Below, piece after piece: positions 1 through 64,000 of a stretch of DNA of 64,000 nt. How positions within the stretch are numbered: the stretch's first letter is position 1; the number at the start of each line of letters is the position of its first letter. The translations under genes were made by a program, and so were the position numbers. The notes under the pieces are model-generated. The model saw only the letters and a program-made list of their open reading frames with translations, searched no databases and was not told the origin of the DNA. The DNA is taken from positions 121,582,001 to 121,646,000 of the forward strand of contig NC_042997.1 of NCBI RefSeq assembly GCF_006345805.1. The letters are read 5' to 3'. The stretch is from Octopus sinensis. Lineage: Eukaryota.

Positions 1-35
<35 letters not shown>

Positions 36-60
36 TACATCATACACGCATACAAGCATA

Positions 61-432
61 CATTGCAAACGTAAGAATCTGGAATGCCAAGTCATTGTAG
101 AAGCAGAAGTTAAAAATCACGTTTATATTGGATCAACAGAATGTTTTGTGAAAACTAGAATTTCTAATCTTGAGAGTTCTTTTATAAATTACCACAAACG
201 CAGCAACACAAGCTTTAGCAAATTCAGTTGGAGATTAAAGAATAGCAAAATTAGTTCTAAAATTAAATGGAAAATTTTAAGTTTCGCAAAATTTTATTGG
301 TCACCAGACAGAACTTGTTCTCTTTGTGTAAATGAATGCTATAATACTCTATTTTCTAAACATCAATTATTGAATAACAGGACCGAAAAAGCTTCGTCCT
401 GTTTACATATCTTTTTTTCCGAATATCATTAA
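61..432 (+). pseudogene. Penelope-like element GIY-YIG endonuclease C-terminal fragment
   Basis: Translation VYIGSTE..KTRI...SKFSWRLK...IKWKIL..A.FY...CSLCVNE..LLNNRTE..SCLH matches the PLE GIY-YIG C-terminus pattern. The N-terminus is replaced by (AT)n/(AC)n. Confidence 0.8.
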
Positions 433-815
433 AGATTCTGTGTTTATTATAATAAATAAATTATAGATTAGATATATTCTCCAAGAAACACGAGAAGTTT
501 CTTTAATATTATTAAACAGAAGATTAGATATATTGGTTAATATCTGGTTTAGCTATATCCTCTAAAAATCATTAAATAGTTTTATAATATCATTATCAAA
601 TAGAAGATTAGATATATCTGTAATTATATGAGTAAGCAAATACTTTACTGTATTATTCATATTATGATGCAATATATTAAATTTTTAGAAATATATACAT
701 ATAATAAAATTTATATTCCAAATGGTCGTTTCCAGATACATACATACATACATACATACATACATACATACATACATACATACACAAACACAGACACACA
801 CACAGATATATATAT

Positions 816-850
<35 letters not shown>

Positions 851-1389
851 ATCATTTATCATCATTAATAGAAATAAGGATATTTTACCTTAATATACAT
901 GACTCTAACATAAGCACAACATCGTATTCCAAACATTCAATATATATAAGATTAATTTATTTTTAAATTTATCGAGTTATATTACTAAATAGATGGAAGT
1001 TATCGTAAGTAAATAGTATTACCATTAACATTTATACAAAATAATTTCGTTTTAAATTCTAAAACTTCTAATGGATATTTCACCCAACTAACAGAACGAT
1101 AAAACATTTCGTTCGTCTTTTTCTATAAGTGAATATGACTCTATGACGTAATACACTTAATACATATCTCGTAGAAACGTAATACGCAATTTGTAGGTAT
1201 ATAAATAAGTAATCATGTTATGAATTCTGAATTTATTTTATTTGTACGTACTTACTATTACAATATAAAATATAGATTATTATTTCATCTTTATTTCATT
1301 TTATTTTATTCACTTTACACCCTTCTTTCACCTCTTTTCCAACAGATCTAGAATTATCTACAACTACGTATATATAACCTTCGTATATT

Positions 1390-1940
1390 TAACAGAGGCT
1401 TAAACATGAGTACATGGGACATGAAATATTCTTTCGAACAGCGAAAGACACAAATGGAAAACAAAACGAACAACATAAAGAACGACACTTCATTAGTTGT
1501 TAGCTGTCTTTCTAGTCCCGTATTTCGAGCACTTAGCAAAAATATACGCTTTCGATAAAACAGTTGCTCCCGCAAAACAAATTAAATAAAATTTGGGATT
1601 TTGCGGAGAGTCAGAATAGGTAGCACGAACTGGACAGTGGAAACAAACAGGAAGGACTGCTAAGCTTAAACGAGGTTGTGGAGGCAAACGCGCAAATCAT
1701 GCTAGGACAGGAGACAAACAAGAACATGTCTTCCTTGTTCCGGCTACAACGGAGAGAAAGAAAGATGGCTGATGGTCACGTGGGAGCCATGTGAGCAAGG
1801 GGTGAGGAGGGAGGGAGAGAGAGTGACAGAGTAATAGGATTGAATAGTGGAAGAATATGAGGTAAAATAATAAGAGAGAAAAAGAGACAATCGAAAGTGT
1901 AAAAAGATCGTATGGAGCGCGCACAGAATTAAGATAAAAC
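1390..1940. mobile_element. Non-coding repeat family D, copy 1 (pLTR/retrozyme-like)
   Basis: Colinear similarity with 27250-27810, including the ccgcaaaa...ttttgcgg hairpin and the ggtcacgtg motif; flanked by AT microsatellites. Confidence 0.55.
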
Positions 1941-2001
1941 TTACTTAGAATAATAATAATATAAATAATATAATATAATATAATATAAATAATATAATAT
2001 A

Positions 2002-2040
<39 letters not shown>

Positions 2041-2042
<2 letters not shown>

Positions 2043-2458
2043 TCTCTCTCCTGCTAAAAAACACAGAATGAACTTAATCCTCCAACCACACACCATAATA
2101 AAAACCAAGAGACAACCCAAATCTATGAAAAGTCGCCTAACACTAGCCGAATACGCCCAACAACAACACTGAAGACGTCAGTAAAATCTGCGAACGATCC
2201 AACTGTGGGATACGCGTCAATTTAATTCAGGGATCAGAGTTCTCCTTCAAACAGGGACAACGTTTCACAGTGAAAAACAGACTCACATGTGCTTCGGAGA
2301 ACCTCATATACGCACTAACCTGCTCTGGGTGTCAAGAGCAATACATATGCCAAACAAAAAGACAGTCTACGTCAAAGGATGACACTGCACAGATCCCAGA
2401 TCAAAATTAAAAACACAAAAATAGCATTCAACCAACACATCGACATTTGCGCGAATAA
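2041..2458 (+). pseudogene. Penelope-like GIY-YIG endonuclease fragment (second family)
   Basis: Frameshifted translation ..CERSNCG...FTVKNRLTCASENLIYALTCSGCQEQYI.QT..LRQRMTLHRSQI. Confidence 0.8.
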
Positions 2459-2489
2459 CACACACATACACACACACACACACACACAT

Positions 2490-2534
<45 letters not shown>

Positions 2535-2549
2535 TTATATATATATGTT

Positions 2550-2584
<35 letters not shown>

Positions 2585-2591
<7 letters not shown>

Positions 2592-2955
2592 ACGACGGGC
2601 TTCTTTCAGTTTCTGTCTACTAAATCCACTCACAAGGCTTTGGTCGACCATAGGCTATAGCAGAAGACACTTGCCCAAGGTGGCCACACTGTGGGACTGA
2701 ACTCGGAACCATGTTATTGGTAAGAAAACTACTTACCACACAGCCACACCTGCACCTATATATATACACATATATAATATATACGACGGGCTTCTTTCAG
2801 TTTCTGTCTACTAAATCCACTCACAAGGCTTTGGTCGACCATAGGCTATAGCAGAAGACACTTGCCCAAGGTGCCACACTGTGGGACTGAACTCGGAACC
2901 ATGTTATTGGTAAGAAAACTACTTACCACACAGCCACACCTGCACCTATATATAT
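2585..2955 (-). mobile_element. SINE family A 5' half (tRNA head + CORE-like box), tandemly duplicated
   Basis: Two near-identical ~190 bp units with an A-box (tggctgtgtggt), a B-box (gagttcagtcc) and caccttgggcaagtg. Confidence 0.85.
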
Positions 2956-3364
2956 ACACATATATAAATATATACATAAATATATATGTGTGTATTTGCA
3001 TCAATGCATGTGTGTATATAGGTGTGTGAATGTTTGTGTGCTTAATGTGTATATTTACGTATTAAACTATATTTACACCAGTAACTTTTGCTAGACTTTA
3101 ATAAACGCCCTAAAGCGATTATCGATAGTCTGCTATTTCGTGATGGTAATATTGAAAGAAAAAAAAAGTCATCCTTAAAATTGTTTAGAATTAGCAAAGT
3201 TTTATCAATACTCCATTTTGTAAATGTTTAAATTTACATTATTAAATGGCTATTTACGTTGTACACTACATTAATATCGTTATTTTGGATAATTATCTCT
3301 GAAAGCTTGATTTGGTTTTATATTCTTAAGAGAAACTTGTCCGTATTTAAATGTGTACCTAATA

Positions 3365-3528
3365 GGCATCACATTAGCGGCTGTGTGGTAAGAAACTTGC
3401 TTACCAACCGCGTGGTTTTGGGTTAAGTCTAACTGCATGGCATCTTGGGCAAGTGTCTTCTGCTATAGCCTTGGGCCGACTGAAGCCTTGTGAGTGGATT
3501 TAGTAGACGGAAACTTGAAAGAAATCCG

Positions 3529-3573
<45 letters not shown>

Positions 3574-3800
3574 TGTGTGTCTGTGTTTGTTTCTCCCCCC
3601 TCCCCACACACGCACACAACCTCGCTTGACAACCGATGCTGGTGTGTTTACGTTCCCGTGATTTAGTGGTGCGGCGAAAGAGACCGATAGAATAATACTA
3701 GGTTTACAAAGAATAAGTTCAGGGTCGATATGCTCCACTAAAAGGCGGTGCTCCAACATGGCCGCAGTGAAATGACTGAAACAAGTAAAAGAATAAAAGA
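3365..3800 (+). mobile_element. SINE family A, full length
   Basis: tRNA-like head, cttgggcaagtg core, internal (AT)n(GT)n, tail atgactgaaacaagtaaaaga. Confidence 0.85.
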
Positions 3801-3984
3801 ACATATTCAGTGTCGAATGATTTACGTTCTTCAGTCTTTTATTTTTTTATTCTTGTACTTGTTTCATTCATTTGATTGCCGCCATGCTGGAGTTGTAGGG
3901 TACGTTGAAAGCATATGTCAATTAGTGAAGGTGGGTAGTTCCTGGGGATGAGTGTATCCTTTAGTTCATGTAATCGTGTGTCTC

Positions 3985-4325
3985 TGGTGTTTGCATTAGG
4001 AAAAAATAGTACATATCTTTTTTGCTTGGTTGAAAGGGATATTCATTCTGGTGTGTCTTGGGTGGCATGAGTTGAACGGTAGATATTGCTTGGAGTCCGT
4101 GGGCTTATAGTACATATCTCTTTTTATTACGTTGTTAGATTTCTTAATGAGGATGTCGATGAATGGAAGTTGTTGATGGCTATATTCCATCGTGAATTGG
4201 ATGTTTACGTCCAGTCCATTTAAAAGTGCTTGGAATTCTTTAAGTCTCCCTACGCTTTCGTGCCAAAGAATGAATCAGTCATCCAGGTATCTCTTCCAGT
4301 TATTTTCTATGTAGATGAGGAATGG
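3985..4325 (-). pseudogene. Penelope-like reverse transcriptase fragment
   Basis: Minus strand WKRYLDD*FILW ... LPFIDILI...YYKPTDSKQYLPFNSCHPRH..NIPFNQAKKIC. Confidence 0.85.
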
Positions 4326-4330
4326 GCTGC

Positions 4331-4875
4331 CTGGATTGTCTGGAAAGTTCGTGCCGATTTTTAAAGGAAAGAAAAAGGCCAGTAAATACTTGCCCTTACA
4401 TTTTTAATTAACCAAATATGAACCATTTTGTTCCACAATGCGTTTCCATCTTTCCTTTAAATTGAAAATAGCCGCTTCCCAGAATTGAGGTGGTTTCATG
4501 GCAAATAATTCATCAAGGTATATTTTTACGTCATCCAAGCAATTGAAAGTTTTACCATTAAGTGGAAATCTGAAGGAGCAATATCTGATGAATATGGAGG
4601 GTGGGGTAACACATCCCAGCCGAGCTGCAGCAATTTTTGTCTTGTTCGCAAAGCATCAAGTGTCGAGAAGGAACTTACTTATCTTCCATTTTAAAGGGTT
4701 ACAGAATTAACGCAGGTTATAGGAACATATAAACCTTCTTCCAGGAAAAGATAGCTTAAACTGTGCTCTAAATGGAGGTGTAGTCAAATACTATTTTATG
4801 GACGGAACCATGTTCCAAAATAAGTCGAAATGTAAGCTACTATAAGTCGGCACAAACTTTCCGGACAACCCAATA
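4331..4875 (-). mobile_element. Internally deleted mariner element with both TIRs
   Basis: TIR ggattgtctggaaagttcgtgccgattt (left) and aagtcggcacaaactttccggacaacccaata (right); minus strand LGWDVLPHPPYSSDIAPSDFHL (YSPDLAP motif). Confidence 0.85.
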
Positions 4876-5009
4876 TATATGCAGAAGTGTGTAGTAGTGT
4901 AAACGAAAGATTACAGAGTATGTAGCTAATCCGTGTGTTACTGAGGGCGGTAACAATGCAGAGAATACATTAAAAATGAACAAAAATAGAAGAATATGTT
5001 GAACACCTT

Positions 5010-5527
5010 AGAAATATGCGCAGTCATGGCTGTATGGTTGAGAAACTCGCTTTCCAACCATATGGTTTGGATTGCAGTCCCTTTACAGAGCACCTAAGGC
5101 AAGAGCCTTCTAATGTAGTCCTGAACTGTCCAATGTTTTGAGAGTGAATTCGATAGACGGAAACTGTGTGGATGCCTGTCCATATATACATATGTGTGTG
5201 TGCGTGTGTGTGTGTGTGTGTGTGTGGATAGATGTGTTTGTGTGTGCACGTGCTTCTCTCCCACGTTGCTTGGCAAGCGGTGTTGGTTTATTTACGTTCA
5301 ATATCTTATCGCTCCTGTAAAAGAGATAGACAGAATAAGTAATAGACTTTAAAAAAAATATTAGTAGTGCGTAGGATTGGCTGAGTGGTAAGTAGCTTGC
5401 TTTCCAACCACATGTTCTGGGTTCAGTCACCTTGGGCAAGTGTCTTCTTCTATAGCCTCAGGCCGATCAAAGCCTTGTGAGTGGATTTGGTAGACGTAAA
5501 CTGAAAGAAGCCCGTCGTATATATATA

Positions 5528-5600
<73 letters not shown>

Positions 5601-5945
5601 TGTGGTGTGTGTGTTTGTGTGTGTGGGTGTGGGTGTGTAAGTTTGTGTGTCTGTGTTTGTCCCCCCAACATCGCTTCACAACCGATGCTGGTGTGTTTTC
5701 GTCCCCGTAACTTAGCGGTTCGACAAAAGAGACCGATTGTATAAGTACTAGGCTTACAAAGAGTAAGTCCTGGGGTCTATTTGCTCGACTAAAGGCGGTT
5801 CTCCAGCATGGTCACAGTCAAATGACTGAACCAAATAAAAGAGCAAAGGAGTAAATATGGCGTGGTCGTGATCGATAACTCTTCAAAGTGGTGCACCAGC
5901 ATGGCCATGCTCTATTGACTGAAACAAGTACAAGATAAAAGTAAT
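5010..5945 (+). mobile_element. Old SINE A interrupted by a younger SINE A (~5367-5855)
   Basis: Diverged head and body at 5010-5360 and a matching tail at 5860-5945 flank a complete, less diverged copy. Confidence 0.6.
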
Positions 5946-7129
5946 TAGTTCTAGAAATCTAGAGGCATAAATCAAATATCAATTCCGTTGATGAGTCTGA
6001 GGTGTGCATGTGATAATGAAATTCAACTGTGTAGAAATTTGGTGCAGCACTCTTTAAGTCTCTTGGTGATGGTAGTGGTGGTGGCGGTGGTGGATGTGTG
6101 GTATATGCGTGGTGAAGTGGGTCAAATATTGTGAGTCACCGTATTTACAGTATTCATTGTCACACCTCTAATTCAAGCTGTTTGTTAATTGTTGGCTTCT
6201 GTTTTCCTCTTATTTTATATTATTATTTCACAATGCAAATATTTCTTTTATCCGCAGGCTATCGATGCTGCGATCTTTAGTTACTGCGTTATTCTTGTTC
6301 GTGTCTGTATGTTTTTTGCGATATTCTTTAATTTGGAATTTCTGTGGCAGAATCATGCTGCTAATGTAACATTTATTCGTTGAATCTGGTGCACAAGATC
6401 TGACATACGCAGGGCCATACTCAGGTATGCACATGTCTGTAATACAGATAAAGAAGTTTGCGTCGCACATAGGTATTTAAATTCGGAACGTTTCTTCGAC
6501 AAATATTTCCGTTTAGTAAGATCCGAGGGGTTCAACTATAAATCTGTTCCATTTTTGTAAATGGCCTTGCAGAAGCCATCTGTATAAAAGGGACTACAGC
6601 CTTCTTTGACTTGGATTTATGCCAGGAGTGCTTGTACTGTATCTGTTACTGATGCTATTGGTATGGGAGTACCGGACCAAATATCCGACAGGATTGGAAC
6701 CTGTAGTGCTCCAGATTTCTGGATCTTTTGGTTTTCTGGAGACAGCCTAAAATAAACTATTAAAATAATGTACTGTATTTTATTTAGCAATTTCAAATCA
6801 ATATTTAACTGAAGTAGAGTCTTTCTAAATTTTATTAAACCACTTAATTTTCTTGAAACATATTTCAAAATAATGTTTATAAGATGAAAATTAAATTAAC
6901 AAAAGCAAAGGATGTGATTTTATTTAATATATATAGGTACATATTAATACGCTTCAAAAGCAGACTATGTTTAATCTACTTCAATCCACAAGAAAAAATG
7001 TAAAGAACGAAAGTAGTTTACCATATCATATACAAGTTAGCCAACGTCAAACTGATTCTGTTTACTCAATAGAAGGTATTGTATATTGCTCAGTATTTCT
7101 AGGTTACTGGAAGCAAGATAAAAAGCCCG

Positions 7130-7661
7130 GTGGGCAAAATACCCAAACATCGTAGCGATTTGTGTACCCAAGCTTTACCAGGAGCTCTGAACGACTGTTG
7201 AGTTTTTCTGCCAATTCTCGGGATGTGCAATGTGGGTTATTCTCAATTAATAACTTGATTTGGTCATCATCTGTAGTGGATTGTCTGCCTTGTCGCTCTT
7301 TATCAATAAGGCTACAATCTCCAGCTCGGAATCTTGCGAACCACTTCCGTACAGTTCTTTCGGATAAAGAAGCATCACCGTAGACTGCGCGTATTTCTTT
7401 GGTTGCTTGTGAGGCATTTTTCCCTTTACGGAAAAAAAAAGCATCAAGTGCTGAAAATGAACTTTCTTATCTTCCAATTTACAGTGTTACAGAATTTACA
7501 CAGGTTATAGGAACATAAACATTCTTCCACGGAAAGATAGCTTACACTGTGCTCTAAATGGATGTGTAGTCAAATCCTATTTTATGGATTCAACCATGTT
7601 CTAAAATAAGTCGAAAGTTAAGCTACTATAAATCTGCACGAACTTTCCGGACAACCCAATA
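7130..7661 (-). mobile_element. Mariner 5' end (TIR + N-terminal transposase remnant), same family as 4331-4875
   Basis: Identical-type TIR gaactttccggacaacccaata; ~270 bp colinear with 4650-4875; minus strand LGYTNRYDVWV (WVPH region). Confidence 0.8.
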
Positions 7662-7689
7662 CTACCTAAGCTCACCGAACGACCAAGCG

Positions 7690-8460
7690 GGAAAAATGAA
7701 CACCTCATGACACTTCATTGTCATCTTCAAAGAATCAACGTGCCACCACCACCAGCACTTATGCTTCAACGTTAGACGCTGAAGATGAAAATGCAAGATA
7801 ATTATTTTACAATGCCAGAGTTGGAAGAGATCACAAACTCTGGAAAGGCACCATCAGGAATGAAGATGTCGGCAAAATCAACGAAAACAGAACACTCCTT
7901 CTGACAAAATGTGCCGAACATGACCTGATGATCACTGACACCTTATTTCGCCAGAAAACCAAACACAAAGTCTCCTGGTAACATCCACGTTCCAGACATT
8001 GGCACCTGATCGATTACATCATTGTAAGAGTCAGAGTCGTCATGAAGACAACTGCGGCCACAGGTGCTGATGAGTGTTGGACAGACCATCAACTGATTTC
8101 ATTCATCATCAGAATGATGATCCGACCCAAGAGGAAGCATCAAAACCAAAGTAACATAAAAAAATTCATAGTAGGAAGTCAAACCGTCATTACCCATTGA
8201 AAAACACTGGAACCATCTGAAAACTACCACTGTGGACACCTGCAAAGAAACAATCGGATTCAAGATGAGGAAACATCAAGATTGGTTCGATGAAAATGAT
8301 GAGCAACTCTAACAAGGTACCGATGTAAAATGAAAAGCCATCATCTTCACTCAAAATGATTAGAGATCCACTGCAAAATGCAAGCATTGTCAAGATTGCA
8401 AAACCGAAGTTCAGAAAACCACATTTGAAAAACTAATAGTAGAGGGACAAGGGAAGGAAA
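7690..8460 (+). pseudogene. RTE-clade LINE APE endonuclease remnant
   Basis: GKINEN..LLLTKCAEHDLMIT.TLFRQK.KHKVSW*HPRSRHWHLIDYIIVR...GADECWTDH. Confidence 0.85.
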
Positions 8461-8844
8461 TTCAGCAATTTGCATCGTAAATCTTTCCATTGACGCTTTT
8501 GATAATTTGCATAATGGAGATATATATTGAGCACTAAACACCATTGGTTAAAACACTGAGGAAGTTGTTTAATGATGTTATGTAATGTCTCAACAAACAA
8601 TTATGTAATTTTGGCAGTTAATTTACCGAAACATGTGTATGTTTTATAAGTATAAAATACCATAATTGTTTTCTGTTTTTCATTAATGCCATTCCGTCGC
8701 TCGTATTACACTCACTCACTTAACCCATTGTTTGATACTCCACGTCATACCTTACTTCCTATCAGAACAGGGTGTACGATGTACTGCTGAACCTGAAATT
8801 TAGTTACGTGTTACGCTTCATAGCGCTTATATATTTTATGTGTA

Positions 8845-8906
<62 letters not shown>

Positions 8907-9294
8907 AGTAATATCGGTTAAATATTCTACATTTCTTTTATGAGGCATATTTGATTTCCATTTTCTTCTGTTTCTTCAATTGCCAAAGTCATAAAATCAT
9001 AGCACCGACTAGTTGCCGTGCCATTGCACACTTCCATTAATCTATGAAGAACTTGCCAGCCAAACTTCAATTAATGGTTAAATATCTCACTAAAATGAGC
9101 TAGTATTGTACTGTTTATGTTCACACGTGTCTATGAATTCTAAAACACCTGGCACACACTTAATCGCTACAACTTATTATCTTCTAGAAGAACATTCTGA
9201 AAGTTTCTTCACAAATATCTTATTCCAGTAATTACTGCATGGTGATGTATGAAGTGACTGTTCTGTTTCTATATCATATCCTAATCTAATTAAC

Positions 9295-9555
9295 TAGTAT
9301 TCCGTCGGTCACTGCGAAGAGGGCGCCAGTTGATCCGATCGACGGAACAGCCTTCTTGTGAAATTAACGTGCAAGTGGTTAAGCACTCCACGGACACGCG
9401 TGCCCTTAATGTAGTTCTTAGGGAGATTCGGCGTGACACAGAATATGAAAGGGCAGGCCCTTTGAAATACATATACTAATCATGTATATTAACCAAGTGG
9501 ACTGCAGCAACGTGAAATGTGTGCTCAAGGACACAACGCGCTGTTGGGATTCCCA
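9295..9555 (-). mobile_element. SINE family C (CORE-like) body and tail
   Basis: gctcaaggacacaacgcg core; colinear with 25250-26200. Confidence 0.7.
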
Positions 9556-9559
9556 AATC

Positions 9560-10245
9560 TACATACATACATACATACATACATACATACATACATACAT
9601 ACATACATACATACATGATGGCTGCCCCCTCGTTATCGAGTATGGCCATTGCACGAGGTTTAGCGGTGCTGTGATCGAACATGAATTTTTAGCCCGGCTA
9701 AAGATCTACATTGTCTTGTACAGAATTGGCTGCTAAAACCTTTACCGGAGATAGCCGGCTGTAATTGTAATTGGGCTTTATGTACCTTTGCATGTCGTTT
9801 AAGTCCTCCCACTGAATAACACACCCTTCCACATGCCTGAGAGATATGATTAGTATGATGTGTAGCACCACGAACAGCAGCCTGGTTGTCAATCCTCTGT
9901 CTCGCTTTATGAATACGAAGATGACTCTTGAGTCCAGTTTACTGAGGCAGGGTTTTGCACAGACACTGCATGTCAGCATCATAGGAAGACCCTTACCATC
10001 TGGAAGTGCAACAGCGATGCCCTTCCTGACATCCCTCCTTACTTTCTCATGCGCAACTCGAGATTTCTCAAAAGTAGTTCTCCCCTCGTACACAATCCTT
10101 CTCTACCTGCTACGGTCAATAGCTATGCCCTCCCATGTGCCATGAGAGATACTAGCATCTCTTAAGGAAACCTTCAGCAAGTCTCTATGCCTCTTTTTTT
10201 GGTTTATGTGAAGGTCGTTCTTCTTTAGCTAACTCTCCATAAAAG
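9560..10245 (-). mobile_element. 5'-truncated RTE LINE 3' end with (TATG)n tail
   Basis: KQLFYGELAKGKRPSHKPKKRHRDLLK..WEGIAIDRSRWRRIVYEG..CSVCAKPCLSK; tandem-repeat tail at 9560-9617. Confidence 0.85.
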
Positions 10246-10257
10246 AGTTGTTTTGGC

Positions 10258-10830
10258 ATACATACATATATACATACATAGATGAAGGCTGTTTACTCGT
10301 TAGCCGAACATGACCATTGCTGGGAGCTTGAGTTCTAAGTGATTGTTCCAAAGAATGTGGGATCGATAGTGACTCATGGAGTTGGCGAGAGCCTTACAGA
10401 GTTTGCCACAAAGACTGCAAACTAAATCTGCAATTTTGGTCTGAAGGTTATGCCTCTCAGGTAGAGGATCGTTATGGGTTTTCAAATGACTCGTGAACCC
10501 AGAGCGGCTCTGGCAGACTTTGCTGCTTGGATCACAGGTAAGAGGATCTGCAATAACGAGTCGAACATAATCTGTTGACGAGTTATGCATGTGACACTTG
10601 AGGTAACATTGGAGTCTTGCGTTTGACAAGTATATTCGGCTATACTCATGGCAAATAATCTGAGGAACAACCAAGTCTGCTTTTTCTCTTTTAGGGTTTT
10701 TCCCTGCTTATTCAATTTATATGAAATGAGCAACGACACTTCGTTTTCTCGCCTTGTTTTTGTCGCCAGCCTGTACTTCCCAGTTGTAAATATCGAGATC
10801 GAATTGTGATAGCGAGTTCTTTAACACATT
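10258..10830 (-). mobile_element. Second RTE-like 3' end with C2H2-like motifs
   Basis: KVCQSRSGFTSHLKTH and CSLCGKLCK..SHYRSH; the 3' UTR gcaatggtcatgttcggctaacgag resembles 9617-9650. Confidence 0.65.
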
Positions 10831-11590
10831 CTTTATTGCTTTGGTGACTAGTTTCATGTTCTTCTGAGTTTAGAGTCATTCCAGCATTTATGTAAGTGAC
10901 AGAAATGACTTTATATACATATAATACCCATTAGAACCTAGTGTTACTTCATCTGGGTGATACATGAAGAGACCACGCTGGTACTTTTTCTAACCTTGGT
11001 TCGATTTATATACAAGCCACACTGTTACATATTGTTCGGAAAGACGAACACCTTTATGTAGCACAGTAGTGGTTGAGAAAGTGAATAGTCTCGAAGTGTT
11101 TGGTAAACACTCCGTGTTATACAATGACAGTCCTTTGTTCCAACTAGTTCAACTAACAGTGACATATTAAGAAGTTCCTGGCACCGATTACCTACTGACT
11201 CATTGTGCATTTTCTATTAATAAATTCCTCAAATAAACTAAATATAATCATTCCTATATTCATGCGCGTTTATGAAGTACACACGCACATACACACACAC
11301 GCACGTAAACACAAACGCACACACAAACATATAATATAATATATAATATATACATATACATATATATATATGTGTGTGTGTGTATGTGTGTGTATGTCTG
11401 TATGAATATATATGTATATGTATATATATTGAGAGAGAGGTGTTGGTAAATGTGAATTGGAGGGGATATATATGCGAGTGTGTCTGTGTGTATGTGTGTA
11501 TATATATACATATGTGTATATAGGCATGTATGTGTGTATATATGGGTATATGTCTACATATAGATTTATATGTTTGTACGTGATATGCAT

Positions 11591-11989
11591 ATCTTTATAT
11601 TATAAAAGTAAGGTTGTGTGCTGTCTGTCACCTACGATTTAGATTCCTAACTACTCCCACATTTTGCGGTGCAGTTTAACCAAAACCGGATATCTTATAG
11701 TCGTGATTCATATCGAGCCCTTCTGGGTATTAGCGCGCGTCTACGATGAGTCTACGATTTAAAAAAAATTTACCATCAATTTTTCCCATTTTAATGCATT
11801 TTTGGCATATATAAGGGAAGTAACTCTCTAAAAATTTATTATTAAATCTCAGAACGTAAAAAGCTACAGTAACATCCCCCCCCTTTGTGGTTAGCCATAT
11901 TGAGATGGCTATTATACTTTACATCTCTAAAAATGCTTATATAGTTATTTCCCTTACAAACCCGAGCAACGCCGGGCGATACTGCTAGT
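11591..11989 (-). mobile_element. Helentron/DINE-1-like non-autonomous element
   Basis: 5' end actagcagtatcgcccggcgttgctcgggt (cccg/cggg hairpin); 3' end ttttataatataaagat; no TSD. Confidence 0.7.
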
Positions 11990-13058
11990 GTATGTATATA
12001 TGTGTATGTGTGTATATATATGTGTGTGTGTATGTACATATATATGTGTGTGTATGTACATATATGTAAATGTGGATGTGTATATATATATATATAATAT
12101 ATATATATATATGTATATAGGTGTATGTATGGATAGATATGTGTTTGTTTATTTATGTATGTGTGTGTACATTTGTTTATATGTGTATGTATGTATACAT
12201 ATATATTTATGTGTATGTATATGTATGTATATATGTATGTTTGTGTATACGTGTGTTTGTGTGTATGTATATTTAGAGAGAGAGAGCGAGAGAACGAGAG
12301 AGAGTTGTAATATATACTTCTTGTTATATGTAGGGAAGTAAATATATAAACAAAATATATATAATAAAAACACTTCTATCAACAAACATTTTTATGAAGA
12401 GTTAAAATCTTACACCTCAGGGACACCACCACCACAGACACGCACCTAAAACAGAAAATTATTAAAAGAAAGAATTTGGAAAACATCGGCTCATTAGATT
12501 TCTGACCAAAGGTCAACTATTCAAATGGCTTCACAAAACACTCCTTTAACACCCCAACACTACCCTACTCCATCCCCAATCAAGTACCTTGTGTTGGCCA
12601 GTCACTACTATCAACAGTCTTTCACTCCCACACTGATTAACAAACCCCAACTCCACCCTAAACACAGCCAAATCTCATATATAGAATGACAAGCCTCAAA
12701 TCCTCAGATTTGTTTAACAACGAATGCGCGAAAGTTCTCCAAAAAAGTCAACAAGGATTTTTTTTTTAATCTTTGCACCCACGTTGACAAAGAACGTTCA
12801 AGATCTGTGAACGAAACTTTCTATTACTAAAAAATTGGAAGATGATAAATTAAACTGATTAGTACTAGCAGTGAGGTCATTCATTTTCTTTTAGCAAATA
12901 TACCTCAGGTACTAGTTAAGAAGAGTGGTCTCGGTGCGCGCACTCGCGTACTCGCGCATACGCGCTAGCTGGTCGTGACTAGTCGATCCTTACTTTGTGT
13001 TTTTGCGCTTTATTTACTTTGCTTAAAAATTTATTTATTTGTGTTTTTGTATTTTATA

Positions 13059-13096
13059 GGCGCTGGAGTGGCTGTGTGGTAAGTAGCTTGCTAACC
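13059..13096 (+). mobile_element. SINE A head, 5' part (A-box), cut by the LINE
   Basis: ggcgctggagtggctgtgtggtaagtagcttgctaacc; resumes at 18561. Confidence 0.9.
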
Positions 13097-13485
13097 TCAC
13101 TGACTGAAGAGTGACTTTGCTTACTGTACTACGGTTTGGACGCGTTTTCTTCCCGGTAAGAATTTTGCTGTGTTGTTAATTGTTGAATTTCTACTACTGA
13201 AAACTTGTCTTTAAACGTTGCTGAACTGTCTTGTTCTCCGGTTTTACCGGGGAATAATTGGATAATTTCTTACCGTTGAACTGTTAGCCATTGTGGCTTT
13301 TTATTTACGTGACTATACATAGTCCTGCCAGACTATTTTCGTGCCCCTCCCCCGAATGGGGGTGGGAATTGGAATTTTTGAACTGCTTTTTTGAACTACT
13401 TTGGAAGAAAAACTTTCTATAGGTTTCCCAGTTTTGTGGGAAACCAATATTCGTAATTTTTGTGTTGTTTAATTTCAACAGAATA

Positions 13486-14904
13486 ATGTCTGTTGAAATT
13501 ATTCACGAAAGTAGTGCTCTTGAGGAGAGCAATGTTAAAAAATTTTCTGCAGTAGCCGCAGTGGCCACTGAGAACATTGACATCGATGTCAATCAGCTCG
13601 TCGAGCTATTTAAAAGAATGCAAGAGGAGGGTGGTGATGTTAAAATATCACCCTCCGCCAGTATCGTGGAGACCGAGAAGCGGACCGTAGTGTTTAAAAC
13701 TTTCTGTCCACAAAGCAGAAGGTTCAAACACTTTGAAAAAAGCACCATCGAGAAATGCCTGTCCCCGATTTGGAAGGACATCGTGTACGTCGCCAGGGGA
13801 CGGGCATATGGCACTGTGGATGTCCGCTTCTCGGGGGAAGAAATGGCCCGCGGGCATTCTGTGAACCCCCTAAAAACCAAGGAGGTGGTACTTTTCCCAA
13901 GCTATAGGGGACGCAGGACGTCCCGGGTCAGGATTGTAGAAGCCCGCCGCCGGAAGTAGATCCGGTAGAGGTAGTGGCCGCCCTGTTATATAAAAGGGCG
14001 GACAAAATAAAAATACTAGAAGTAACATGCTCTACCCCTCTATTTTGGCTCGGGCGTAACATTAATATATTAATTCAAGGAACAGCGGAGGACCTGCAGC
14101 TCCTTCCTGAGAGGGTGCTCGTGGGCGAGAACGTAGCCCTCAGGGTACAGGTCGAAGGCCGAAAACCCACCTGTTACGCCTGCGGCAAAAAGGGCCACAT
14201 TCGTGTAGACTGTCCAGACAAGCAAAAGAAACCGCAGACACCAGGCCCCTCAGATAATAAAAAAGTCCCTACCCTTGCAAACACACCTACCCCTACAAAA
14301 ACAAAAAAATCCCACTCCTGCTGTTACGGTGCCAACCCCAAAACAGACTGAAGAAAAAATCCAGCCCTCGCACTCACAAATCCCTACACTATTAAAACCT
14401 CCCACCCCCCTAAAAACTGCGGCGCCTACCGAACAAACTATTACTACCCAGCCCTCGCACTCACAAACCCCTACACTATTAAAACCTCCCACCCCCCTAA
14501 AAACTGCGGCGCCTACCGAACAAACTATTGCTACCCCAGACGATACCATGGAGGTATCAGAGGGGGGATTTACACCAGTTCGTAAAAGAATTCGTGCAGC
14601 ATCCCCGTCCACATCCCCTACAAAAAATAATAAAAACAAAGACACACCACAGACACGGAAAAAAAAATCCCGCTCAACTAGCCCAGAAAAAGAAGACAAA
14701 AAAGAAAATGAACTCATATTAATTGAATTCGACACACAAGACAAATACATAAACGATATTGTGGTTCAGCATCAGTCAGCAAGACTGTACAACAAATACA
14801 AAGATCGAAATAGACACGCGTGGATTGCGGAAACAACGTTCAAACAATTAAAAGACAGACACCAAACGCCATCCGGCATATCGCGAACTTGCCGGACTAT
14901 CTGA
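13486..14904 (+). pseudogene. LINE ORF1 (gag-like), frameshifted
   Basis: Three successive frames; zinc knuckle CYACGKKGHIRVDC; Pro/Thr/Lys-rich C-terminal half. Frameshifts near 13945 and ~14300. Confidence 0.85.
14361..14535 (+). repeat. 87-bp tandem repeat (2 copies) in ORF1
   Basis: QPSHSQ(I/T)PTLLKPPTPLKTAAPTEQTI(T/A)T occurs twice, offset by 87 nt. Confidence 0.9.
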
Positions 14905-14995
14905 AGAAAGAGGAGAAAGAAGGGGCCCACAAACGTGTGGTGAGGTCGGCCCCCACCTCTCCAACGAAATGTAAGTAGAACTTTTACTTTTTGTA

Positions 14996-17900
14996 ATGGC
15001 TTCGCTTAACCTTGGTTGTTTAAATGTGCGTGGTCTGAGTTCGAAGTGGAAGCAGGCTTGTTTCCTCGACGACCTCAGATCACATGATATACATGTGATG
15101 GTTGCTACAGAGACCAAGCTGGACAGCCTACAAACCTTCTCGCCTCTCCTGAATGGCTACGAGAAAATCATGTCTCCTGGCCAGACCGGAGGGCGAGGGG
15201 GCGTAGTGGTACTGATCCGTAAAGACTTGGCTCTACAGACAAGTACAGTCTATGTAGACCCAGAAGGTGGGCTGGTCGTCCTTGATGTAACATACAGCAG
15301 TAAGGCCTTCAGGTTGATCGGACTCTATGCACCTTGTGCTAGAGGTTCCCAAACTGATTTTTATCGGCGCCTAGAGGGCTTTCTCGTGACGTCGAAGACT
15401 TTAGTGATATTAGGGGACTTTAATGCTATCGTTGACGTACACATCGATAGCGTTGGCTCGATCTATAGGAAAGTGAACTCACGTCTCGTGGATCTGCTTA
15501 AGCGGTTTCAGCTAGCAGATCGTTACAGACTTGACCATCCGAACGTCCCAGAGAGATAAGTCTAGTTTTAGTTGTCCACAGCTCGTCCAGGTGCCCTATA
15601 CTGACCATAGAATGGTCACGTGTAGACTGGACATAGATAGCACACTTAAGATAGGAACCGGCTACTGGAAGCTGAACAAGTCTATTTTGACACGCGAGGC
15701 ATACCGTAGCCGGATTAAGGTGTTAGTGCAGAGGGCGTTAACCGGAGCCGTGGTTAATGACCGGTGGTGGTTCACCCTCAAAAGAGCCATTCGATTCGAG
15801 TCCATTAGATTTAGTAAACAACTAAGACTAGATAGGGCTAGAATAGAAGGGCAACTAGTTAAGAACTTAGAAGAGGCGTTGAGGTTGGGCTCTGCATCTC
15901 ACATTTTAGCGGCGAGAACGGCATTAGACCGTCACCTCAAAACCAAACATGAGGGATGTAGAGTCCGGGCTAAAGTACGAGCATTGGGCCGTGAGGGAAT
16001 TAATGTTGCCGGATGGGCCCGTACGATAGAAACACAGCGTGGAAACGATGCCACAATTGGGTCTCTTGTTGATGAAAACGGATGCACGATCAAGAAGCGG
16101 GACGAGATGTGTGAGGCACTTCACAAGCACTTCGCCGAGTTGTTCGGGAGGTGCGGGACGCTGGATCATGGTGAGGCCCTTAGGGACTTCCTGTCTGGTG
16201 GCCCGCGCCTCTCGACACGAGAGACTGAGTGCTGTGAAGGGCCAATCACAGCCGAGGAAGTAATCGAGGTGTTGGGCAAGTGCCCCGGGGAGAAGTCGCC
16301 GGGTCTCGATGGTCTGCCCTATGAATTTTATAGAAGTATGCCAGACTTGTTCGGGCACCTGCTGGCTAGCGTCTACGCCAACTGGCAGCAGAATGGGAGA
16401 ATTCCCAAGTCTGCGAGCCGGGGGGCGGTGACGTTGATCAGGAAGGACCCGAACAATGGGGAGGAGATAGGGAACTTCAGGCCCATAACTCTGTTAAACA
16501 CAGAGTTAAAGATTCTGGCCAAGGTGCTAGCAAAAAGGTTGGCGCGGGTCGTGGACAAACTTGTCGGGGAAGCGCAAACGTGCGCTATCCCCGGCAGAAC
16601 GATCCACGACAATCTCCACCTTATACGCTACTCCTTAGAGAGGGTGGGGAAGCTTTCTGGCGCAGGGGGAGCACTGGTACATTTAGACCAGTCTAAAGCA
16701 TTTTATAGGGTCGACCATCGGTACCTGGCGGCGGTCCTCGGAGAGGCTGGCCTAGGCCCGACCTATCGAGGTTGGATCGCTGCTTTGTATAGCGACATCG
16801 AGTCTGTAGTCAAGGTGAACGGTTCCTTTTCGAAGCCGTTCAGGATCGAGCGTTCAGTTCGTCAAGGGTGTCCCCTGTCCTCGCTCCTATACGTATTGGC
16901 TCTTGAGCCTTTGCTGCGGAAGTTGGAGGCACTAGGGGGCGCGCCGCATGATCTATGGTGTGGAAGAGGAGCTACGGCGTATGCTGATGACACCTCCATC
17001 ATCGTGGCAGACGAAGGCCAGCTTCCAGTGGTGGAAGAGGCCATCAAAAGCTACGAGGCGGTGGCAGGAGCAAAGGTTAACAAGGACAAGTCGGTCGGTT
17101 TGCAACTCGGCACCTGGAGGGGCAAGCCGATGCCGTCCAATAACGTCGTAGGGCGTTGGACGGAAGGTCCTGTTAAGCTGCTCGGAGTCTGGTTCGGGCC
17201 AGACCTCCAGATTGAGAAAAATTGGAGTGAGGTGGCCAACAAGGTGACCGCTCTAACTCAGACCTGGTCTGGGCGGGTGTTATCCCTGCTAGGGAAGGCG
17301 GAGTTGGTGCAGATGTTTATAGCATCAGTAATCACCTACCGTCTGACCGTGGTGCCTTGCCCCGATTTGTGGCTGAACAAGTTGGAGAGAATCCTTTTCC
17401 GATTTTTGTGGAAAGGAGGAAAGCCACTTGTAAAGCGCTCTGTCTGCTGCCAGAAACCGCTAAAGGGTGAGCTAGGGATGCCTTGGCTGAGGATGCGAAA
17501 ACTCGCGTTAAGGTTGAGGCACCTCTGGCTTTACCTGGATGGAGAGCAGGTGTGGTCGCCGCACGTCCGGTTCTACCTTCCCCAGTTAACATCCCTAACG
17601 GACATCGGTGCATGGATCAAGCGGAGACCTAAACTGAGTGAATGGCATTTGGAGTGCCGTCAGGCGCTCCAGCTACTATCTCGGGTGGGCAACGCCGGCA
17701 ACAGGAGTTCCACCACGGATTTCTATAGCGGGTTAGTGGAGATTAAGTCCGAAGACGCCTTGGGGGAGACCCTGGGCTACGATGAAAATCAGTTGGTCAA
17801 CCTGTTCTGGAGGACGTTCGGGCTGGGGTATCTGGATAATTACCAGAAATCCCTGGCCTGGCAGTGTTTCCGTGCGGCTTTACCTGTTCGCGACAAGCTG

Positions 17901-18332
17901 TCAAGGCACGGTAGTACCGTCTCGCCGACATGTCCGCGATGTGAGCAGGATAGGGAGACCGTCTTGCACGCATTCGTGGAGTGTCCGGAGTTATCGGGAC
18001 TGATAGCTTTTGTTGAACAACTGTTGTCAGTGATGGGAAGAGTACAGCTATCAGCTGAGTCTATCATCGAGATTGTGCCGCCCCCTTTCCTTAACAGGGA
18101 AAGAAAGGCTTGTTTTTTCTGTGTAGTAGCCATACTGAAAGAAACAGTATGGAAGACGCGTACGAAAGATATAGTGACAGGCACCTTTGTCTCCGGCCAG
18201 GGGTTGATTAACTTTTTTAGTTACCACCTCAGTAGCAAAATCAGGCTGGAGAAGAGGTGTCTGTCACGAGATATGTTTGTGAAAAGATGGAAGCCTGTGG
18301 CATACAAGATGGGTATGTTTGGCACCAGGTAA
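14996..18332 (+). pseudogene. LINE ORF2 (APE endonuclease - RT - CCHC), disrupted near 15550
   Basis: LNVRGL, LGDFN, TDHRMV; SPGLDG, FRPITLLN, QSKAF(Y)RVDH, RQGCPLS, YADD, LLGVWF; CPRC..ETVLHAFVEC. The frame changes between the 187 aa and 933 aa ORFs. Confidence 0.92.
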
Positions 18333-18560
18333 GTGTGACCGGATCAGAAAGTAAAGGTTCTACCCGGATGGCCGGATGTCCGTCCTTCGACATGATCATT
18401 AATATTTTTAAACATTGCCTTCATAAAATTCATTGTTTATAATCTTATCCGTAATTTCATTCGAAAATTGTAACTGTGTTAAGCTACTTCACCCTTTATA
18501 TTTGTCTGTCCTTGTTTGTCCCCTCTTTGTAAATGCCTAAATGGCAAATTATATGAAATA

Positions 18561-18722
18561 AAGTAGCTTGCTAACCAACCACATGGTTCCGGGTTCAGTC
18601 CCACTGCGTGGCATCTTGGGCAAGTGTCTTCTACTATAGCCCCGGGCCGACCAATGCCTTGTGAGTGGATTTGGTAGACGGAAACTGAAAGAAGCGTGTC
18701 GTATATATGTATATATGTATGT

Positions 18723-18783
<61 letters not shown>

Positions 18784-18795
18784 AATATATATTAT

Positions 18796-18828
<33 letters not shown>

Positions 18829-18837
18829 AAAATATAT

Positions 18838-18875
<38 letters not shown>

Positions 18876-18882
18876 GTATATG

Positions 18883-18913
<31 letters not shown>

Positions 18914-19133
18914 TTGTGTGTCTGTGTTTGTCCCCCTAGCATTGCTTGACAACCGATGGTGGTGTGTTTATGTCCCCGTTACTTAGCGGTTCGGCAAAAG
19001 AGACCGATAGAATAAGTACTGAGCTTACAAAGAATAAGTCCCGGGGTCGATTTGCTCGACTAAAGGCGGTGCTCCAGCATGGCCACAGTGAAATGACTGA
19101 AACAAGTAAAAGAGTAAAAAAGAGTAAAAGAGT
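18561..19133 (+). mobile_element. SINE A, remainder after the LINE insertion
   Basis: Resumes with the TSD, then the B-box gggttcagtcc, core, microsatellite and tail. Confidence 0.9.
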
Positions 19134-19341
19134 TTGTGTAAAAAATGATTTATTTTGTGTTTTATTTACTTTGCTAGGTAGTCGTTGTAGGATCGACTAG
19201 TCATGTCTAGCTAGCGCGGATGCACGAGTACGCGAGTGCACACACCGGGATCAGTCTTCTTAAATAGTACCTTGACCTAACTGTGCCAAGGGTCTCATAC
19301 ATTTTCCAATACACACAAACACACAAACACACACACACACA

Positions 19342-19395
<54 letters not shown>

Positions 19396-19509
19396 ACATT
19401 ATATATATATATATACATAGGGAAATGTGTTGTTGAAATTTAGGTGCATTTTCAACCACACATTTCCCTATATATTTTCCTGCGTGGAAACATCCCCACT
19501 CTTTCATTT

Positions 19510-19548
<39 letters not shown>

Positions 19549-19820
19549 ATACATTTATATGCATATTTATACCGAATTAGTGTTAGAGGGTGAGAGAGAA
19601 GAAGAGGGATTTAGAAAGACAGCAAGACAAACAGACAGACGAATAGGGAATAATAGAGAAGCAAATATAATGCGTGGGCAACAGAACATTCTGAATCAAA
19701 ACGTTGTGTAATTTAATTAAATAAACAACAAATATACATTTCGACTTTGGTTAGGGATAAAAGCAAACAGAGCAATACACCCCCCCACCCACACGTATGT
19801 ATGTATATATATTATATATA

Positions 19821-19859
<39 letters not shown>

Positions 19860-20719
19860 GTATATGTATATGTATATATATATATATGTGTGTGTATATA
19901 TATATAAATATATAGCATGTGTATGTGATAGTATATATACATACAGGCATACATATATATATATATGTATGCATGTATGTATATATATATACTCTCACAT
20001 ACATATGCTAACAAGATCTTTTCTTTAATTGTAAACATCTTTGTAGATGTTGAATTGAGGAGAGTGTTTGTAGGTGCGTGTTGACGTAAATATTAAAACG
20101 AGTTCCCCCGAGGAGACGTAAAACGTGAAGAGGAACAAGGATTTAAAACTATTATTATCTCAATCATCTTCTATCATTCGAATAACAAGAAGTCAAACAA
20201 TTATTTTGAAGCCTCAATGCGTAGAAAAAATGGTTTTGAGAAACAGAGAAATTGAAAAGACCGGGCGATCACAACTTTGCGATCTTTATCAATTATTGAC
20301 ATTGATATATTGTGGAAACAACACTACGCGATAATAATCCATAATTTACAAAAGCAAACGATAGGAGAATAAACGAGAAATATTCCCCGCTGATGAAATG
20401 TAATAATACGAAGCAAGATTCAGAAACAAATAAGTCAAACAAATGAAAATGTTATATTATTAATGATTCTAGAAATCATTATTACGATAATATTTACGAA
20501 CAAACGGCGTATTTATGGGATATATGTTATCGATTATATCGACTGCAGTACTCGACTGGTATATAATTTATCGAGCCTGGAGTGATGAGCGGTGAAACTG
20601 ATGGCGGCAGGATTAGATTTTAGAACGTAATGATTCAAAGATAACGAAATATGGCTATATATATAACGCAAGGAACATCTGGTTCTGCTAACACACAGTT
20701 CATTTATCCTTTATACTTA

Positions 20720-21113
20720 ACTAGCAATATCGCCCGGCGTTGCTCGGGTTTGTTTCGATCCTTTAGGATTGGAATTTTTGAAAAGTGAAAATTTTGCATT
20801 ATGTAGCTTGTTATTATCTTTAAGTGAACATTTTTCTGGTTGAAATACACCGAAAAATGGCGACCCAGCAGTCAAAACATCGTAAAAAATAGGGATTTTC
20901 ATAGAAAAATAGCACCTTTTTGATGTAAATCCTTTTTGGTCTTAACATGGTCCGATTTGAATTCTGTCTCCTACGGAATGAAGAGCAAGCCTTCTTCTAT
21001 TATACTCTCAATTTTGGTCAACCTTCGCTGCAGGGTCTCGGAGGAGATAGTGTTAGTTGCAGGCTACCAAACCTGCCACACACAGACAACTTCAGCTTTA
21101 TATATATATAGAT
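20720..21113 (+). mobile_element. Helentron/DINE-1-like element, second subfamily
   Basis: actagcaatatcgcccggcgttgctcgggttt ... tttatatatatatagat; interior differs from 11591-11989. Confidence 0.7.
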
Positions 21114-22219
21114 AAACTGTCTGTCTCAAGACCACAGTTTCATTAGACCGGAGCTTATGCACGTATCTATGACGTTTAAATGTATGTGATAAAGGAGATG
21201 GACGCCAGTCCATCGAACTGTTATCTTCCAGGAACTGCTTTGTACTCATTTTCAACTGAGTGTAATATCAGAACGAATTGTTGAGCCTCGATCAAATATA
21301 CTTCGCTCCGGTCGGTCTGGGAATCGAAGCTATAAACTTAGTCATGAGCCCAACACCCTACCAATTATGTCATGCGCTTTCGCAAGGAGTATGTTTTTAA
21401 AGATTTACATTTTCAGGAGATTACTGGTACTTTAGGTATCACCGCAAAAACATATTTTTGTATATCAACTGTAGAGGATTTGAATAATATCCTTGATAAA
21501 ACCTGACATTTTTTACTACACTGCGCTTCATCGATCTGTTGATATTTGGGCGAGCTTCGATTTCATATGAAAAATACAATTATTATCTAGATTTGTATAT
21601 TAACAGACGAATCCAATTGAAAAACGAGAAAATGAAAAACATCAATCTATGAAGAACTTGCCACCCAAACTTCAATAAACTGGAGTGGAATGACTATGTA
21701 TAGTTATGTAATAGTCTGTGAATTAAATGAAATATAAACAAAAGAATCCATGAAAAGAGAGATTTATTAAAAAGCAATAGTTATTTTGAAACAAATAAAA
21801 ACAGAGCAACATCACAATCATAAACCTTGTCATTATTTTAATGTACCGAATATAAACTATCTCTCATAATGATTTGTTTCTCTCATTTGTTCATTTCGTT
21901 CGTCCTATCAACTTTGTTTTATTTCTAACGTTTTCCATTCGTTTTTCCGATTACTGCCTTCATGTCAAGAGCCCTTCAAAATGTAATACGTGTATACACT
22001 ACTCTCGATGTGAGCTTCCTATCATAAATGCAATTGTTAAGTATTGATAATCTGGTAGGATATAAGCGGTTAGGAGACACAAATATAGATTATTCGACCA
22101 CTTCATAAAGTATACATAACATGAGCCAAATATAGAGCGTTTGCAGGGTCGCTCGTACTGCTAGACATATTAGTCAAATCTCATTTATCGCATAACCTTT
22201 CGTTGCAAAAATGGAAAGA

Positions 22220-22345
22220 CAAGTAATAGAAGAAAAAGAAGAAGGAGGAGGCTGAAGAAGAAGAAGACGAAGAAGAAGAAGAAGAAGAAGAAGAAGAAGA
22301 AGGAGAAGGAGAAAAGAAGAAGAAGTACAACAACAACAACAGCTA
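22220..22345. repeat. (GAA)n/(CAA)n microsatellite
   Basis: Read directly from the sequence. Confidence 0.9.
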
Positions 22346-22732
22346 GGACAGTTCCTTCCAATTTTGTTACTATTCCAACAACCTTAAGGGAACAGGTTTA
22401 GTCTATTTATTGACACTAGTAATTGACTGATACTTACTTTATCGACCCTGAAAAGATGAAAGGCAAATTTAACCTCAGCAGTATGCGAGCCCAGAACCTA
22501 ATGAACCAGAAGCTAATAATTGTAAGACCATGGCTGTAATGCACCTGACTATAAGACAACTTGATTTCTGCTGACATTAGACTAAATAAATTCAACATAT
22601 CTAATAAGATGGACTTGCTAGTAATAGCAACCAAATTGCTGTTTTCATCTTTGGATGTATCTTACACAAAATATTGCTCTGCACACTTCTACTACTTCAG
22701 CCACTGACATCCTAGAACAAAAAACAAACAAA

Positions 22733-22776
<44 letters not shown>

Positions 22777-23019
22777 CAACTCACTGACTAGCAGAAAGTT
22801 ATCGTTACACTCCAGTGCGCGAGGCTGGGCTGAAAAATTCACTGGGTGGCTATGAAGGAGTGACGCTAGTGCTGTGAAATCTTGCGTGTATTAATTTCAA
22901 CTTCTTTCAACGAATAACTGCATTATTTCTTTCCAGGTAAACTAACACCTGACTCTTCAAAGGAAGCGTCAAATGTAACTAGTAATGGCTTCTCTTTAAA
23001 ATGGACAAAATTTGGCATC

Positions 23020-23742
23020 GTGGTGTTATCAAATACCCGCAGATACACACACACACACTTTATCGTGGCGGCGCTTGTACTCTTTTTATGCAAGGCTCTC
23101 ACATCCACTTCCCAAGCTGGTCTCATTTTCCGTACTCTTTTCACGGAGTCTGCATTTCTGGGTATCAAAATTTTATAGATGTTATAATTCACTGACTTGG
23201 TAGCGAGAGACTGGTCTTGTGCAGCTTTCGGTAGTACACTTTAAATCACCTCGCTCAAGCCATGCCGACGATGTTATATTATCCTTAACGTCCTAAATAT
23301 TCCTTTCAAACTGTCTATGAATTCTCATTTGAAGAAGGTATTTTCTCTTCTTCTCAGCTCTTTGCTTAAACTCTTCCTTGCCCATCATTACTTCTACATT
23401 TACACCCATATCTTTCGCGGTATATTGCAGCAGGTCTTCATCACTATTTCTTAAATACTCAGCAAGCGTTCTCCTTTCACTCCTTATACAATGGTCTATA
23501 CTAATTAGTCCTCTGCCACCATACTTTCTTTACATATACAGTCTCTTTACGTTTGCTTTAGGGTGTAGCGCTCCATGCAGCGTCATCAACTTTCCTGTCC
23601 TTTTATCCATTGTTGATATTTCATCCTGAGTCCATTTGAGGATGGACGCACTATATCTGACTACCGCAACTGCTCAGATATTCATTGCAGTAATAACATT
23701 TTTGGCATTCAGGCTGGATTTCAACAGCGTCTTCACCCTAGG
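23020..23742 (-). pseudogene. R4/Dong-like LINE fragment (RT thumb, CCHC, start of RLE)
   Basis: LLKSSLNAKN..RYSASILKWT..HGALHPKANVKRLY..GGRGL..AQDQSLAT..KEYKRRHDK; abuts (TTA)n. Confidence 0.8.
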
Positions 23743-23744
23743 TA

Positions 23745-23781
<37 letters not shown>

Positions 23782-23783
23782 CA

Positions 23784-24344
23784 TTGAGTGAGAGAGCAGT
23801 GCATGCTATCAAAGTGACAGTGGGGTAAAATATACGAAGCCCAGTATACCCATCATGACTACCCGTCTGATAAGGGTACACTAGACACATGCATCACAAC
23901 CATATGTGCCCGACATGGTGATTTCATATCAAAATAAACAGCGCATGACCTTGCTTGCTGGTGGGACCCAGTTAGAATTTTCTTCTGGTCGAGTAGCCCA
24001 TCCCGCTCAAAAGGTCCCTGAATAAGGATTGTTTAAGGATGTTGAACGAACCACCCATGTTTCCAAAGGTGAATTATCTAAACCTCCAAGAATTCCTTTC
24101 AACACACGGCTATGATGCTCTCCCACTACTTCTGCTTGTGATCAGAGATGCACATATCCTCAGCCACTAAAGGACATACTCAACTGGTTAAGGTCAAACA
24201 ACTGACAAGCAAATCTGTGGTATTGAGCAGAATATTTGCTGTAGCCCGTCTTTTATACCAAGACAAAACAATGTGCATGATAACACTTTCAATCAATTGA
24301 GATCAGAAGCCACGAGAGCCACTGCCTGGTACTGCATCAGGACA
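23784..24344 (-). mobile_element. ~560-bp non-coding element in (TAA)n, copy 1
   Basis: Reverse complement of 40560-41108; (TTA)n on both sides. Confidence 0.8.
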
Positions 24345-24354
24345 TTTATTATTA

Positions 24355-24415
<61 letters not shown>

Positions 24416-25249
24416 TGTTTTTAGGATTAACAAATCTCTCCTATAATATCAGTGTTCCCCTCTTTATTAATATTATATAGTAGCAGTAGCAGTGCAAGCA
24501 GTGGTGGTGGTCGTGCTGGTGGAGGCGAACCATTATAACATTATCATCCTAAACTTCTTACCCCGTTATCAGTCATCAGCATCCTGGCAATAAATGTATG
24601 TTTAAACCAGCGATGTACATTGGGAATATGCGCACTTAATTTAAAATCTCGAATGAAAAACTGGTCGACTAGATCTAGGATCATTTTCTAGATCGCTGGA
24701 TTTCGCTAATGCAGATTATATATCGACAAAAACAACTTACACTGGGTATTGAATCGATGAAGAAAGGAAATCTTTATGTCTCCGGGCAACACTTAAATGA
24801 GATACAAGAATCTGCTATGTTCTTATGAGCTTTTGTCGGTAGCACGAATGCTAAACTGAATTCACATCAAAGATAAATCTACATCAAACTGAATTTAGTG
24901 CTGAGGTGGATCATTATAAATATTCCTTTTATAGGATCTATTTCTGTACAGCTAAGTTCTCGCTAGAATGTCTTCGAAACCAAATTTAATTCCTAGCATT
25001 TTCATGAGATTCTATAGAAGAAAGTCAAATGATAAACCACTGCGTGGACTTCTAAACGTTAGAAATAACACCAAATCTTACTGCAAATGGAGTTTTTTTA
25101 AAATAATAGACGCGATACACCTTAGCACTGATATAAACTCGTTGATTTGTTGTATCTGCTGAGCCTTTGACGCTTCATATCATTGATCAATCTCTTCTCG
25201 GCCCTAACAACATAGCTAACATTGTATCAATCCTACCACTAATATCTTC

Positions 25250-26200
25250 TGTTGGCATTCCGTCGGTTACGGTGATGAGTCGTTCCAGTTGATCTGATCA
25301 AAGGAACAGCCTGCACGTGAATTTATCATGGAAATGACTGGGCAATCCCACAGACACGCATGTACTTAACGTAATTCTCAGGGAGATGCAACGTAACACC
25401 GAGTGTGACTAGGCTGTCCCTTTGAAATATAGGTACTACTCATTCTTATTTCTTTATTGCCCACAAGGGGCTAAACATTAAGGGGACAAACAAGAACAGA
25501 CAAAAGGGATTAAGTCGATTACATCGACCCCAGTGCGTAACTAGTACTTAATTTATCGACCCCGAAAGGATGAAAGACAAAGTCGACCTCGGGGAATTTG
25601 AACTCAGAACGTAACGGCAGACGAAATACCTATTTCTTTACTACCCACAAGGGGCTAAACACAGAGGGGACAAACAAGGACAGACAAAGGGGTTAAGTCG
25701 ATTACATCGACTCCAGTGCGTAACTGCTACTTAATTTATCGACCCCGAGAGGATGAAGACAAAGTCGACCTCGGGGAATTTGAACTCAGAACGTAACGGC
25801 AGACGAAATACCTATTTCTTTACTACCCACAAGGGGCTAAACACAGAGGGGACAAACAAGGACAGACAAAGGGGTTAAGTCGATTACATCGACTCCAGTG
25901 CGTAACTGCTACTTAATTTATCGACCCCGAGAGGATGAAAGACAAAGTCGACCTCGGCGGAATTTGAACTCAAAACGTAACGGCAGACGAAATACCGCTA
26001 TGCATTTCGCCCGTCGTGCTAACGCTTTTGCCAGCTCACCGCCTTAAATCATTCTGCTCATTCTTGCCAGCTGAGTGGACTCGAGCATCATGAGATAAAG
26101 TGTCTTGCTCAAGGACAAAGCGCGCCGCCGGGAATCGAACGTACGACCATACAATTATGAGCCGAATACCTTAACCACTTAGCCACGCGCTTTCACACCT
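25250..26200 (-). mobile_element. SINE family C (tRNA head at ~26110-26195 + CORE-like box), interrupted by a SINE B trimer
   Basis: Minus strand gtggctaagtggttaagg...gttcgattcccgg...gtccttgagcaagacact; TSD ctcattctt at 25439-25447 and 26057-26065. Confidence 0.75.
25448..26046 (-). mobile_element. Nin/Deu-domain SINE (B2) trimer: one head + three ~182-bp units
   Basis: Nin-like tttcatcctttcggggtcgataaattaagtac; tail tttgtctgtccttgtttgtcccctct...aaagaaata; junctions at 25630/31 and 25812/13. Confidence 0.9.
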
Positions 26201-27249
26201 CAAATATAGTAGTTATTCAATTGCATAATACATTACAGGGAATAAGAATTGAGGTAATTCTCATATTTGTTAGAAATATACACTTATATAGGAGCAGGCT
26301 TAACTGTTTGGCTAAGAAGCTCGCTTTCAAACTACGTGGCGTCGGGTTCCGTCATACAGCACATAAACGTATATAGGTTGTCTTTTTACTATATCCGAAA
26401 GCCGATCAATGCCTTGTGAGGGAATTTAGTTGATGGAAACTGTTTGGAAGCCCATCGAATATGTATGTGTTACGTGTCTCATACCGACATTTGAATTCAA
26501 ACGGAAAGGAATCGTTCCGTTTCAGTTCCGTTCAGATGTCACCAAGATACTCATTGCTTTTCTGCTTTCTTCAACTCCGGTCAATGAAATAAATTCTAAG
26601 TAATTTACTAGGATCCATTTAAACATCTCCATCCTTTCTTCATGTTTATTGGATTTATTCCAATGTTAAAAAAATGCATAGGTAGATTTAAATATATATG
26701 GATTAAGGAAGTGTTCAGCACTTTGCTTATAATACTTTGGAAATATCAGTAACAAGAGAGCTCCTATGTGTGTGTGTATATATATATATACATAGCAAAT
26801 AAGCAACAAGAATTTCCAAGTATCAGTACATTATGGCTGTTTCAAGCGGCTCCGTTTAATCGATCAATGAAAACATTACATCAATGCGAAATAAACCGCC
26901 CTCCTCGGAAGCAGCCAACCATACATCTTAAAGAACGAACCATTTTTTAGAGCATCTTATATCATTACCAGCAACCAAAATACCACGGAAATACCAAAGA
27001 GTAACAATATAATTATTTTGGATATTTATTGTTGTTTATTTTCCTTTTACTCACCTAACTTCCAGCTGCGTGGACTTTACCGAACTGCCTTGGTGCCCGA
27101 ATTCAAGAATCTAATTCAACTGGAATTTAAATTATTTCTTATATATATATATACACATTATAAATAATATATAAATATATGCAAATATGCATACATACAT
27201 GTACATACCTACATATATACGTATATATATATACATGCATATATGTGTA

Positions 27250-27810
27250 CAGGACGTCAAGAAAAACGTGAATAAAATTAGGAACGAGAACATAAAAAAC
27301 AAAAACATGGAAAACGAACTTGTTTTCTAACAACGGAAGAAACAAATAGAGAAACGAGACAAGCAGCATAATGAACATTCCTTTCAACAGCTGTCCTCTG
27401 TTTTATCTACTCCGCGTTTCGAACGTAGGGACAAGACGCGACTTCGTTAAAACCGTCGTTCCCGCAAAGCAAAATAAAAAAAAAATTGGGATTTGCGGAG
27501 AGTTAAAGTAGTGACAAAAACAGTGAAAACTAACGGTAAGGGCAGTTAAGCCATAACGAGGTGAAGTGGTGAACGCTGCAGAAACGAGCTTTCAGAAGAG
27601 ACAGGCAAAAACAAGTCTTGTCTTTAGGAACGAAGTGGAAGAAAGAAAGATAGATAGCCTTTGGTCACGTGTGAGCAATGAGAGGGTCAAGAAGGAAGAG
27701 TGAGGGAGAGTGAGGGAACGGTGAAGGGGAGAGGAAAAGAATTAGAGAAAGGGTGGGAGAGAAAAACAGAAAGGAAGAACAGGTGAGGGAGATAAAATAG
27801 AGATAAGCTG
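27250..27810. mobile_element. Repeat family D, copy 2
   Basis: Colinear with 1390-1940. Confidence 0.55.
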
Positions 27811-27858
27811 TATGTATATGTATATAAATATATGTGTATATGTATATAAATATATGTG

Positions 27859-27893
<35 letters not shown>

Positions 27894-27894
<1 letters not shown>

Positions 27895-28075
27895 GCCGAA
27901 ATTACTACGATGATCCGGTTCTTGACTGAAGACTGAGGGTTTCGAATGTCTTGTCCGTGTTTATTGTATCGTCTTCTAAGAGTTATACGTTCTTGTCCAT
28001 GTTGTAATTTTCTACATACCTTAATATATATATATATATATAGTATATATGTATATATAAATGTATGTATATATG

Positions 28076-28152
<77 letters not shown>

Positions 28153-28339
28153 TGTGTGTATGTGTATGTGCGAATGTGCGTGTGTGTTTGTGCATTTTGT
28201 TCTGGAACTGGATTTCAAAGCACACATAAAGCTATAATTATTAGCATGTAAATATTAGGAAGGTATAAATTCTTATGACTTCAGAGATACAGACACATGT
28301 AAATATATACATACCTACCTACATACATACATATATATA

Positions 28340-28371
<32 letters not shown>

Positions 28372-29085
28372 TAAGGTATGTAGAAAAATACAACATGGAC
28401 AAGAACGTATAACTCATAGAAGACGATACAATAAACATGGACAGGACATTCGAACCCCTCAGTCTTCAGTCAAGAACCGGATCATCGTAGTAATTTCGGC
28501 TGATTAATCTTGAGATTACTAGATCACGGCCAGCCCTCCAAGAAAAACTAAGCTGGAAGCGTAGATTTCCTGGAAGAAGGATCGAATGCATACGAACACC
28601 AGGACAGCAAAAGGGACAGATAAAAAAAAACAAAAAACAATAATGGAATACAGAAACATGAAATACAGAAGCATTAACGGTGAAAACAAGTGTCTTACGA
28701 CTGATAACAAGCAAACAAATTTTTTCTCTGGCGCATTGGAAAAAGCCTTTATAGCGGCGGACGAAGAACAACGATGTTAACACGACGAGGGTCAGGAGCT
28801 GAAAGGCAGATTTCGGCCAACAGTCACGTGACAGAGAAGAGGGAAAAGAAAAGAAAGAGAAGCAAAGGAAGAGAGAGAGAGAAAAGGGGGACAAAACGCA
28901 ACAAAGAGAGAGAAGAGAGAGAAAGAAGGAATCAGAGAGGAGAGGGGATGGGTGTCGAAGAATGACCTGTGAGTGCAGAGCGAGACAAAGAAATAGGAGG
29001 GTAGTGGAAGACTAGACCAAAGGATCAGAGGAAAGAGAAGATGAATAGAGAGAAAGTAAAAATGAGAGAGAGAGAGAGACAAACA
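27894..29085. mobile_element. Repeat family E (PLE pLTR-like) with a 131-bp inverted partial copy
   Basis: 27894-28024 is the reverse complement of 28371-28501; 28490-28600 is homologous to 63285-63400. Confidence 0.6.
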
Positions 29086-29135
29086 GAGAGTCGTACCAAT
29101 TATTAAGAATGTGTTCACATTAATGATAAAGGGGG

Positions 29136-29230
<95 letters not shown>

Positions 29231-29231
<1 letters not shown>

Positions 29232-29640
29232 TCTTTTACTTGTTTCAGTCATTTGACTGCGGCCATGCTGGAGCACCGCCTTTAGTCGAAGAAATCGACC
29301 CCAGGACTTATTCTTTGTAAGCCTAGTACTTATTCTATCGGTCTTTTTTGCCGAACCGCTAAGTTATGGGGACGGGAACACACCAGCATCGATTGTCAAG
29401 CGATGTTGTGGGACAAACACAGACACACAAACATATACACACACATACATACATATATATATACATATACATATATACGACGGGCTTCTTTCAGTTTCCG
29501 TCTACCAAATCCACTCACAAGGCTTTGGTCGGCCCGAGGCTATAGTAGAAGACACTTGCTCAAGGTGCCACGCAGTGGGACTGAACCTGGAACCATGTGA
29601 CTCGTAAACAAGCTACTTACCACACAGCCACTCCTGCGCC
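29231..29640 (-). mobile_element. SINE A, full length
   Basis: Near-consensus head, core and tail. Confidence 0.9.
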
Positions 29641-30639
29641 TATATATATATTTATTTATTTATATTTATTTATTTATATATATATATATTTATTTATTTA
29701 TATTTATATATATAATATATATATATATATTATTTATTTATATATATAGGTAGATAGATAGACATACATACATACATACATACATACATACATACATACA
29801 TACATACATACATACATACATACATACATGCATACATACGTACAAACCAAAAGCATGGCAGATTATGTAGAATTGTCCCCAACTTGAATACGACTCAAAT
29901 ATAAACCACAAATAATGTTGAGAAATATTGGAATTCACAGTCTTTAACAACTGGTTTATTTCTGATATGTGTGACTATTGTTATTTTAGCTGTTGGCACA
30001 TGTTACCGCCACTCCAGTCCAACGGAAGAAAATTTTTATCGATTTCCTTTGATAAACCTGGCAGACTCTCTCTTATATAAGCAACTTACTTTCTCTGCTA
30101 CTATCGTCTAACACACAATACTCAGTTGGGTATTTTGTATGTGAAATGAAGGCGTCGGCTACGATTAATTTCAATGACAGCCCAGACGCTTTCACTGCAA
30201 GCGAAGTCTTATTTGTTGGCATAGCTAACATTAAGTGGACTGGAGTAATAATTAATACACATAACGTTGCCTTATGAAATGTCAAGTCGCGTTCTCCGTA
30301 AATATATAAGAAGTGAGTTGAAACTTTCTCCAAATATTCTCAGTACTTAAACAAAACCAAAGAAAAGCGAATAAAAATTAAATTCAATTGAGAATAAAAT
30401 ATACGTTTTTATTGGTCGACGTCCAAACAAAATCTCTAAACGAAACGGGCTCTCTATCATACACACACACATACACACACAGGTACACACACACAAACAC
30501 ACACAGGTATAGAATCATTCAGATACACAGCCACAAACAATTGTATACAGACGTATGAACCATTATAGATTACTTGTGTTGCTAAATATATCCTTAGTTT
30601 ACATCGTTATTATTTTTAGCACAGCTAAATCGTGTGGAG

Positions 30640-30868
30640 CGGTGCCTATCAACAGTATTTTGCCTATGGACCCCTTTGGTTCTTATTTCACCCTACCTGA
30701 CTTCCAGAGAATTCGATGTATATAAACAACGGCCTACTGTATATAAGGAATTGTATAAAAAATCAAAATATTTGTAGACGTATAAGTAACTTATTGCACT
30801 TAAATGTTAACAACAAATTCTTCTATAGGCCCCAAAGAGTCATATGGACTCCCGGTTGAGAACCACTG
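30640..30868. mobile_element. hAT-type MITE remnant
   Basis: Right TIR gttgagaaccactg; degenerate left end followed by tgcctatggacccc. Confidence 0.45.
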
Positions 30869-31050
30869 ATGCTGAGTCACCTTCGGTGAACCACGGTTTT
30901 CTCGGTTCTTTCCCTTTCCCTTTTTAAGGCGTTTCCTTGGTAGATTTATCAGAACATTGGAATATCAAAATATATATAAGAATATTGTGTGCACCATCTC
31001 TTCGGAGGCGTGGGTTGGTATCCCACAGCTGCCACAATATAATTTTTATA

Positions 31051-31221
31051 GGCGTAGGAGTGGCTGTGTGGTAAGTAGCTTGCTTACGAACCACATGGTT
31101 CCAGGTTCAGTCCCACTGCGTGGCACCTTGGGCAAGTGTCTTCTGTTATAGCTTCGGGTCGACCAAAGCCTTGTGAGTGGATTTGGTAGACGGAAACTGA
31201 AAGAAGCCCGTCGTATATATG

Positions 31222-31265
<44 letters not shown>

Positions 31266-31498
31266 TGTGTGTATGTGTATATATGTTTGTGTGTCAGTGT
31301 TTGCCCCCCCCAACATCGCTTGACAACCGATGGTGGTGTGTTTACGTCCCCCGTAACTTAGCGGTTCGGCAAAAAGAGATCGATACAATAAGTACTGGGC
31401 TTACAAAGAATAAGTCCTGGGGTCGATTTGCTCGAATAAAGGCGGTGCTCCAGCATGGCAACAGTCAAATGACTGAAACATGTAAAGGAGTAAAAGAG
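31051..31498 (+). mobile_element. SINE A, full length
   Basis: Near-consensus head, core and tail. Confidence 0.9.
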
Positions 31499-33362
31499 AC
31501 TGATTTTCTGATGGTAATCTCTGTTCCTCTCTGAAAACTGCATTAATAAAATACCCTTGTTGTGCGATGTAGGTACTTTCTTTTCATCTCTTTTGTTGGA
31601 AAACATTGCATGTGATAAGAGTTAGAAAGTGAAGGGCTCAAGAAACACCTTAATGTCCATGGAGCCCCTTCGACTCACTTAGAAACTGCAGTCCCAAGAC
31701 AAGCCAAAAATGTGCTAGGGGAGACATTTGAGAAACATTTTAATTAACCCTGTTTGTAAAGGTACTGCCACAGAACTGCGCAACTCTTTTATTTTATTGT
31801 AATATTTTCTCAATGAGGCTGTTTAACATTAAATAGTAGAAAATTGTCTCACCAGAGCTTTTCTTATCATCAAGTCACATGACTCAGTTGTTGACCAAAT
31901 TAGTCGCAGGCATTGGTCGGTTTTAATTGTCCAATCGCGTGTTTGCAACAATGTTTGTTCCCAACGCTTGACTTAAAACCATCCCATGTTTATATAAACA
32001 CCAGTTTCTCCCGCTCTTTATCTAGTCGCTATTGACCAGACAACAGCCAGTCTCACAGCTTTCTACAATCAGCCATCACCTGTCTTCCTCGTTGCAGCGA
32101 CAGACAGCAGACTACACTGACATGATCAGACACCTCAGAACTGAAATCACTTGAATGTTTGTTCCAGACATCTTTCCCTTTGGGAATCTTGTATTATCGT
32201 AACGAGAGGAATAAATCGCATCTCTTCCGACTTACTCAAATCTTATCGTTCTTCCTTCTCGTCATAACACAATATAGGTTACATATATTATATCATACCT
32301 TGATACTGTGTGGACTAAGATCCTCGTTAACTGGATGCTGATATTTAAAATAAAATAACATTTACGGTATGCAAATAAGTAACCCCAGTTTTCTGTAGCT
32401 ACTGTAATTGTTGACAATATAAATAGATTGAATGATTTTTTTTCTGGGATTAGTTAAACTGATGTAGATGCTTCTGATGAGAAACCAATAACATCCGAAA
32501 AACGATTAAGGTTGTTCAACATTTTCCTAATCTACGGATAAACAGCTAAATTAGTCCTGTTTATAAAGTTACTATACAGGTTACATATATAACAAATCGA
32601 TCGACCCTGTAGATACTCCTATATTGGCATATATAAATACTAGTAAAATCCAATTTCCTTTCAATTCACCAAACTCGTCTCCCTGCATATTGGTCTATAT
32701 GTCTGCGCGCATTTAAAACTACGAAAACGCATAACTGAAATTCTGGAAAAGTTCGAACGTAAATTTTTTTAATTCGAAGTATAATTACATCTATTCTATT
32801 CATTTTTTTTTTCTTTTCGTTTTCCTAACATGAACAATAGAGGTATTATATCTCTATCGTTTGGCGATGAAGGTTCAGATTTTGATCAACAGAATTTCAC
32901 CTTCATACCTTCAGAATTAATATGTAAGACGTTGAGCAATCCACTGGCATATGTACTTTTAATGTCATTCTCAAACAGATTCTGCAAGACGCAGTATGCG
33001 ACAAGGTTCTGCCTTTTGAACCACAGTTACAGTCTACGGACCTCTATATAGTTTTCATAGACCTAATTTCACTCGTAAGGATTAGGCCGACCCCAGGCCG
33101 TAGAAAACTATGTTTGCTTGACATACAACGCAGAGGGAGCGACCTTCTTTTGACCTTGTGGTCTAAACCTTATGGAGAAGGTTTAAGTTATGTAATGCAT
33201 ACAAACTTTAAGAATAGATACAATTTAGATTGAAAATAAACCCAATCGTTAAAACTACGAATGTTAGATTCCGGGTAGTTTAAAATATAACATAAAAAGA
33301 ATCAATCGAGGTTCACTAAAGCTTGTGATTGAAGATTTCGAGATCGAATCCTTACTCCAATA

Positions 33363-34007
33363 CAGAGGTTCTCAAACATTTTGGGCCACTGCCGCACTCA
33401 TGGCTGCATAATATCCTCAGCGTATCACCCCTATTTTTATGTATAAATAAATAATTTACATTTTACTAATTTATATATACTATGGTGAAGGCACATGGAC
33501 TAGTGGTTAGAGCAACGGACTCGCGGTCAAGGGATCGCGGATTCGAATCTCAGACCGGGCGATGTGTGTGTTTATGAGCAAAACACCTAAGCTCCACGCG
33601 GCTCCGGCAGAAGGTAATGGCGAACTTCTGCTGACTCTTTCGCCATAACTTTCTCTCACTCTTTCCTCCTGCATCTTGCAGCTCACCTGCGACGGACAGG
33701 CGTCCCGTCCAGGTGGGGAACCTATACACCAAGTAAACCGGGAAACCGGACGTTATGAGACAGGCATGGCTCGAGAAGGAACGAACATATATACTATGAA
33801 TAATTTAATATAATATTATATAATTTGTATACAATGCTATAATATTATAATAAATTCATAACGCCCCCCCCCCAATCCAATGCCTTCCTCCCAAATCTTC
33901 CTTTTTCTCTACCACTCCAACCTCCCCCACCCCGTTGGGCACTAGCGCCCACCTAGACTGCCTCAGCGCTTACCGGGGGGCGGTAGCGCCCAGTTTGAGA
34001 ACCTATG
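33363..34007. mobile_element. hAT MITE
   Basis: TIRs cagaggttctcaaac / gtttgagaacctatg (14/15); 8-bp TSD ctccaata / ctctaata (7/8). Confidence 0.85.
33485..33786 (+). mobile_element. tRNA-derived SINE with a V-domain-like core, nested in the hAT MITE
   Basis: A-box tggactagtggttag, B-box ggattcgaatc, cctgcgacggacaggcgtcccgtccagg; 12-bp TSD atatatactatg at 33473-33484 and 33787-33798. Confidence 0.8.
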
Positions 34008-34727
34008 CTCTAATACACAATCTAACAAAATGCACACATTCATGCGCAGGCGTATAATTATAAGTTAATTGATTACAAAGATTGTGTGCACTTCGGTTAA
34101 GGTGGACGTTGTCAGCGGTCTTACATTTAGACAACTTCATTGAATATATAATTAAAGCCGAAACGTAAGTATATGAGTCATTTACTCTATGTTCAGTAGA
34201 ATGTGTGTATACGTGTGTTTGTATATTAACATAAGAGTGCGCTTGTGTATATACCATTATATACATAAACAAACTCGCATATATCTAAAATATTCCACTA
34301 GATTCTTATTCATGAGTTGCTTTGTTACTTTAGATGTGTGGGAGTGTAAGTGTGTATATGTGTGTGTCACTATATATATATATATATATATATATAATCA
34401 CATGAATTTCAGGAGTTTCTAAGGGATATATTGAGAGAGAGAGAGAAAGAGCGTGTGAGGGAGAGAATAAAATAGTCATGTTTTTGAGTATGTGAAAATA
34501 CATACACACCTGCATACATAATATATATACATCCAAACACACGCACACACACACACACACAAACACACAAACACACACACACACACATACACACACACAA
34601 ACACACATATATATATACGTGACTTTATAGAGAAAACATAAATACTGAAGAAGACAGAAAGCATGGAGAACGGAGACAGCAAATAATAAATTTTATGTAA
34701 GTATATAGAAAAGTATGTATGTATCTA

Positions 34728-34774
<47 letters not shown>

Positions 34775-36049
34775 ATACATACATACATATGTATGTATAT
34801 ATATATATATATATATGTACATATATATATATATACACATTATTGTTACGTTTTCACATCATATATACATACATACCTATGTATCTCTGTCTGTGTATGG
34901 ATAGAGATATAAACTGAGAGATAGGTGGAATAGATAGATAGAGAATGAGAGAGAGAGAGCGAAAGAGAAAGAGAAGGACGTAGAAAGACGTACACTGGTT
35001 TCAATACAGGATGTCATGTAAACATTTGTAGCTCTATATTGAAAATATATCATTCTGAGATAGACAGCTGAGGTAATTGTAGTTTGAATTCATAAGCATG
35101 CTTAGACACCTCTGATCTGTCTGCAACAGAAATGAGTGAATTTCCAATATATAAAAGGCATCACGTTTTCACACTGCCACTTCTTAGACTAAACTTCCAC
35201 AACGTTCACATCAATTTTTGAAATGTTTTATAAGAGCTCAATCAATATTTTCGCATGATCAAAATTTTAGCCGGCGGTTTTAGTTCAACTCTTAAATAGA
35301 TTACGTGTTGGTTTCTTTTTTCTGTCTTTCTTGCTTTTTTTTTTACAAGATACAGGTCTGTGAACAAACTTCACTATAGAAACATCACCCAAGATGATAA
35401 TATACCATGGCAGTTTTTTTTTTCAAATATTGTAATATTATTCTGAATCAAATTAAATATTCTTTTCAAAGCATGTTTAGAAAAACAGAAAGAAAAAACA
35501 TAACAAGGATTATTTTGGTGTAATTAAACAGTAGCTTCAAGACGGTGAGCTCGCGGAATAGTCAGCACGTCGAACAAAAGTATATAGAAAAGTATGTATG
35601 TATGTACATACTTTTGTAAGTCCTGAGCTCAAATCCCATCGCGGTCAACTGCAGTTTTTTCTTTCGGTGTGTGTGTGTGTGTGGAAGTTCAATAAAATAA
35701 AATACCTGTTAAGTACTTGGGTCTACGGAATCGATTTTTCCCTCCTCCTTATTCGTTTTATCCTACAACGGGTAAGCGTTTGTAAGAAAAAGACGTTTGT
35801 GTTACAATATATTTCAGACAGCAGGGCCATGAATTTTTATTCGTTGTTAAGAGTTCTCATATTCCACATTGATATTGATCATACTGGGATTGTAACATTT
35901 ATTTATATTACTGATGCGAAGATCCAACCTGAGAGTAAACTAAAAAGATCATATTGAACACCTAACAAAGGTATTTTCCAATAGAACATATCTAGGGTAT
36001 ACATTATTTACATTTGATGGATATTTGTCCTCATTTTGTTTGTTGCTAA

Positions 36050-36095
36050 TACAACGTTTTGGCTGATATACTCCCCAGCCTTCATCAGGTGTCTT
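36050..36095 (-). ncRNA. Minimal type I hammerhead-like motif (degenerate)
   Basis: gacac CTGATGA a ggctg-gggagtatat-cagcc AAAA cg tt gtatt; the GAAA is mutated to AAAA. Confidence 0.5.
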
Positions 36096-36405
36096 GGGGA
36101 AATTTCGAAACCGGATTCTCATTCCTATTTTTATTATTCAGGTCACTGCCTGGAATCGAACTCGGAATCTTAGGGTTTGTAGCCCGCGCTCTTAACCACT
36201 ACGTAGGCAATTGTGAAGTGAATTTTAAAGGCTTTTAAATCTAATATTTTCCTATCCTTTAGATTTATAAGTCCTTAAAATTCACTCCATAAATGCCCAC
36301 GGGCATATGACGTAGTGGATTAGAGCGCGAGCTACTAACACCAAGAATCCGAGTTCGATTCCAAGCAGTGACCATAATAATAATAACATCACCGAAAAAT
36401 ACCTT

Positions 36406-36443
36406 AGACACCTGATGAAGGCTAGAGGGTATATCAGCCGAAA
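36406..36443 (+). ncRNA. Hammerhead-like core (stem III deleted)
   Basis: gacac CTGATGA a ggcta-gagggtatat-cagcc GAAA. Confidence 0.5.
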
Positions 36444-36910
36444 AAAAAATGAGGACAAATATCCGTAAAATGTAGATAATGTAAATAATGCACATAATTC
36501 CTCATCTCTTAAATCTAGAACTGTATATACAAGGTGGTCATGTACACTAATGGGAAGTTGATTTACTATGCAATGGCATATATTGCCTTCTGTTGGATAC
36601 GCTACTAGTGAAATACCCTGAATTAGGCCGTTTTACACTACTCTGCACAACGGTTAGTCTTCGTCTTTTACCCACGACTGTGTTCTGTGAACTCCACTGC
36701 CTTTACTGTATTCGGTTAACGGGAAGTCGATGAAACCTATGTTGGATTAGTTTCAACGTAGCAGTGCTGAATAGTACAGCTAGTAGGCTATAATGCTACA
36801 TTTCCAGCAGGCTGTGTTTATATAGGAATCTACAAGCATTTACTAAAATACAATACGGCTTCATTGCTCGCCAGAATGTACTACTCTTACCTGTTCCATA
36901 TAAACCACAA

Positions 36911-36968
<58 letters not shown>

Positions 36969-37030
36969 ATATATATATATATATTAATATTTCTAAGTCT
37001 TTCTAAATGAGACTACAGTAGCGGTACTGG

Positions 37031-37377
37031 ATATTAATAGTTATCGCCAAGCTAACATGGCAGTCCAGAACAATAGGACGAACGCAGCCGTTGATTAGCT
37101 CCAAGAGGTCATCGCCTCAAGCCAGCTATGTAACACACGAGCCTGTGTCCATTATAACCTTCGAACAGGGGAGAAGGGGCAAATACCTTGAAGCTAGTTT
37201 GTAGATGCCAGACCAGCAAAGGGAAGCGACTGACCTCCCCTGTTCGAAGGTTATAATGGACACAGGTTCGTGTGTCACATAGCTAGCTAGAGGCGATTGT
37301 CTCTTGGAGCTAATATACGGCAGCATTCGTCCTATTGTTCTGGACTGCCATGTTAGCTTGGCGGTAACTATTAATAT
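37031..37377. mobile_element. Palindromic MITE with ~140-bp arms
   Basis: atattaatagttatcgccaagc...aacaggggag / ctcccctgtt...ggcggtaactattaatat. Confidence 0.85.
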
Positions 37378-38186
37378 ATGTGTCTGTGCGTGTGTGTATA
37401 CACACATACCTGTATATTCATGGATATATGATAACATATGTGTTGGTTGTGTGCTGGCGTTTGTATAAGCACCAATTTCAAACCAAACAATGCGTTTAAT
37501 AAATGCATAGGTTCATTGTTATCTCTCATGAAAGTCTTATCGAAGAGAAGTTACCGGTCTATAGACAAAAAGAATGACAGAACACAAAGAACAAAAATAA
37601 TTAAACAGACACCCAGACATCTCGGCCACTTCAGTCGAAGTCCGTCGTAAAACTGAGAGCGAAAAGTTCAGTGGAGTATATGCAAACACAATAGCAGCTT
37701 ATAGAAATTCCACCCTAGTCAAAGGAAACGACAAACCAGCTGCAAATGTCTCTCTCTCTCTCTTTCTTAACCTCCACATCTCTCTCTTATGATTAAATTG
37801 ATCGATTCAATGGACAAAAACGAAAATATACATCGAATTCATTTGACCGGATGTTGCTGGTACTTCTCTCCGAAAATTAGCTTTTAGAGCAAAAATTCAT
37901 AATGTATAACAAGATAATGTTTAAAGGAGAAGCATTGTTTGCCTTTTAAAATCCGCCCAGGTCTAGTCTGGTCCTACCGCTCCGAATAACTTCAAACTAT
38001 TTCTTCAGTGTATGTGTGTGTGTATGTGTGTGAGCACTCACGGACACACACACACATTGAATGCCTTCCAGACAAGTAAATGTTTCATGCAATGCTGCTT
38101 CGATATTTTTGACGGGTTAAAAGTGTGATTTCAAGATGCCCTTGAGCAAATTATATTCCATAACTGATAATTTCCTGATCTTGAAA

Positions 38187-38249
<63 letters not shown>

Positions 38250-38287
38250 CACAACAAACAAACAAACAAAAATAATAATAGTAAATT

Positions 38288-38810
38288 GAAACTATAGACC
38301 ACCTAAACTGAGGTTGTAAAGTCTTAGCACCTATAGAATATAAAGCAAGACATGACAGAGTCGGCCAGTATTTATATTGGACAATATGTCGGCATTATAA
38401 AATCAAAACTGCTGACAAATGGTATAAATACCATCCTGAAGCTGTGACTGAGGGAGAAAATGTGCCGATTCTATGGGACTTCCCCGTACAGACCGAGAAA
38501 ACTATAAAAGCTAATAAACCGGATATTATTATAAACGATGTGTTTATTAATTGACATGAGTATTCCTTGCGATCACAATATAGCGGGGAAAGAATTTGAC
38601 AAGTTCAGTAAATATAAAGACTTGCTAATAGAAATTGAAAAAATGTGGCATCTCAAGGCGACTACAGTACCAGTGATTGTAGGATCTCTAGGAATGATAA
38701 AAAAGGTAATGAAACCTATTTGAAAATGATACCAGGCTTACCATCCCTACAAGAAGAGCAAAAAATCGTGTTAACTGGAAAGGCTCATGTACTGAGAACA
38801 TCATAGCTGT
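38288..38810 (+). pseudogene. R4/Dong-like restriction-like endonuclease (RLE) domain
   Basis: ETIDHL..C..LA..EYKARHD..ILWDFPVQT..ANKPDII..LIDMSIP..KEFDKFSKYKDL..VPVIVGSLG; preceded by (TAC)n/(AAT)n. Confidence 0.85.
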
Positions 38811-38984
38811 GAAAACAACATCCATTTATGAATTTATTTATTTATTAATTTTTTTAAATATATATTTTACCTGTGAATTTGCGTATGTAATCTGGGAATG
38901 CATACAATGTGCTTCTCTGCCCTAGGTGTACGGAAAACACTCGGTGAGAAATGGAAGAAAATTTGAAGAAAGAGAAAAAAATGA

Positions 38985-39881
38985 TAATGACCACACAGAA
39001 CAATTAGGGACAGTGCAATACAAGGGTCAAGTGGGGTGTTGAACAATGCCGTGAATGCAATAAGTAACAAAAAAACAATCAACGAAATAACGAAAAGTAA
39101 AATTCCCCCAAAAGGAGTTCTTCACAGTGACTACCCAGGAACCACACACACCCTGGTTACCCCGACCGCCAGGGGTGCTTCGGCGGGTGTCCTCTCTTTT
39201 CAACTCCTCCGGTTTATAAGCAAATGTTCATAATAGATCCATTCACAGAGGCCATCGTCGCTACATTCATGCACCTTTCATCAAAAATACTGGGTGGGGT
39301 CGGAGGATAGGAACTTCCCTCTCCACACTCGCTTTATTTTCAAGTGGAACTTGAAAAAGTTGATGCGACCTTGACCGAAGAAGAAAATATCTGTCTTCAG
39401 TCCTTTCAATCTCGTGCACCACGCTATCTCCTTCTTCATAGTCACCAGGTTTCTGAATGCTTGACACACCGGAAAAGACGCATTCAGCTTTCAGTACCCG
39501 GGGCCCTGTCTACGGACCGTATCTAGGCCAACCGTGTAGTTCACAAATTTATCGTCTGTGCAGCCGACGACATTGAACTGTCGACAACCTATGCTATTTT
39601 TAACTTCTGGCTAAAACAGAGAATCTTATTTAAATACGCTCTGAAAGACCTAGTTCTGTTTGCCCATGTCCACATTGGCACATTCGGCAAATCCAGTAGG
39701 TACCTGTCAGCCAAAGAGAAACGACTGTGCAAGTTTGTGAGGGTTTTGCACCCCTATCGGCTAGCCCATCCCTATCCAGGCAAGCATCCGAACTTGTGTT
39801 CAAGTCACCCACTAAAACTAAAGTGTGAGATGTCCCGAGGAAAACCTCCAATCGTTTGAAGAAGTCAGGAAGCACTGCCCC
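38985..39881 (-). mobile_element. Second Tx1-like LINE remnant: APE C-half joined to the 3' end
   Basis: FFKRLEVFLGTSHTLVLVGDLN..DRY..MWTW..GPGY*KLN, followed after an internal deletion by a 3' UTR-like segment. Confidence 0.7.
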
Positions 39882-39932
<51 letters not shown>

Positions 39933-39954
39933 GATAATAATAATAATAATAATG

Positions 39955-39997
<43 letters not shown>

Positions 39998-40046
39998 TAA
40001 TAATAATAATGATAATAATAATAATAATAATGATAATAATAATAAT

Positions 40047-40352
40047 ATAGAAATAGAACATTTAAAAGAAAAAATACACCAGGAAAATGTAGATAGAAGC
40101 CACACAACAATATCATAGTAGGTGCATTAGGCATGATAAAAAAATATTCAGACAAATACATTACAAAAACACCAGGACTTACAAACACATATAACATACA
40201 GAAAATTGCACTACTAGGCACTGCACACATCCTACGCAGAACACTTTCCATACAATAACCATCAGAGCATCACAACAAATCACAGCACATACCCAAGGCA
40301 CACAGAGCTGCGCTCGGTAGTGAAGTGAAAGCACGCTATAAAAATAAAACTA

Positions 40353-40356
<4 letters not shown>
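40047..40356 (+). mobile_element. R4/Dong-like 3' end in (AAT)n
   Basis: IIVGALGMIKK..IQKIALLGTAHILRRTL*; (AAT)n on both sides. Confidence 0.85.
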
Positions 40357-40410
<54 letters not shown>

Positions 40411-40559
40411 TGCCCTGATGCAGTACCAGGTAGTGGCTCTCGTTTGAAGAAGTCAGGAAGCACTGCCCCAATAATAATAATAATAATAATAATGATGATA
40501 ATAATAATAATAATAATAATAATATAATAATAATAATATTAATAATAATAATAATAATA

Positions 40560-41108
40560 TGCCCTGATGCAGTACCAGGTAGTGGTTCTCGTGGCTTCTG
40601 ATCTTAACTGATTGGAAGTGTTATCATGTGTATTGTTTTGTCTTGGTATAAAAGATGGGCTACAGCAAATATTCTGCTCAATACCACAGATTTGCTTGTC
40701 GGTTGTTTGACCGTAACCAATTGAGCAATCCCCTTAGTGGTTGACGATATGTGCATCTCTGATCACGAGCAGAAGCATTGAGGGAGCATCATAGCTATGT
40801 GTTGAGAGAGATTCTTTGGGGTTTGAATTCTGGAAACATGGGTGTTTCGTTGAACATCCTTAAACAACCCTTGTTCAGGGACTCTTTGAGCAGGATGGGT
40901 TACTCGACCAGATGAAAATTCTAACTGGTCCCCACCTGCCAGGTCATGCACTGTTTATCTTGATATGAGATCACCATGTCGCGCACATATAGTTGTGATG
41001 CATGTGCCTAGTGTAACCTTATCAGACGGGTAGTCATGGTGGGTGAACTGGGCTTCGTATATTTTTCTCCAGCGTCACTTTGATGGCATGCACTACTCTC
41101 TCACTCAA
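40560..41108 (+). mobile_element. ~550-bp non-coding (TAA)n-embedded element, copy 2
   Basis: tgccctgatgcagtacc...ctctctcactcaa-taat. Confidence 0.8.
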
Positions 41109-41344
41109 TAATGAGGAGGCTGTTGTGGATGGTTCAGTTTGGGATAGCGCATGTCCGCGCGTCACCAACGAACTTATCGAAATACTGCTAAGCATTCGTC
41201 CGGCGTGCTAACGATTCTGCCAGTTCGACGCCTTAATAACAATCATGATTTCCTTGATTTCCCACTAGGGCGACGGATGAAGGGGACAATACAACGACAG
41301 GCATAAAATATGAGGATTTACATGCAATGAAATGATATATTATA

Positions 41345-41635
41345 TCTTATCTTTTACCTTTTACTTGTTTCAGTCAGTAGACTGCAGCCATGTTGAGGCA
41401 CCGTCTTGAAGTATTTTAGTCGAATGAATCGACTTTTTTTTTACTTATTTTATTTGTCTTTTTGCTGCATCACCAAATTATATGGACATAAAAACACCAA
41501 CTCATGTTGGCAAGCGGTGGTGGAGGACAAACAAAAATAGACACACTCACACACACACACACACACATACACACACGCACATACACATACACACACATAC
41601 ACACACGCACACACACACACATACACACACACACA

Positions 41636-41709
<74 letters not shown>

Positions 41710-41770
41710 ACCTGGTCGGCCCGAGGCTATAGTAGAAGACATTTGCCCAAAGAGCCATACATTGAGACTG
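41345..41770 (-). mobile_element. SINE A, diverged and partly deleted, with expanded (CA)n
   Basis: Tail at ~41350 and core at ~41710-41770. Confidence 0.65.
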
Positions 41771-41822
41771 AAACTGGAACCTTGTATTTCAGGAGGAAAT
41801 TACACAACCCTTTTTACTAAGG

Positions 41823-43770
41823 CAGGGGTTCACCAAACATTTTGCACGTCGGGCTGTATAACTGTGAGAATGATGTGCGAGGGCCGCATAGCCATTTTGT
41901 TCAATACTGTACAATGAATACACAAAAAATAAAGACAAACCAACATATCTATTTAAAGAAAAGTTATCAAGGATGGTGACGTCAGCAATGAAATATTTAT
42001 ATCACGCCCAGTGCACACATATCCGAATCTCACAAACTAAGTAGCAAAAAGAGTTTGATGAGATTTGTGGAACTGGTGTTTAGCTTTTAGAATATTGAAG
42101 GCGGCGAGCTGGCAGAATCGTTAGCGCGGAGAGCGAAATGCTTGATGATATTTCGTCTGTCTTTAATTTCTGAGTTCAAATTCCACCGAGGTCGACTTTG
42201 CCTTTCATCCTTTCGGGGTCGATTAAATAAGTACCAGTTACGCACTGGGGTCGATATAATCGACTTAATCTGTTTGTATGTCCTTGTTTGTCCTCTCTGT
42301 GTGTAGCCCCTTGTGGGTAGTAAAGAAATAGGTATTTCATCTGTCTTTACGTTCTGAGTTCAAATTCCGCCGAGGTCGACTTTACCTTTCATCCTTTCGG
42401 GGTTGATTAAATAAGTACCAGTTACGCACTGGGGTCGATGTAATCGACTTAATCCGATTGTCTGTCCTTGTTTGTCCTCCCTGTGTTTAGCCCCTTGTGG
42501 GTAGTAAAGAAATAGGTATTTCGTCTGCCGCTACGTTCTGAGTTCAAATTCTGCAGAGGTCGACTTTGCCTTTCATCCTTTCGGGGTCGATTAAATAAGT
42601 ACCAGTTACGCACTGGGGTCGATATAATCGACTTAATCCGTTTGTCTGTCCTTGTTTGTCCCCTTAATGTTTAGCCCCTTGTGGTCAATAAAGAAAAAAG
42701 AATATCCTCAATATTTGTTTTGGAGTTGCTGCATTCAATCAAGAGAATCCCTTTCAAATGTTCATCAGTCAACTTCTTTCCATGTGCTGACTTCACATAC
42801 TTCATCTTGAAAGTGTTTTTCTCACTGTCATAAGTTGTTCCAAACACTGATGCCATACCAGAGGCAAATTTCTTCAACTTTGAAAACTCATCATCAGGTA
42901 AGCAGCGATAAAATTCTACAAGATTCCTTCTCTGTGTAATATCATTCAAGAAGTCATTTTGCTGGCAAATCAATGAGCACCAACTGTAGTTCAACTGGCA
43001 CGGCATCAAGGTTACACTCAAACGGATTCTGGAACAGAATAAATTCTATCGAGATCTTAAAATCTCTCAAAAAAACTCGAGGTTTACATCTTCTGCGAGT
43101 TCAGCACGAATCTCTTTGAAACACTGAAAATGAGAGATTTCCTTCTTCCATTTGTGCTTCAAACACTGATAGCTTTCTTCGAAATCCTTTGATGATTCTG
43201 TAGAGATCACAAATAAGGTTATCCTTTTCCTGAAGTTTCAAGTTCAATTCATTCATTTGGGACGTGATGTCAACCAAAAAACGACAATTTTGACAGCCAA
43301 GTAGAATGTGACAGAAATGAATCAACTCTATCCTTTTCAGTGAAAAATATATCTATTCATCTATGGAGCTTATTAAAACGCAACAGGACTTTACCCCTGC
43401 TGAGAAACTTTATTGCTGTGTGATAATGCAAGTCACAAAGTTCAGAATCAATTTTTTCAAGAAAAGCCCAGAACCATCGGTGATTAAATGCATAGATCCC
43501 CAATGAAGTTTACTGCCGAAGCGACTGGTTTCACTACACAAGAAATATCTAATTCTTTCCCATAAAGTACTTGTTGATGTATAATGCAGTGTATAAACAG
43601 GGCGCCCTGGAGTTGAATATCTTCCAGCGTAGTCCTAGTCTGACCCACCAGACCCTGCCTTACCCCAACCATGTTTTTTCCTCCATCAACTGTAACAGAA
43701 CGAATCTGATTCCACTGTAGCCTTGTAAAGTTTTCTGCACTTCAATGAAAATGTCTTCCCCAGCTGGAAG
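41823..43770 (-). mobile_element. hAT (Buster/SPIN/Charlie-like) transposon remnant
   Basis: TIR-like caggggttcaccaaac at 41823; MVG..GLVG, HCIIHQQVL, FLVDITSQMNELNLKLQ, FGTTY..KMKYVKS..LTDEHL, ending ..ILKAKHQFHKSH. Confidence 0.8.
42099..42700 (+). mobile_element. Nin/Deu-domain SINE B2 trimer
   Basis: Head + three units; junctions gaaata|ggtatt at 42330/31 and 42514/15; 7-bp TSD agaatat at 42089-42095 and 42699-42705. Confidence 0.9.
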
Positions 43771-43779
43771 AAAAAAAAG

Positions 43780-44360
43780 TCGATAGGTATCACAGGTTAG
43801 CTTGGGAGGTAAAGCAGTTGTGGTCGATGAAAAAGGTAGTAGTGGTACCAATAATTGATGGAGCCCTGGGCACAGTGAGTAAAAATCTTGAGAAGTACAT
43901 AGAACAAATAGTCCGGTTGGTGCTCGAAAAATAAGATGTCTTACCTTAGTTCACTGATAGTGAGCAGCTGACACTGTGGTACATCTCCAGCGTTAGAAGT
44001 TGTGCAAAGACAATAATATTTATAATAATAATTAATGTGAAAGAAGTAAGAAAGAACAACTATGACGATTTAAAGTGGGAAATACGAAGGTTGTGGTCAA
44101 TGAAGAGAGTAGACGTGATACCAATAGTAATTGGCGCACTTGGAAGTATCAGCACTCAACTACCAACATGGCTGACAAAGATCGGTGTAAGTGTGATGGT
44201 AGAACACTTACAAAAAACTGCATTGCTTGGAACTGCAAGAATTCTTCGCAGGGTTGTTGAAGCATGACCAATAAACAGGTATCATCTTAGTCTGCTGGCT
44301 GTGGACAGTTGACACTTTGCATCATACCCAGCAAAATAAGCTGTGAGTTTTCATATAATA
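43780..44360 (+). mobile_element. Two tandem R4/Dong-like 3' ends, each followed by AAT repeats
   Basis: LAWEVKQLWSMKKVVVVPII.GALG and YDDLKWEIRRLWSMKRVDVIPIVIGALG..QKTALLGTARILRRV*. Confidence 0.85.
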
Positions 44361-44362
44361 AC

Positions 44363-44404
<42 letters not shown>

Positions 44405-44411
44405 TTTTTTT

Positions 44412-44935
44412 TTGGTATAAAAGATGGGCTACAGCAAATATTCTGCTCAGTACCATTGTCTTGGTATAAAAAGATGGGCTAGAGCAAATATTCTGCTCAA
44501 TACCACAGATTTGCTTGTCAGTTGTTTGACCTTAACCAGTTGAGCATGTTCCTTAGTGGCTTAGGATATGTGGATCTCTGATCACGAGCAGAAGTACTGG
44601 GGGAGCATCATAGCCATGTGTTGAGAGGGATTCTTTGGGATTTGGATAATTCACCTCTGGAAATATGGGTGTTTCGTTCAACATCTTTAAACAACTTTTA
44701 TCCAGGGACATTTTGAGCGTAATGGGTTACTCGACCAGAAGAAATTTCTAACTGGGCCCCACCTGCAAGGTCATGTGCTGTTTATCTTGATATGAGATCA
44801 CCATGTCGCGCACATATGGTTGAGATGCATGTGTCTAATGTACCCTTATCAGACGGGTAGTCATGATGGGTATACTGGGCTTCGTATATTTTATCCCAGT
44901 GTCACTTTGATAGCATGCACTGCTCTCTCACTCAA
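44412..44935 (+). mobile_element. (TAA)n-embedded element, copy 3 (truncated)
   Basis: Colinear with 40640-41108; ends ctcactcaa-taatgataat. Confidence 0.8.
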
Positions 44936-45373
44936 TAATGATAATAATGATGATGATGATGATGATGATAATAATAATAATAATGATAAAGATAATATTA
45001 ATGATAATAATAATAGTAATAATAATGATAATAATATTATTTCTTTTGTTTACCACCACGTTGAAAGAAGAAAAAGAAGGAGAAGGAGGAGGAGGAGAGG
45101 AAGAAGAAGGTGGATGAAGAAGAAGAAGAAAAAGAAAAAAGAGGAGGAGGCCGATGGAGGATGGAGGAGGAGGAACAACTATGATAAGAAGAGGAGATGG
45201 AAGAGAAAGTGGAGGAAGGAGAAGGAGGAGAAGGAGGTAGAGGGAGGAGGAGGAAAAAGAAGAAGAGTCAATTAAGTGAGAGTAAAGATGAATGGAATTA
45301 ATGACTGTTATTGATAATAATGATGATATCTAGCAATATTGTCAGTAGAATAAACATAAAGATAACAAGAAAC

Positions 45374-45405
<32 letters not shown>

Positions 45406-45858
45406 GTATGATCACAGCGATGGTGATGATGATGACGATGATGATGGTGACAACGATGACGAAGACGATAATGTAATGACAATGTTGATAACGACGTTGA
45501 TGATGGTTATTATTTTCGTCGTTAGCATTTATGATACACAACATCTGCATCGACATCGTCGTCATCATCATCATCGCTATCAACACTGACACCACCGCCA
45601 TCACCATCATCATCATCGCCGCCGCCGCTGCTGTCATCGTCATCATCATCATTGTGGCAATCCTCCTTCTCTTCCTCTTCCTTCTTTTACGTCATCTTTT
45701 ATTCGACCATTTTCGCCAACACACGAGTACACATTAGTTGGAGAATGTGTTAAAAGCCGATGAGTGAAGTTGTACTTACAGAAATGTACTAATTAACTGA
45801 ACTTAATCAAGGGCAACAATAGGATGATGCTGTTGTTTTTTTCTGTTTTCTTTTTATT

Positions 45859-45899
<41 letters not shown>

Positions 45900-46405
45900 T
45901 TTTGGTTTCTTGATTGTAATGTCCATTACGATGTAATGACAACGTTAATTTCTAAAAATTACAAATGATTAGTGGAATGTTTATGACTTGACCGATATTT
46001 TCCGCGTTCTTTGATTGATTAAGAAAACCAAACACACACACACACACACACACACGCAAGCACGCACACACACGCACACACACAAACACACAAATGCACA
46101 CAGACTCACACAGGCACAACCATACACACTCACACACACACAGATAAATCCACACACTCACACACCCGTACACACAGATATACACAAACACAAGCACACC
46201 CTCACACACACAGACATACACAAACACACACACACACACACGCGAACACACACAAACACACACATACACTCACACACAAACCCACACACATATAGACACA
46301 CACTCACACACAAACACACACAAACACACGCACTCACACACAGGCACAAACATACACACACACAAACTCACACACAGAGACACCCACCCACACACTCACA
46401 CAGAT

Positions 46406-46440
<35 letters not shown>

Positions 46441-47278
46441 TACACATGTATGTAATCTTTTTAACCTCGAATGAATTCTGTCCTCAAATTCTTGTTAACA
46501 TCTGAAGAATACAGAGTTTTATGGTGCACTTTTTTTTGTCGATTTTGAATTTGTTTTCGAAAATATTTCGAAAAAAAACAACAAAAAGAAAAATTTCGTT
46601 CTTGATTAATTAAACAGAATAAATGATTCTTGGAGATTATATTTTGTTTGGCAGTGATCGGCGGATTTGAGAAAGATTTGTCAGCAACGTCATCACCACG
46701 TTCAGTGCCATCAACACCACCACCACCACCACCACCACCACCACCACCACCCCCGTCGTCACCGCTGCTGCCAGCACCCGCTGCCACCATCATCATCATC
46801 ACCATCTTCAGTAGCACCATCAACAACACCCGCTCTTGCCACGAACACCACCGCAGACGACTTCAGAATCGTATTGCTGCTGCCGCTGCCGCTCCCAGTG
46901 CTGCTGCTGCTGCCGCTGCTGTTGCTGATTTTCATAATCATCATCAACAACACCCTTAACATAATCTCCTTTATGAGATTATTAATGCCATTACTACTAC
47001 TACTACAACCACCACCACCGCTCCTCCTCCTCCTCCTTCTACTACTACTACTACTACTACGACTACTACTATTACTACGAATAATAGTATTACAATTACT
47101 ACAGCTATAATCACTACCACCACCACCACACAAGAACTACTACTGTTACTACAAATACTACAACTACCACAAATACTACTACTACTACAACAACGTCATC
47201 ATGCACCTACTACTACTATTACTACTACTAATATTGTTGCTGTTGCTGCTGCTACTACTACTACCGCTACTACCACGA

Positions 47279-47314
<36 letters not shown>

Positions 47315-47416
47315 TTGCTGCCACTACTAATATTGCTGCTGTTGTTGCTACTACTTCCACTACTGCTGCTTCTACTACTACTACTACTACTACTACTACT
47401 GCTGCTGCTGCTGTTG

Positions 47417-47465
<49 letters not shown>

Positions 47466-47500
47466 CACTACTACTGAATTTTGTAAAAATAAAGTAAAAA
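44936..47500. repeat. Mosaic low-complexity tract: (GAT)n, (GGA)n, (CAT)n, (CA)n, (CAC)n, (CTG)n, (CTA)n
   Basis: Read directly from the sequence. Confidence 0.9.
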
Positions 47501-49439
47501 TACAAGTCTTATGGTGACATGAAGTTAAAAACATGCATTCATCTCTTATGTGTAATGCTGCACATAATCGGATTGGCGATGTGTATTTTGACAATTGCAT
47601 CAGTCGAAATACTCATAAGAAGAGATATACATAACATAAATGGATAAAATAAGCTAAAACAAAAATCGACATTCAAATAGGAATACATCAATGCAAAACT
47701 TTGCCACATCTTAGAAATGTCCGTCCATTGACTACAAGCTTTTCTTCTCCTGTCTCTCCATCTTCTCCATTATTCCGTTTCTTTGTTTCTATACTTCTTT
47801 CTTTTTCTCTTTCTTTCTTTCTTTCCCCCCTTTATTTCTCTCTTTTTAAAAGCAGTTCCTAATACGATTTGTGGCATTTTGAATAAGCTCTGAATATTTG
47901 TTTATTTCAACTAGGTACAAAAGCATTATATTTAAGAGAATTGAAAATTGGTCTACGTGACCTTCAATGCCAAGTGCATTAGCCGCATAAATTCGTGTTC
48001 AAGCAGAAGTTACAATTGTGAATAAGACTCGGTGCTTCCGAGAGGATTTAAATTTATCATTTATTATTTAAAAGATACTGTAGCTGATTTTATTGACCCT
48101 AAAATATTACTGGTGCTTATTTTATCAACTAAAGGATAGATATCAATAAGTTCTAAATAAGCTGGATCTGAAATTAAAGAGTGAAGTACATCCAATGTGT
48201 TCGATGCTCAAACGAATGGAAATCTGTACAGACAATAATTCCTCCTATATAATTATTAATTGGTCACATGAGCACCATCTATGTGGGTTTAGGAAACTAA
48301 CTTAAGGATCACACGATGCTTGTTTAATCCTAACAGGCTTAACTAAAGCTTTGATAGGAAAATTTGCTATGCGTATATTAATATATAGCCCATATGTGCG
48401 TGCGTGTGTATGTGTGTGCCTGTGCGCATGTGTCTGTGAATGTGTGTAAATATGTGTGTGTATGTGTGTATGTGTGTGTTTGGGCGTGTGCGTATGTGTG
48501 CATGTGTATGTGTATATATATGTTTGTATATATACACATACATACACTTATGTGCATGTGTTTGCGCATGTGTAATGTTTGTGCGTATGCATATATGTGT
48601 GAGTGTGTGTGTGCGTGTATACATGTATATGTGTGCGAGTGGTTGTTCTGTGTTTACCGGTTTAAATCTGAGTCAATAACTTAAGGTCTTTAAGTCAGCA
48701 AAAAACTATGTAACACATAAAGTAATGTAACTAAAAGATGTATCATTCAATAAATAGAGATGCATAAAAATGGATATTAGACTAAGTACTAAAAAGTTAT
48801 ACCGTTGTCTAGTTATTTCAAGGCTGTACTACATCTTGGCTGCAGTCCAATAACTGAAACAATAAAATGAACTGAAGTAAAAGAAAAGTATTTCTATGAA
48901 ACATTGGCATTCTTCTGTCCGAATGAAATAATTTACGGTTCACACCTCTGTGAAGGTCTTTAATATTAAATAGTTCAGGGGTTTCCTTTGATTTCGACGC
49001 TGAGCTTTCCAAACATTCGGTCAACTAAACTAGTCATTGAATCAGCAAGGAAGTATTTCACATGTATGATGTGTGTCATTAAAGTAATTCTCAAACGGAA
49101 TATGTAATAGCGTAAAACAAGGTTACTAGTTTTGAAACCAAGGCATCAGTCCATCAAAGGTTCTCGACGCAGTTACTGTCAAGCCGAATATATTCATAAG
49201 GTTTGAAGAAACTTGTGGTTATAATGAAATGCACTGCCAAAGACACCTTAAAACTGGATCCAATGAGAATCCTCATGTTTATTCAGCAAGATCCTTATCT
49301 ATTGGGCAGCCCTTGCATCCAAGTTATTCGTAGAATAAATGAAATGAAAGTTCATTGAAGAATAGGAAATCTGCTGAACACTTGACTGCTTAAATTTCAC
49401 CAATACTCTACGCCATTTATGAAATATGTTGAACTGGAA

Positions 49440-49795
49440 ATATTGGCTTTAAATTTTGGCACAAGCTATGGGAAGAGCATAAGTCGATTAATCGATCCCG
49501 AATAGTAAAGTAGATCTGGGCAAAATTTGAACTCAGAACATAAAGACGGACGGAATACCTATTTCTTTACTACCCACAAGGGGCTAAACATAGAGAGGAC
49601 AAACAAGGACAGACAAACGGATTAAGTCGATTACATCGACCCCAGTGCGTAACTGGTACTTAATTTATCGACCCCGAAAGGATGAAAGGCAAAGTCGACC
49701 TCGGCGGAATTTGAACTCAAAACGTAACGGCAGACGAAATACCGTTAAGCGTTTTGCTCAATGAGCTAATGATTCTGTCTGCTCGCCGTCTTAAA
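49440..49795 (-). mobile_element. Nin SINE composite: old head + young B2 unit + B1-type remainder
   Basis: Junction gaaata|ggtattcc at 49559/60; the remainder ends cttgtgccaaaatttaaagccaata. Confidence 0.85.
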
Positions 49796-49880
49796 AGAAT
49801 AGTAGAAATATTGGTTTCAAATTATGGCATAGAGTACGAACTGTCGGTTCTGTTTTCTCGTGAGTATTGCCGTACCAATG

Positions 49881-50440
49881 TACGAGGGTGAGTAAAAAAG
49901 TAATGCTATTTTGTTTAGGACAGATATAATTTCCAACACAGGAACATGTATCATACATCAAAAGGAAGCTAGTCCTCTGTGAATCACATCCCTACTTCTC
50001 CAAATAGTCACCGTTTCTCTCAATAGCAATGTTCCACCTTCGAATGAGAGCATGCATCACTGCCCCGTATAGTTCTGTTGACTGTTCTTTGAGCTACTTC
50101 TTCACTACCTCCACACTCACCAGATTTAGCGCCTTCAGACTATCATCTCTTCGGTGCCACGTAAAAGGGACTGAGAGGCAAACATTATTCTAGTGACGAA
50201 GAAGTGAAAACTTTAATGAAGAATTGACTCAAAGAACAGTAAACATAATTCTACGGGACAGTGATACATGCACTCATTCGAAGTTGTAACATTGCTATTG
50301 AGAGAAACAGTGACTATGTTGAGAAGTAGGGATATAATCCACAGAGATCCAGCATCATTTTGATGTATGAGACATGTTCCTGTGTTGGTAATTATACTTG
50401 TCCTAAACAAAATGGCATTATTTTTTGACTCACCCTCGTA
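49881..50440. mobile_element. Fold-back mariner derivative with two 3' ends (213-bp arms)
   Basis: tacgagggtgag... / ...ctcaccctcgta; centre encodes PPHSPDLAPSDYHLF. Confidence 0.85.
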
Positions 50441-50599
50441 ACATGTCATGTTACTGCAACACCAACAATATCAATAAGCTGCGCAATGTCGATAACAAAA
50501 CGGCTGACAACTTTACCATTTAGTACATTTTATAGTGAATATTTTTTACTCTTCTTCCAAATAAATTTCTCTTTCTGAAATCTTTAAACCTCTAGAAGC

Positions 50600-50780
50600 A
50601 AGGTATTGGTTTCAAATTTTGGAACAAGGCCTGTCGATTACATCGACCCCAGTTTTCAACTGTTACTCCGAAACAATGAAATGCAAAGTCAACCTCGGCG
50701 GAATTTGAAATCAGAACGTAAAGGCGGACGAAACGCCGCTAGGCATTTTACCCGGCATGCTAACGATTCTGCCAGCTCTT
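50600..50780 (-). mobile_element. Nin SINE, B1 type
   Basis: Head gagctggcagaatcgttagc; tail ccaaaatttgaaaccaata. Confidence 0.75.
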
Positions 50781-52454
50781 CTTCCCTTAAAATATACAAG
50801 CACTATTGATTATATTTTTTGTGACAAGACGACGGTCTGGAAAGGAAGAGGTAATATCAGCTAAATAAACCCGGTATTACTGATATTTATATTTACTACC
50901 TTCAGTGATAAATGTCAATGTTAACCACAGCAGGATTTGAAATTAGAAATTAGAAAGTCGGAACTAAATCCGGAAATAGATTTACCTCCTACTATCGAAT
51001 GATTCTGAGAGCTCGCAGTTGTATAGACTCCGAATATATTAATTGGAATTCAGTGTTTGATTTAATAGAAAATAGTATTATTTTTGGTGATAATAGTATT
51101 AAGATGATATATATATATTTTAATGTCCTCTATTAGTTTTTTTCCCTTTCTACTAGCTTGGTAGAAGAAAGCTGCATTGTTAAAATAGATGGCTAGGCAA
51201 TCATTGATAAATAATGTATCTATACACAGTATTATGATGAATGAAGGTTATATAGAAAAAGAAATGGGAGAAGTTCGTTGAAAAGTATGGTTAAACTGAA
51301 CGAAGATGTTTAAATGGTTGAAGAGTAGGAAACGTGAGAGAACGAGATGAACAAGAAAAATGAGGGTGATTTAGAAACATATTTAGCTAAGAGGGAAGAA
51401 AAATGAGATGCGATAACAAGCGTGGAATCGAATGAACAAGAACCGAAAGATGGTTAGTTTGAAACGGTAGAAAGAGAGTAGTGTGATAGTGGGGAGATGG
51501 TTGAGAGAGAGAAGGAGAGAGAGATAGAGAGAAGGAGAGAGAGATAGAGAGAAGGAGAGAGAGATAGAGAGAGCGAGAGAGAATTATAAGAGTGAAAACA
51601 GTCAGAAATAGAGTAAAGTTAAATGTAAAAGCATGAAGAGGAGAAATAATGACTCGAAGAAATGATTTAACGATACGGAGATGTTAGAAGTGAGGAAGGA
51701 AATAGCACAAAATAAGTAAGAGATGAATGTTCAGAGATTGAAAGATAATGAGAGAAAAATAAAGAGAAGGTAGAGAGAGGGAGAGAGAGAGAAAGAGAGA
51801 AGGATGGTGATGGAGACAGAGAATGGAATATTGAAGAATAGTAGAATAGCTGAGGAGAGTCATAGTAAACACTGTTATTATGTTCTGTTTTATTCTCTGA
51901 ATTCAGACCTAATGGTTGCAGAATGATGTGAATAATATGAAAACCATTTCAACAGCATTACGGATATATAATGACAGCATTAAATGAAATAAAATGAAAT
52001 AAAACGGAAAAGAAAAGATTCAAAAAATGGCAAAGAAACAAAACAAATGAAACAAAATCTCGTTGAATGAAACACAATACATTAATGATGCTACAATCCA
52101 TACATCACATTTTGATATATGTCCAACTACGCACCGTATATGTTTAGTAATAATGCTGCATGGATAATATTGCTCGATCAGAAGATTTGTGAATTATATG
52201 TTATGTTACATGTTATTTAGCGCTGACACACTTGTGAGTGAAAATGGTTCAATGACAACCCAGTAACAGCAAATGAGTAAAGTCTATATATGAGTATTTT
52301 AGTGTGTATGTAGAAATAAAGAGAGTATGTGGAATTCAAGTATGAAGAAATAATTGTAGTCGCAGATCTGTTCTAAATGGAGGTTCAGTTAAAATAAAGA
52401 GGTTGACAATGATATGAGGTATCTCTTTGGCACAATTGTTTAATAATAATGTAA

Positions 52455-52764
52455 AAGGCGCAGTTGAAATAGGGCAGCTGCGGGATTGAAATAATGAGAG
52501 CGGTTATCGTATATGGCGATACAGTTAACTGGGAAAACCGAAGAGGAGAGTATGAGAATGGCTATTCTTTTATTCTTTTATTCTTTTTACTTGCCTCAGT
52601 CATTTGACTGTGGTTATGCTGGAGCACCACCTTTTAGTCGAGCAAATCGACCCCAGGACCTATTCTTTGTAAGCCTAGTACTTATCCTATCCGTCTCGCT
52701 TGCCGAACCGCTAAGTTACGAGGAAGTAAACACACCACCATCAATTGGGGGGAGAGGGGCAAAT

Positions 52765-52797
<33 letters not shown>

Positions 52798-52929
52798 CAT
52801 ATATACGACGGGCCGCTTTCAGTTTCCGTCTACCAAATCCACTCACAAGGTTTTGGTCGGGCCGAGGCTATAGTAGAAGACATCTGCCCAAGGTGCCACG
52901 CAGACATACATACATACATATATACATGC
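52455..52929 (+). repeat. ~470-bp local duplication, copy 1 (unique flank + truncated SINE A)
   Basis: Matches 56346-56818, including identical SINE breakpoints. Confidence 0.85.
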
Positions 52930-53121
52930 TCATTAGTAATTATTCCTTTCTACTTTGGGCAGAAGGTCTGAGATTTGGTGGAGAAAAGAAGACGCTGACG
53001 TCAATTACATCGACCCCAGTGTTTCAACGACTCCCCGAAAGGATGAAAGGCCAAGTTGACGGCAGCGGAATTTGAACTCAGAACATAAAGATAGACGAAA
53101 TGTATTTGGTTATCACATACA

Positions 53122-53993
53122 TATTGCGGGGTCTTTTTTTATACTTCTTTTATTTTTCAAAATTAAGGTAAACATAATTATTTTTTAATCTAAAATATAC
53201 CCTCCTTAATTTTCTACAATGCACTACCATCTCTCTGGTAGACTTGCAAAACACCTCTTCCAAAATTCACTTGTCCGTGACGAAAAATACACCGTCAGTA
53301 TTGTCCTGGCCTCGTCCAAAGAATTCATATTTTTTTCTGTCAAAAAGATTTTGAAGACTGCAGAATAAATAATAATCAGATGGAGTAATGTCCGGCGAAT
53401 ATGTTGGGTGGGTGATCGTTTCCCATTCAAACTGCCCTAGCATGCCATCCTCGCTGTATGTGGCCGAGCATTATCCTGATGGAAAAACATCTTTCGTCTT
53501 GAAACCAAAGATGGTCGTTTTTCTTCAAGAGCTGACTTGAATGATTGGTTGAATGACCAAATCCAAGCTTTTTCCGCAACAGTTACGATGAGATTTTGTT
53601 CCATCAGAGTTTGCAGGATCCCCTTATCGAGCTCTACAAATCTTCCAGGACGAGGATCATCATCTAGGCTGAAGTTTCCGGCTCGGAATTTCTGAAGCCA
53701 CCAATAACACTGGCTTACGCTTATTGTCCAATCCCCATATATTGCATTAATATTCCTCGCACTTTCCGTTGCGTTGTTGCCTTTATTGAACTCATCAAGC
53801 AAAATATGTCGAAAATGTTCCTTTGTCACTTCCATTATAGCTTTGAAAAATAACTGTTAAAATCGAATTGCACTCTTCAAAACTTGCACTAAGAATAAGT
53901 ACAAGGAAACATTACTACCTGTTTATTCCATCCCCCTCCAACTTTTAGTTCATGCAATTGAAAAAACCGCATTATTTATGGGATGGCTCAATA
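53122..53993 (-). mobile_element. Mariner transposon remnant, internally deleted
   Basis: MEVTKEHFRHILL..KFRAGNFSLDDDPRPGR..HQDNARPHTAR; TIR aaaaaaccgcattatttatgggatggctcaata. Confidence 0.85.
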
Positions 53994-54522
53994 TTTGTCT
54001 GACGTACTAACGATTTAGCCAATTTCAATCCCTTATAAATATTGCAAAACATTACAGATATTTATTGTGCTGGTCCATATTCCGCTTTTATAATCTGTAA
54101 ATGATGAGGGGAATGTTCGCTGTTGAAAAAATATATCTTGGTTTTCGGACAATTACTGAGACGAGGAAAATATGTTTCCATTCTTCGTGACAGGATAGTC
54201 AATGATGTCGATACAAAGGAATTCCTTTGGAATCGAAATCGAGGAAATTGTCAATGACAATTTAAATCCAAAACATGCAAATATTTTTTTAATGAAACGG
54301 TCCACCTTAGCTTTTTAATTGTTTCAGTCATTAGATTGTGATCATGCTGGGGCACCGTCGTGAAGAACTTTATTTGAATGAATTGACACAGTACTTATTT
54401 TTCCAGAGCCTGGTCTTCACTCTATTGGTCACTTTTGCCGAATCGCTAAGTTACGGGTAATTAAATACGCCAACAGCGGTTGTCAGGCGGTGGTGGACAA
54501 CACAGACACACACGCACGCACA

Positions 54523-54620
<98 letters not shown>

Positions 54621-54805
54621 GGAAGAATTCACAAAAAAAGGACGAAGACAGGCGGTATAGACAACAAACAGATGTATTAGTATAACGCTCGGGAAGTGAA
54701 AAAGTCTTTAGCGTTTCGAACCTACGCTCTTCCACAGAAAGGAACACAGAAAGAAACGAGGAGAGTAACTAAAGAATGTGTAGTGGCTAGCGATCTATCA
54801 TGGCG
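54621..54805 (-). mobile_element. Repeat family F abutting (TA)n, with a hammerhead-like motif
   Basis: Minus strand cttt CTGTGGA a gagc-gtag-gttc GAAA cg ct aaag at 54706-54741. Confidence 0.45.
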
Positions 54806-55022
54806 AAGTCCGGGCAGAAGGGTCACACAGGAGAGCTAAGAAGAAGGGTAGATAATAAAGTGGAGGTGATCCCAAAATGAAGGTGCACGTGCGTGTGTAT
54901 AAGAGAGTTTGTATGCGCGTGTGGAAGAGGGCTGATGATCTTGATGTGTGCGTGGTGGTGTGTTGTGATGTGATATGTTGTGTGGTATGGTGGTGTGATC
55001 GTGTTGGGTGGTGGAGATGTGG

Positions 55023-55064
<42 letters not shown>

Positions 55065-55104
55065 CATATATACATACATACACATACACACAAATACATA
55101 CATA

Positions 55105-55190
<86 letters not shown>

Positions 55191-56223
55191 AGGCTTCATT
55201 CCATTTCCGTCTGCTAAATCGACGGCCTTGCTCAGGGTAGGATTGAACCAGGAGCTATGTGGTTAGAAAGGAAACTTCTTACCACAACCACACCTGTACC
55301 TACACACACACACACTTACGCACACATATATTCACACACACACACATACACACGCACACACATATAAATATATGTATGTGTGTGTACATACAACAGTGTG
55401 ATTGTCCCGAAAAGGAGAGCGCAATCTATCAAAACCAAAGACCCGTGGAATAAATTGTTACAAATTTTGCTGTAGTTAGTTTTTAGTTTGAAATGCCACA
55501 AGGAACGCCGCTGCTGTTCGGGTTCATGAAATAAATGTAACACTTAGAAGGACCGATTTATTTCCCAATCAATATCAAATCGAGCATCCTTCTAATAAAA
55601 TAGATTAATTTATTAATTTCTTGTATAGAATTAAATGGGTTGAAACGAACTAATTAACTTTCTGGATTTAGTTTCGTCTCTCTACATAACAAGAACAATT
55701 CCCTGGACGACATCTTAGTTATTTCTCCGTTAATGTTTATCCAATCGTGTGTCTCCTCTGTCTAATAGAGGGGCTTATTATTGGCAGAGAGAAATCCTAT
55801 TATTAGTGAACGGATAAAGAAAATTTATTGGCGAACACAATCCCCAACACAATTTCAATTGGCAGCTTTATCAATTTCAAGTACGCAATGAGCTTCAGAA
55901 TAGCGCAATGAAAGGGTACCTTGTATCTCCAAAAAAGAATAATTATTAATACTGAAGGCCAGCAAATTTGGTTGCAGTGTATATGACAGGTACTTATTTC
56001 ATCGACCACAAAATGATGAAAGCCAAAGTCCACCTTGGCAGCATTTTAATTGAGAACGTAAAGTCGGACGAAGTACGGTTAAGAATTTTGTTCGGCGCGC
56101 TAAAGAGTAAACTCAAAACATGACGTTTCTGTTAAAATAGTTTCACGTCTGGTAGAGCTTCTAGTAAAGATATGAGTGAGTATCAAGTTTGATACTTACC
56201 TTTTTTACCGGTTCTAAAGAAGC

Positions 56224-56254
<31 letters not shown>

Positions 56255-56345
56255 CATACATACATACACATACATACATACATACATACATACATACATA
56301 CGTAAGTACGTACATAAACAAATACATACAGGCATACATGCATAC

Positions 56346-56818
56346 AAGGCACAGTTGAAATAGGGCAGCTGCGGGATTGAAATAATCAGAGCGGTTATAG
56401 TAAATGGCGATACAGTTAACTGGGAAAACCGAAGAGGAGAGTCTAAGAATGGCTATTCTTTTTACTTGCTTCAGTCATATGACTGTGGTCAAGCTGGAGC
56501 ACCACTTTTTAGTCGAGCAAATGGACCCCAGGACCTATCCATTGTAAGCCTAGTACTTATTCTATCCGTCTCATTGGCCGAACCGCTAAGTTACGGAGAC
56601 GTAAACACACCACCATCGGTTGGGGGAGATGGGCAAACTAACACACACACACACACACACACGCACACATATATATATATTATATACATATATACGACGG
56701 GCCTCTTTCAGTTTCCGTCTACCAAATCCACTCACAAGCCTTTGGTCGGGCCGAGGCTATAGTAGAAGACATCTGCCCAAGGTGCCACGCAGACATACAT
56801 ACATACATATATACATGC
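56346..56818 (+). repeat. ~470-bp local duplication, copy 2, flanked by (CATA)n
   Basis: Matches 52455-52929. Confidence 0.85.
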
Positions 56819-56924
56819 GTTCGTAGATACATACATACATACATACGTACAATAACCTCTACGTTTTTCAACCACAGCAACACATAAAACACCACCATCT
56901 TCTTAATCTTCTTGATTACAACCC

Positions 56925-57057
56925 CATCATCATCATCATTATCTTGATCATGATGATAGTGTTCGTGATCATCATTATCCACATCATCGTCATCATCGCT
57001 GTCATCCTCCTGATTATCACGATCATGATTATCATAATCACAACCACCACCACCACT

Positions 57058-57090
<33 letters not shown>

Positions 57091-57108
57091 GTCATCGTCG
57101 TCGTCATC

Positions 57109-57140
<32 letters not shown>

Positions 57141-57215
57141 CGTCATCGTCGTCATCGTCATCATCATCATCATCGTCATCATCATCATCGTCGTCGTCCT
57201 CATCATCGTCATCTA

Positions 57216-57257
<42 letters not shown>

Positions 57258-57310
57258 GTCATCATCATCGTCATCATCATCATCATCTTCATCGTCGTCA
57301 TCATCATTCT
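56925..57310. repeat. (CAT)n/(CGT)n microsatellite
   Basis: Read directly from the sequence. Confidence 0.9.
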
Positions 57311-57711
57311 CGCCATTGTTATTATCAGCACACGGTACACTCTCCCCCACCTCATCTATCACCTATCACCCTACCATTATCTTTCAGCCATTTTCTATAT
57401 ATATAATGTAGTCCCAGACGTAGCTTTGGAAGAAACGGCATGTATTCATAGACACACACACACACACACACACACTCATTCTGTTTCTCTCCCCTTCTCT
57501 CACTTTCCTCTCTCTCTCTCTCTCTCTCTTACACATTAATCACCAGTGCTTGCTCCAGTGTGTTATTTTGATTAGTCACACATGAAAGAACAGCGTGAAG
57601 GTTGTCTCTAAGCTGATGATTGAAGTGCTAAGTATAGCAGCTAAGTGAACATAAAATCGAAAATATAGCATCTTTGCAAAAAGTGATTACATTTCATAAT
57701 CTTTCACCGCT

Positions 57712-58090
57712 TATCTTTTACTTATTTCCGCCATTAGACTACGGCCATGCTGGAACACCGCCTCGAATGAATCAACCTTAGTACCTACTATTTTTTTAAG
57801 CTTAGCACTTATTCCATTTACTCCAGTGGTCAGGCCACTTGATTAAGTGAACATAAACATACCATCACCGGTTGTCAAGCAGCGGTAGGAGATATAGAGA
57901 CACAAAGGTATACAAGCATAAACGGATGTATACGACGGGCTTCTTTTCAATTTCCGTCTACCAAATTCACTCTCAGGGTTTTGGTCGGCCGAGGTTCTAC
58001 TAGAAGCCACTCACCTAAGGTGTCATATAGCACCACTGATCCCAGGACCGTGTGTTCAGGAACAAGCGTCTACTCACACGGCTACACCTG
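57712..58090 (-). mobile_element. SINE A, diverged
   Basis: Tail, core and head are recognisable in order. Confidence 0.65.
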
Positions 58091-58183
58091 TGCTTATGGG
58101 TCTGAATAAAATATGATCGACCTAGAAAGGATGTCAGTGAAAATATTTACCATTCAAGAACGGTAGATGTGCAGATTCGTTAA

Positions 58184-58510
58184 GGCGCAGGAGTGGCTGT
58201 GTGGTAAGTAGCTTGCTTACCAACCACATGGTTCCGGGTTCAGTCCCACTGTGTGGCACCATAGGCAAGGGTCTTCTACTATAGCCTCGGGCCGACCAGA
58301 GCCTTGTGAGTGGTTTTAGTAGACGGAAACTGAAAGAAGCCCGTCGTATATTTGTATATATATAAATGTGTGTGTTTTTGTGTCTGTGTTTGTCCCCACA
58401 ACATCGCTTGACAACCGATGCTAGTGTGTTTACATCCCCGTAACTTAGCGGTTCGGCAAAAGAAACCGATAGAATAAGTACTAGGCTTACAAAAAATAAG
58501 TCCTGGGGTC
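58184..58510 (+). mobile_element. SINE A, 3'-truncated
   Basis: Near-consensus head and core. Confidence 0.85.
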
Positions 58511-58619
58511 GTGGTTTCGATCCCCAGAACGGGCGATGCGGTGTGTTCCTGACCCAAACACTCCATTTCAAATAGCTCCAGGCCAATTAGCTGTAAATTA
58601 GTAAGTCTCCATTCAGGAG

Positions 58620-58925
58620 GGACGTTGTGATTTCAGTCATAAATCTCGTGATATATGACCGTGATCAACCAGACGATCGGATGTTGTTACACATCGCTGG
58701 ACACAATGCCTTTCGCATCGTTTTAGCTTCGGAATGATGCCACTCCGCTGGCTAGGCGAGCAGGTCAACATTTACCCGTGCCCCGATTGGAAGATTAGTC
58801 CGTCGTAGGGTCACCTACCCTTTTATACTTGAGTGGACTGGAGCCACGTGAAATGAAGAGTTTTGCTCAAGAGCACAACGCGACACTTGGTTTGGAATCG
58901 AACCCACGAACTAACAACTAAGCCA
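58620..58925 (-). mobile_element. CORE-like SINE remnant (C-related)
   Basis: gagtggactggagccacgtgaaatgaagagttttgctcaagagcacaacgcg...ggaatcgaaccc. Confidence 0.55.
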
Positions 58926-59294
58926 CCTGTTCAGGGCGGATATTGCGATTTTAGTCATATATACGTCACGGAAATCGGGTATCCGGGGCTATGTTTCATA
59001 CGATTCGATACAGTAATGTGCAAGGGGCTTACTTTTAGTCAGGCAGATCTCTGGTTCAAGGACTCCTTCGTCTCTTCTTCTCCCAGGATCTGAGTCACTG
59101 TTAAGAGTCGAGTTATTGCTTCCTCTCCTGACTATAAGACAAATAAATTCAGTTATTTCAGGTTTTACAGCTCATATTATACATGTGAAACTCTGCAGAA
59201 TGTGTATTTAGCATGCAAAACTTTCCCGCTGGATGTTTTCCCGTAGTCATTTGTTGATAGTCGTATTCAGCGTAATTATGTTCCTTATGGTAAT

Positions 59295-59415
59295 GATTAT
59301 TTGCCAACATAATATGGCAGTCTGGGTTGGGACGAATGTTACTGTTGTCTAGTTCTAGGAAACAACAGTAACATTCGTCCCAACCCGGACTGCCACATTA
59401 TATTGGCAAATAATC
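59295..59415. repeat. 121-bp near-perfect palindrome (mini-MITE/hairpin)
   Basis: 54-bp arms with 3 mismatches and a ~12-nt loop. Confidence 0.85.
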
Positions 59416-60129
59416 TTTACTCTAAAGTACTGCTACTGAATGTCTCTCGTTGAAAGATTTAGGAACAATAATGTTTCTATTTACATTCCTTATATATTCT
59501 ATATACAGCGATGGCTTTTGTGTCTAGCTAACTAAATAGCATATGGATCTCTGAAGAGATGTAAGGCGATCGAAACTTGCTCGTTAGCTACGCTAGTCAA
59601 TTTGAAAGACAAGAACTGCTTCAATCTGCATCGATTTTATTGTCAAAATATTTCAATTTATTGATAATATCGGTATTATTTTGATATTGGTTTTATGTTC
59701 CTTGGTTGTTGATATTTTAAAATATCAAACACCTCCAGAAGAAATTTTTAATTTGCTAATTGCATGGATAGCCTCAGTTATTCGGAGCTTTACAATTCAT
59801 TATGTTATATATGTGAAATCTAACAGTATGAGTCACAGCATGAATATATTTGATTTATACGAGATCGAACATCAAAACTGTGGGAAATCGTCTCCTTCAA
59901 AATCTGATATATGAACCAAAATTGAATAAGGGTAAAAGATTTCTAATAATAATGATAATTTTTGCATACAACATACACATATAAAATTGCACATATATAT
60001 ATATATATATGTATATAAATGTATTTAAGAAATAAACAGAGAAAGGCTTACACTTTGCAGCACACACGCTTTATCAACGATTTAATTCCGTTGACTTCGT
60101 CCCAAATGCTATCTTTCATGTTTAGCCTG

Positions 60130-60510
60130 TCACAGTCACTGGATAGCCGCCATTTTAGGCAGCACCTTGAAGCGTTCAGTTGAAGAGATCGACTCCTGTA
60201 TTCATTTTTAAAACTATAGTATTTATTCTATCGGTCTATTTTACCGAATCACTAATTTACGGGGTCGTATACAAACCACACCGATTGTCAAGCGATGTTG
60301 AAGACAAACACGCTCACACACACACACACATACACACGCAGACATACACGCAGGCGCACACACATACGTATACGATAGGTTTGTTTCAGTTTCCGCAGAT
60401 CACATCCACTCACAAGGCTTTGGTCGGCTTGAGGCTAAATTAGAAGACACATGCCTAAAGTGCCACGCAATGGGATTGAACGCTAGGACACATGGTTGGG
60501 AAGAATGCTT
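60130..60510 (-). mobile_element. SINE A, diverged
   Basis: Core and tail are recognisable; the head is interrupted by B2. Confidence 0.65.
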
Positions 60511-60526
60511 CGTATCTACACTATTT

Positions 60527-60761
60527 TTATTTCTTTATTACCCACAAGGGGCTAAACACAGAGAGGACAAACAAGGACAGACAAACGGATTACGTCGATT
60601 ATATTGACCCCAGTGCGTAACTGGTACTTATTTAATCGACCCCGAAAGGATGAAAAGCAAAGTCGACCTCAGCTGAATTTGAATTCAGAACGTAGCGGCA
60701 GAGGAAATTCTGTTAAGCATTTCGCCCGGCCCGCTAACGTTTCTGCCAACTCGCCGCCTTT
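60527..60761 (-). mobile_element. Monomeric full-length Nin SINE B2
   Basis: 12-bp TSD tctacactattt at 60515-60526 and 60762-60773. Confidence 0.88.
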
Positions 60762-61087
60762 TCTACACTATTTCCTTATCTCGTTGTTCATGTGATAGCA
60801 GAGAACAAAAGTATAAAAAGAGAAGAGAATTAATAAATATTTCACGAGGATTTTTATGATTTTGCTTTTAAAACTTGAGACTTTTGAATCAGTACTTCTG
60901 TTTTTCTCCTTGTCTGTCTAGTTTTGTTTCTCGTTTTTCGTGTAAAGTGTTATCTTCTAACTTCTTGGCGCAAAGTGTTATCCACTCTAAAGTAACTTCT
61001 TTGCATCTTGTTCGCTGATCTTAAACTTATTCAGTGACAGTTCATTATAGAATTGTAAACATGTGCTTCTCGTTCTTTCTTGATAGT

Positions 61088-61505
61088 ACTCTTTTACTCT
61101 TTTACTCTTCTACTTGTTTCAGTCATTTGACTGAGTCCATTCTGGAGCACCGCCTTTAGCCGAGCAAATCGACCCCAGGACTTATTCTTTGTAAGCCTAG
61201 TACTTATTCTATCAGTCTCTTTTGCCGAACCGCTAACTTACGGGGACGTAAACACACCAGCATCGGTTGTGAAGCGATGTTCGGGGCACCAACACACAAA
61301 CACAAACACATACACACATACATATATACATATGCATATATACGACGGGCTTCTTTCAGTTTCCGTCTATCAAATCCACTCACGAAGCTTTGGTCGGCCC
61401 GAGGCTATAGTAGAAGACACTTGGCCAAGACGCCACGCAGTGGGACTGAACCCGGAACCATTTGGTTCGTAAGCAAGCTACTTACCACACAGCTACTCCA
61501 ACGTC
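61088..61505 (-). mobile_element. SINE A, full length
   Basis: Near consensus. Confidence 0.88.
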
Positions 61506-62035
61506 TATGAGTGGCTGTATTTAACATCCAAGTATTTAACATATACTTGAATTTTGTATTTGTTTTGCATGATTCTTGATGTGAATTCGTGTGTTGAAAG
61601 AGATTTGTTGTGTCTTGAGCGGCTCATTACCCTGCCAAATGATTGTTTAATCAACACATTAAACAAATGATCGATTAAATAGTTGGTTAGATATTTAACT
61701 GATTAACTAACATGAAACCAGTGTGCGTGTGTTATTTTTATTGGTGTAGTGTTCCTTCCAAGACACAATAAGATGTATCGTCTTCATTTCCACTAAATTT
61801 GAATGAGCTTCGATAGATTTTTATCGGAGTAAAATTCAAGTGTCGCAATCACATAGTACATGTAAAATAACCGGCCAGCGTAAAATCCTCAACGCGATCC
61901 CTCGAAATGTTATGAACAGCGACATCACCCTTATTTTCCTGATGACATAATAAACAAGAAAAGAAAAATGGAAACAAAAGAAAATAAAATTAACCAGATA
62001 TATTGAATTATATGGTCCAAAATACTCTAACTCTA

Positions 62036-62450
62036 GGCGCAGGAGTGGGTGTGTGGTAAGTAGCTTGCTTACCAACCACATGGTTCCGGGTTCGTTCACA
62101 CTGCGTGATACCTTGGGCAAGTATCTTCTACTATAGCCTCGGGTCGACTAAAGCCTTACAAGTAGATTTCGTAGACGGAAACTAAAAGAAGCCCGACGTA
62201 TATATGTATATATATATATGTATGTGTCTGTATATGTTTGTGTGTCTGTGTTTGTCCCCCAACATCACTTCACAACCAATGTTGGTGTGTTTACGTCCCC
62301 GTAACGTAGCGGTTCGGCGAAAGAGCCCGATAGAATAAGTACTAGGCTTACAAAGAATAAGTCCTGGTGTTGATTTGCTCGACTAAAGGCTGTACTCCAG
62401 CATGGCCGCTGTCAAATGATTGAAACAAGTAAAAGAATAAAGAATAAAGA
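62036..62450 (+). mobile_element. SINE A, full length
   Basis: Near consensus. Confidence 0.88.
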
Positions 62451-62739
62451 GAGTATCTACAGAAAAAAAGTACTAAATCGGTTTGATCAGGATGACCTAG
62501 GCTATAAAAAAACTACAGATCGACACGCATTGATTTCTGAGTTCATCACCCACAGCTGTCTGCCAGACTCGATAAAATAATACTCGTCAGTTTAACAAAA
62601 ATATACAGGCTAAGTACTGCGGTACTATACCACAGACCTCAAATGCTTAGCCGTGTTCATCTATTGATAACTATACATATGGAGCAGTCATGGTGAGGCT
62701 GTAATCTGACGGAATCGTTTACGCACAAGGTTAAAAAAT

Positions 62740-62920
62740 AAAATGCTTAGCAGTACTTCGCCCGTCTTTACGTACTGAGTTCAAATTCCGCTAGTGTTGA
62801 CTTTACCTTTTATCATTTTAGGGTCGATAAAATTCGTACCAGTTGGTTACAGGAGTCAACGTAACCCTTACTCCTTTTCCCCGAAATTGCTGGTCTGGTA
62901 CCAAAATTTGAAACCAATAT
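62740..62920 (+). mobile_element. Nin SINE B1, diverged
   Basis: gagttcaaattcc...gtcgataaaa...ccaaaatttgaaaccaata. Confidence 0.7.
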
Positions 62921-63164
62921 GAGTAACTCAGTGGAGTAGGAATAACGTCAAACTCATGATTAAATGTTTCTCATCATATTTCTTTCAGTCTGGAATGCAT
63001 AGGAGGAGGTTTAAAAATAATGGTTAATTAGGCGGAAAGCGAAGGTATGTGACACTTTACACTCATTTGAGGCTGATGGGAGTGGGAGGGAGGTATTATC
63101 AAACCAGGGACAAGGCTGGAAGATTGCTATAGAGTGAACTGTATTAGAGATAGATAGATAAAGG

Positions 63165-63720
63165 AATACAAAAAATGGGACAAGAACGCAAAACATCCAG
63201 ACAGATGATACAAAAAAAGGACAAAAAAAAACAAGGATGGGTCATTCGGAGTTTTATTTCCTCAATCGAGTTCCAGATTATCTTTGCAATTTCGGCTGGT
63301 TATACTCGAGATTGCTGCAATCTGGCCAGCCCCAAGAAAAAACTAAGCTAAGTGCACTAGATTCCTTGGAAGAAAGCAGCGAATGTATACGAAAGCATGG
63401 ACGAAAAAAACGGGAAAATGGTACACAAATACAAATGCAAATAACAAGGCATTAACAACAGGTGTCTTTCGACTAAGGACGAATTAAATTAAGCTGGTGA
63501 GTGTGGAAGTGAAGACTTACGGCAGGTACATAAGAGATGACAGGTATGGGGAGGAATATAGATGTTGCACGGATGGTAGTCGAACCAAGAAAGAAAGGTC
63601 AGGCTGGGCCGAACACCGTTCACGTGGAGAGAAAGGAGATAGGTAGAGGCAGAGGGATAAAAGAATAGATAGGGGCGAGGGAAAAAAAGAAAAGGTACAA
63701 AGTATATGTATATATATATA
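63165..63720. mobile_element. Repeat family E, copy 2
   Basis: atttcggctgg...ccagccccaagaaaaactaagct, homologous to 28490-28600. Confidence 0.55.
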
Positions 63721-64000
63721 CAGAGTGTGTTTGTGCGCGTGCGTTAAATATGAATATTATTTTTTAAAGCACGTTTAGGAATAACAGCGAATAACAAATG
63801 AAGTTTTAATGATAGCGCCACTCCATACAGGAAAGAATCGTGTGTGTTATTATCCTTCTCCTTATGAGACGAGAAAGAAAAAAATCTAAATTATCTTATA
63901 TAATGGGTTCTATTTTTTTTCTCAACATGGGGAATATGAGAATTGTTCTTAGGAGGTCGTGTGAGGTCATATAATGTTCCCTCATCGGCCAGTCGTTTCG

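What the first reader, a model, noticed from the sequence alone, without database searches (positions are those of the whole stretch)
18501..18560. LINE 3' UTR shares its tail with the Nin-domain SINE B2: a Tx1-driven SINE
Seen: tttgtctgtccttgtttgtcccctct (18501-18526) is 26/26 identical to the B2 tail (reverse complement of 25663-25688). It is followed in both by a 4-bp stem with a 5-nt loop of different sequence (TGCC-taaat-GGCA versus GCCC-cttgt-GGG(C/T)). Both end in gaaata without poly(A), 34 and 32 nt after the shared block. Established: shared 3' tails with a stem-loop mark stringent SINE-LINE pairs (mostly L2, CR1 and RTE), whereas L1-type elements usually rely on poly(A). Inference: B2 is a Nin SINE that acquired a Tx1 3' end, and B1 copies with another tail are its relatives.
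Basis: partly seen in the sequence, partly recalled or inferred. Interest (0 to 1): 0.8.

Follow-up and report, generated by a model that had tools for sequence, protein, structure and literature searches.

The report
Octopod SINEs carry an L1-type LINE tail
A nearly full-length L1/Tx1-type jumping gene in this octopus-like genome ends in the same roughly 60-base tail, with a tiny conserved hairpin and no poly(A), as several short parasitic repeats (SINEs), which points to the enzyme family that most likely copies those SINEs.

Summary
The 26-mer at 18501-18526 is identical to the SINE tail at 25663-25688(-). It occurs 9 times in the window with up to 3 mismatches, against 0 expected. Both elements then have a 4-bp hairpin and end in gaaata without poly(A).

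The LINE spans 13097-18560. A perfect 16-bp target-site duplication and an empty-site comparison fix its ends. It has a CCHC ORF1 and an APE-RT-zinc ORF2. The closest solved structure is human L1 ORF2p.

The tail is not private to this copy. LINE relatives with 52-64% protein identity, from Argonauta hians and from metagenome contigs, end in a homologous tail. Relatives at about 40% identity keep the hairpin and the A-rich end. The stem covaries. Several Argonauta SINE families carry the Argonauta version of the tail.

The SINE tail is a mosaic. Its block matches this LINE 26/26. Its last 32 nt match sister LINE families better (27-28/32 against 19-20/32). The real driver is therefore probably a sister family.

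The "Tx1" label rests on literature only, and "Nin" could not be tested. This is a new member of the known shared-tail SINE/LINE kind, in a clade where I found no such pair reported.

The parts
13081..13096 (+). 5' copy of the LINE target-site duplication (aagtagcttgctaacc), inside the head of a host CORE-like SINE
   Evidence: identical 16-mer at 18561-18576; intact host-SINE copies are continuous across the site
13097..18560 (+). Near full-length L1-superfamily (Tx1-like) LINE, 5464 bp, with no poly(A)
13468..14904 (+). ORF1 remnants in three frames (13468-13959, 13974-14351 with a CCHC zinc knuckle, 14275-14904). Includes an 87-bp tandem duplication at 14361-14536
   Evidence: (PF00098, 3.9e-06)
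14996..18332 (+). ORF2: APE endonuclease (14996-15559), one frameshift near 15531-15559, then RT and a C-terminal zf-RVT domain (15531-18332)
   Evidence: PF03372 1.4e-09, PF00078 8.1e-27, PF13966 4.5e-09; human L1 ORF2p 5.6e-49, R2 1.6e-20
18333..18560 (+). LINE 3' UTR
18501..18526 (+). 26-nt T/G/C-rich block, identical to the B2 SINE tail
18534..18546 (+). Hairpin TGCC-taaat-GGCA
18555..18560 (+). Terminal gaaata, the 3' end of the LINE
18561..18576 (+). 3' copy of the target-site duplication
25447..26043 (-). B2 SINE copy A: head plus three 182-184-bp body/tail units. Tails end at 25813, 25631 and 25447. Probable TSD agaatgag[c/t]ag at 26064-26054 and 25446-25436
42100..42698 (+). B2 SINE copy B: head plus three 184-bp units. 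Short TSD agaatat at 42089-42095 and 42699-42705
49560..49790 (-). B2 SINE copy C (monomer), directly followed by a degenerate B1-type unit with a B1 tail (49559-49441)
60528..60758 (-). B2 SINE copy D (monomer), with a 12-bp TSD aaatagtgtaga at 60773-60762 and 60526-60515
38983..39881 (-). Second LINE copy of the same lineage (L003-like family). It is 5'-truncated, internally deleted and abuts (ATT)n at its 5' side. Its tail is degenerate (...ctgtgtGGTCattatc) and lacks the 5' stem and loop

Best explanation
The last 58-60 nt of an octopod L1-superfamily (Tx1-like) LINE lineage form a conserved 3' module. It has three pieces: a T/G/C-rich block, a 4-bp G+C hairpin with a 5-nt loop (mostly cttgt), and an A-rich end ...AATAAAGAAAT(A/C) with no poly(A).

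Several tRNA-type SINE families carry a copy of this module. They include B2 in the window and at least three families in Argonauta.

The proposed mechanism is inferred by analogy with stringent LINEs such as UnaL2. The LINE ORF2 protein binds the hairpin and its flanks on the RNA. It nicks A/T-rich target DNA, since TSDs here start with AAG/AAA. It then starts reverse transcription at a fixed point 12-14 nt 3' of the hairpin. LINE and SINE copies therefore all end exactly at gaaat(a/c), although Pol III transcripts of SINEs must run on into the flank.

B2 is therefore most likely mobilised in trans by this LINE lineage. The most likely driver is a family whose whole tail matches B2. That would be an L003/L018a-like or still unsampled family, rather than the family of the copy at 13097-18560. 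That copy shares the block perfectly but has a diverged stem and loop.

Shown: shared sequence, exact ends, TSDs, homology of the tail among LINE families, and stem covariation. Inferred: RT recognition, trans-mobilisation, and the identity of the driver.
For: Block identity is 26/26 and 9 copies occur against 0 expected.

The LINE ends are fixed by a 16-bp TSD and an empty-site alignment.

Sister LINE tails match the SINE. L003...ccttaatgtttccgGGCCcttgtGGCCaataaaagaaatc. L018a...cgtcccctctatgtttttGCCcttgtGGCtaataaaagaaata. L001b...ctgtgtcGGCCcttgtGGCTaataaagaaatc. They match the distal 32 nt of the SINE 25-28/32.

LINE relatives at about 40% identity keep a Y-rich run, a 4-bp hairpin with a cttgt/catgt/ctcgt loop, and a ...aataaa(ta) end.

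Covariation over 27 tails: 88.9% of cells are paired against 73.8% in shuffles (0/500). There are 11 double-change cells against 2.4. Slid controls reach at most 46%. Pair 2 is GC19/CG4/AU1 and pair 3 is CG19/GC4/UG2.

RNAalifold on 16 octopod tails predicts exactly this hairpin.

Argonauta SINEs of several families carry the Argonauta stem version, GGCC/GGCT, as Argonauta LINEs do. Window SINEs carry GCCC/GGGY.

The SINE similarity to LINE 3' UTRs starts only at the block, while LINE 3' UTRs are alignable further upstream.

A second LINE copy of the L003-like family lies in the window itself.
Against: No second copy of the same LINE family could be retrieved, so presence of the exact 26-mer in that family's consensus is not shown.

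The exact block is seen in SINEs of two genera, but among LINEs only in this one copy. Other LINE tails match it 16-20/26. Secondary SINE-to-LINE transfer of the block is therefore not excluded.

The stem is only 4 bp, and the sequences are related. The 11 double-change cells reduce to about 4-5 independent events.

In most single-sequence folds tail energies are not better than shuffles (z from -2.8 to +0.8).

TSD evidence comes from 4 insertions only.

No functional data exist.
Confidence: 0.72

Rival explanations
1. One reading: the LINE family represented by the copy at 13097-18560 is itself the driver of B2. Recognition would rest on the shared 26-nt block plus any 4-bp hairpin, whatever its sequence.
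For: The block is 26/26 identical, better than any other LINE tail (16-20/26). The hairpin position and the gaaata end are kept. The copy is young (perfect 16-bp TSD, few frameshifts) and lies among B2 copies.
Against: The distal 32 nt match only 19-20/32, against 27-28/32 for L003/L018a-type tails. The loop is taaat instead of the otherwise near-invariant cttgt. In tested stringent LINEs, loop and stem-flank nucleotides matter. I know this from UnaL2 studies such as PMC1636434, which I did not re-read here.
Confidence: 0.2
2. The block in this LINE is a secondary acquisition from a SINE, by template switching or recombination between SINE and LINE RNAs or cDNAs. The identity would then say little about recognition.
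For: The canonical block (tttgtctgtccttgtttgtcc / tttatctgcccttgtttgacc) is found in SINE families of both genera. Among LINEs it is found only in this copy. This RT lineage seems prone to template jumping, given the SINE trimers, the SINE-head/RT-fragment chimera and the tandem LINE arrays.
Against: The block region of this LINE aligns with the native 3' UTRs of sister LINEs, through caccct...tgtccttg...gtcc(cc)tct.tgt. The LINE's distal tail is not SINE-like, so a simple 5'-truncated SINE insertion is excluded. Even if this rival is true, it implies SINE and LINE RNAs meeting on the same RT.
Confidence: 0.15
3. The conserved tail serves another RNA function, such as 3'-end formation via AAUAAA, stability or export. 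SINEs would then be copied by some other, poly(A)-independent route.
For: Most tails contain AATAAA just before the end. The hairpin is very small.
Against: There is no poly(A) on any copy, and element ends lie only 5-7 nt after the AATAAA motif. Pol III SINE transcripts have no use for a Pol II poly(A) signal, yet they keep the module and end at exactly the same nucleotide as the LINEs.
Confidence: 0.08
4. Chance or low-complexity resemblance.
For: The block is T/G/C-rich.
Against: There were 0 matches in 100 shuffles against 9 observed. Homologous tails occur in other species.
Confidence: 0.01

Closest known systems
Stringent SINE/LINE pairs with a common 3' tail (eel UnaL2/UnaSINE1, zebrafish ZfL2; Okada/Ohshima model; PMC3747384, PMC4176376, PMC1636434)
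   Same: The SINE 3' end is homologous to the LINE 3' UTR end. A conserved stem-loop shows compensatory changes. The ends are exact and there is no dependence on poly(A). Several SINE families share one LINE tail.
   Different: Those LINEs belong to the L2/CR1/RTE clades and often end in short tandem repeats such as (TGTAA)n. Here ORF2 is L1-type, the stem is only 4 bp, and this family ends in unique sequence. Sister families are followed by (ATT)n. Function is untested here.
L1-clade stringent pairs in plants and algae (maize/sorghum LINE1-1_ZM with ZmSINE2/3; Chlamydomonas L1-1_CR with SINEX-3_CR; PMC3472496, PMC3747384)
   Same: An L1-superfamily LINE has a conserved 3' hairpin shared with tRNA SINEs, and compensatory mutations are seen.
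   Different: Those are plants and green algae. ZmSINE2 ends in (T)n and SINEX-3_CR in (A)n. No animal L1/Tx1 example appears in the 58-pair table of PMC3747384.
SINEU mobilised by Tx1-Mar in crocodilians (PMC4494074)
   Same: A Tx1-clade LINE is proposed as the driver of SINEs. Heads are added by template switching.
   Different: That link was inferred from shared target preference (Mariner-N4_AMi). The passage I read is cut off, but it appears to say no LINE with a matching tail was found. Here the link is a shared tail, and no common specific target is seen for B2.
Human L1/Alu (relaxed, poly(A)-dependent; PMC10830416)
   Same: ORF2 architecture is the same (APE-RT-Cys), and human L1 ORF2p is the best PDB match (5.6e-49).
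   Different: The elements here have no poly(A) tail. The SINE shares unique sequence with the LINE. ORF1 has a CCHC knuckle rather than the L1 Transposase_22-type ORF1.

Membership tests
Shared-tail (stringent-type) SINE/LINE partnership | The SINE 3' end is homologous to the 3' end of a LINE 3' UTR | tested here: met
   26/26 block and 45/58 overall with the window LINE. Distal 27-28/32 with L003/L018a LINE tails.
Shared-tail (stringent-type) SINE/LINE partnership | The tail is a constant feature of the LINE family, not of a single copy | tested here: inconclusive
   A homologous tail is present in 5 sister LINE copies or families (L001a/b, L003, L018a/b), in a degenerate second copy in the window, and in relatives at about 40% identity. 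No second copy of the very same family could be fetched.
Shared-tail (stringent-type) SINE/LINE partnership | A conserved stem-loop supported by compensatory changes | tested here: met
   88.9% paired, 0/500 shuffles reach this, 11 double-change cells, slid controls at most 46%. RNAalifold predicts the same 4 pairs.
Shared-tail (stringent-type) SINE/LINE partnership | Same insertion signature (TSD length and target) for SINE and LINE | tested here: inconclusive
   The LINE TSD is 16 bp. SINE TSDs are 12, about 11 and 7 bp. All four start with AAG/AAA/AGA. n=4.
Shared-tail (stringent-type) SINE/LINE partnership | The tail is required for trans-mobilisation by the LINE protein | not testable with these tools
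   This needs a retrotransposition assay.
Tx1 clade (L1 superfamily) of non-LTR retrotransposons | ORF2 has an N-terminal APE endonuclease, RT and a C-terminal Cys-rich domain, and is closest to L1-type RTs | tested here: met
   (PF03372, PF00078, PF13966). (L1 ORF2p 5.6e-49 against R2 1.6e-20).
Tx1 clade (L1 superfamily) of non-LTR retrotransposons | RT-domain phylogeny places the element with Tx1 rather than L1 proper | not testable with these tools
   No named Tx1 reference sequence was reachable, and the protein searches returned no clade names. Only indirect support exists. Octopus vulgaris L1-like LINEs are annotated L1-Tx1: 13 recently active families, 421 insertions, 2.29 Mb, which is about 5.4 kb each (PMC13282606). 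Tx1 is the L1-type clade listed for molluscs (PMC10294476).
Tx1 clade (L1 superfamily) of non-LTR retrotransposons | ORF1 with CCHC zinc knuckle(s). That this is typical of Tx1 is my recollection. | tested here: met
   PF00098 in 13974-14351, with no L1 Transposase_22 domain.
Tx1 clade (L1 superfamily) of non-LTR retrotransposons | Target-sequence preference (common in Tx1 but not universal; PMC4494074) | tested here: inconclusive
   The window LINE sits in a SINE head (n=1). L003-type copies abut (ATT)n in 4 of 4 cases: L003, L018a, L018b, and window copy 2 at its 5' side. About-40% relatives lie in head-to-tail arrays. B2 SINEs show no common target.
Nin-DC / Deu SINE superfamily | Central domain homologous to the Nin-DC consensus | not testable with these tools
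   No Nin-DC sequence was accessible in text or supplements. From memory, the resemblance of ...ctttcatcctttcggggtcgataaattaagtaccagt... to Deu/Nin cores is only a lead.
Nin-DC / Deu SINE superfamily | tRNA-derived head with A and B boxes | tested here: inconclusive
   ARAGORN finds no tRNA and Rfam has no hit. A B-box-like gagttcaaattcc is visible in the sequence.
Relaxed, poly(A)-dependent L1-type mobilisation | The element and its SINEs end in poly(A) | tested here: not met
   The LINE and all B2 copies end in gaaata directly followed by a TSD or the next unit.

The most novel reading that the evidence does not exclude
A whole molluscan Tx1-like LINE lineage uses a minimal 4-bp hairpin plus a fixed A-rich terminus for stringent, poly(A)-independent initiation. 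Its members range from about 40% to 100% ORF2 identity. It is the hitherto unnamed driver of major octopod SINE families. B2 would use the octopod tail. B1 would use a tail resembling that of the about-40% relatives. The lineage's template-jumping RT also makes the head-to-tail SINE multimers and LINE arrays that can seed satellites.
Probability: 0.35. Interest if true: 0.7.

Novelty: new member of a known kind. Interest (0 to 1): 0.55.

Why it matters
SINEs make up roughly 8-12% of octopus genomes, and their expansion is often discussed in relation to cephalopod genome and brain evolution. The papers I could read name no LINE partner for them. A 2026 annotation leaves 893 of 900 recently active SINE families unclassified (PMC13282606).

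A shared, structured tail points to L1-Tx1-type LINEs as the engine for at least some of these families. It would also be an animal example of stringent 3'-end recognition inside the L1 superfamily. In the survey I read (PMC3747384, 2013), shared tails in that superfamily were recorded only for maize/sorghum and Chlamydomonas.

This makes a question directly testable: how L1-type reverse transcriptases moved between hairpin-specific and poly(A)-based template choice.

Tried and rejected
1. Looking for more copies of the same LINE family failed. The full ORF2 search gave at best 61-64% identity. The C-terminal search added only short or truncated contigs. L012 and L002 end before the tail, L013-L016 have an unrelated 3' UTR, and L017 is 3'-degenerate.

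2. The metagenome scan with the protein alignment found no relative. The scan with the LINE-specific 22-mer GTAAATGCCTAAATGGCAAATT gave 3 contigs (L019-L021). They carry one unrelated sequence with no flank similarity, so these are chance matches.

3. Clade naming failed. Cluster look-ups returned no source names, and the RTclass1 paper is not held. Tx1 against L1 therefore could not be tested by phylogeny.

4. The Nin-DC check failed. No consensus is available in the held texts or supplements.

5. Rfam gave 0 hits and ARAGORN 0 tRNAs in the window.

6. I considered a longer structure in which the 26-nt block pairs with the A-rich 3' end. It is the MFE for the terminal SINE unit (-10.7 kcal/mol, z -2.76). 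RNAalifold does not recover it across 16 tails, so I do not claim it.

7. I asked whether the (AAT)n tracts at 39882-40559 mark tails of the same type. One abuts the 5' end of LINE copy 2. The others follow a different tail, CCTGgtactgcatCAGGgcat.

8. I asked whether the two SINE trimers were each copied as one unit. The unit identity matrix is ambiguous: within-locus units are more alike (92-98%) than the equivalent units of the two loci (87-90%).

Full report
OBSERVATION

The 26-mer tttgtctgtccttgtttgtcccctct is at 18501-18526(+). It recurs without mismatch at 25663-25688(-) and 25845-25870(-), and with 1-3 mismatches at six more places. That is 9 matches against 0.00 expected from shuffles. 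BLAST extends the LINE/SINE match to 30 nt with one mismatch. After the block the LINE has TGCC-taaat-GGCA (18534-18546) and ends in gaaata at 18560. The SINE has GCCC-cttgt-GGG(T/C) and ends in gaaata 32 nt after the block. Neither has poly(A). All details of the finding are correct.

WHAT THE LINE IS

The element spans 13097-18560. A perfect 16-bp target-site duplication, aagtagcttgctaacc, lies at 13081-13096 and 18561-18576. Three intact copies of the interrupted host SINE are continuous across the site. The 3' end at ...gaaata is therefore the true end of the retrotransposed unit.

ORF1 (13468-14904) is split over three frames. It contains a CCHC zinc knuckle and an 87-bp tandem duplication. 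ORF2 (14996-18332) has APE, RT and zf-RVT domains and one frameshift near 15540. Its best solved relative is human L1 ORF2p (5.6e-49). R2 proteins score about 1e-20. It is an L1-superfamily LINE.

I could not test Tx1 against L1 phylogenetically, because no named references were reachable. The Tx1 label is nevertheless consistent with published annotation. Octopus vulgaris has 13 recently active L1-Tx1 families whose 421 insertions cover 2.29 Mb, about 5.4 kb each (PMC13282606). Tx1 is the L1-type clade listed for molluscs (PMC10294476).

IS THE TAIL PRIVATE TO THIS COPY?

No same-family copy could be found. The best protein hits are 61-64% identical. Both metagenome scans failed.

Sister LINEs do carry the tail:
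- Argonauta hians L001 has two LINE 3' ends...ctgtgtcAGCCaggtGGCTaagaaagaaat and ...ctgtgtcGGCCcttgtGGCTaataaagaaatc.
- L003, a JGI contig with ORF2 64% identical, ends ...ccttaatgtttccgGGCCcttgtGGCCaataaaagaaatc.
- Argonauta L018 has ...cgtcccctctatgtttttGCCcttgtGGCtaataaaagaaata and a truncated copy with GACC/GGTC.
- A second LINE copy of the L003-like family lies in the window itself at 39881-38983(-). It is 5'-truncated and internally deleted, and its tail is degenerate.
- Relatives at about 40% identity (L005-L010) keep a pyrimidine run, then AGGC-cttgt-GCCT, TGGC-catgt-GCCA or AGGC-ct(t/c)gt-GCC, then an A/T spacer ending ...aataaa(ta).

The LINE 3' UTRs align with each other upstream of the block. 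The SINE resembles them only from the block onward. This argues that the module is LINE-native and was copied to SINEs.

STRUCTURE

On 27 distinct tails (10 LINE, 17 SINE) the 4-bp stem is paired in 88.9% of cells. Shuffles give 73.8% (0/500 reach the observed value) and slid controls at most 46%. There are 11 cells with changes on both sides, against 2.4 expected. Pair 2 is GC/CG/AU and pair 3 is CG/GC/UG. One LINE with a 4-nt loop was counted as broken, which makes the test conservative.

RNAalifold on 16 octopod tails predicts exactly these four pairs and nothing else. Because the sequences are related, the double changes amount to about 4-5 independent events. Single-sequence folds are mostly unremarkable.

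CO-VARIATION BETWEEN SINES AND LINES ACROSS SPECIES

In 35 kb of Argonauta DNA I count about 20 SINE-type tails on several SINE families. One of these families is homologous to the B2 body. The tails read ...ctgtgttcGGCCcttgtGGCTaatagagaaatc, which is the Argonauta LINE stem version. The window's SINEs have GCCC/GGGY. The canonical block also occurs in Argonauta SINEs (tttatctgcccttgtttgacc).

MOSAIC TAIL

The SINE block matches the window LINE 26/26, against 16-20/26 for the other LINE tails. The distal 32 nt match the window LINE only 19-20/32, against 27-28/32 for L003/L018a. The loop of the window LINE (taaat) departs from the otherwise near-invariant cttgt.

I conclude that the partnership is between B2 and this LINE lineage. 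The direct driver is more likely an L003/L018a-like or unsampled family. Recombination between tails is an alternative.

MECHANISM

The mechanism is inferred by analogy with stringent LINEs. ORF2p recognises the hairpin and flanks and initiates 12-14 nt downstream. This gives exact ends on Pol II LINE RNA and on Pol III SINE RNA alike. TSDs are 16 bp for the LINE and 12, about 11 and 7 bp for the SINEs. All begin with AAG/AAA/AGA, which resembles the element's own 3' end. That suggests microhomology priming, but n=4.

B1 AND OTHER CLAIMS

B1 copies share the B2 body (72-83% identity) but end in (a)ggccttgt(g/t)ccaaaatttgaaaccaata(t). That tail resembles the tails of the about-40% LINE group, for example L009 aggccttgtgccaaatttg...caataaata. 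This is a lead that B1 uses another branch of the same LINE superfamily.

The Nin-DC assignment could not be tested.

COMPARISON WITH THE LITERATURE

Ohshima's table of 58 SINE/LINE pairs has no Tx1 pair. Its only L1-clade pairs are in maize/sorghum and Chlamydomonas (PMC3747384).

Kojima linked SINEU to Tx1-Mar by shared target preference. The truncated passage I read suggests that no LINE with a matching tail was found (PMC4494074).

Octopus repeat papers that I read name no SINE partner.

I therefore rate this a new member of the known shared-tail kind, in a clade and phylum where none was documented in what I could search. Repbase entries could not be checked.

VERDICT

Noticed in passing
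window 25447-26043(-) and 42100-42698(+): Two B2 loci are trimers: a head of about 50 nt plus three 182-184-bp body/tail units joined ...aaagaaata|ggtatttcg (TRF period 182/184, 3.0 copies). In both, only the last unit has the variant tail cccctTAAtgttt...gg(g/t)CAAtaaag. Within-locus units are nevertheless more alike than equivalent units between loci, so the origin is open: a retrotransposed trimer or repeated template jumping.
   Followed up: partly
window 49441-49790(-): A B2 monomer is joined at the same internal point (ggtattcc...) to a degenerate B1-type unit ending in the B1 tail. Another B1 tail lies just upstream (49809-49827).
   Followed up: partly
window 13060-13096 + 18577-18700; also 2564-2975, 29449-29644, 31044-31242, 58183-58364, 61318-61508, 62034-62223: The LINE is inserted in the head of a different, abundant SINE that is CORE-like (cttgggcaagtgtcttc). 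Its tail is ...ggaaactgaaagaagc followed by a TA-rich/(TA)n run. At least 12 copies lie in the window, one of them a 191-bp tandem dimer (2564-2975). Its LINE partner was not examined.
   Followed up: no
window 41232-41169(-), continuing to about 40556: A B2-type SINE head (57 nt) is fused directly to a LINE RT-like fragment (DKFVGDARTCAIPN). About 600 nt later there is a tail ...ccactaCCTGgtactgcatCAGGgcat(att)n. The same tail recurs at 40430-40407 after a short APE-region piece. This looks like a head/LINE chimera of the kind expected from template switching, and like another hairpin-plus-(ATT)n tail.
   Followed up: partly
window 38983-39881(-); L003 2020-2105; L018 4851-4900 and 11192-11205: LINE copies of the L003-like family abut (ATT)n in all four cases seen, including the 5' side of the truncated copy in the window. 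Either they insert into (ATT)n microsatellites, as microsatellite-specific Tx1 families do, or they carry an (ATT)n terminal repeat.
   Followed up: partly
L005/L006 (one contig, offset 6820 bp), L007/L008, L009/L010 (offset 6596 bp): Full-length LINE relatives (about 40% ORF2 identity, clusters of 385-732 members) lie in head-to-tail tandem arrays. Each 3' end ...aataaa(ta) is followed almost directly by the next 5' UTR. The source organisms of these ENA assemblies are unknown.
   Followed up: no
L018 5021-5357: An Argonauta tRNA-type SINE family with the shared tail forms a tandem array (tails at 5042, 5200 and 5357; period 157).
   Followed up: no
window 50604-50622(-), 62901-62919(+), 49441-49459(-), 49809-49827(-): The B1 tail (a)ggccttgt(g/t)ccaaaatttgaaaccaata resembles the hairpin and spacer of the L009/L010 LINE tails. 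B1 may therefore use a second branch of the same LINE superfamily.
   Followed up: partly
window 14361-14536: An 87-bp tandem duplication (2 copies, 97% identical) lies inside the proline/threonine-rich part of LINE ORF1.
   Followed up: no
window 25449-25510(-): In the terminal SINE unit the 26-nt block can pair with the A-rich 3' end (uucuu..uuguccc with gggcaa..aagaa; -10.7 kcal/mol, z -2.76). The consensus fold of 16 tails does not recover this pairing.
   Followed up: yes

What the first reader, a model, noticed from the sequence alone, without database searches (positions are those of the whole stretch)
49440..49795. Key locus: a young B2 unit inserted at the fixed site of a different (B1) SINE
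The minus strand reads a diverged head (..aaacgcttaac), then a near-consensus 184-bp unit from ggtatttcgtctgccgttacg to the tail gaaata. After that comes ggtattccgtccgtctttatg..., a decayed B1-type body ending gtgccaaaatttaaagccaata. Simple tandem duplication cannot give a different downstream subfamily. This fits target-primed insertion at ^ggtatt with a homology-joined, seamless 5' end, so that repeated rounds build arrays. It would be a SINE that homes into SINE heads using Tx1 machinery.
Basis: partly seen in the sequence, partly recalled or inferred. Interest (0 to 1): 0.75.

Follow-up and report, generated by a model that had tools for sequence, protein, structure and literature searches.

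The report
Young SINE unit inside old SINE
In a repeat-rich, cephalopod-like genome, one fresh 184-base repeat unit of a retrotransposed element (a SINE) sits exactly in register between the decayed front and decayed body of an older, related SINE; this is a real and rather rare event, but the evidence points to copying guided by sequence similarity more than to a new "homing" enzyme.

Summary
On the minus strand, 49792-49441 reads: a 49-nt SINE head with 13/49 differences and 2 of 7 CpGs left; a 184-bp B2 unit with 3/184 differences, no locus-private variant and 12/12 CpGs; then a decayed B1-type body and tail. The head-versus-unit contrast gives p = 1.3e-7. The tail|ggtatt junction is the same as the four internal junctions of two 3-unit B2 arrays in the window.

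B2 is a LINE-dependent SINE: one head followed by 1-3 headless 184-bp units. Its tail matches the 3' end of an L1-clade LINE at 13097-18561. That LINE and three B2 elements sit at four unrelated sites with 7-15 bp duplications, so the machinery is not ggtatt-specific.

Three results argue against repeated fresh insertions:
- The locus unit carries the marker of internal array units (G at column 175).
- Array unit A2 is a chimera of its two neighbours.
- Markers recombine between units.

I favour a break at the head/body boundary repaired in register from a multi-unit B2 template (confidence 0.45). Homing at GGTATT remains possible (0.25). It rests on a single locus, and no further same-species sequence could be fetched.

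The parts
49744..49792 (-). Old SINE head (aagacggcgagcagacagaatcattagctcattgagcaaaacgcttaac). It belongs to the resident B1-type element.
   Evidence: 13/49 differences and 2/7 CpGs kept. nhmmer aligns model positions 1-233 to 49792-49560.
49560..49743 (-). Young B2 unit of 184 bp, from ggtatttcg to gtagtaaagaaata. It is of the internal-unit type (G at alignment column 175).
   Evidence: 3/184 differences, 0 locus-private variants, 12/12 CpGs.
49441..49559 (-). Old B1-type body and tail of the resident SINE, from ggtattccgtccg to gccaaaatttaaagccaata, with an internal deletion.
   Evidence: 12/60 differences in the shared region. Tail 19-mer matches the B1 tails. Alignment.
49554..49568 (-). 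Junction aaagaaata|ggtatt between the young unit and the old body. It is identical to the array-internal junctions.
   Evidence: exact matches only at 25625, 25807, 42322, 42506 and 49554.
49809..49880 (-). Separate B1-type 3' fragment ending ccataatttgaaaccaata, 16 bp upstream of the old head.
25447..26045 (-). B2 array A: head 26045-25997, then units A1 (25996-25813), A2 (25812-25631) and A3 (25630-25447). One pair of target-site duplications (AGAATGA) at 26049-26055 and 25440-25446.
42098..42698 (+). B2 array B: head 42098-42146, then units B1 (42147-42330), B2 (42331-42514) and B3 (42515-42698). Target-site duplication AGAATAT at 42089-42095 and 42699-42705.
60528..60760 (-). Monomeric B2 (head plus one unit). 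Target-site duplication AAATAGTGTAGA at 60762-60773 and 60515-60526.
13097..18561 (+). L1-clade LINE with endonuclease, reverse transcriptase and zf-RVT domains; its reading frames are broken. Its 3' end matches the B2 tail, so it is the likely partner of B2. It is inserted in another SINE, with target-site duplication AGTAGCTTGCTAACC at 13082-13096 and 18562-18576.
50598..50789 (-). Full-length B1-type SINE used as reference: same head, tail ccaaaatttgaaaccaata.
62696..62921 (+). Second full-length B1-type SINE used as reference.

Best explanation
B2 is a LINE-dependent SINE built from one 49-nt promoter-like head followed by one to three copies of a 184-bp unit. The unit carries the B-box-like motif, a conserved core and a tail taken from an L1-clade LINE.

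At 49.5 kb an old B1-type SINE, which shares the head and the first ~120 nt with B2, broke at its head/body boundary (positions 49-55). This boundary lies just 3' of the apex of a predicted hairpin between the head and the start of the body. The break was repaired in register from a multi-unit B2 template, and this added exactly one unit together with the template's internal tail|ggtatt junction.

Base-pairing between the broken old SINE and the template set the register. The template could have been a B2 array, copied by synthesis-dependent strand annealing. It could also have been a multi-unit B2 transcript, reverse-transcribed from the broken SINE end.

Shown: a young unit inside an old SINE; exact register; a junction identical to the array junctions; the internal-unit marker; the LINE partner; its unrelated insertion sites.

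Inferred: where the break fell, what the template was, and that no ggtatt-specific endonuclease was involved.
For: - Age contrast: head 13/49 differences versus unit 3/184, p = 1.3e-7. CpGs kept: 2/7 versus 12/12. The unit has 0 private variants against 4-9 elsewhere.
- The old/young boundaries lie within -2..+6 nt of ggtatt on both sides.
- Column 175 is G in all 5 internal units, including this one, and A in all 4 real 3' termini (A3, B3, the 60.5-kb monomer, contig L002). p = 0.008 by unit and 0.029 by locus. The unit and its junction therefore look copied from inside an array, not made from an RNA 3' end.
- Unit A2 equals the 5' part of A3 (shared 1-bp deletion at column 39) joined to the 3' part of A1 (13/13 sites). 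This is the product expected from unequal exchange.
- The subfamily marker at columns 78/81 and the internal/terminal markers at 152-154/173/175 occur in all four combinations, so units recombine.
- The LINE and three B2 elements sit at four different targets with A-rich duplication starts that resemble the GAAATA tail. ^GGTATT does not fit this pattern.
- The head pairs with the unit start, and ggtatt begins just 3' of the apex loop.
- Three other copies are disrupted at the same boundary.
Against: - If breaks fell anywhere in the ~170 nt shared by B1 and B2, landing within the 7-nt interval that matches the canonical unit phase has about a 4% chance. A site-specific nick predicts it outright.
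- Zero private variants means the template was master-like. No such young array is in the window; the two arrays have 4-9 private variants per unit.
- The hairpin is only modestly better than shuffled sequence (z = -2.45), has no covariation support, and the B1 copy at 50.7 kb does not fold that way.
- The boundary hot spot was noticed after the fact.
- The A2 chimera can also arise from target-primed insertion with a long staggered cut, if the RNA came from the same lineage.
- RNA and DNA templates cannot be told apart.
- There is one locus and 64 kb of sequence.
Confidence: 0.45

Rival explanations
1. Homing by target-primed reverse transcription. The partner LINE's endonuclease nicks resident SINEs at ^GGTATT, and a B2 RNA is copied from its tail. 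The 5' end is joined by homology at the same position, so GGTATT is a 6-bp target-site duplication sandwiched between units. Repeated rounds then build arrays.
For: - The phase is exact at both junctions.
- The unit is master-like, with 0 private variants, as expected of a fresh retrocopy.
- The junction lies at the true 3' end of the element rather than at an internal point.
- B2 shares its tail with an L1-clade LINE.
- Precedent: Tx1-Mar LINEs and SINEU show a shared target preference and form tandems that sandwich a target-site duplication (PMC4494074).
- In the blood clam, TSD1-(SINE-TSD1)n arrays are known (PMC11481361).
Against: - The four dated insertions of this machinery are at unrelated, A-rich-starting targets, and the only LINE copy is not at ggtatt.
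- The primer ...AATACC-3' has no complementarity to the GAAAUA tail.
- The inserted unit carries the internal-unit marker G175, which is never seen at a real 3' terminus.
- All units of an array share that array's subfamily marker, which independent insertions do not predict.
- Membership of the Tx1 subgroup is untested.
Confidence: 0.25
2. Chance. An ordinary 5'-truncated B2 retrocopy happened to land in an old SINE at this position, and microhomology with the homologous target set the 5' end.
For: - Microhomology at the 5' junctions of L1-clade insertions is established knowledge.
- SINEs are dense here, with about 14 B-type copies in 64 kb.
Against: - About 9 suitable sites in 64 kb, in one orientation, gives roughly 7e-5 per insertion (my estimate). 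With 4-5 B2 insertion events in the window the expectation is about 3e-4.
- The G175 marker is also unexpected under this model.
Confidence: 0.07
3. An old head-B2-B1 dimer already existed here, and its middle unit was later overwritten by gene conversion from a young B2 unit.
For: - Recombination between units is evident.
- A donor that is an internal unit has no homology to the left of ggtatt, which would fix the left boundary.
Against: - No other B2-B1 dimer is found among about 14 copies.
- The right boundary would still need to fall within 6 nt of the junction by chance.
Confidence: 0.05
4. Assembly or polishing artefact. A repeat copy was corrected towards the family consensus or mis-joined.
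For: A near-consensus unit with no private variants is what over-polishing would produce.
Against: - Seven other units in the same window keep 4-9 private variants each.
- The old/young boundaries coincide with the unit ends to within a few nucleotides.
Confidence: 0.05
5. The B2-B1 composite is itself an amplified family, copied here as a whole.
For: Composite and dimeric SINE families exist. This is established knowledge and is also stated in PMC10702118.
Against: - Divergence is strongly non-uniform across the three parts.
- The A-box-like motif in the head has decayed.
- No second copy is present in the window.
Confidence: 0.03

Closest known systems
TSD1-(SINE)n-TSD1 arrays of tRNA-derived SINEs in the blood clam Scapharca broughtonii (PMC11481361)
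   Same: A first element with a complete head, then repeated head-truncated elements, then a last element with a complete tail, all inside one pair of target-site duplications. This matches arrays A and B.
   Different: In the clam, internal units are also truncated in the tail. Here every unit runs to the true 3' end (…aaagaaata). A young unit placed inside an older SINE of another subfamily is not described there.
SINE-derived satellites in squamate reptiles (PMC10702118)
   Same: Tandem repeats made from part of a SINE, with a longer terminal unit that reaches the SINE terminus. Unequal recombination is proposed as the start.
   Different: Those arrays can reach about 1000 units and lie near telomeres. 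Here the arrays have 2-3 units, are dispersed, and are flanked by target-site duplications.
Target-specific Tx1 LINEs and their SINE passengers: Tx1-Mar with SINEU (PMC4494074); Keno, Kibi, Koshi (cited there)
   Same: A SINE inherits the target preference of its L1/Tx1 partner, and sequential insertions give tandems that sandwich a target-site duplication.
   Different: For SINEU-3, 90% of copies are at the target and the LINE is found there too. Here 3 of 4 B2 loci and the only LINE copy are elsewhere.
Microhomology and template jumping at the 5' junctions of L1-clade and R2 insertions (my own knowledge, not tested here)
   Same: These explain how a cDNA can be joined seamlessly where the target and the element share sequence.
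   Different: They do not explain why the 3' junction sits at ggtatt.

Membership tests
LINE-dependent (stringent-type) SINE | 3' tail shared with a partner LINE | tested here: met
   A 29/30 identical block lies at the same distance from a common GAAATA terminus. Alignment score 55 against a shuffle maximum of 27.
LINE-dependent (stringent-type) SINE | Dispersed copies flanked by target-site duplications of variable sequence | tested here: met
   Duplications of 7, 7 and 12 bp at three loci. About 14 related copies in the window.
LINE-dependent (stringent-type) SINE | Head derived from a tRNA, with A and B boxes | tested here: inconclusive
   An A-box-like motif (TGGCAGAATCG) and a B-box-like motif (GAGTTCAAATTCC) are visible in the sequence. 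ARAGORN and Rfam find no tRNA, even at E = 10.
Target-specific (Tx1-type) retrotransposition or homing SINE | Most independent copies sit at one target sequence | tested here: not met
   Three duplication-flanked B2 loci sit at three unrelated targets. Only this locus is at ggtatt of a resident SINE. The sample is 64 kb.
Target-specific (Tx1-type) retrotransposition or homing SINE | Partner LINE copies inserted at the same target | tested here: not met
   The single LINE copy lies in a different SINE with duplication AGTAGCTTGCTAACC. n = 1.
Target-specific (Tx1-type) retrotransposition or homing SINE | Partner LINE belongs to the Tx1 group by reverse-transcriptase phylogeny | not testable with these tools
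   Only placement in the L1 clade is shown: human L1 ORF2p E = 5.6e-49 against R2 at 1.6e-20; Pfam RVT_1, zf-RVT and Exo_endo_phos. No Tx1 reference sequences were available.
SINE-derived tandem array (one head plus n headless units) | Head only on the first unit, with one pair of target-site duplications around the whole array | tested here: met
   Arrays A and B.
SINE-derived tandem array (one head plus n headless units) | Copy number changes by unequal exchange between units | tested here: met
   A2 is a chimera of A3 (5' part) and A1 (3' part). A long-stagger retro-insertion from the same lineage could mimic this.
Composite or dimeric SINE family amplified as a unit | Uniform divergence across parts and multiple copies of the same composite | tested here: not met
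   Head 27%, unit 1.6% and B1 part about 20% diverged. No other B2-B1 composite in the window.

The most novel reading that the evidence does not exclude
The 184-bp B2 unit integrates preferentially at the head/body boundary (^GGTATT) of resident related SINEs, across subfamilies, and regenerates its target each time. On this reading SINE heads act as landing pads and SINE-derived tandem arrays are built by retrotransposition rather than by recombination. This would be a SINE-into-SINE homing system.
Probability: 0.2. Interest if true: 0.7.

Novelty: new variant of a known kind. Interest (0 to 1): 0.42.

Why it matters
How dispersed SINEs give rise to tandem arrays, and eventually to satellites, is an open question. 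The squamate study calls it a nonrandom process of unknown cause (PMC10702118). This locus catches one unit-gain event with both junctions intact and with an age label on each part. That makes the question testable with a simple genome-wide count:
- in-phase versus out-of-phase young-in-old insertions;
- which tail variant sits at real 3' ends;
- whether partner LINE copies sit at ggtatt.

If the event was homology-guided, it shows that unit gain can cross subfamily borders. If it was homing, it would be a new target class for an L1/Tx1-type element.

Tried and rejected
Searches for more same-species sequence:
- Exact-pattern scans found nothing in viral contigs, metagenome contigs (two patterns) or GTDB genome contigs.
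- A peptide read across the unit junction found only one protein, P0121, on a 543-bp ENA metagenome contig that holds a B2 monomer.
- The LINE ORF has no exact record. Its nearest relatives are about 60% identical, one of them from Argonauta hians.
- The A. hians locus (L001) holds a related SINE with a similar tail. Its tandem there consists of two full-length copies with heads, so it did not inform this question. I first misread a BLAST hit as lying in L001; it lay in L002.

Other checks:
- tRNA identity of the head: no hit.
- Covariation in the hairpin: none of use.

Models rejected:
- One-event template switching that built the whole composite, because the three parts differ in age.
- Integration of a one-unit circle by a single crossover, because the crossover would be expected in the longest identical stretch (gttctgagttcaaatt), not at ggtatt.
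- Conversion from nearby array A, because A1 carries 6 variants that this unit lacks.

Full report
**Setting.** The window is AT-rich eukaryotic DNA full of microsatellites, SINEs, mariner remnants and one LINE. The LINE's nearest protein relatives, at about 60% identity, include one from the octopod Argonauta hians. No tRNA gene or Rfam family is present.

**The observation.** Read on the minus strand, 49792-49441 has three parts.
- A 49-nt head: aagacggcgagcagacagaatcattagctcattgagcaaaacgcttaac.
- A 184-bp unit, 49743-49560, from ggtatttcgtctgccgttacg to gtagtaaagaaata.
- A B1 part, 49559-49441, from ggtattccgtccgtctttatg to gtgccaaaatttaaagccaata.

The unit differs from the consensus of the eight units in the window at 3 of 184 positions. 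It keeps all 12 consensus CpGs. It has no variant private to this locus, whereas each of the other seven units has 4-9.

The head differs at 13 of 49 positions from a consensus of nine other heads. That is the level of old B1 copies (11 and 15); the heads of B2 elements have 6-8. It keeps 2 of 7 CpGs.

The downstream part has 12/60 differences in the region shared by both families, like other B1 copies. It also has an internal deletion and the B1-specific tail.

Head versus unit gives Fisher p = 1.3e-7. In detail: a young unit sits exactly between an old head and an old body of another subfamily.

**What B2 and B1 are.** Full-length copies of both families begin with the same head (AAGGCGGCGAGCTGGCAGAATCG...) and share about the first 120 nt after it. 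They differ in the tail.

B2 occurs in the window at three other loci:
- a monomer at 60760-60528;
- a head plus three units at 26045-25447 (array A);
- a head plus three units at 42098-42698 (array B).

The head is present once per array. Each unit runs from ggtatt, 50 nt into the element, to the true 3' end. Each whole element is flanked by one pair of target-site duplications: AGAATGA, AGAATAT and AAATAGTGTAGA.

The last 60 nt of the unit match the 3' end of a LINE at 13097-18561. A 29/30 block lies at the same distance from a common GAAATA terminus. The LINE has endonuclease, reverse transcriptase and zf-RVT domains. It is closest to human L1 ORF2p among solved structures. Its frames are broken. 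So B2 is a stringent-type SINE of an L1-clade LINE. Whether that LINE belongs to the Tx1 subgroup could not be tested.

**Is the machinery specific for ggtatt?** The LINE copy is inserted in a different SINE, with the duplication AGTAGCTTGCTAACC. The three B2 elements are at three further unrelated sites. All four duplications start with an A-rich stretch that resembles the element's own tail. This is what is expected if the nicked target strand pairs with the RNA 3' end.

The proposed nick at ^GGTATT would leave a primer ending AATACC, which cannot pair with GAAAUA (inference from the sequence). In the crocodilian Tx1-Mar/SINEU system, 90% of SINEU-3 copies and the LINEs themselves sit at the shared target (PMC4494074). 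That pattern is not seen here, although the sample is only 64 kb.

**How arrays change.**
- In array A the middle unit carries the 1-bp deletion of A3 at column 39 and the A3 state at column 24. It then carries the A1 state at all 13 later sites that distinguish A1 from A3. This is the product of an unequal exchange between A3 and A1 in an ancestral dimer. A retro-insertion with a long staggered cut could mimic it only if the RNA came from the same lineage.
- The terminal units A3 and B3 share five changes (columns 152-154, 173, 175). Every unit of array A has gataaattaag and every unit of array B has gattaaataag. All four combinations exist, so units have recombined.
- Column 175 is G in all five units that are followed by ggtatt, including the one at this locus. 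It is A in all four units at a real 3' end (A3, B3, the monomer, and the metagenome contig L002). p = 0.008 by unit and 0.029 by locus.

The unit at 49.5 kb therefore looks like an internal array unit copied together with its junction. It does not look like the 3' end of a retrotransposing RNA.

**Where the old SINE was opened.** The last old-type difference in the head is 2 nt before ggtatt. The first old-type difference after the unit is at position 7 of ggtattc. Both breakpoints therefore lie in positions 49-55.

In the B2 consensus the head pairs with the first ~40 nt of the unit as an imperfect hairpin of -41.6 kcal/mol (z = -2.45). ggtatt begins just 3' of the apex loop. The alignment fold recovers this shape but without covariation, and the B1 copy at 50.7 kb does not fold that way.

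Three other copies are disrupted at the same boundary:
- a mariner-like element of about 880 bp separates a head at about 54030-53990 from its body at 53106 onward;
- a head at 41234-41177 stops at position 58;
- a copy at 35540 has a palindromic (TATG)n expansion there.

This suggests a fragile spot, but I noticed it after the fact.

**Best reading.** A break occurred at the head/body boundary of an old B1 SINE and was repaired in register from a multi-unit B2 template, adding one unit. The absence of private variants argues for a master-like template, possibly an RNA. The G175 marker argues that the template was multi-unit.

What counts against this reading is that the break coincides with the canonical unit phase, about a 4% chance if breaks are uniform. 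A site-specific nick explains that directly.

Other readings, in brief:
- A uniformly aged composite family is excluded by the divergence contrast.
- A chance ordinary insertion is expected about 3e-4 times per window (my estimate).
- An artefact is unlikely because neighbouring units keep their private variants.

**Comparison with what is known.** Arrays with one head, headless internal units and one pair of target-site duplications are described in a bivalve (PMC11481361). SINE-derived tandem repeats are described in squamates (PMC10702118). The differences here are twofold. The junction uses the exact 3' end of the element. One unit has also entered an older SINE of another subfamily.

**Limits.** No further sequence from this species could be obtained. 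The decisive genome-wide counts remain to be done.

Noticed in passing
window 13082-18576: The L1-clade LINE is inserted inside the head region of a different SINE (family C), between that SINE's A-box-like and B-box-like motifs, with a 15-bp target-site duplication. Family C contains ccttgggcaagt, which resembles the CORE domain (from memory). The LINE has an open 933-aa reverse-transcriptase ORF, but its endonuclease domain is in another frame and its ORF1 region contains stops.
   Followed up: partly
window 52941-54030 (minus strand): A B1-like SINE is split by a mariner-like element of about 880 bp (HTH_48 domain) within about 3 nt of the same head/body boundary (position 49|50-52) where the B2 unit sits at 49.5 kb.
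   Followed up: partly
window 41177-41234 (minus strand): A head-only SINE fragment ends at position 58 (…agtatttcg). After about 63 bp comes another repeat family, which also has copies at 23780-24327 and 44405-44941.
   Followed up: partly
window 35540-35745 (plus strand): An old B-type copy in which the apex region between head and body is replaced by a palindromic (TATG)n-like stretch (aaaagtatgta...tacatactttt). A (TG)n run is inserted further on.
   Followed up: no
window 49793-49880 (minus strand): A separate B1-type 3' fragment ends 16 bp upstream of the old head. Both B1 tails here are followed by tttc. The pair aatttgaaaccaatatttc / aatttaaagccaatatttc could be a long target-site duplication, which would mean the old B1 was inserted into an existing B1 tail.
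   Followed up: no
window 49881-50440: A foldback element with 227-nt inverted arms (86% complementary) made of mariner-like end sequence lies directly next to the locus.
   Followed up: no
window 2564-2975 (minus strand): A tandem duplication (period 191, 2.2 copies) of a complete family C SINE together with its (TA)n tail. Here the head is repeated, unlike in the B2 arrays.
   Followed up: no
window 49720-49723 and 25973-25976 (minus strand): The young unit and array unit A1 share a C-to-T change that creates TTTT (acgttttgag), a possible RNA polymerase III stop inside the unit. This is awkward for an RNA template that reads through it, unless the change arose twice.
   Followed up: no
L001 14827-15323 (Argonauta hians, GCA_054771915.1): A related SINE with a similar LINE-type tail (…cccttgtgcctaatagagaaat…) but a different head forms a tandem of two full-length copies with a period of 250 bp.
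   Followed up: partly
L002 (ENA metagenome scaffold, 543 bp): A metagenome contig holds a B2 monomer 89% identical to the window consensus, next to a family C SINE. This is probably host or prey cephalopod DNA in that sample.
   Followed up: no
window 14361-14536: An 87-bp tandem repeat (2 copies, 97% match) lies in the proline/threonine-rich stretch between the ORF1-like and endonuclease parts of the LINE.
   Followed up: no
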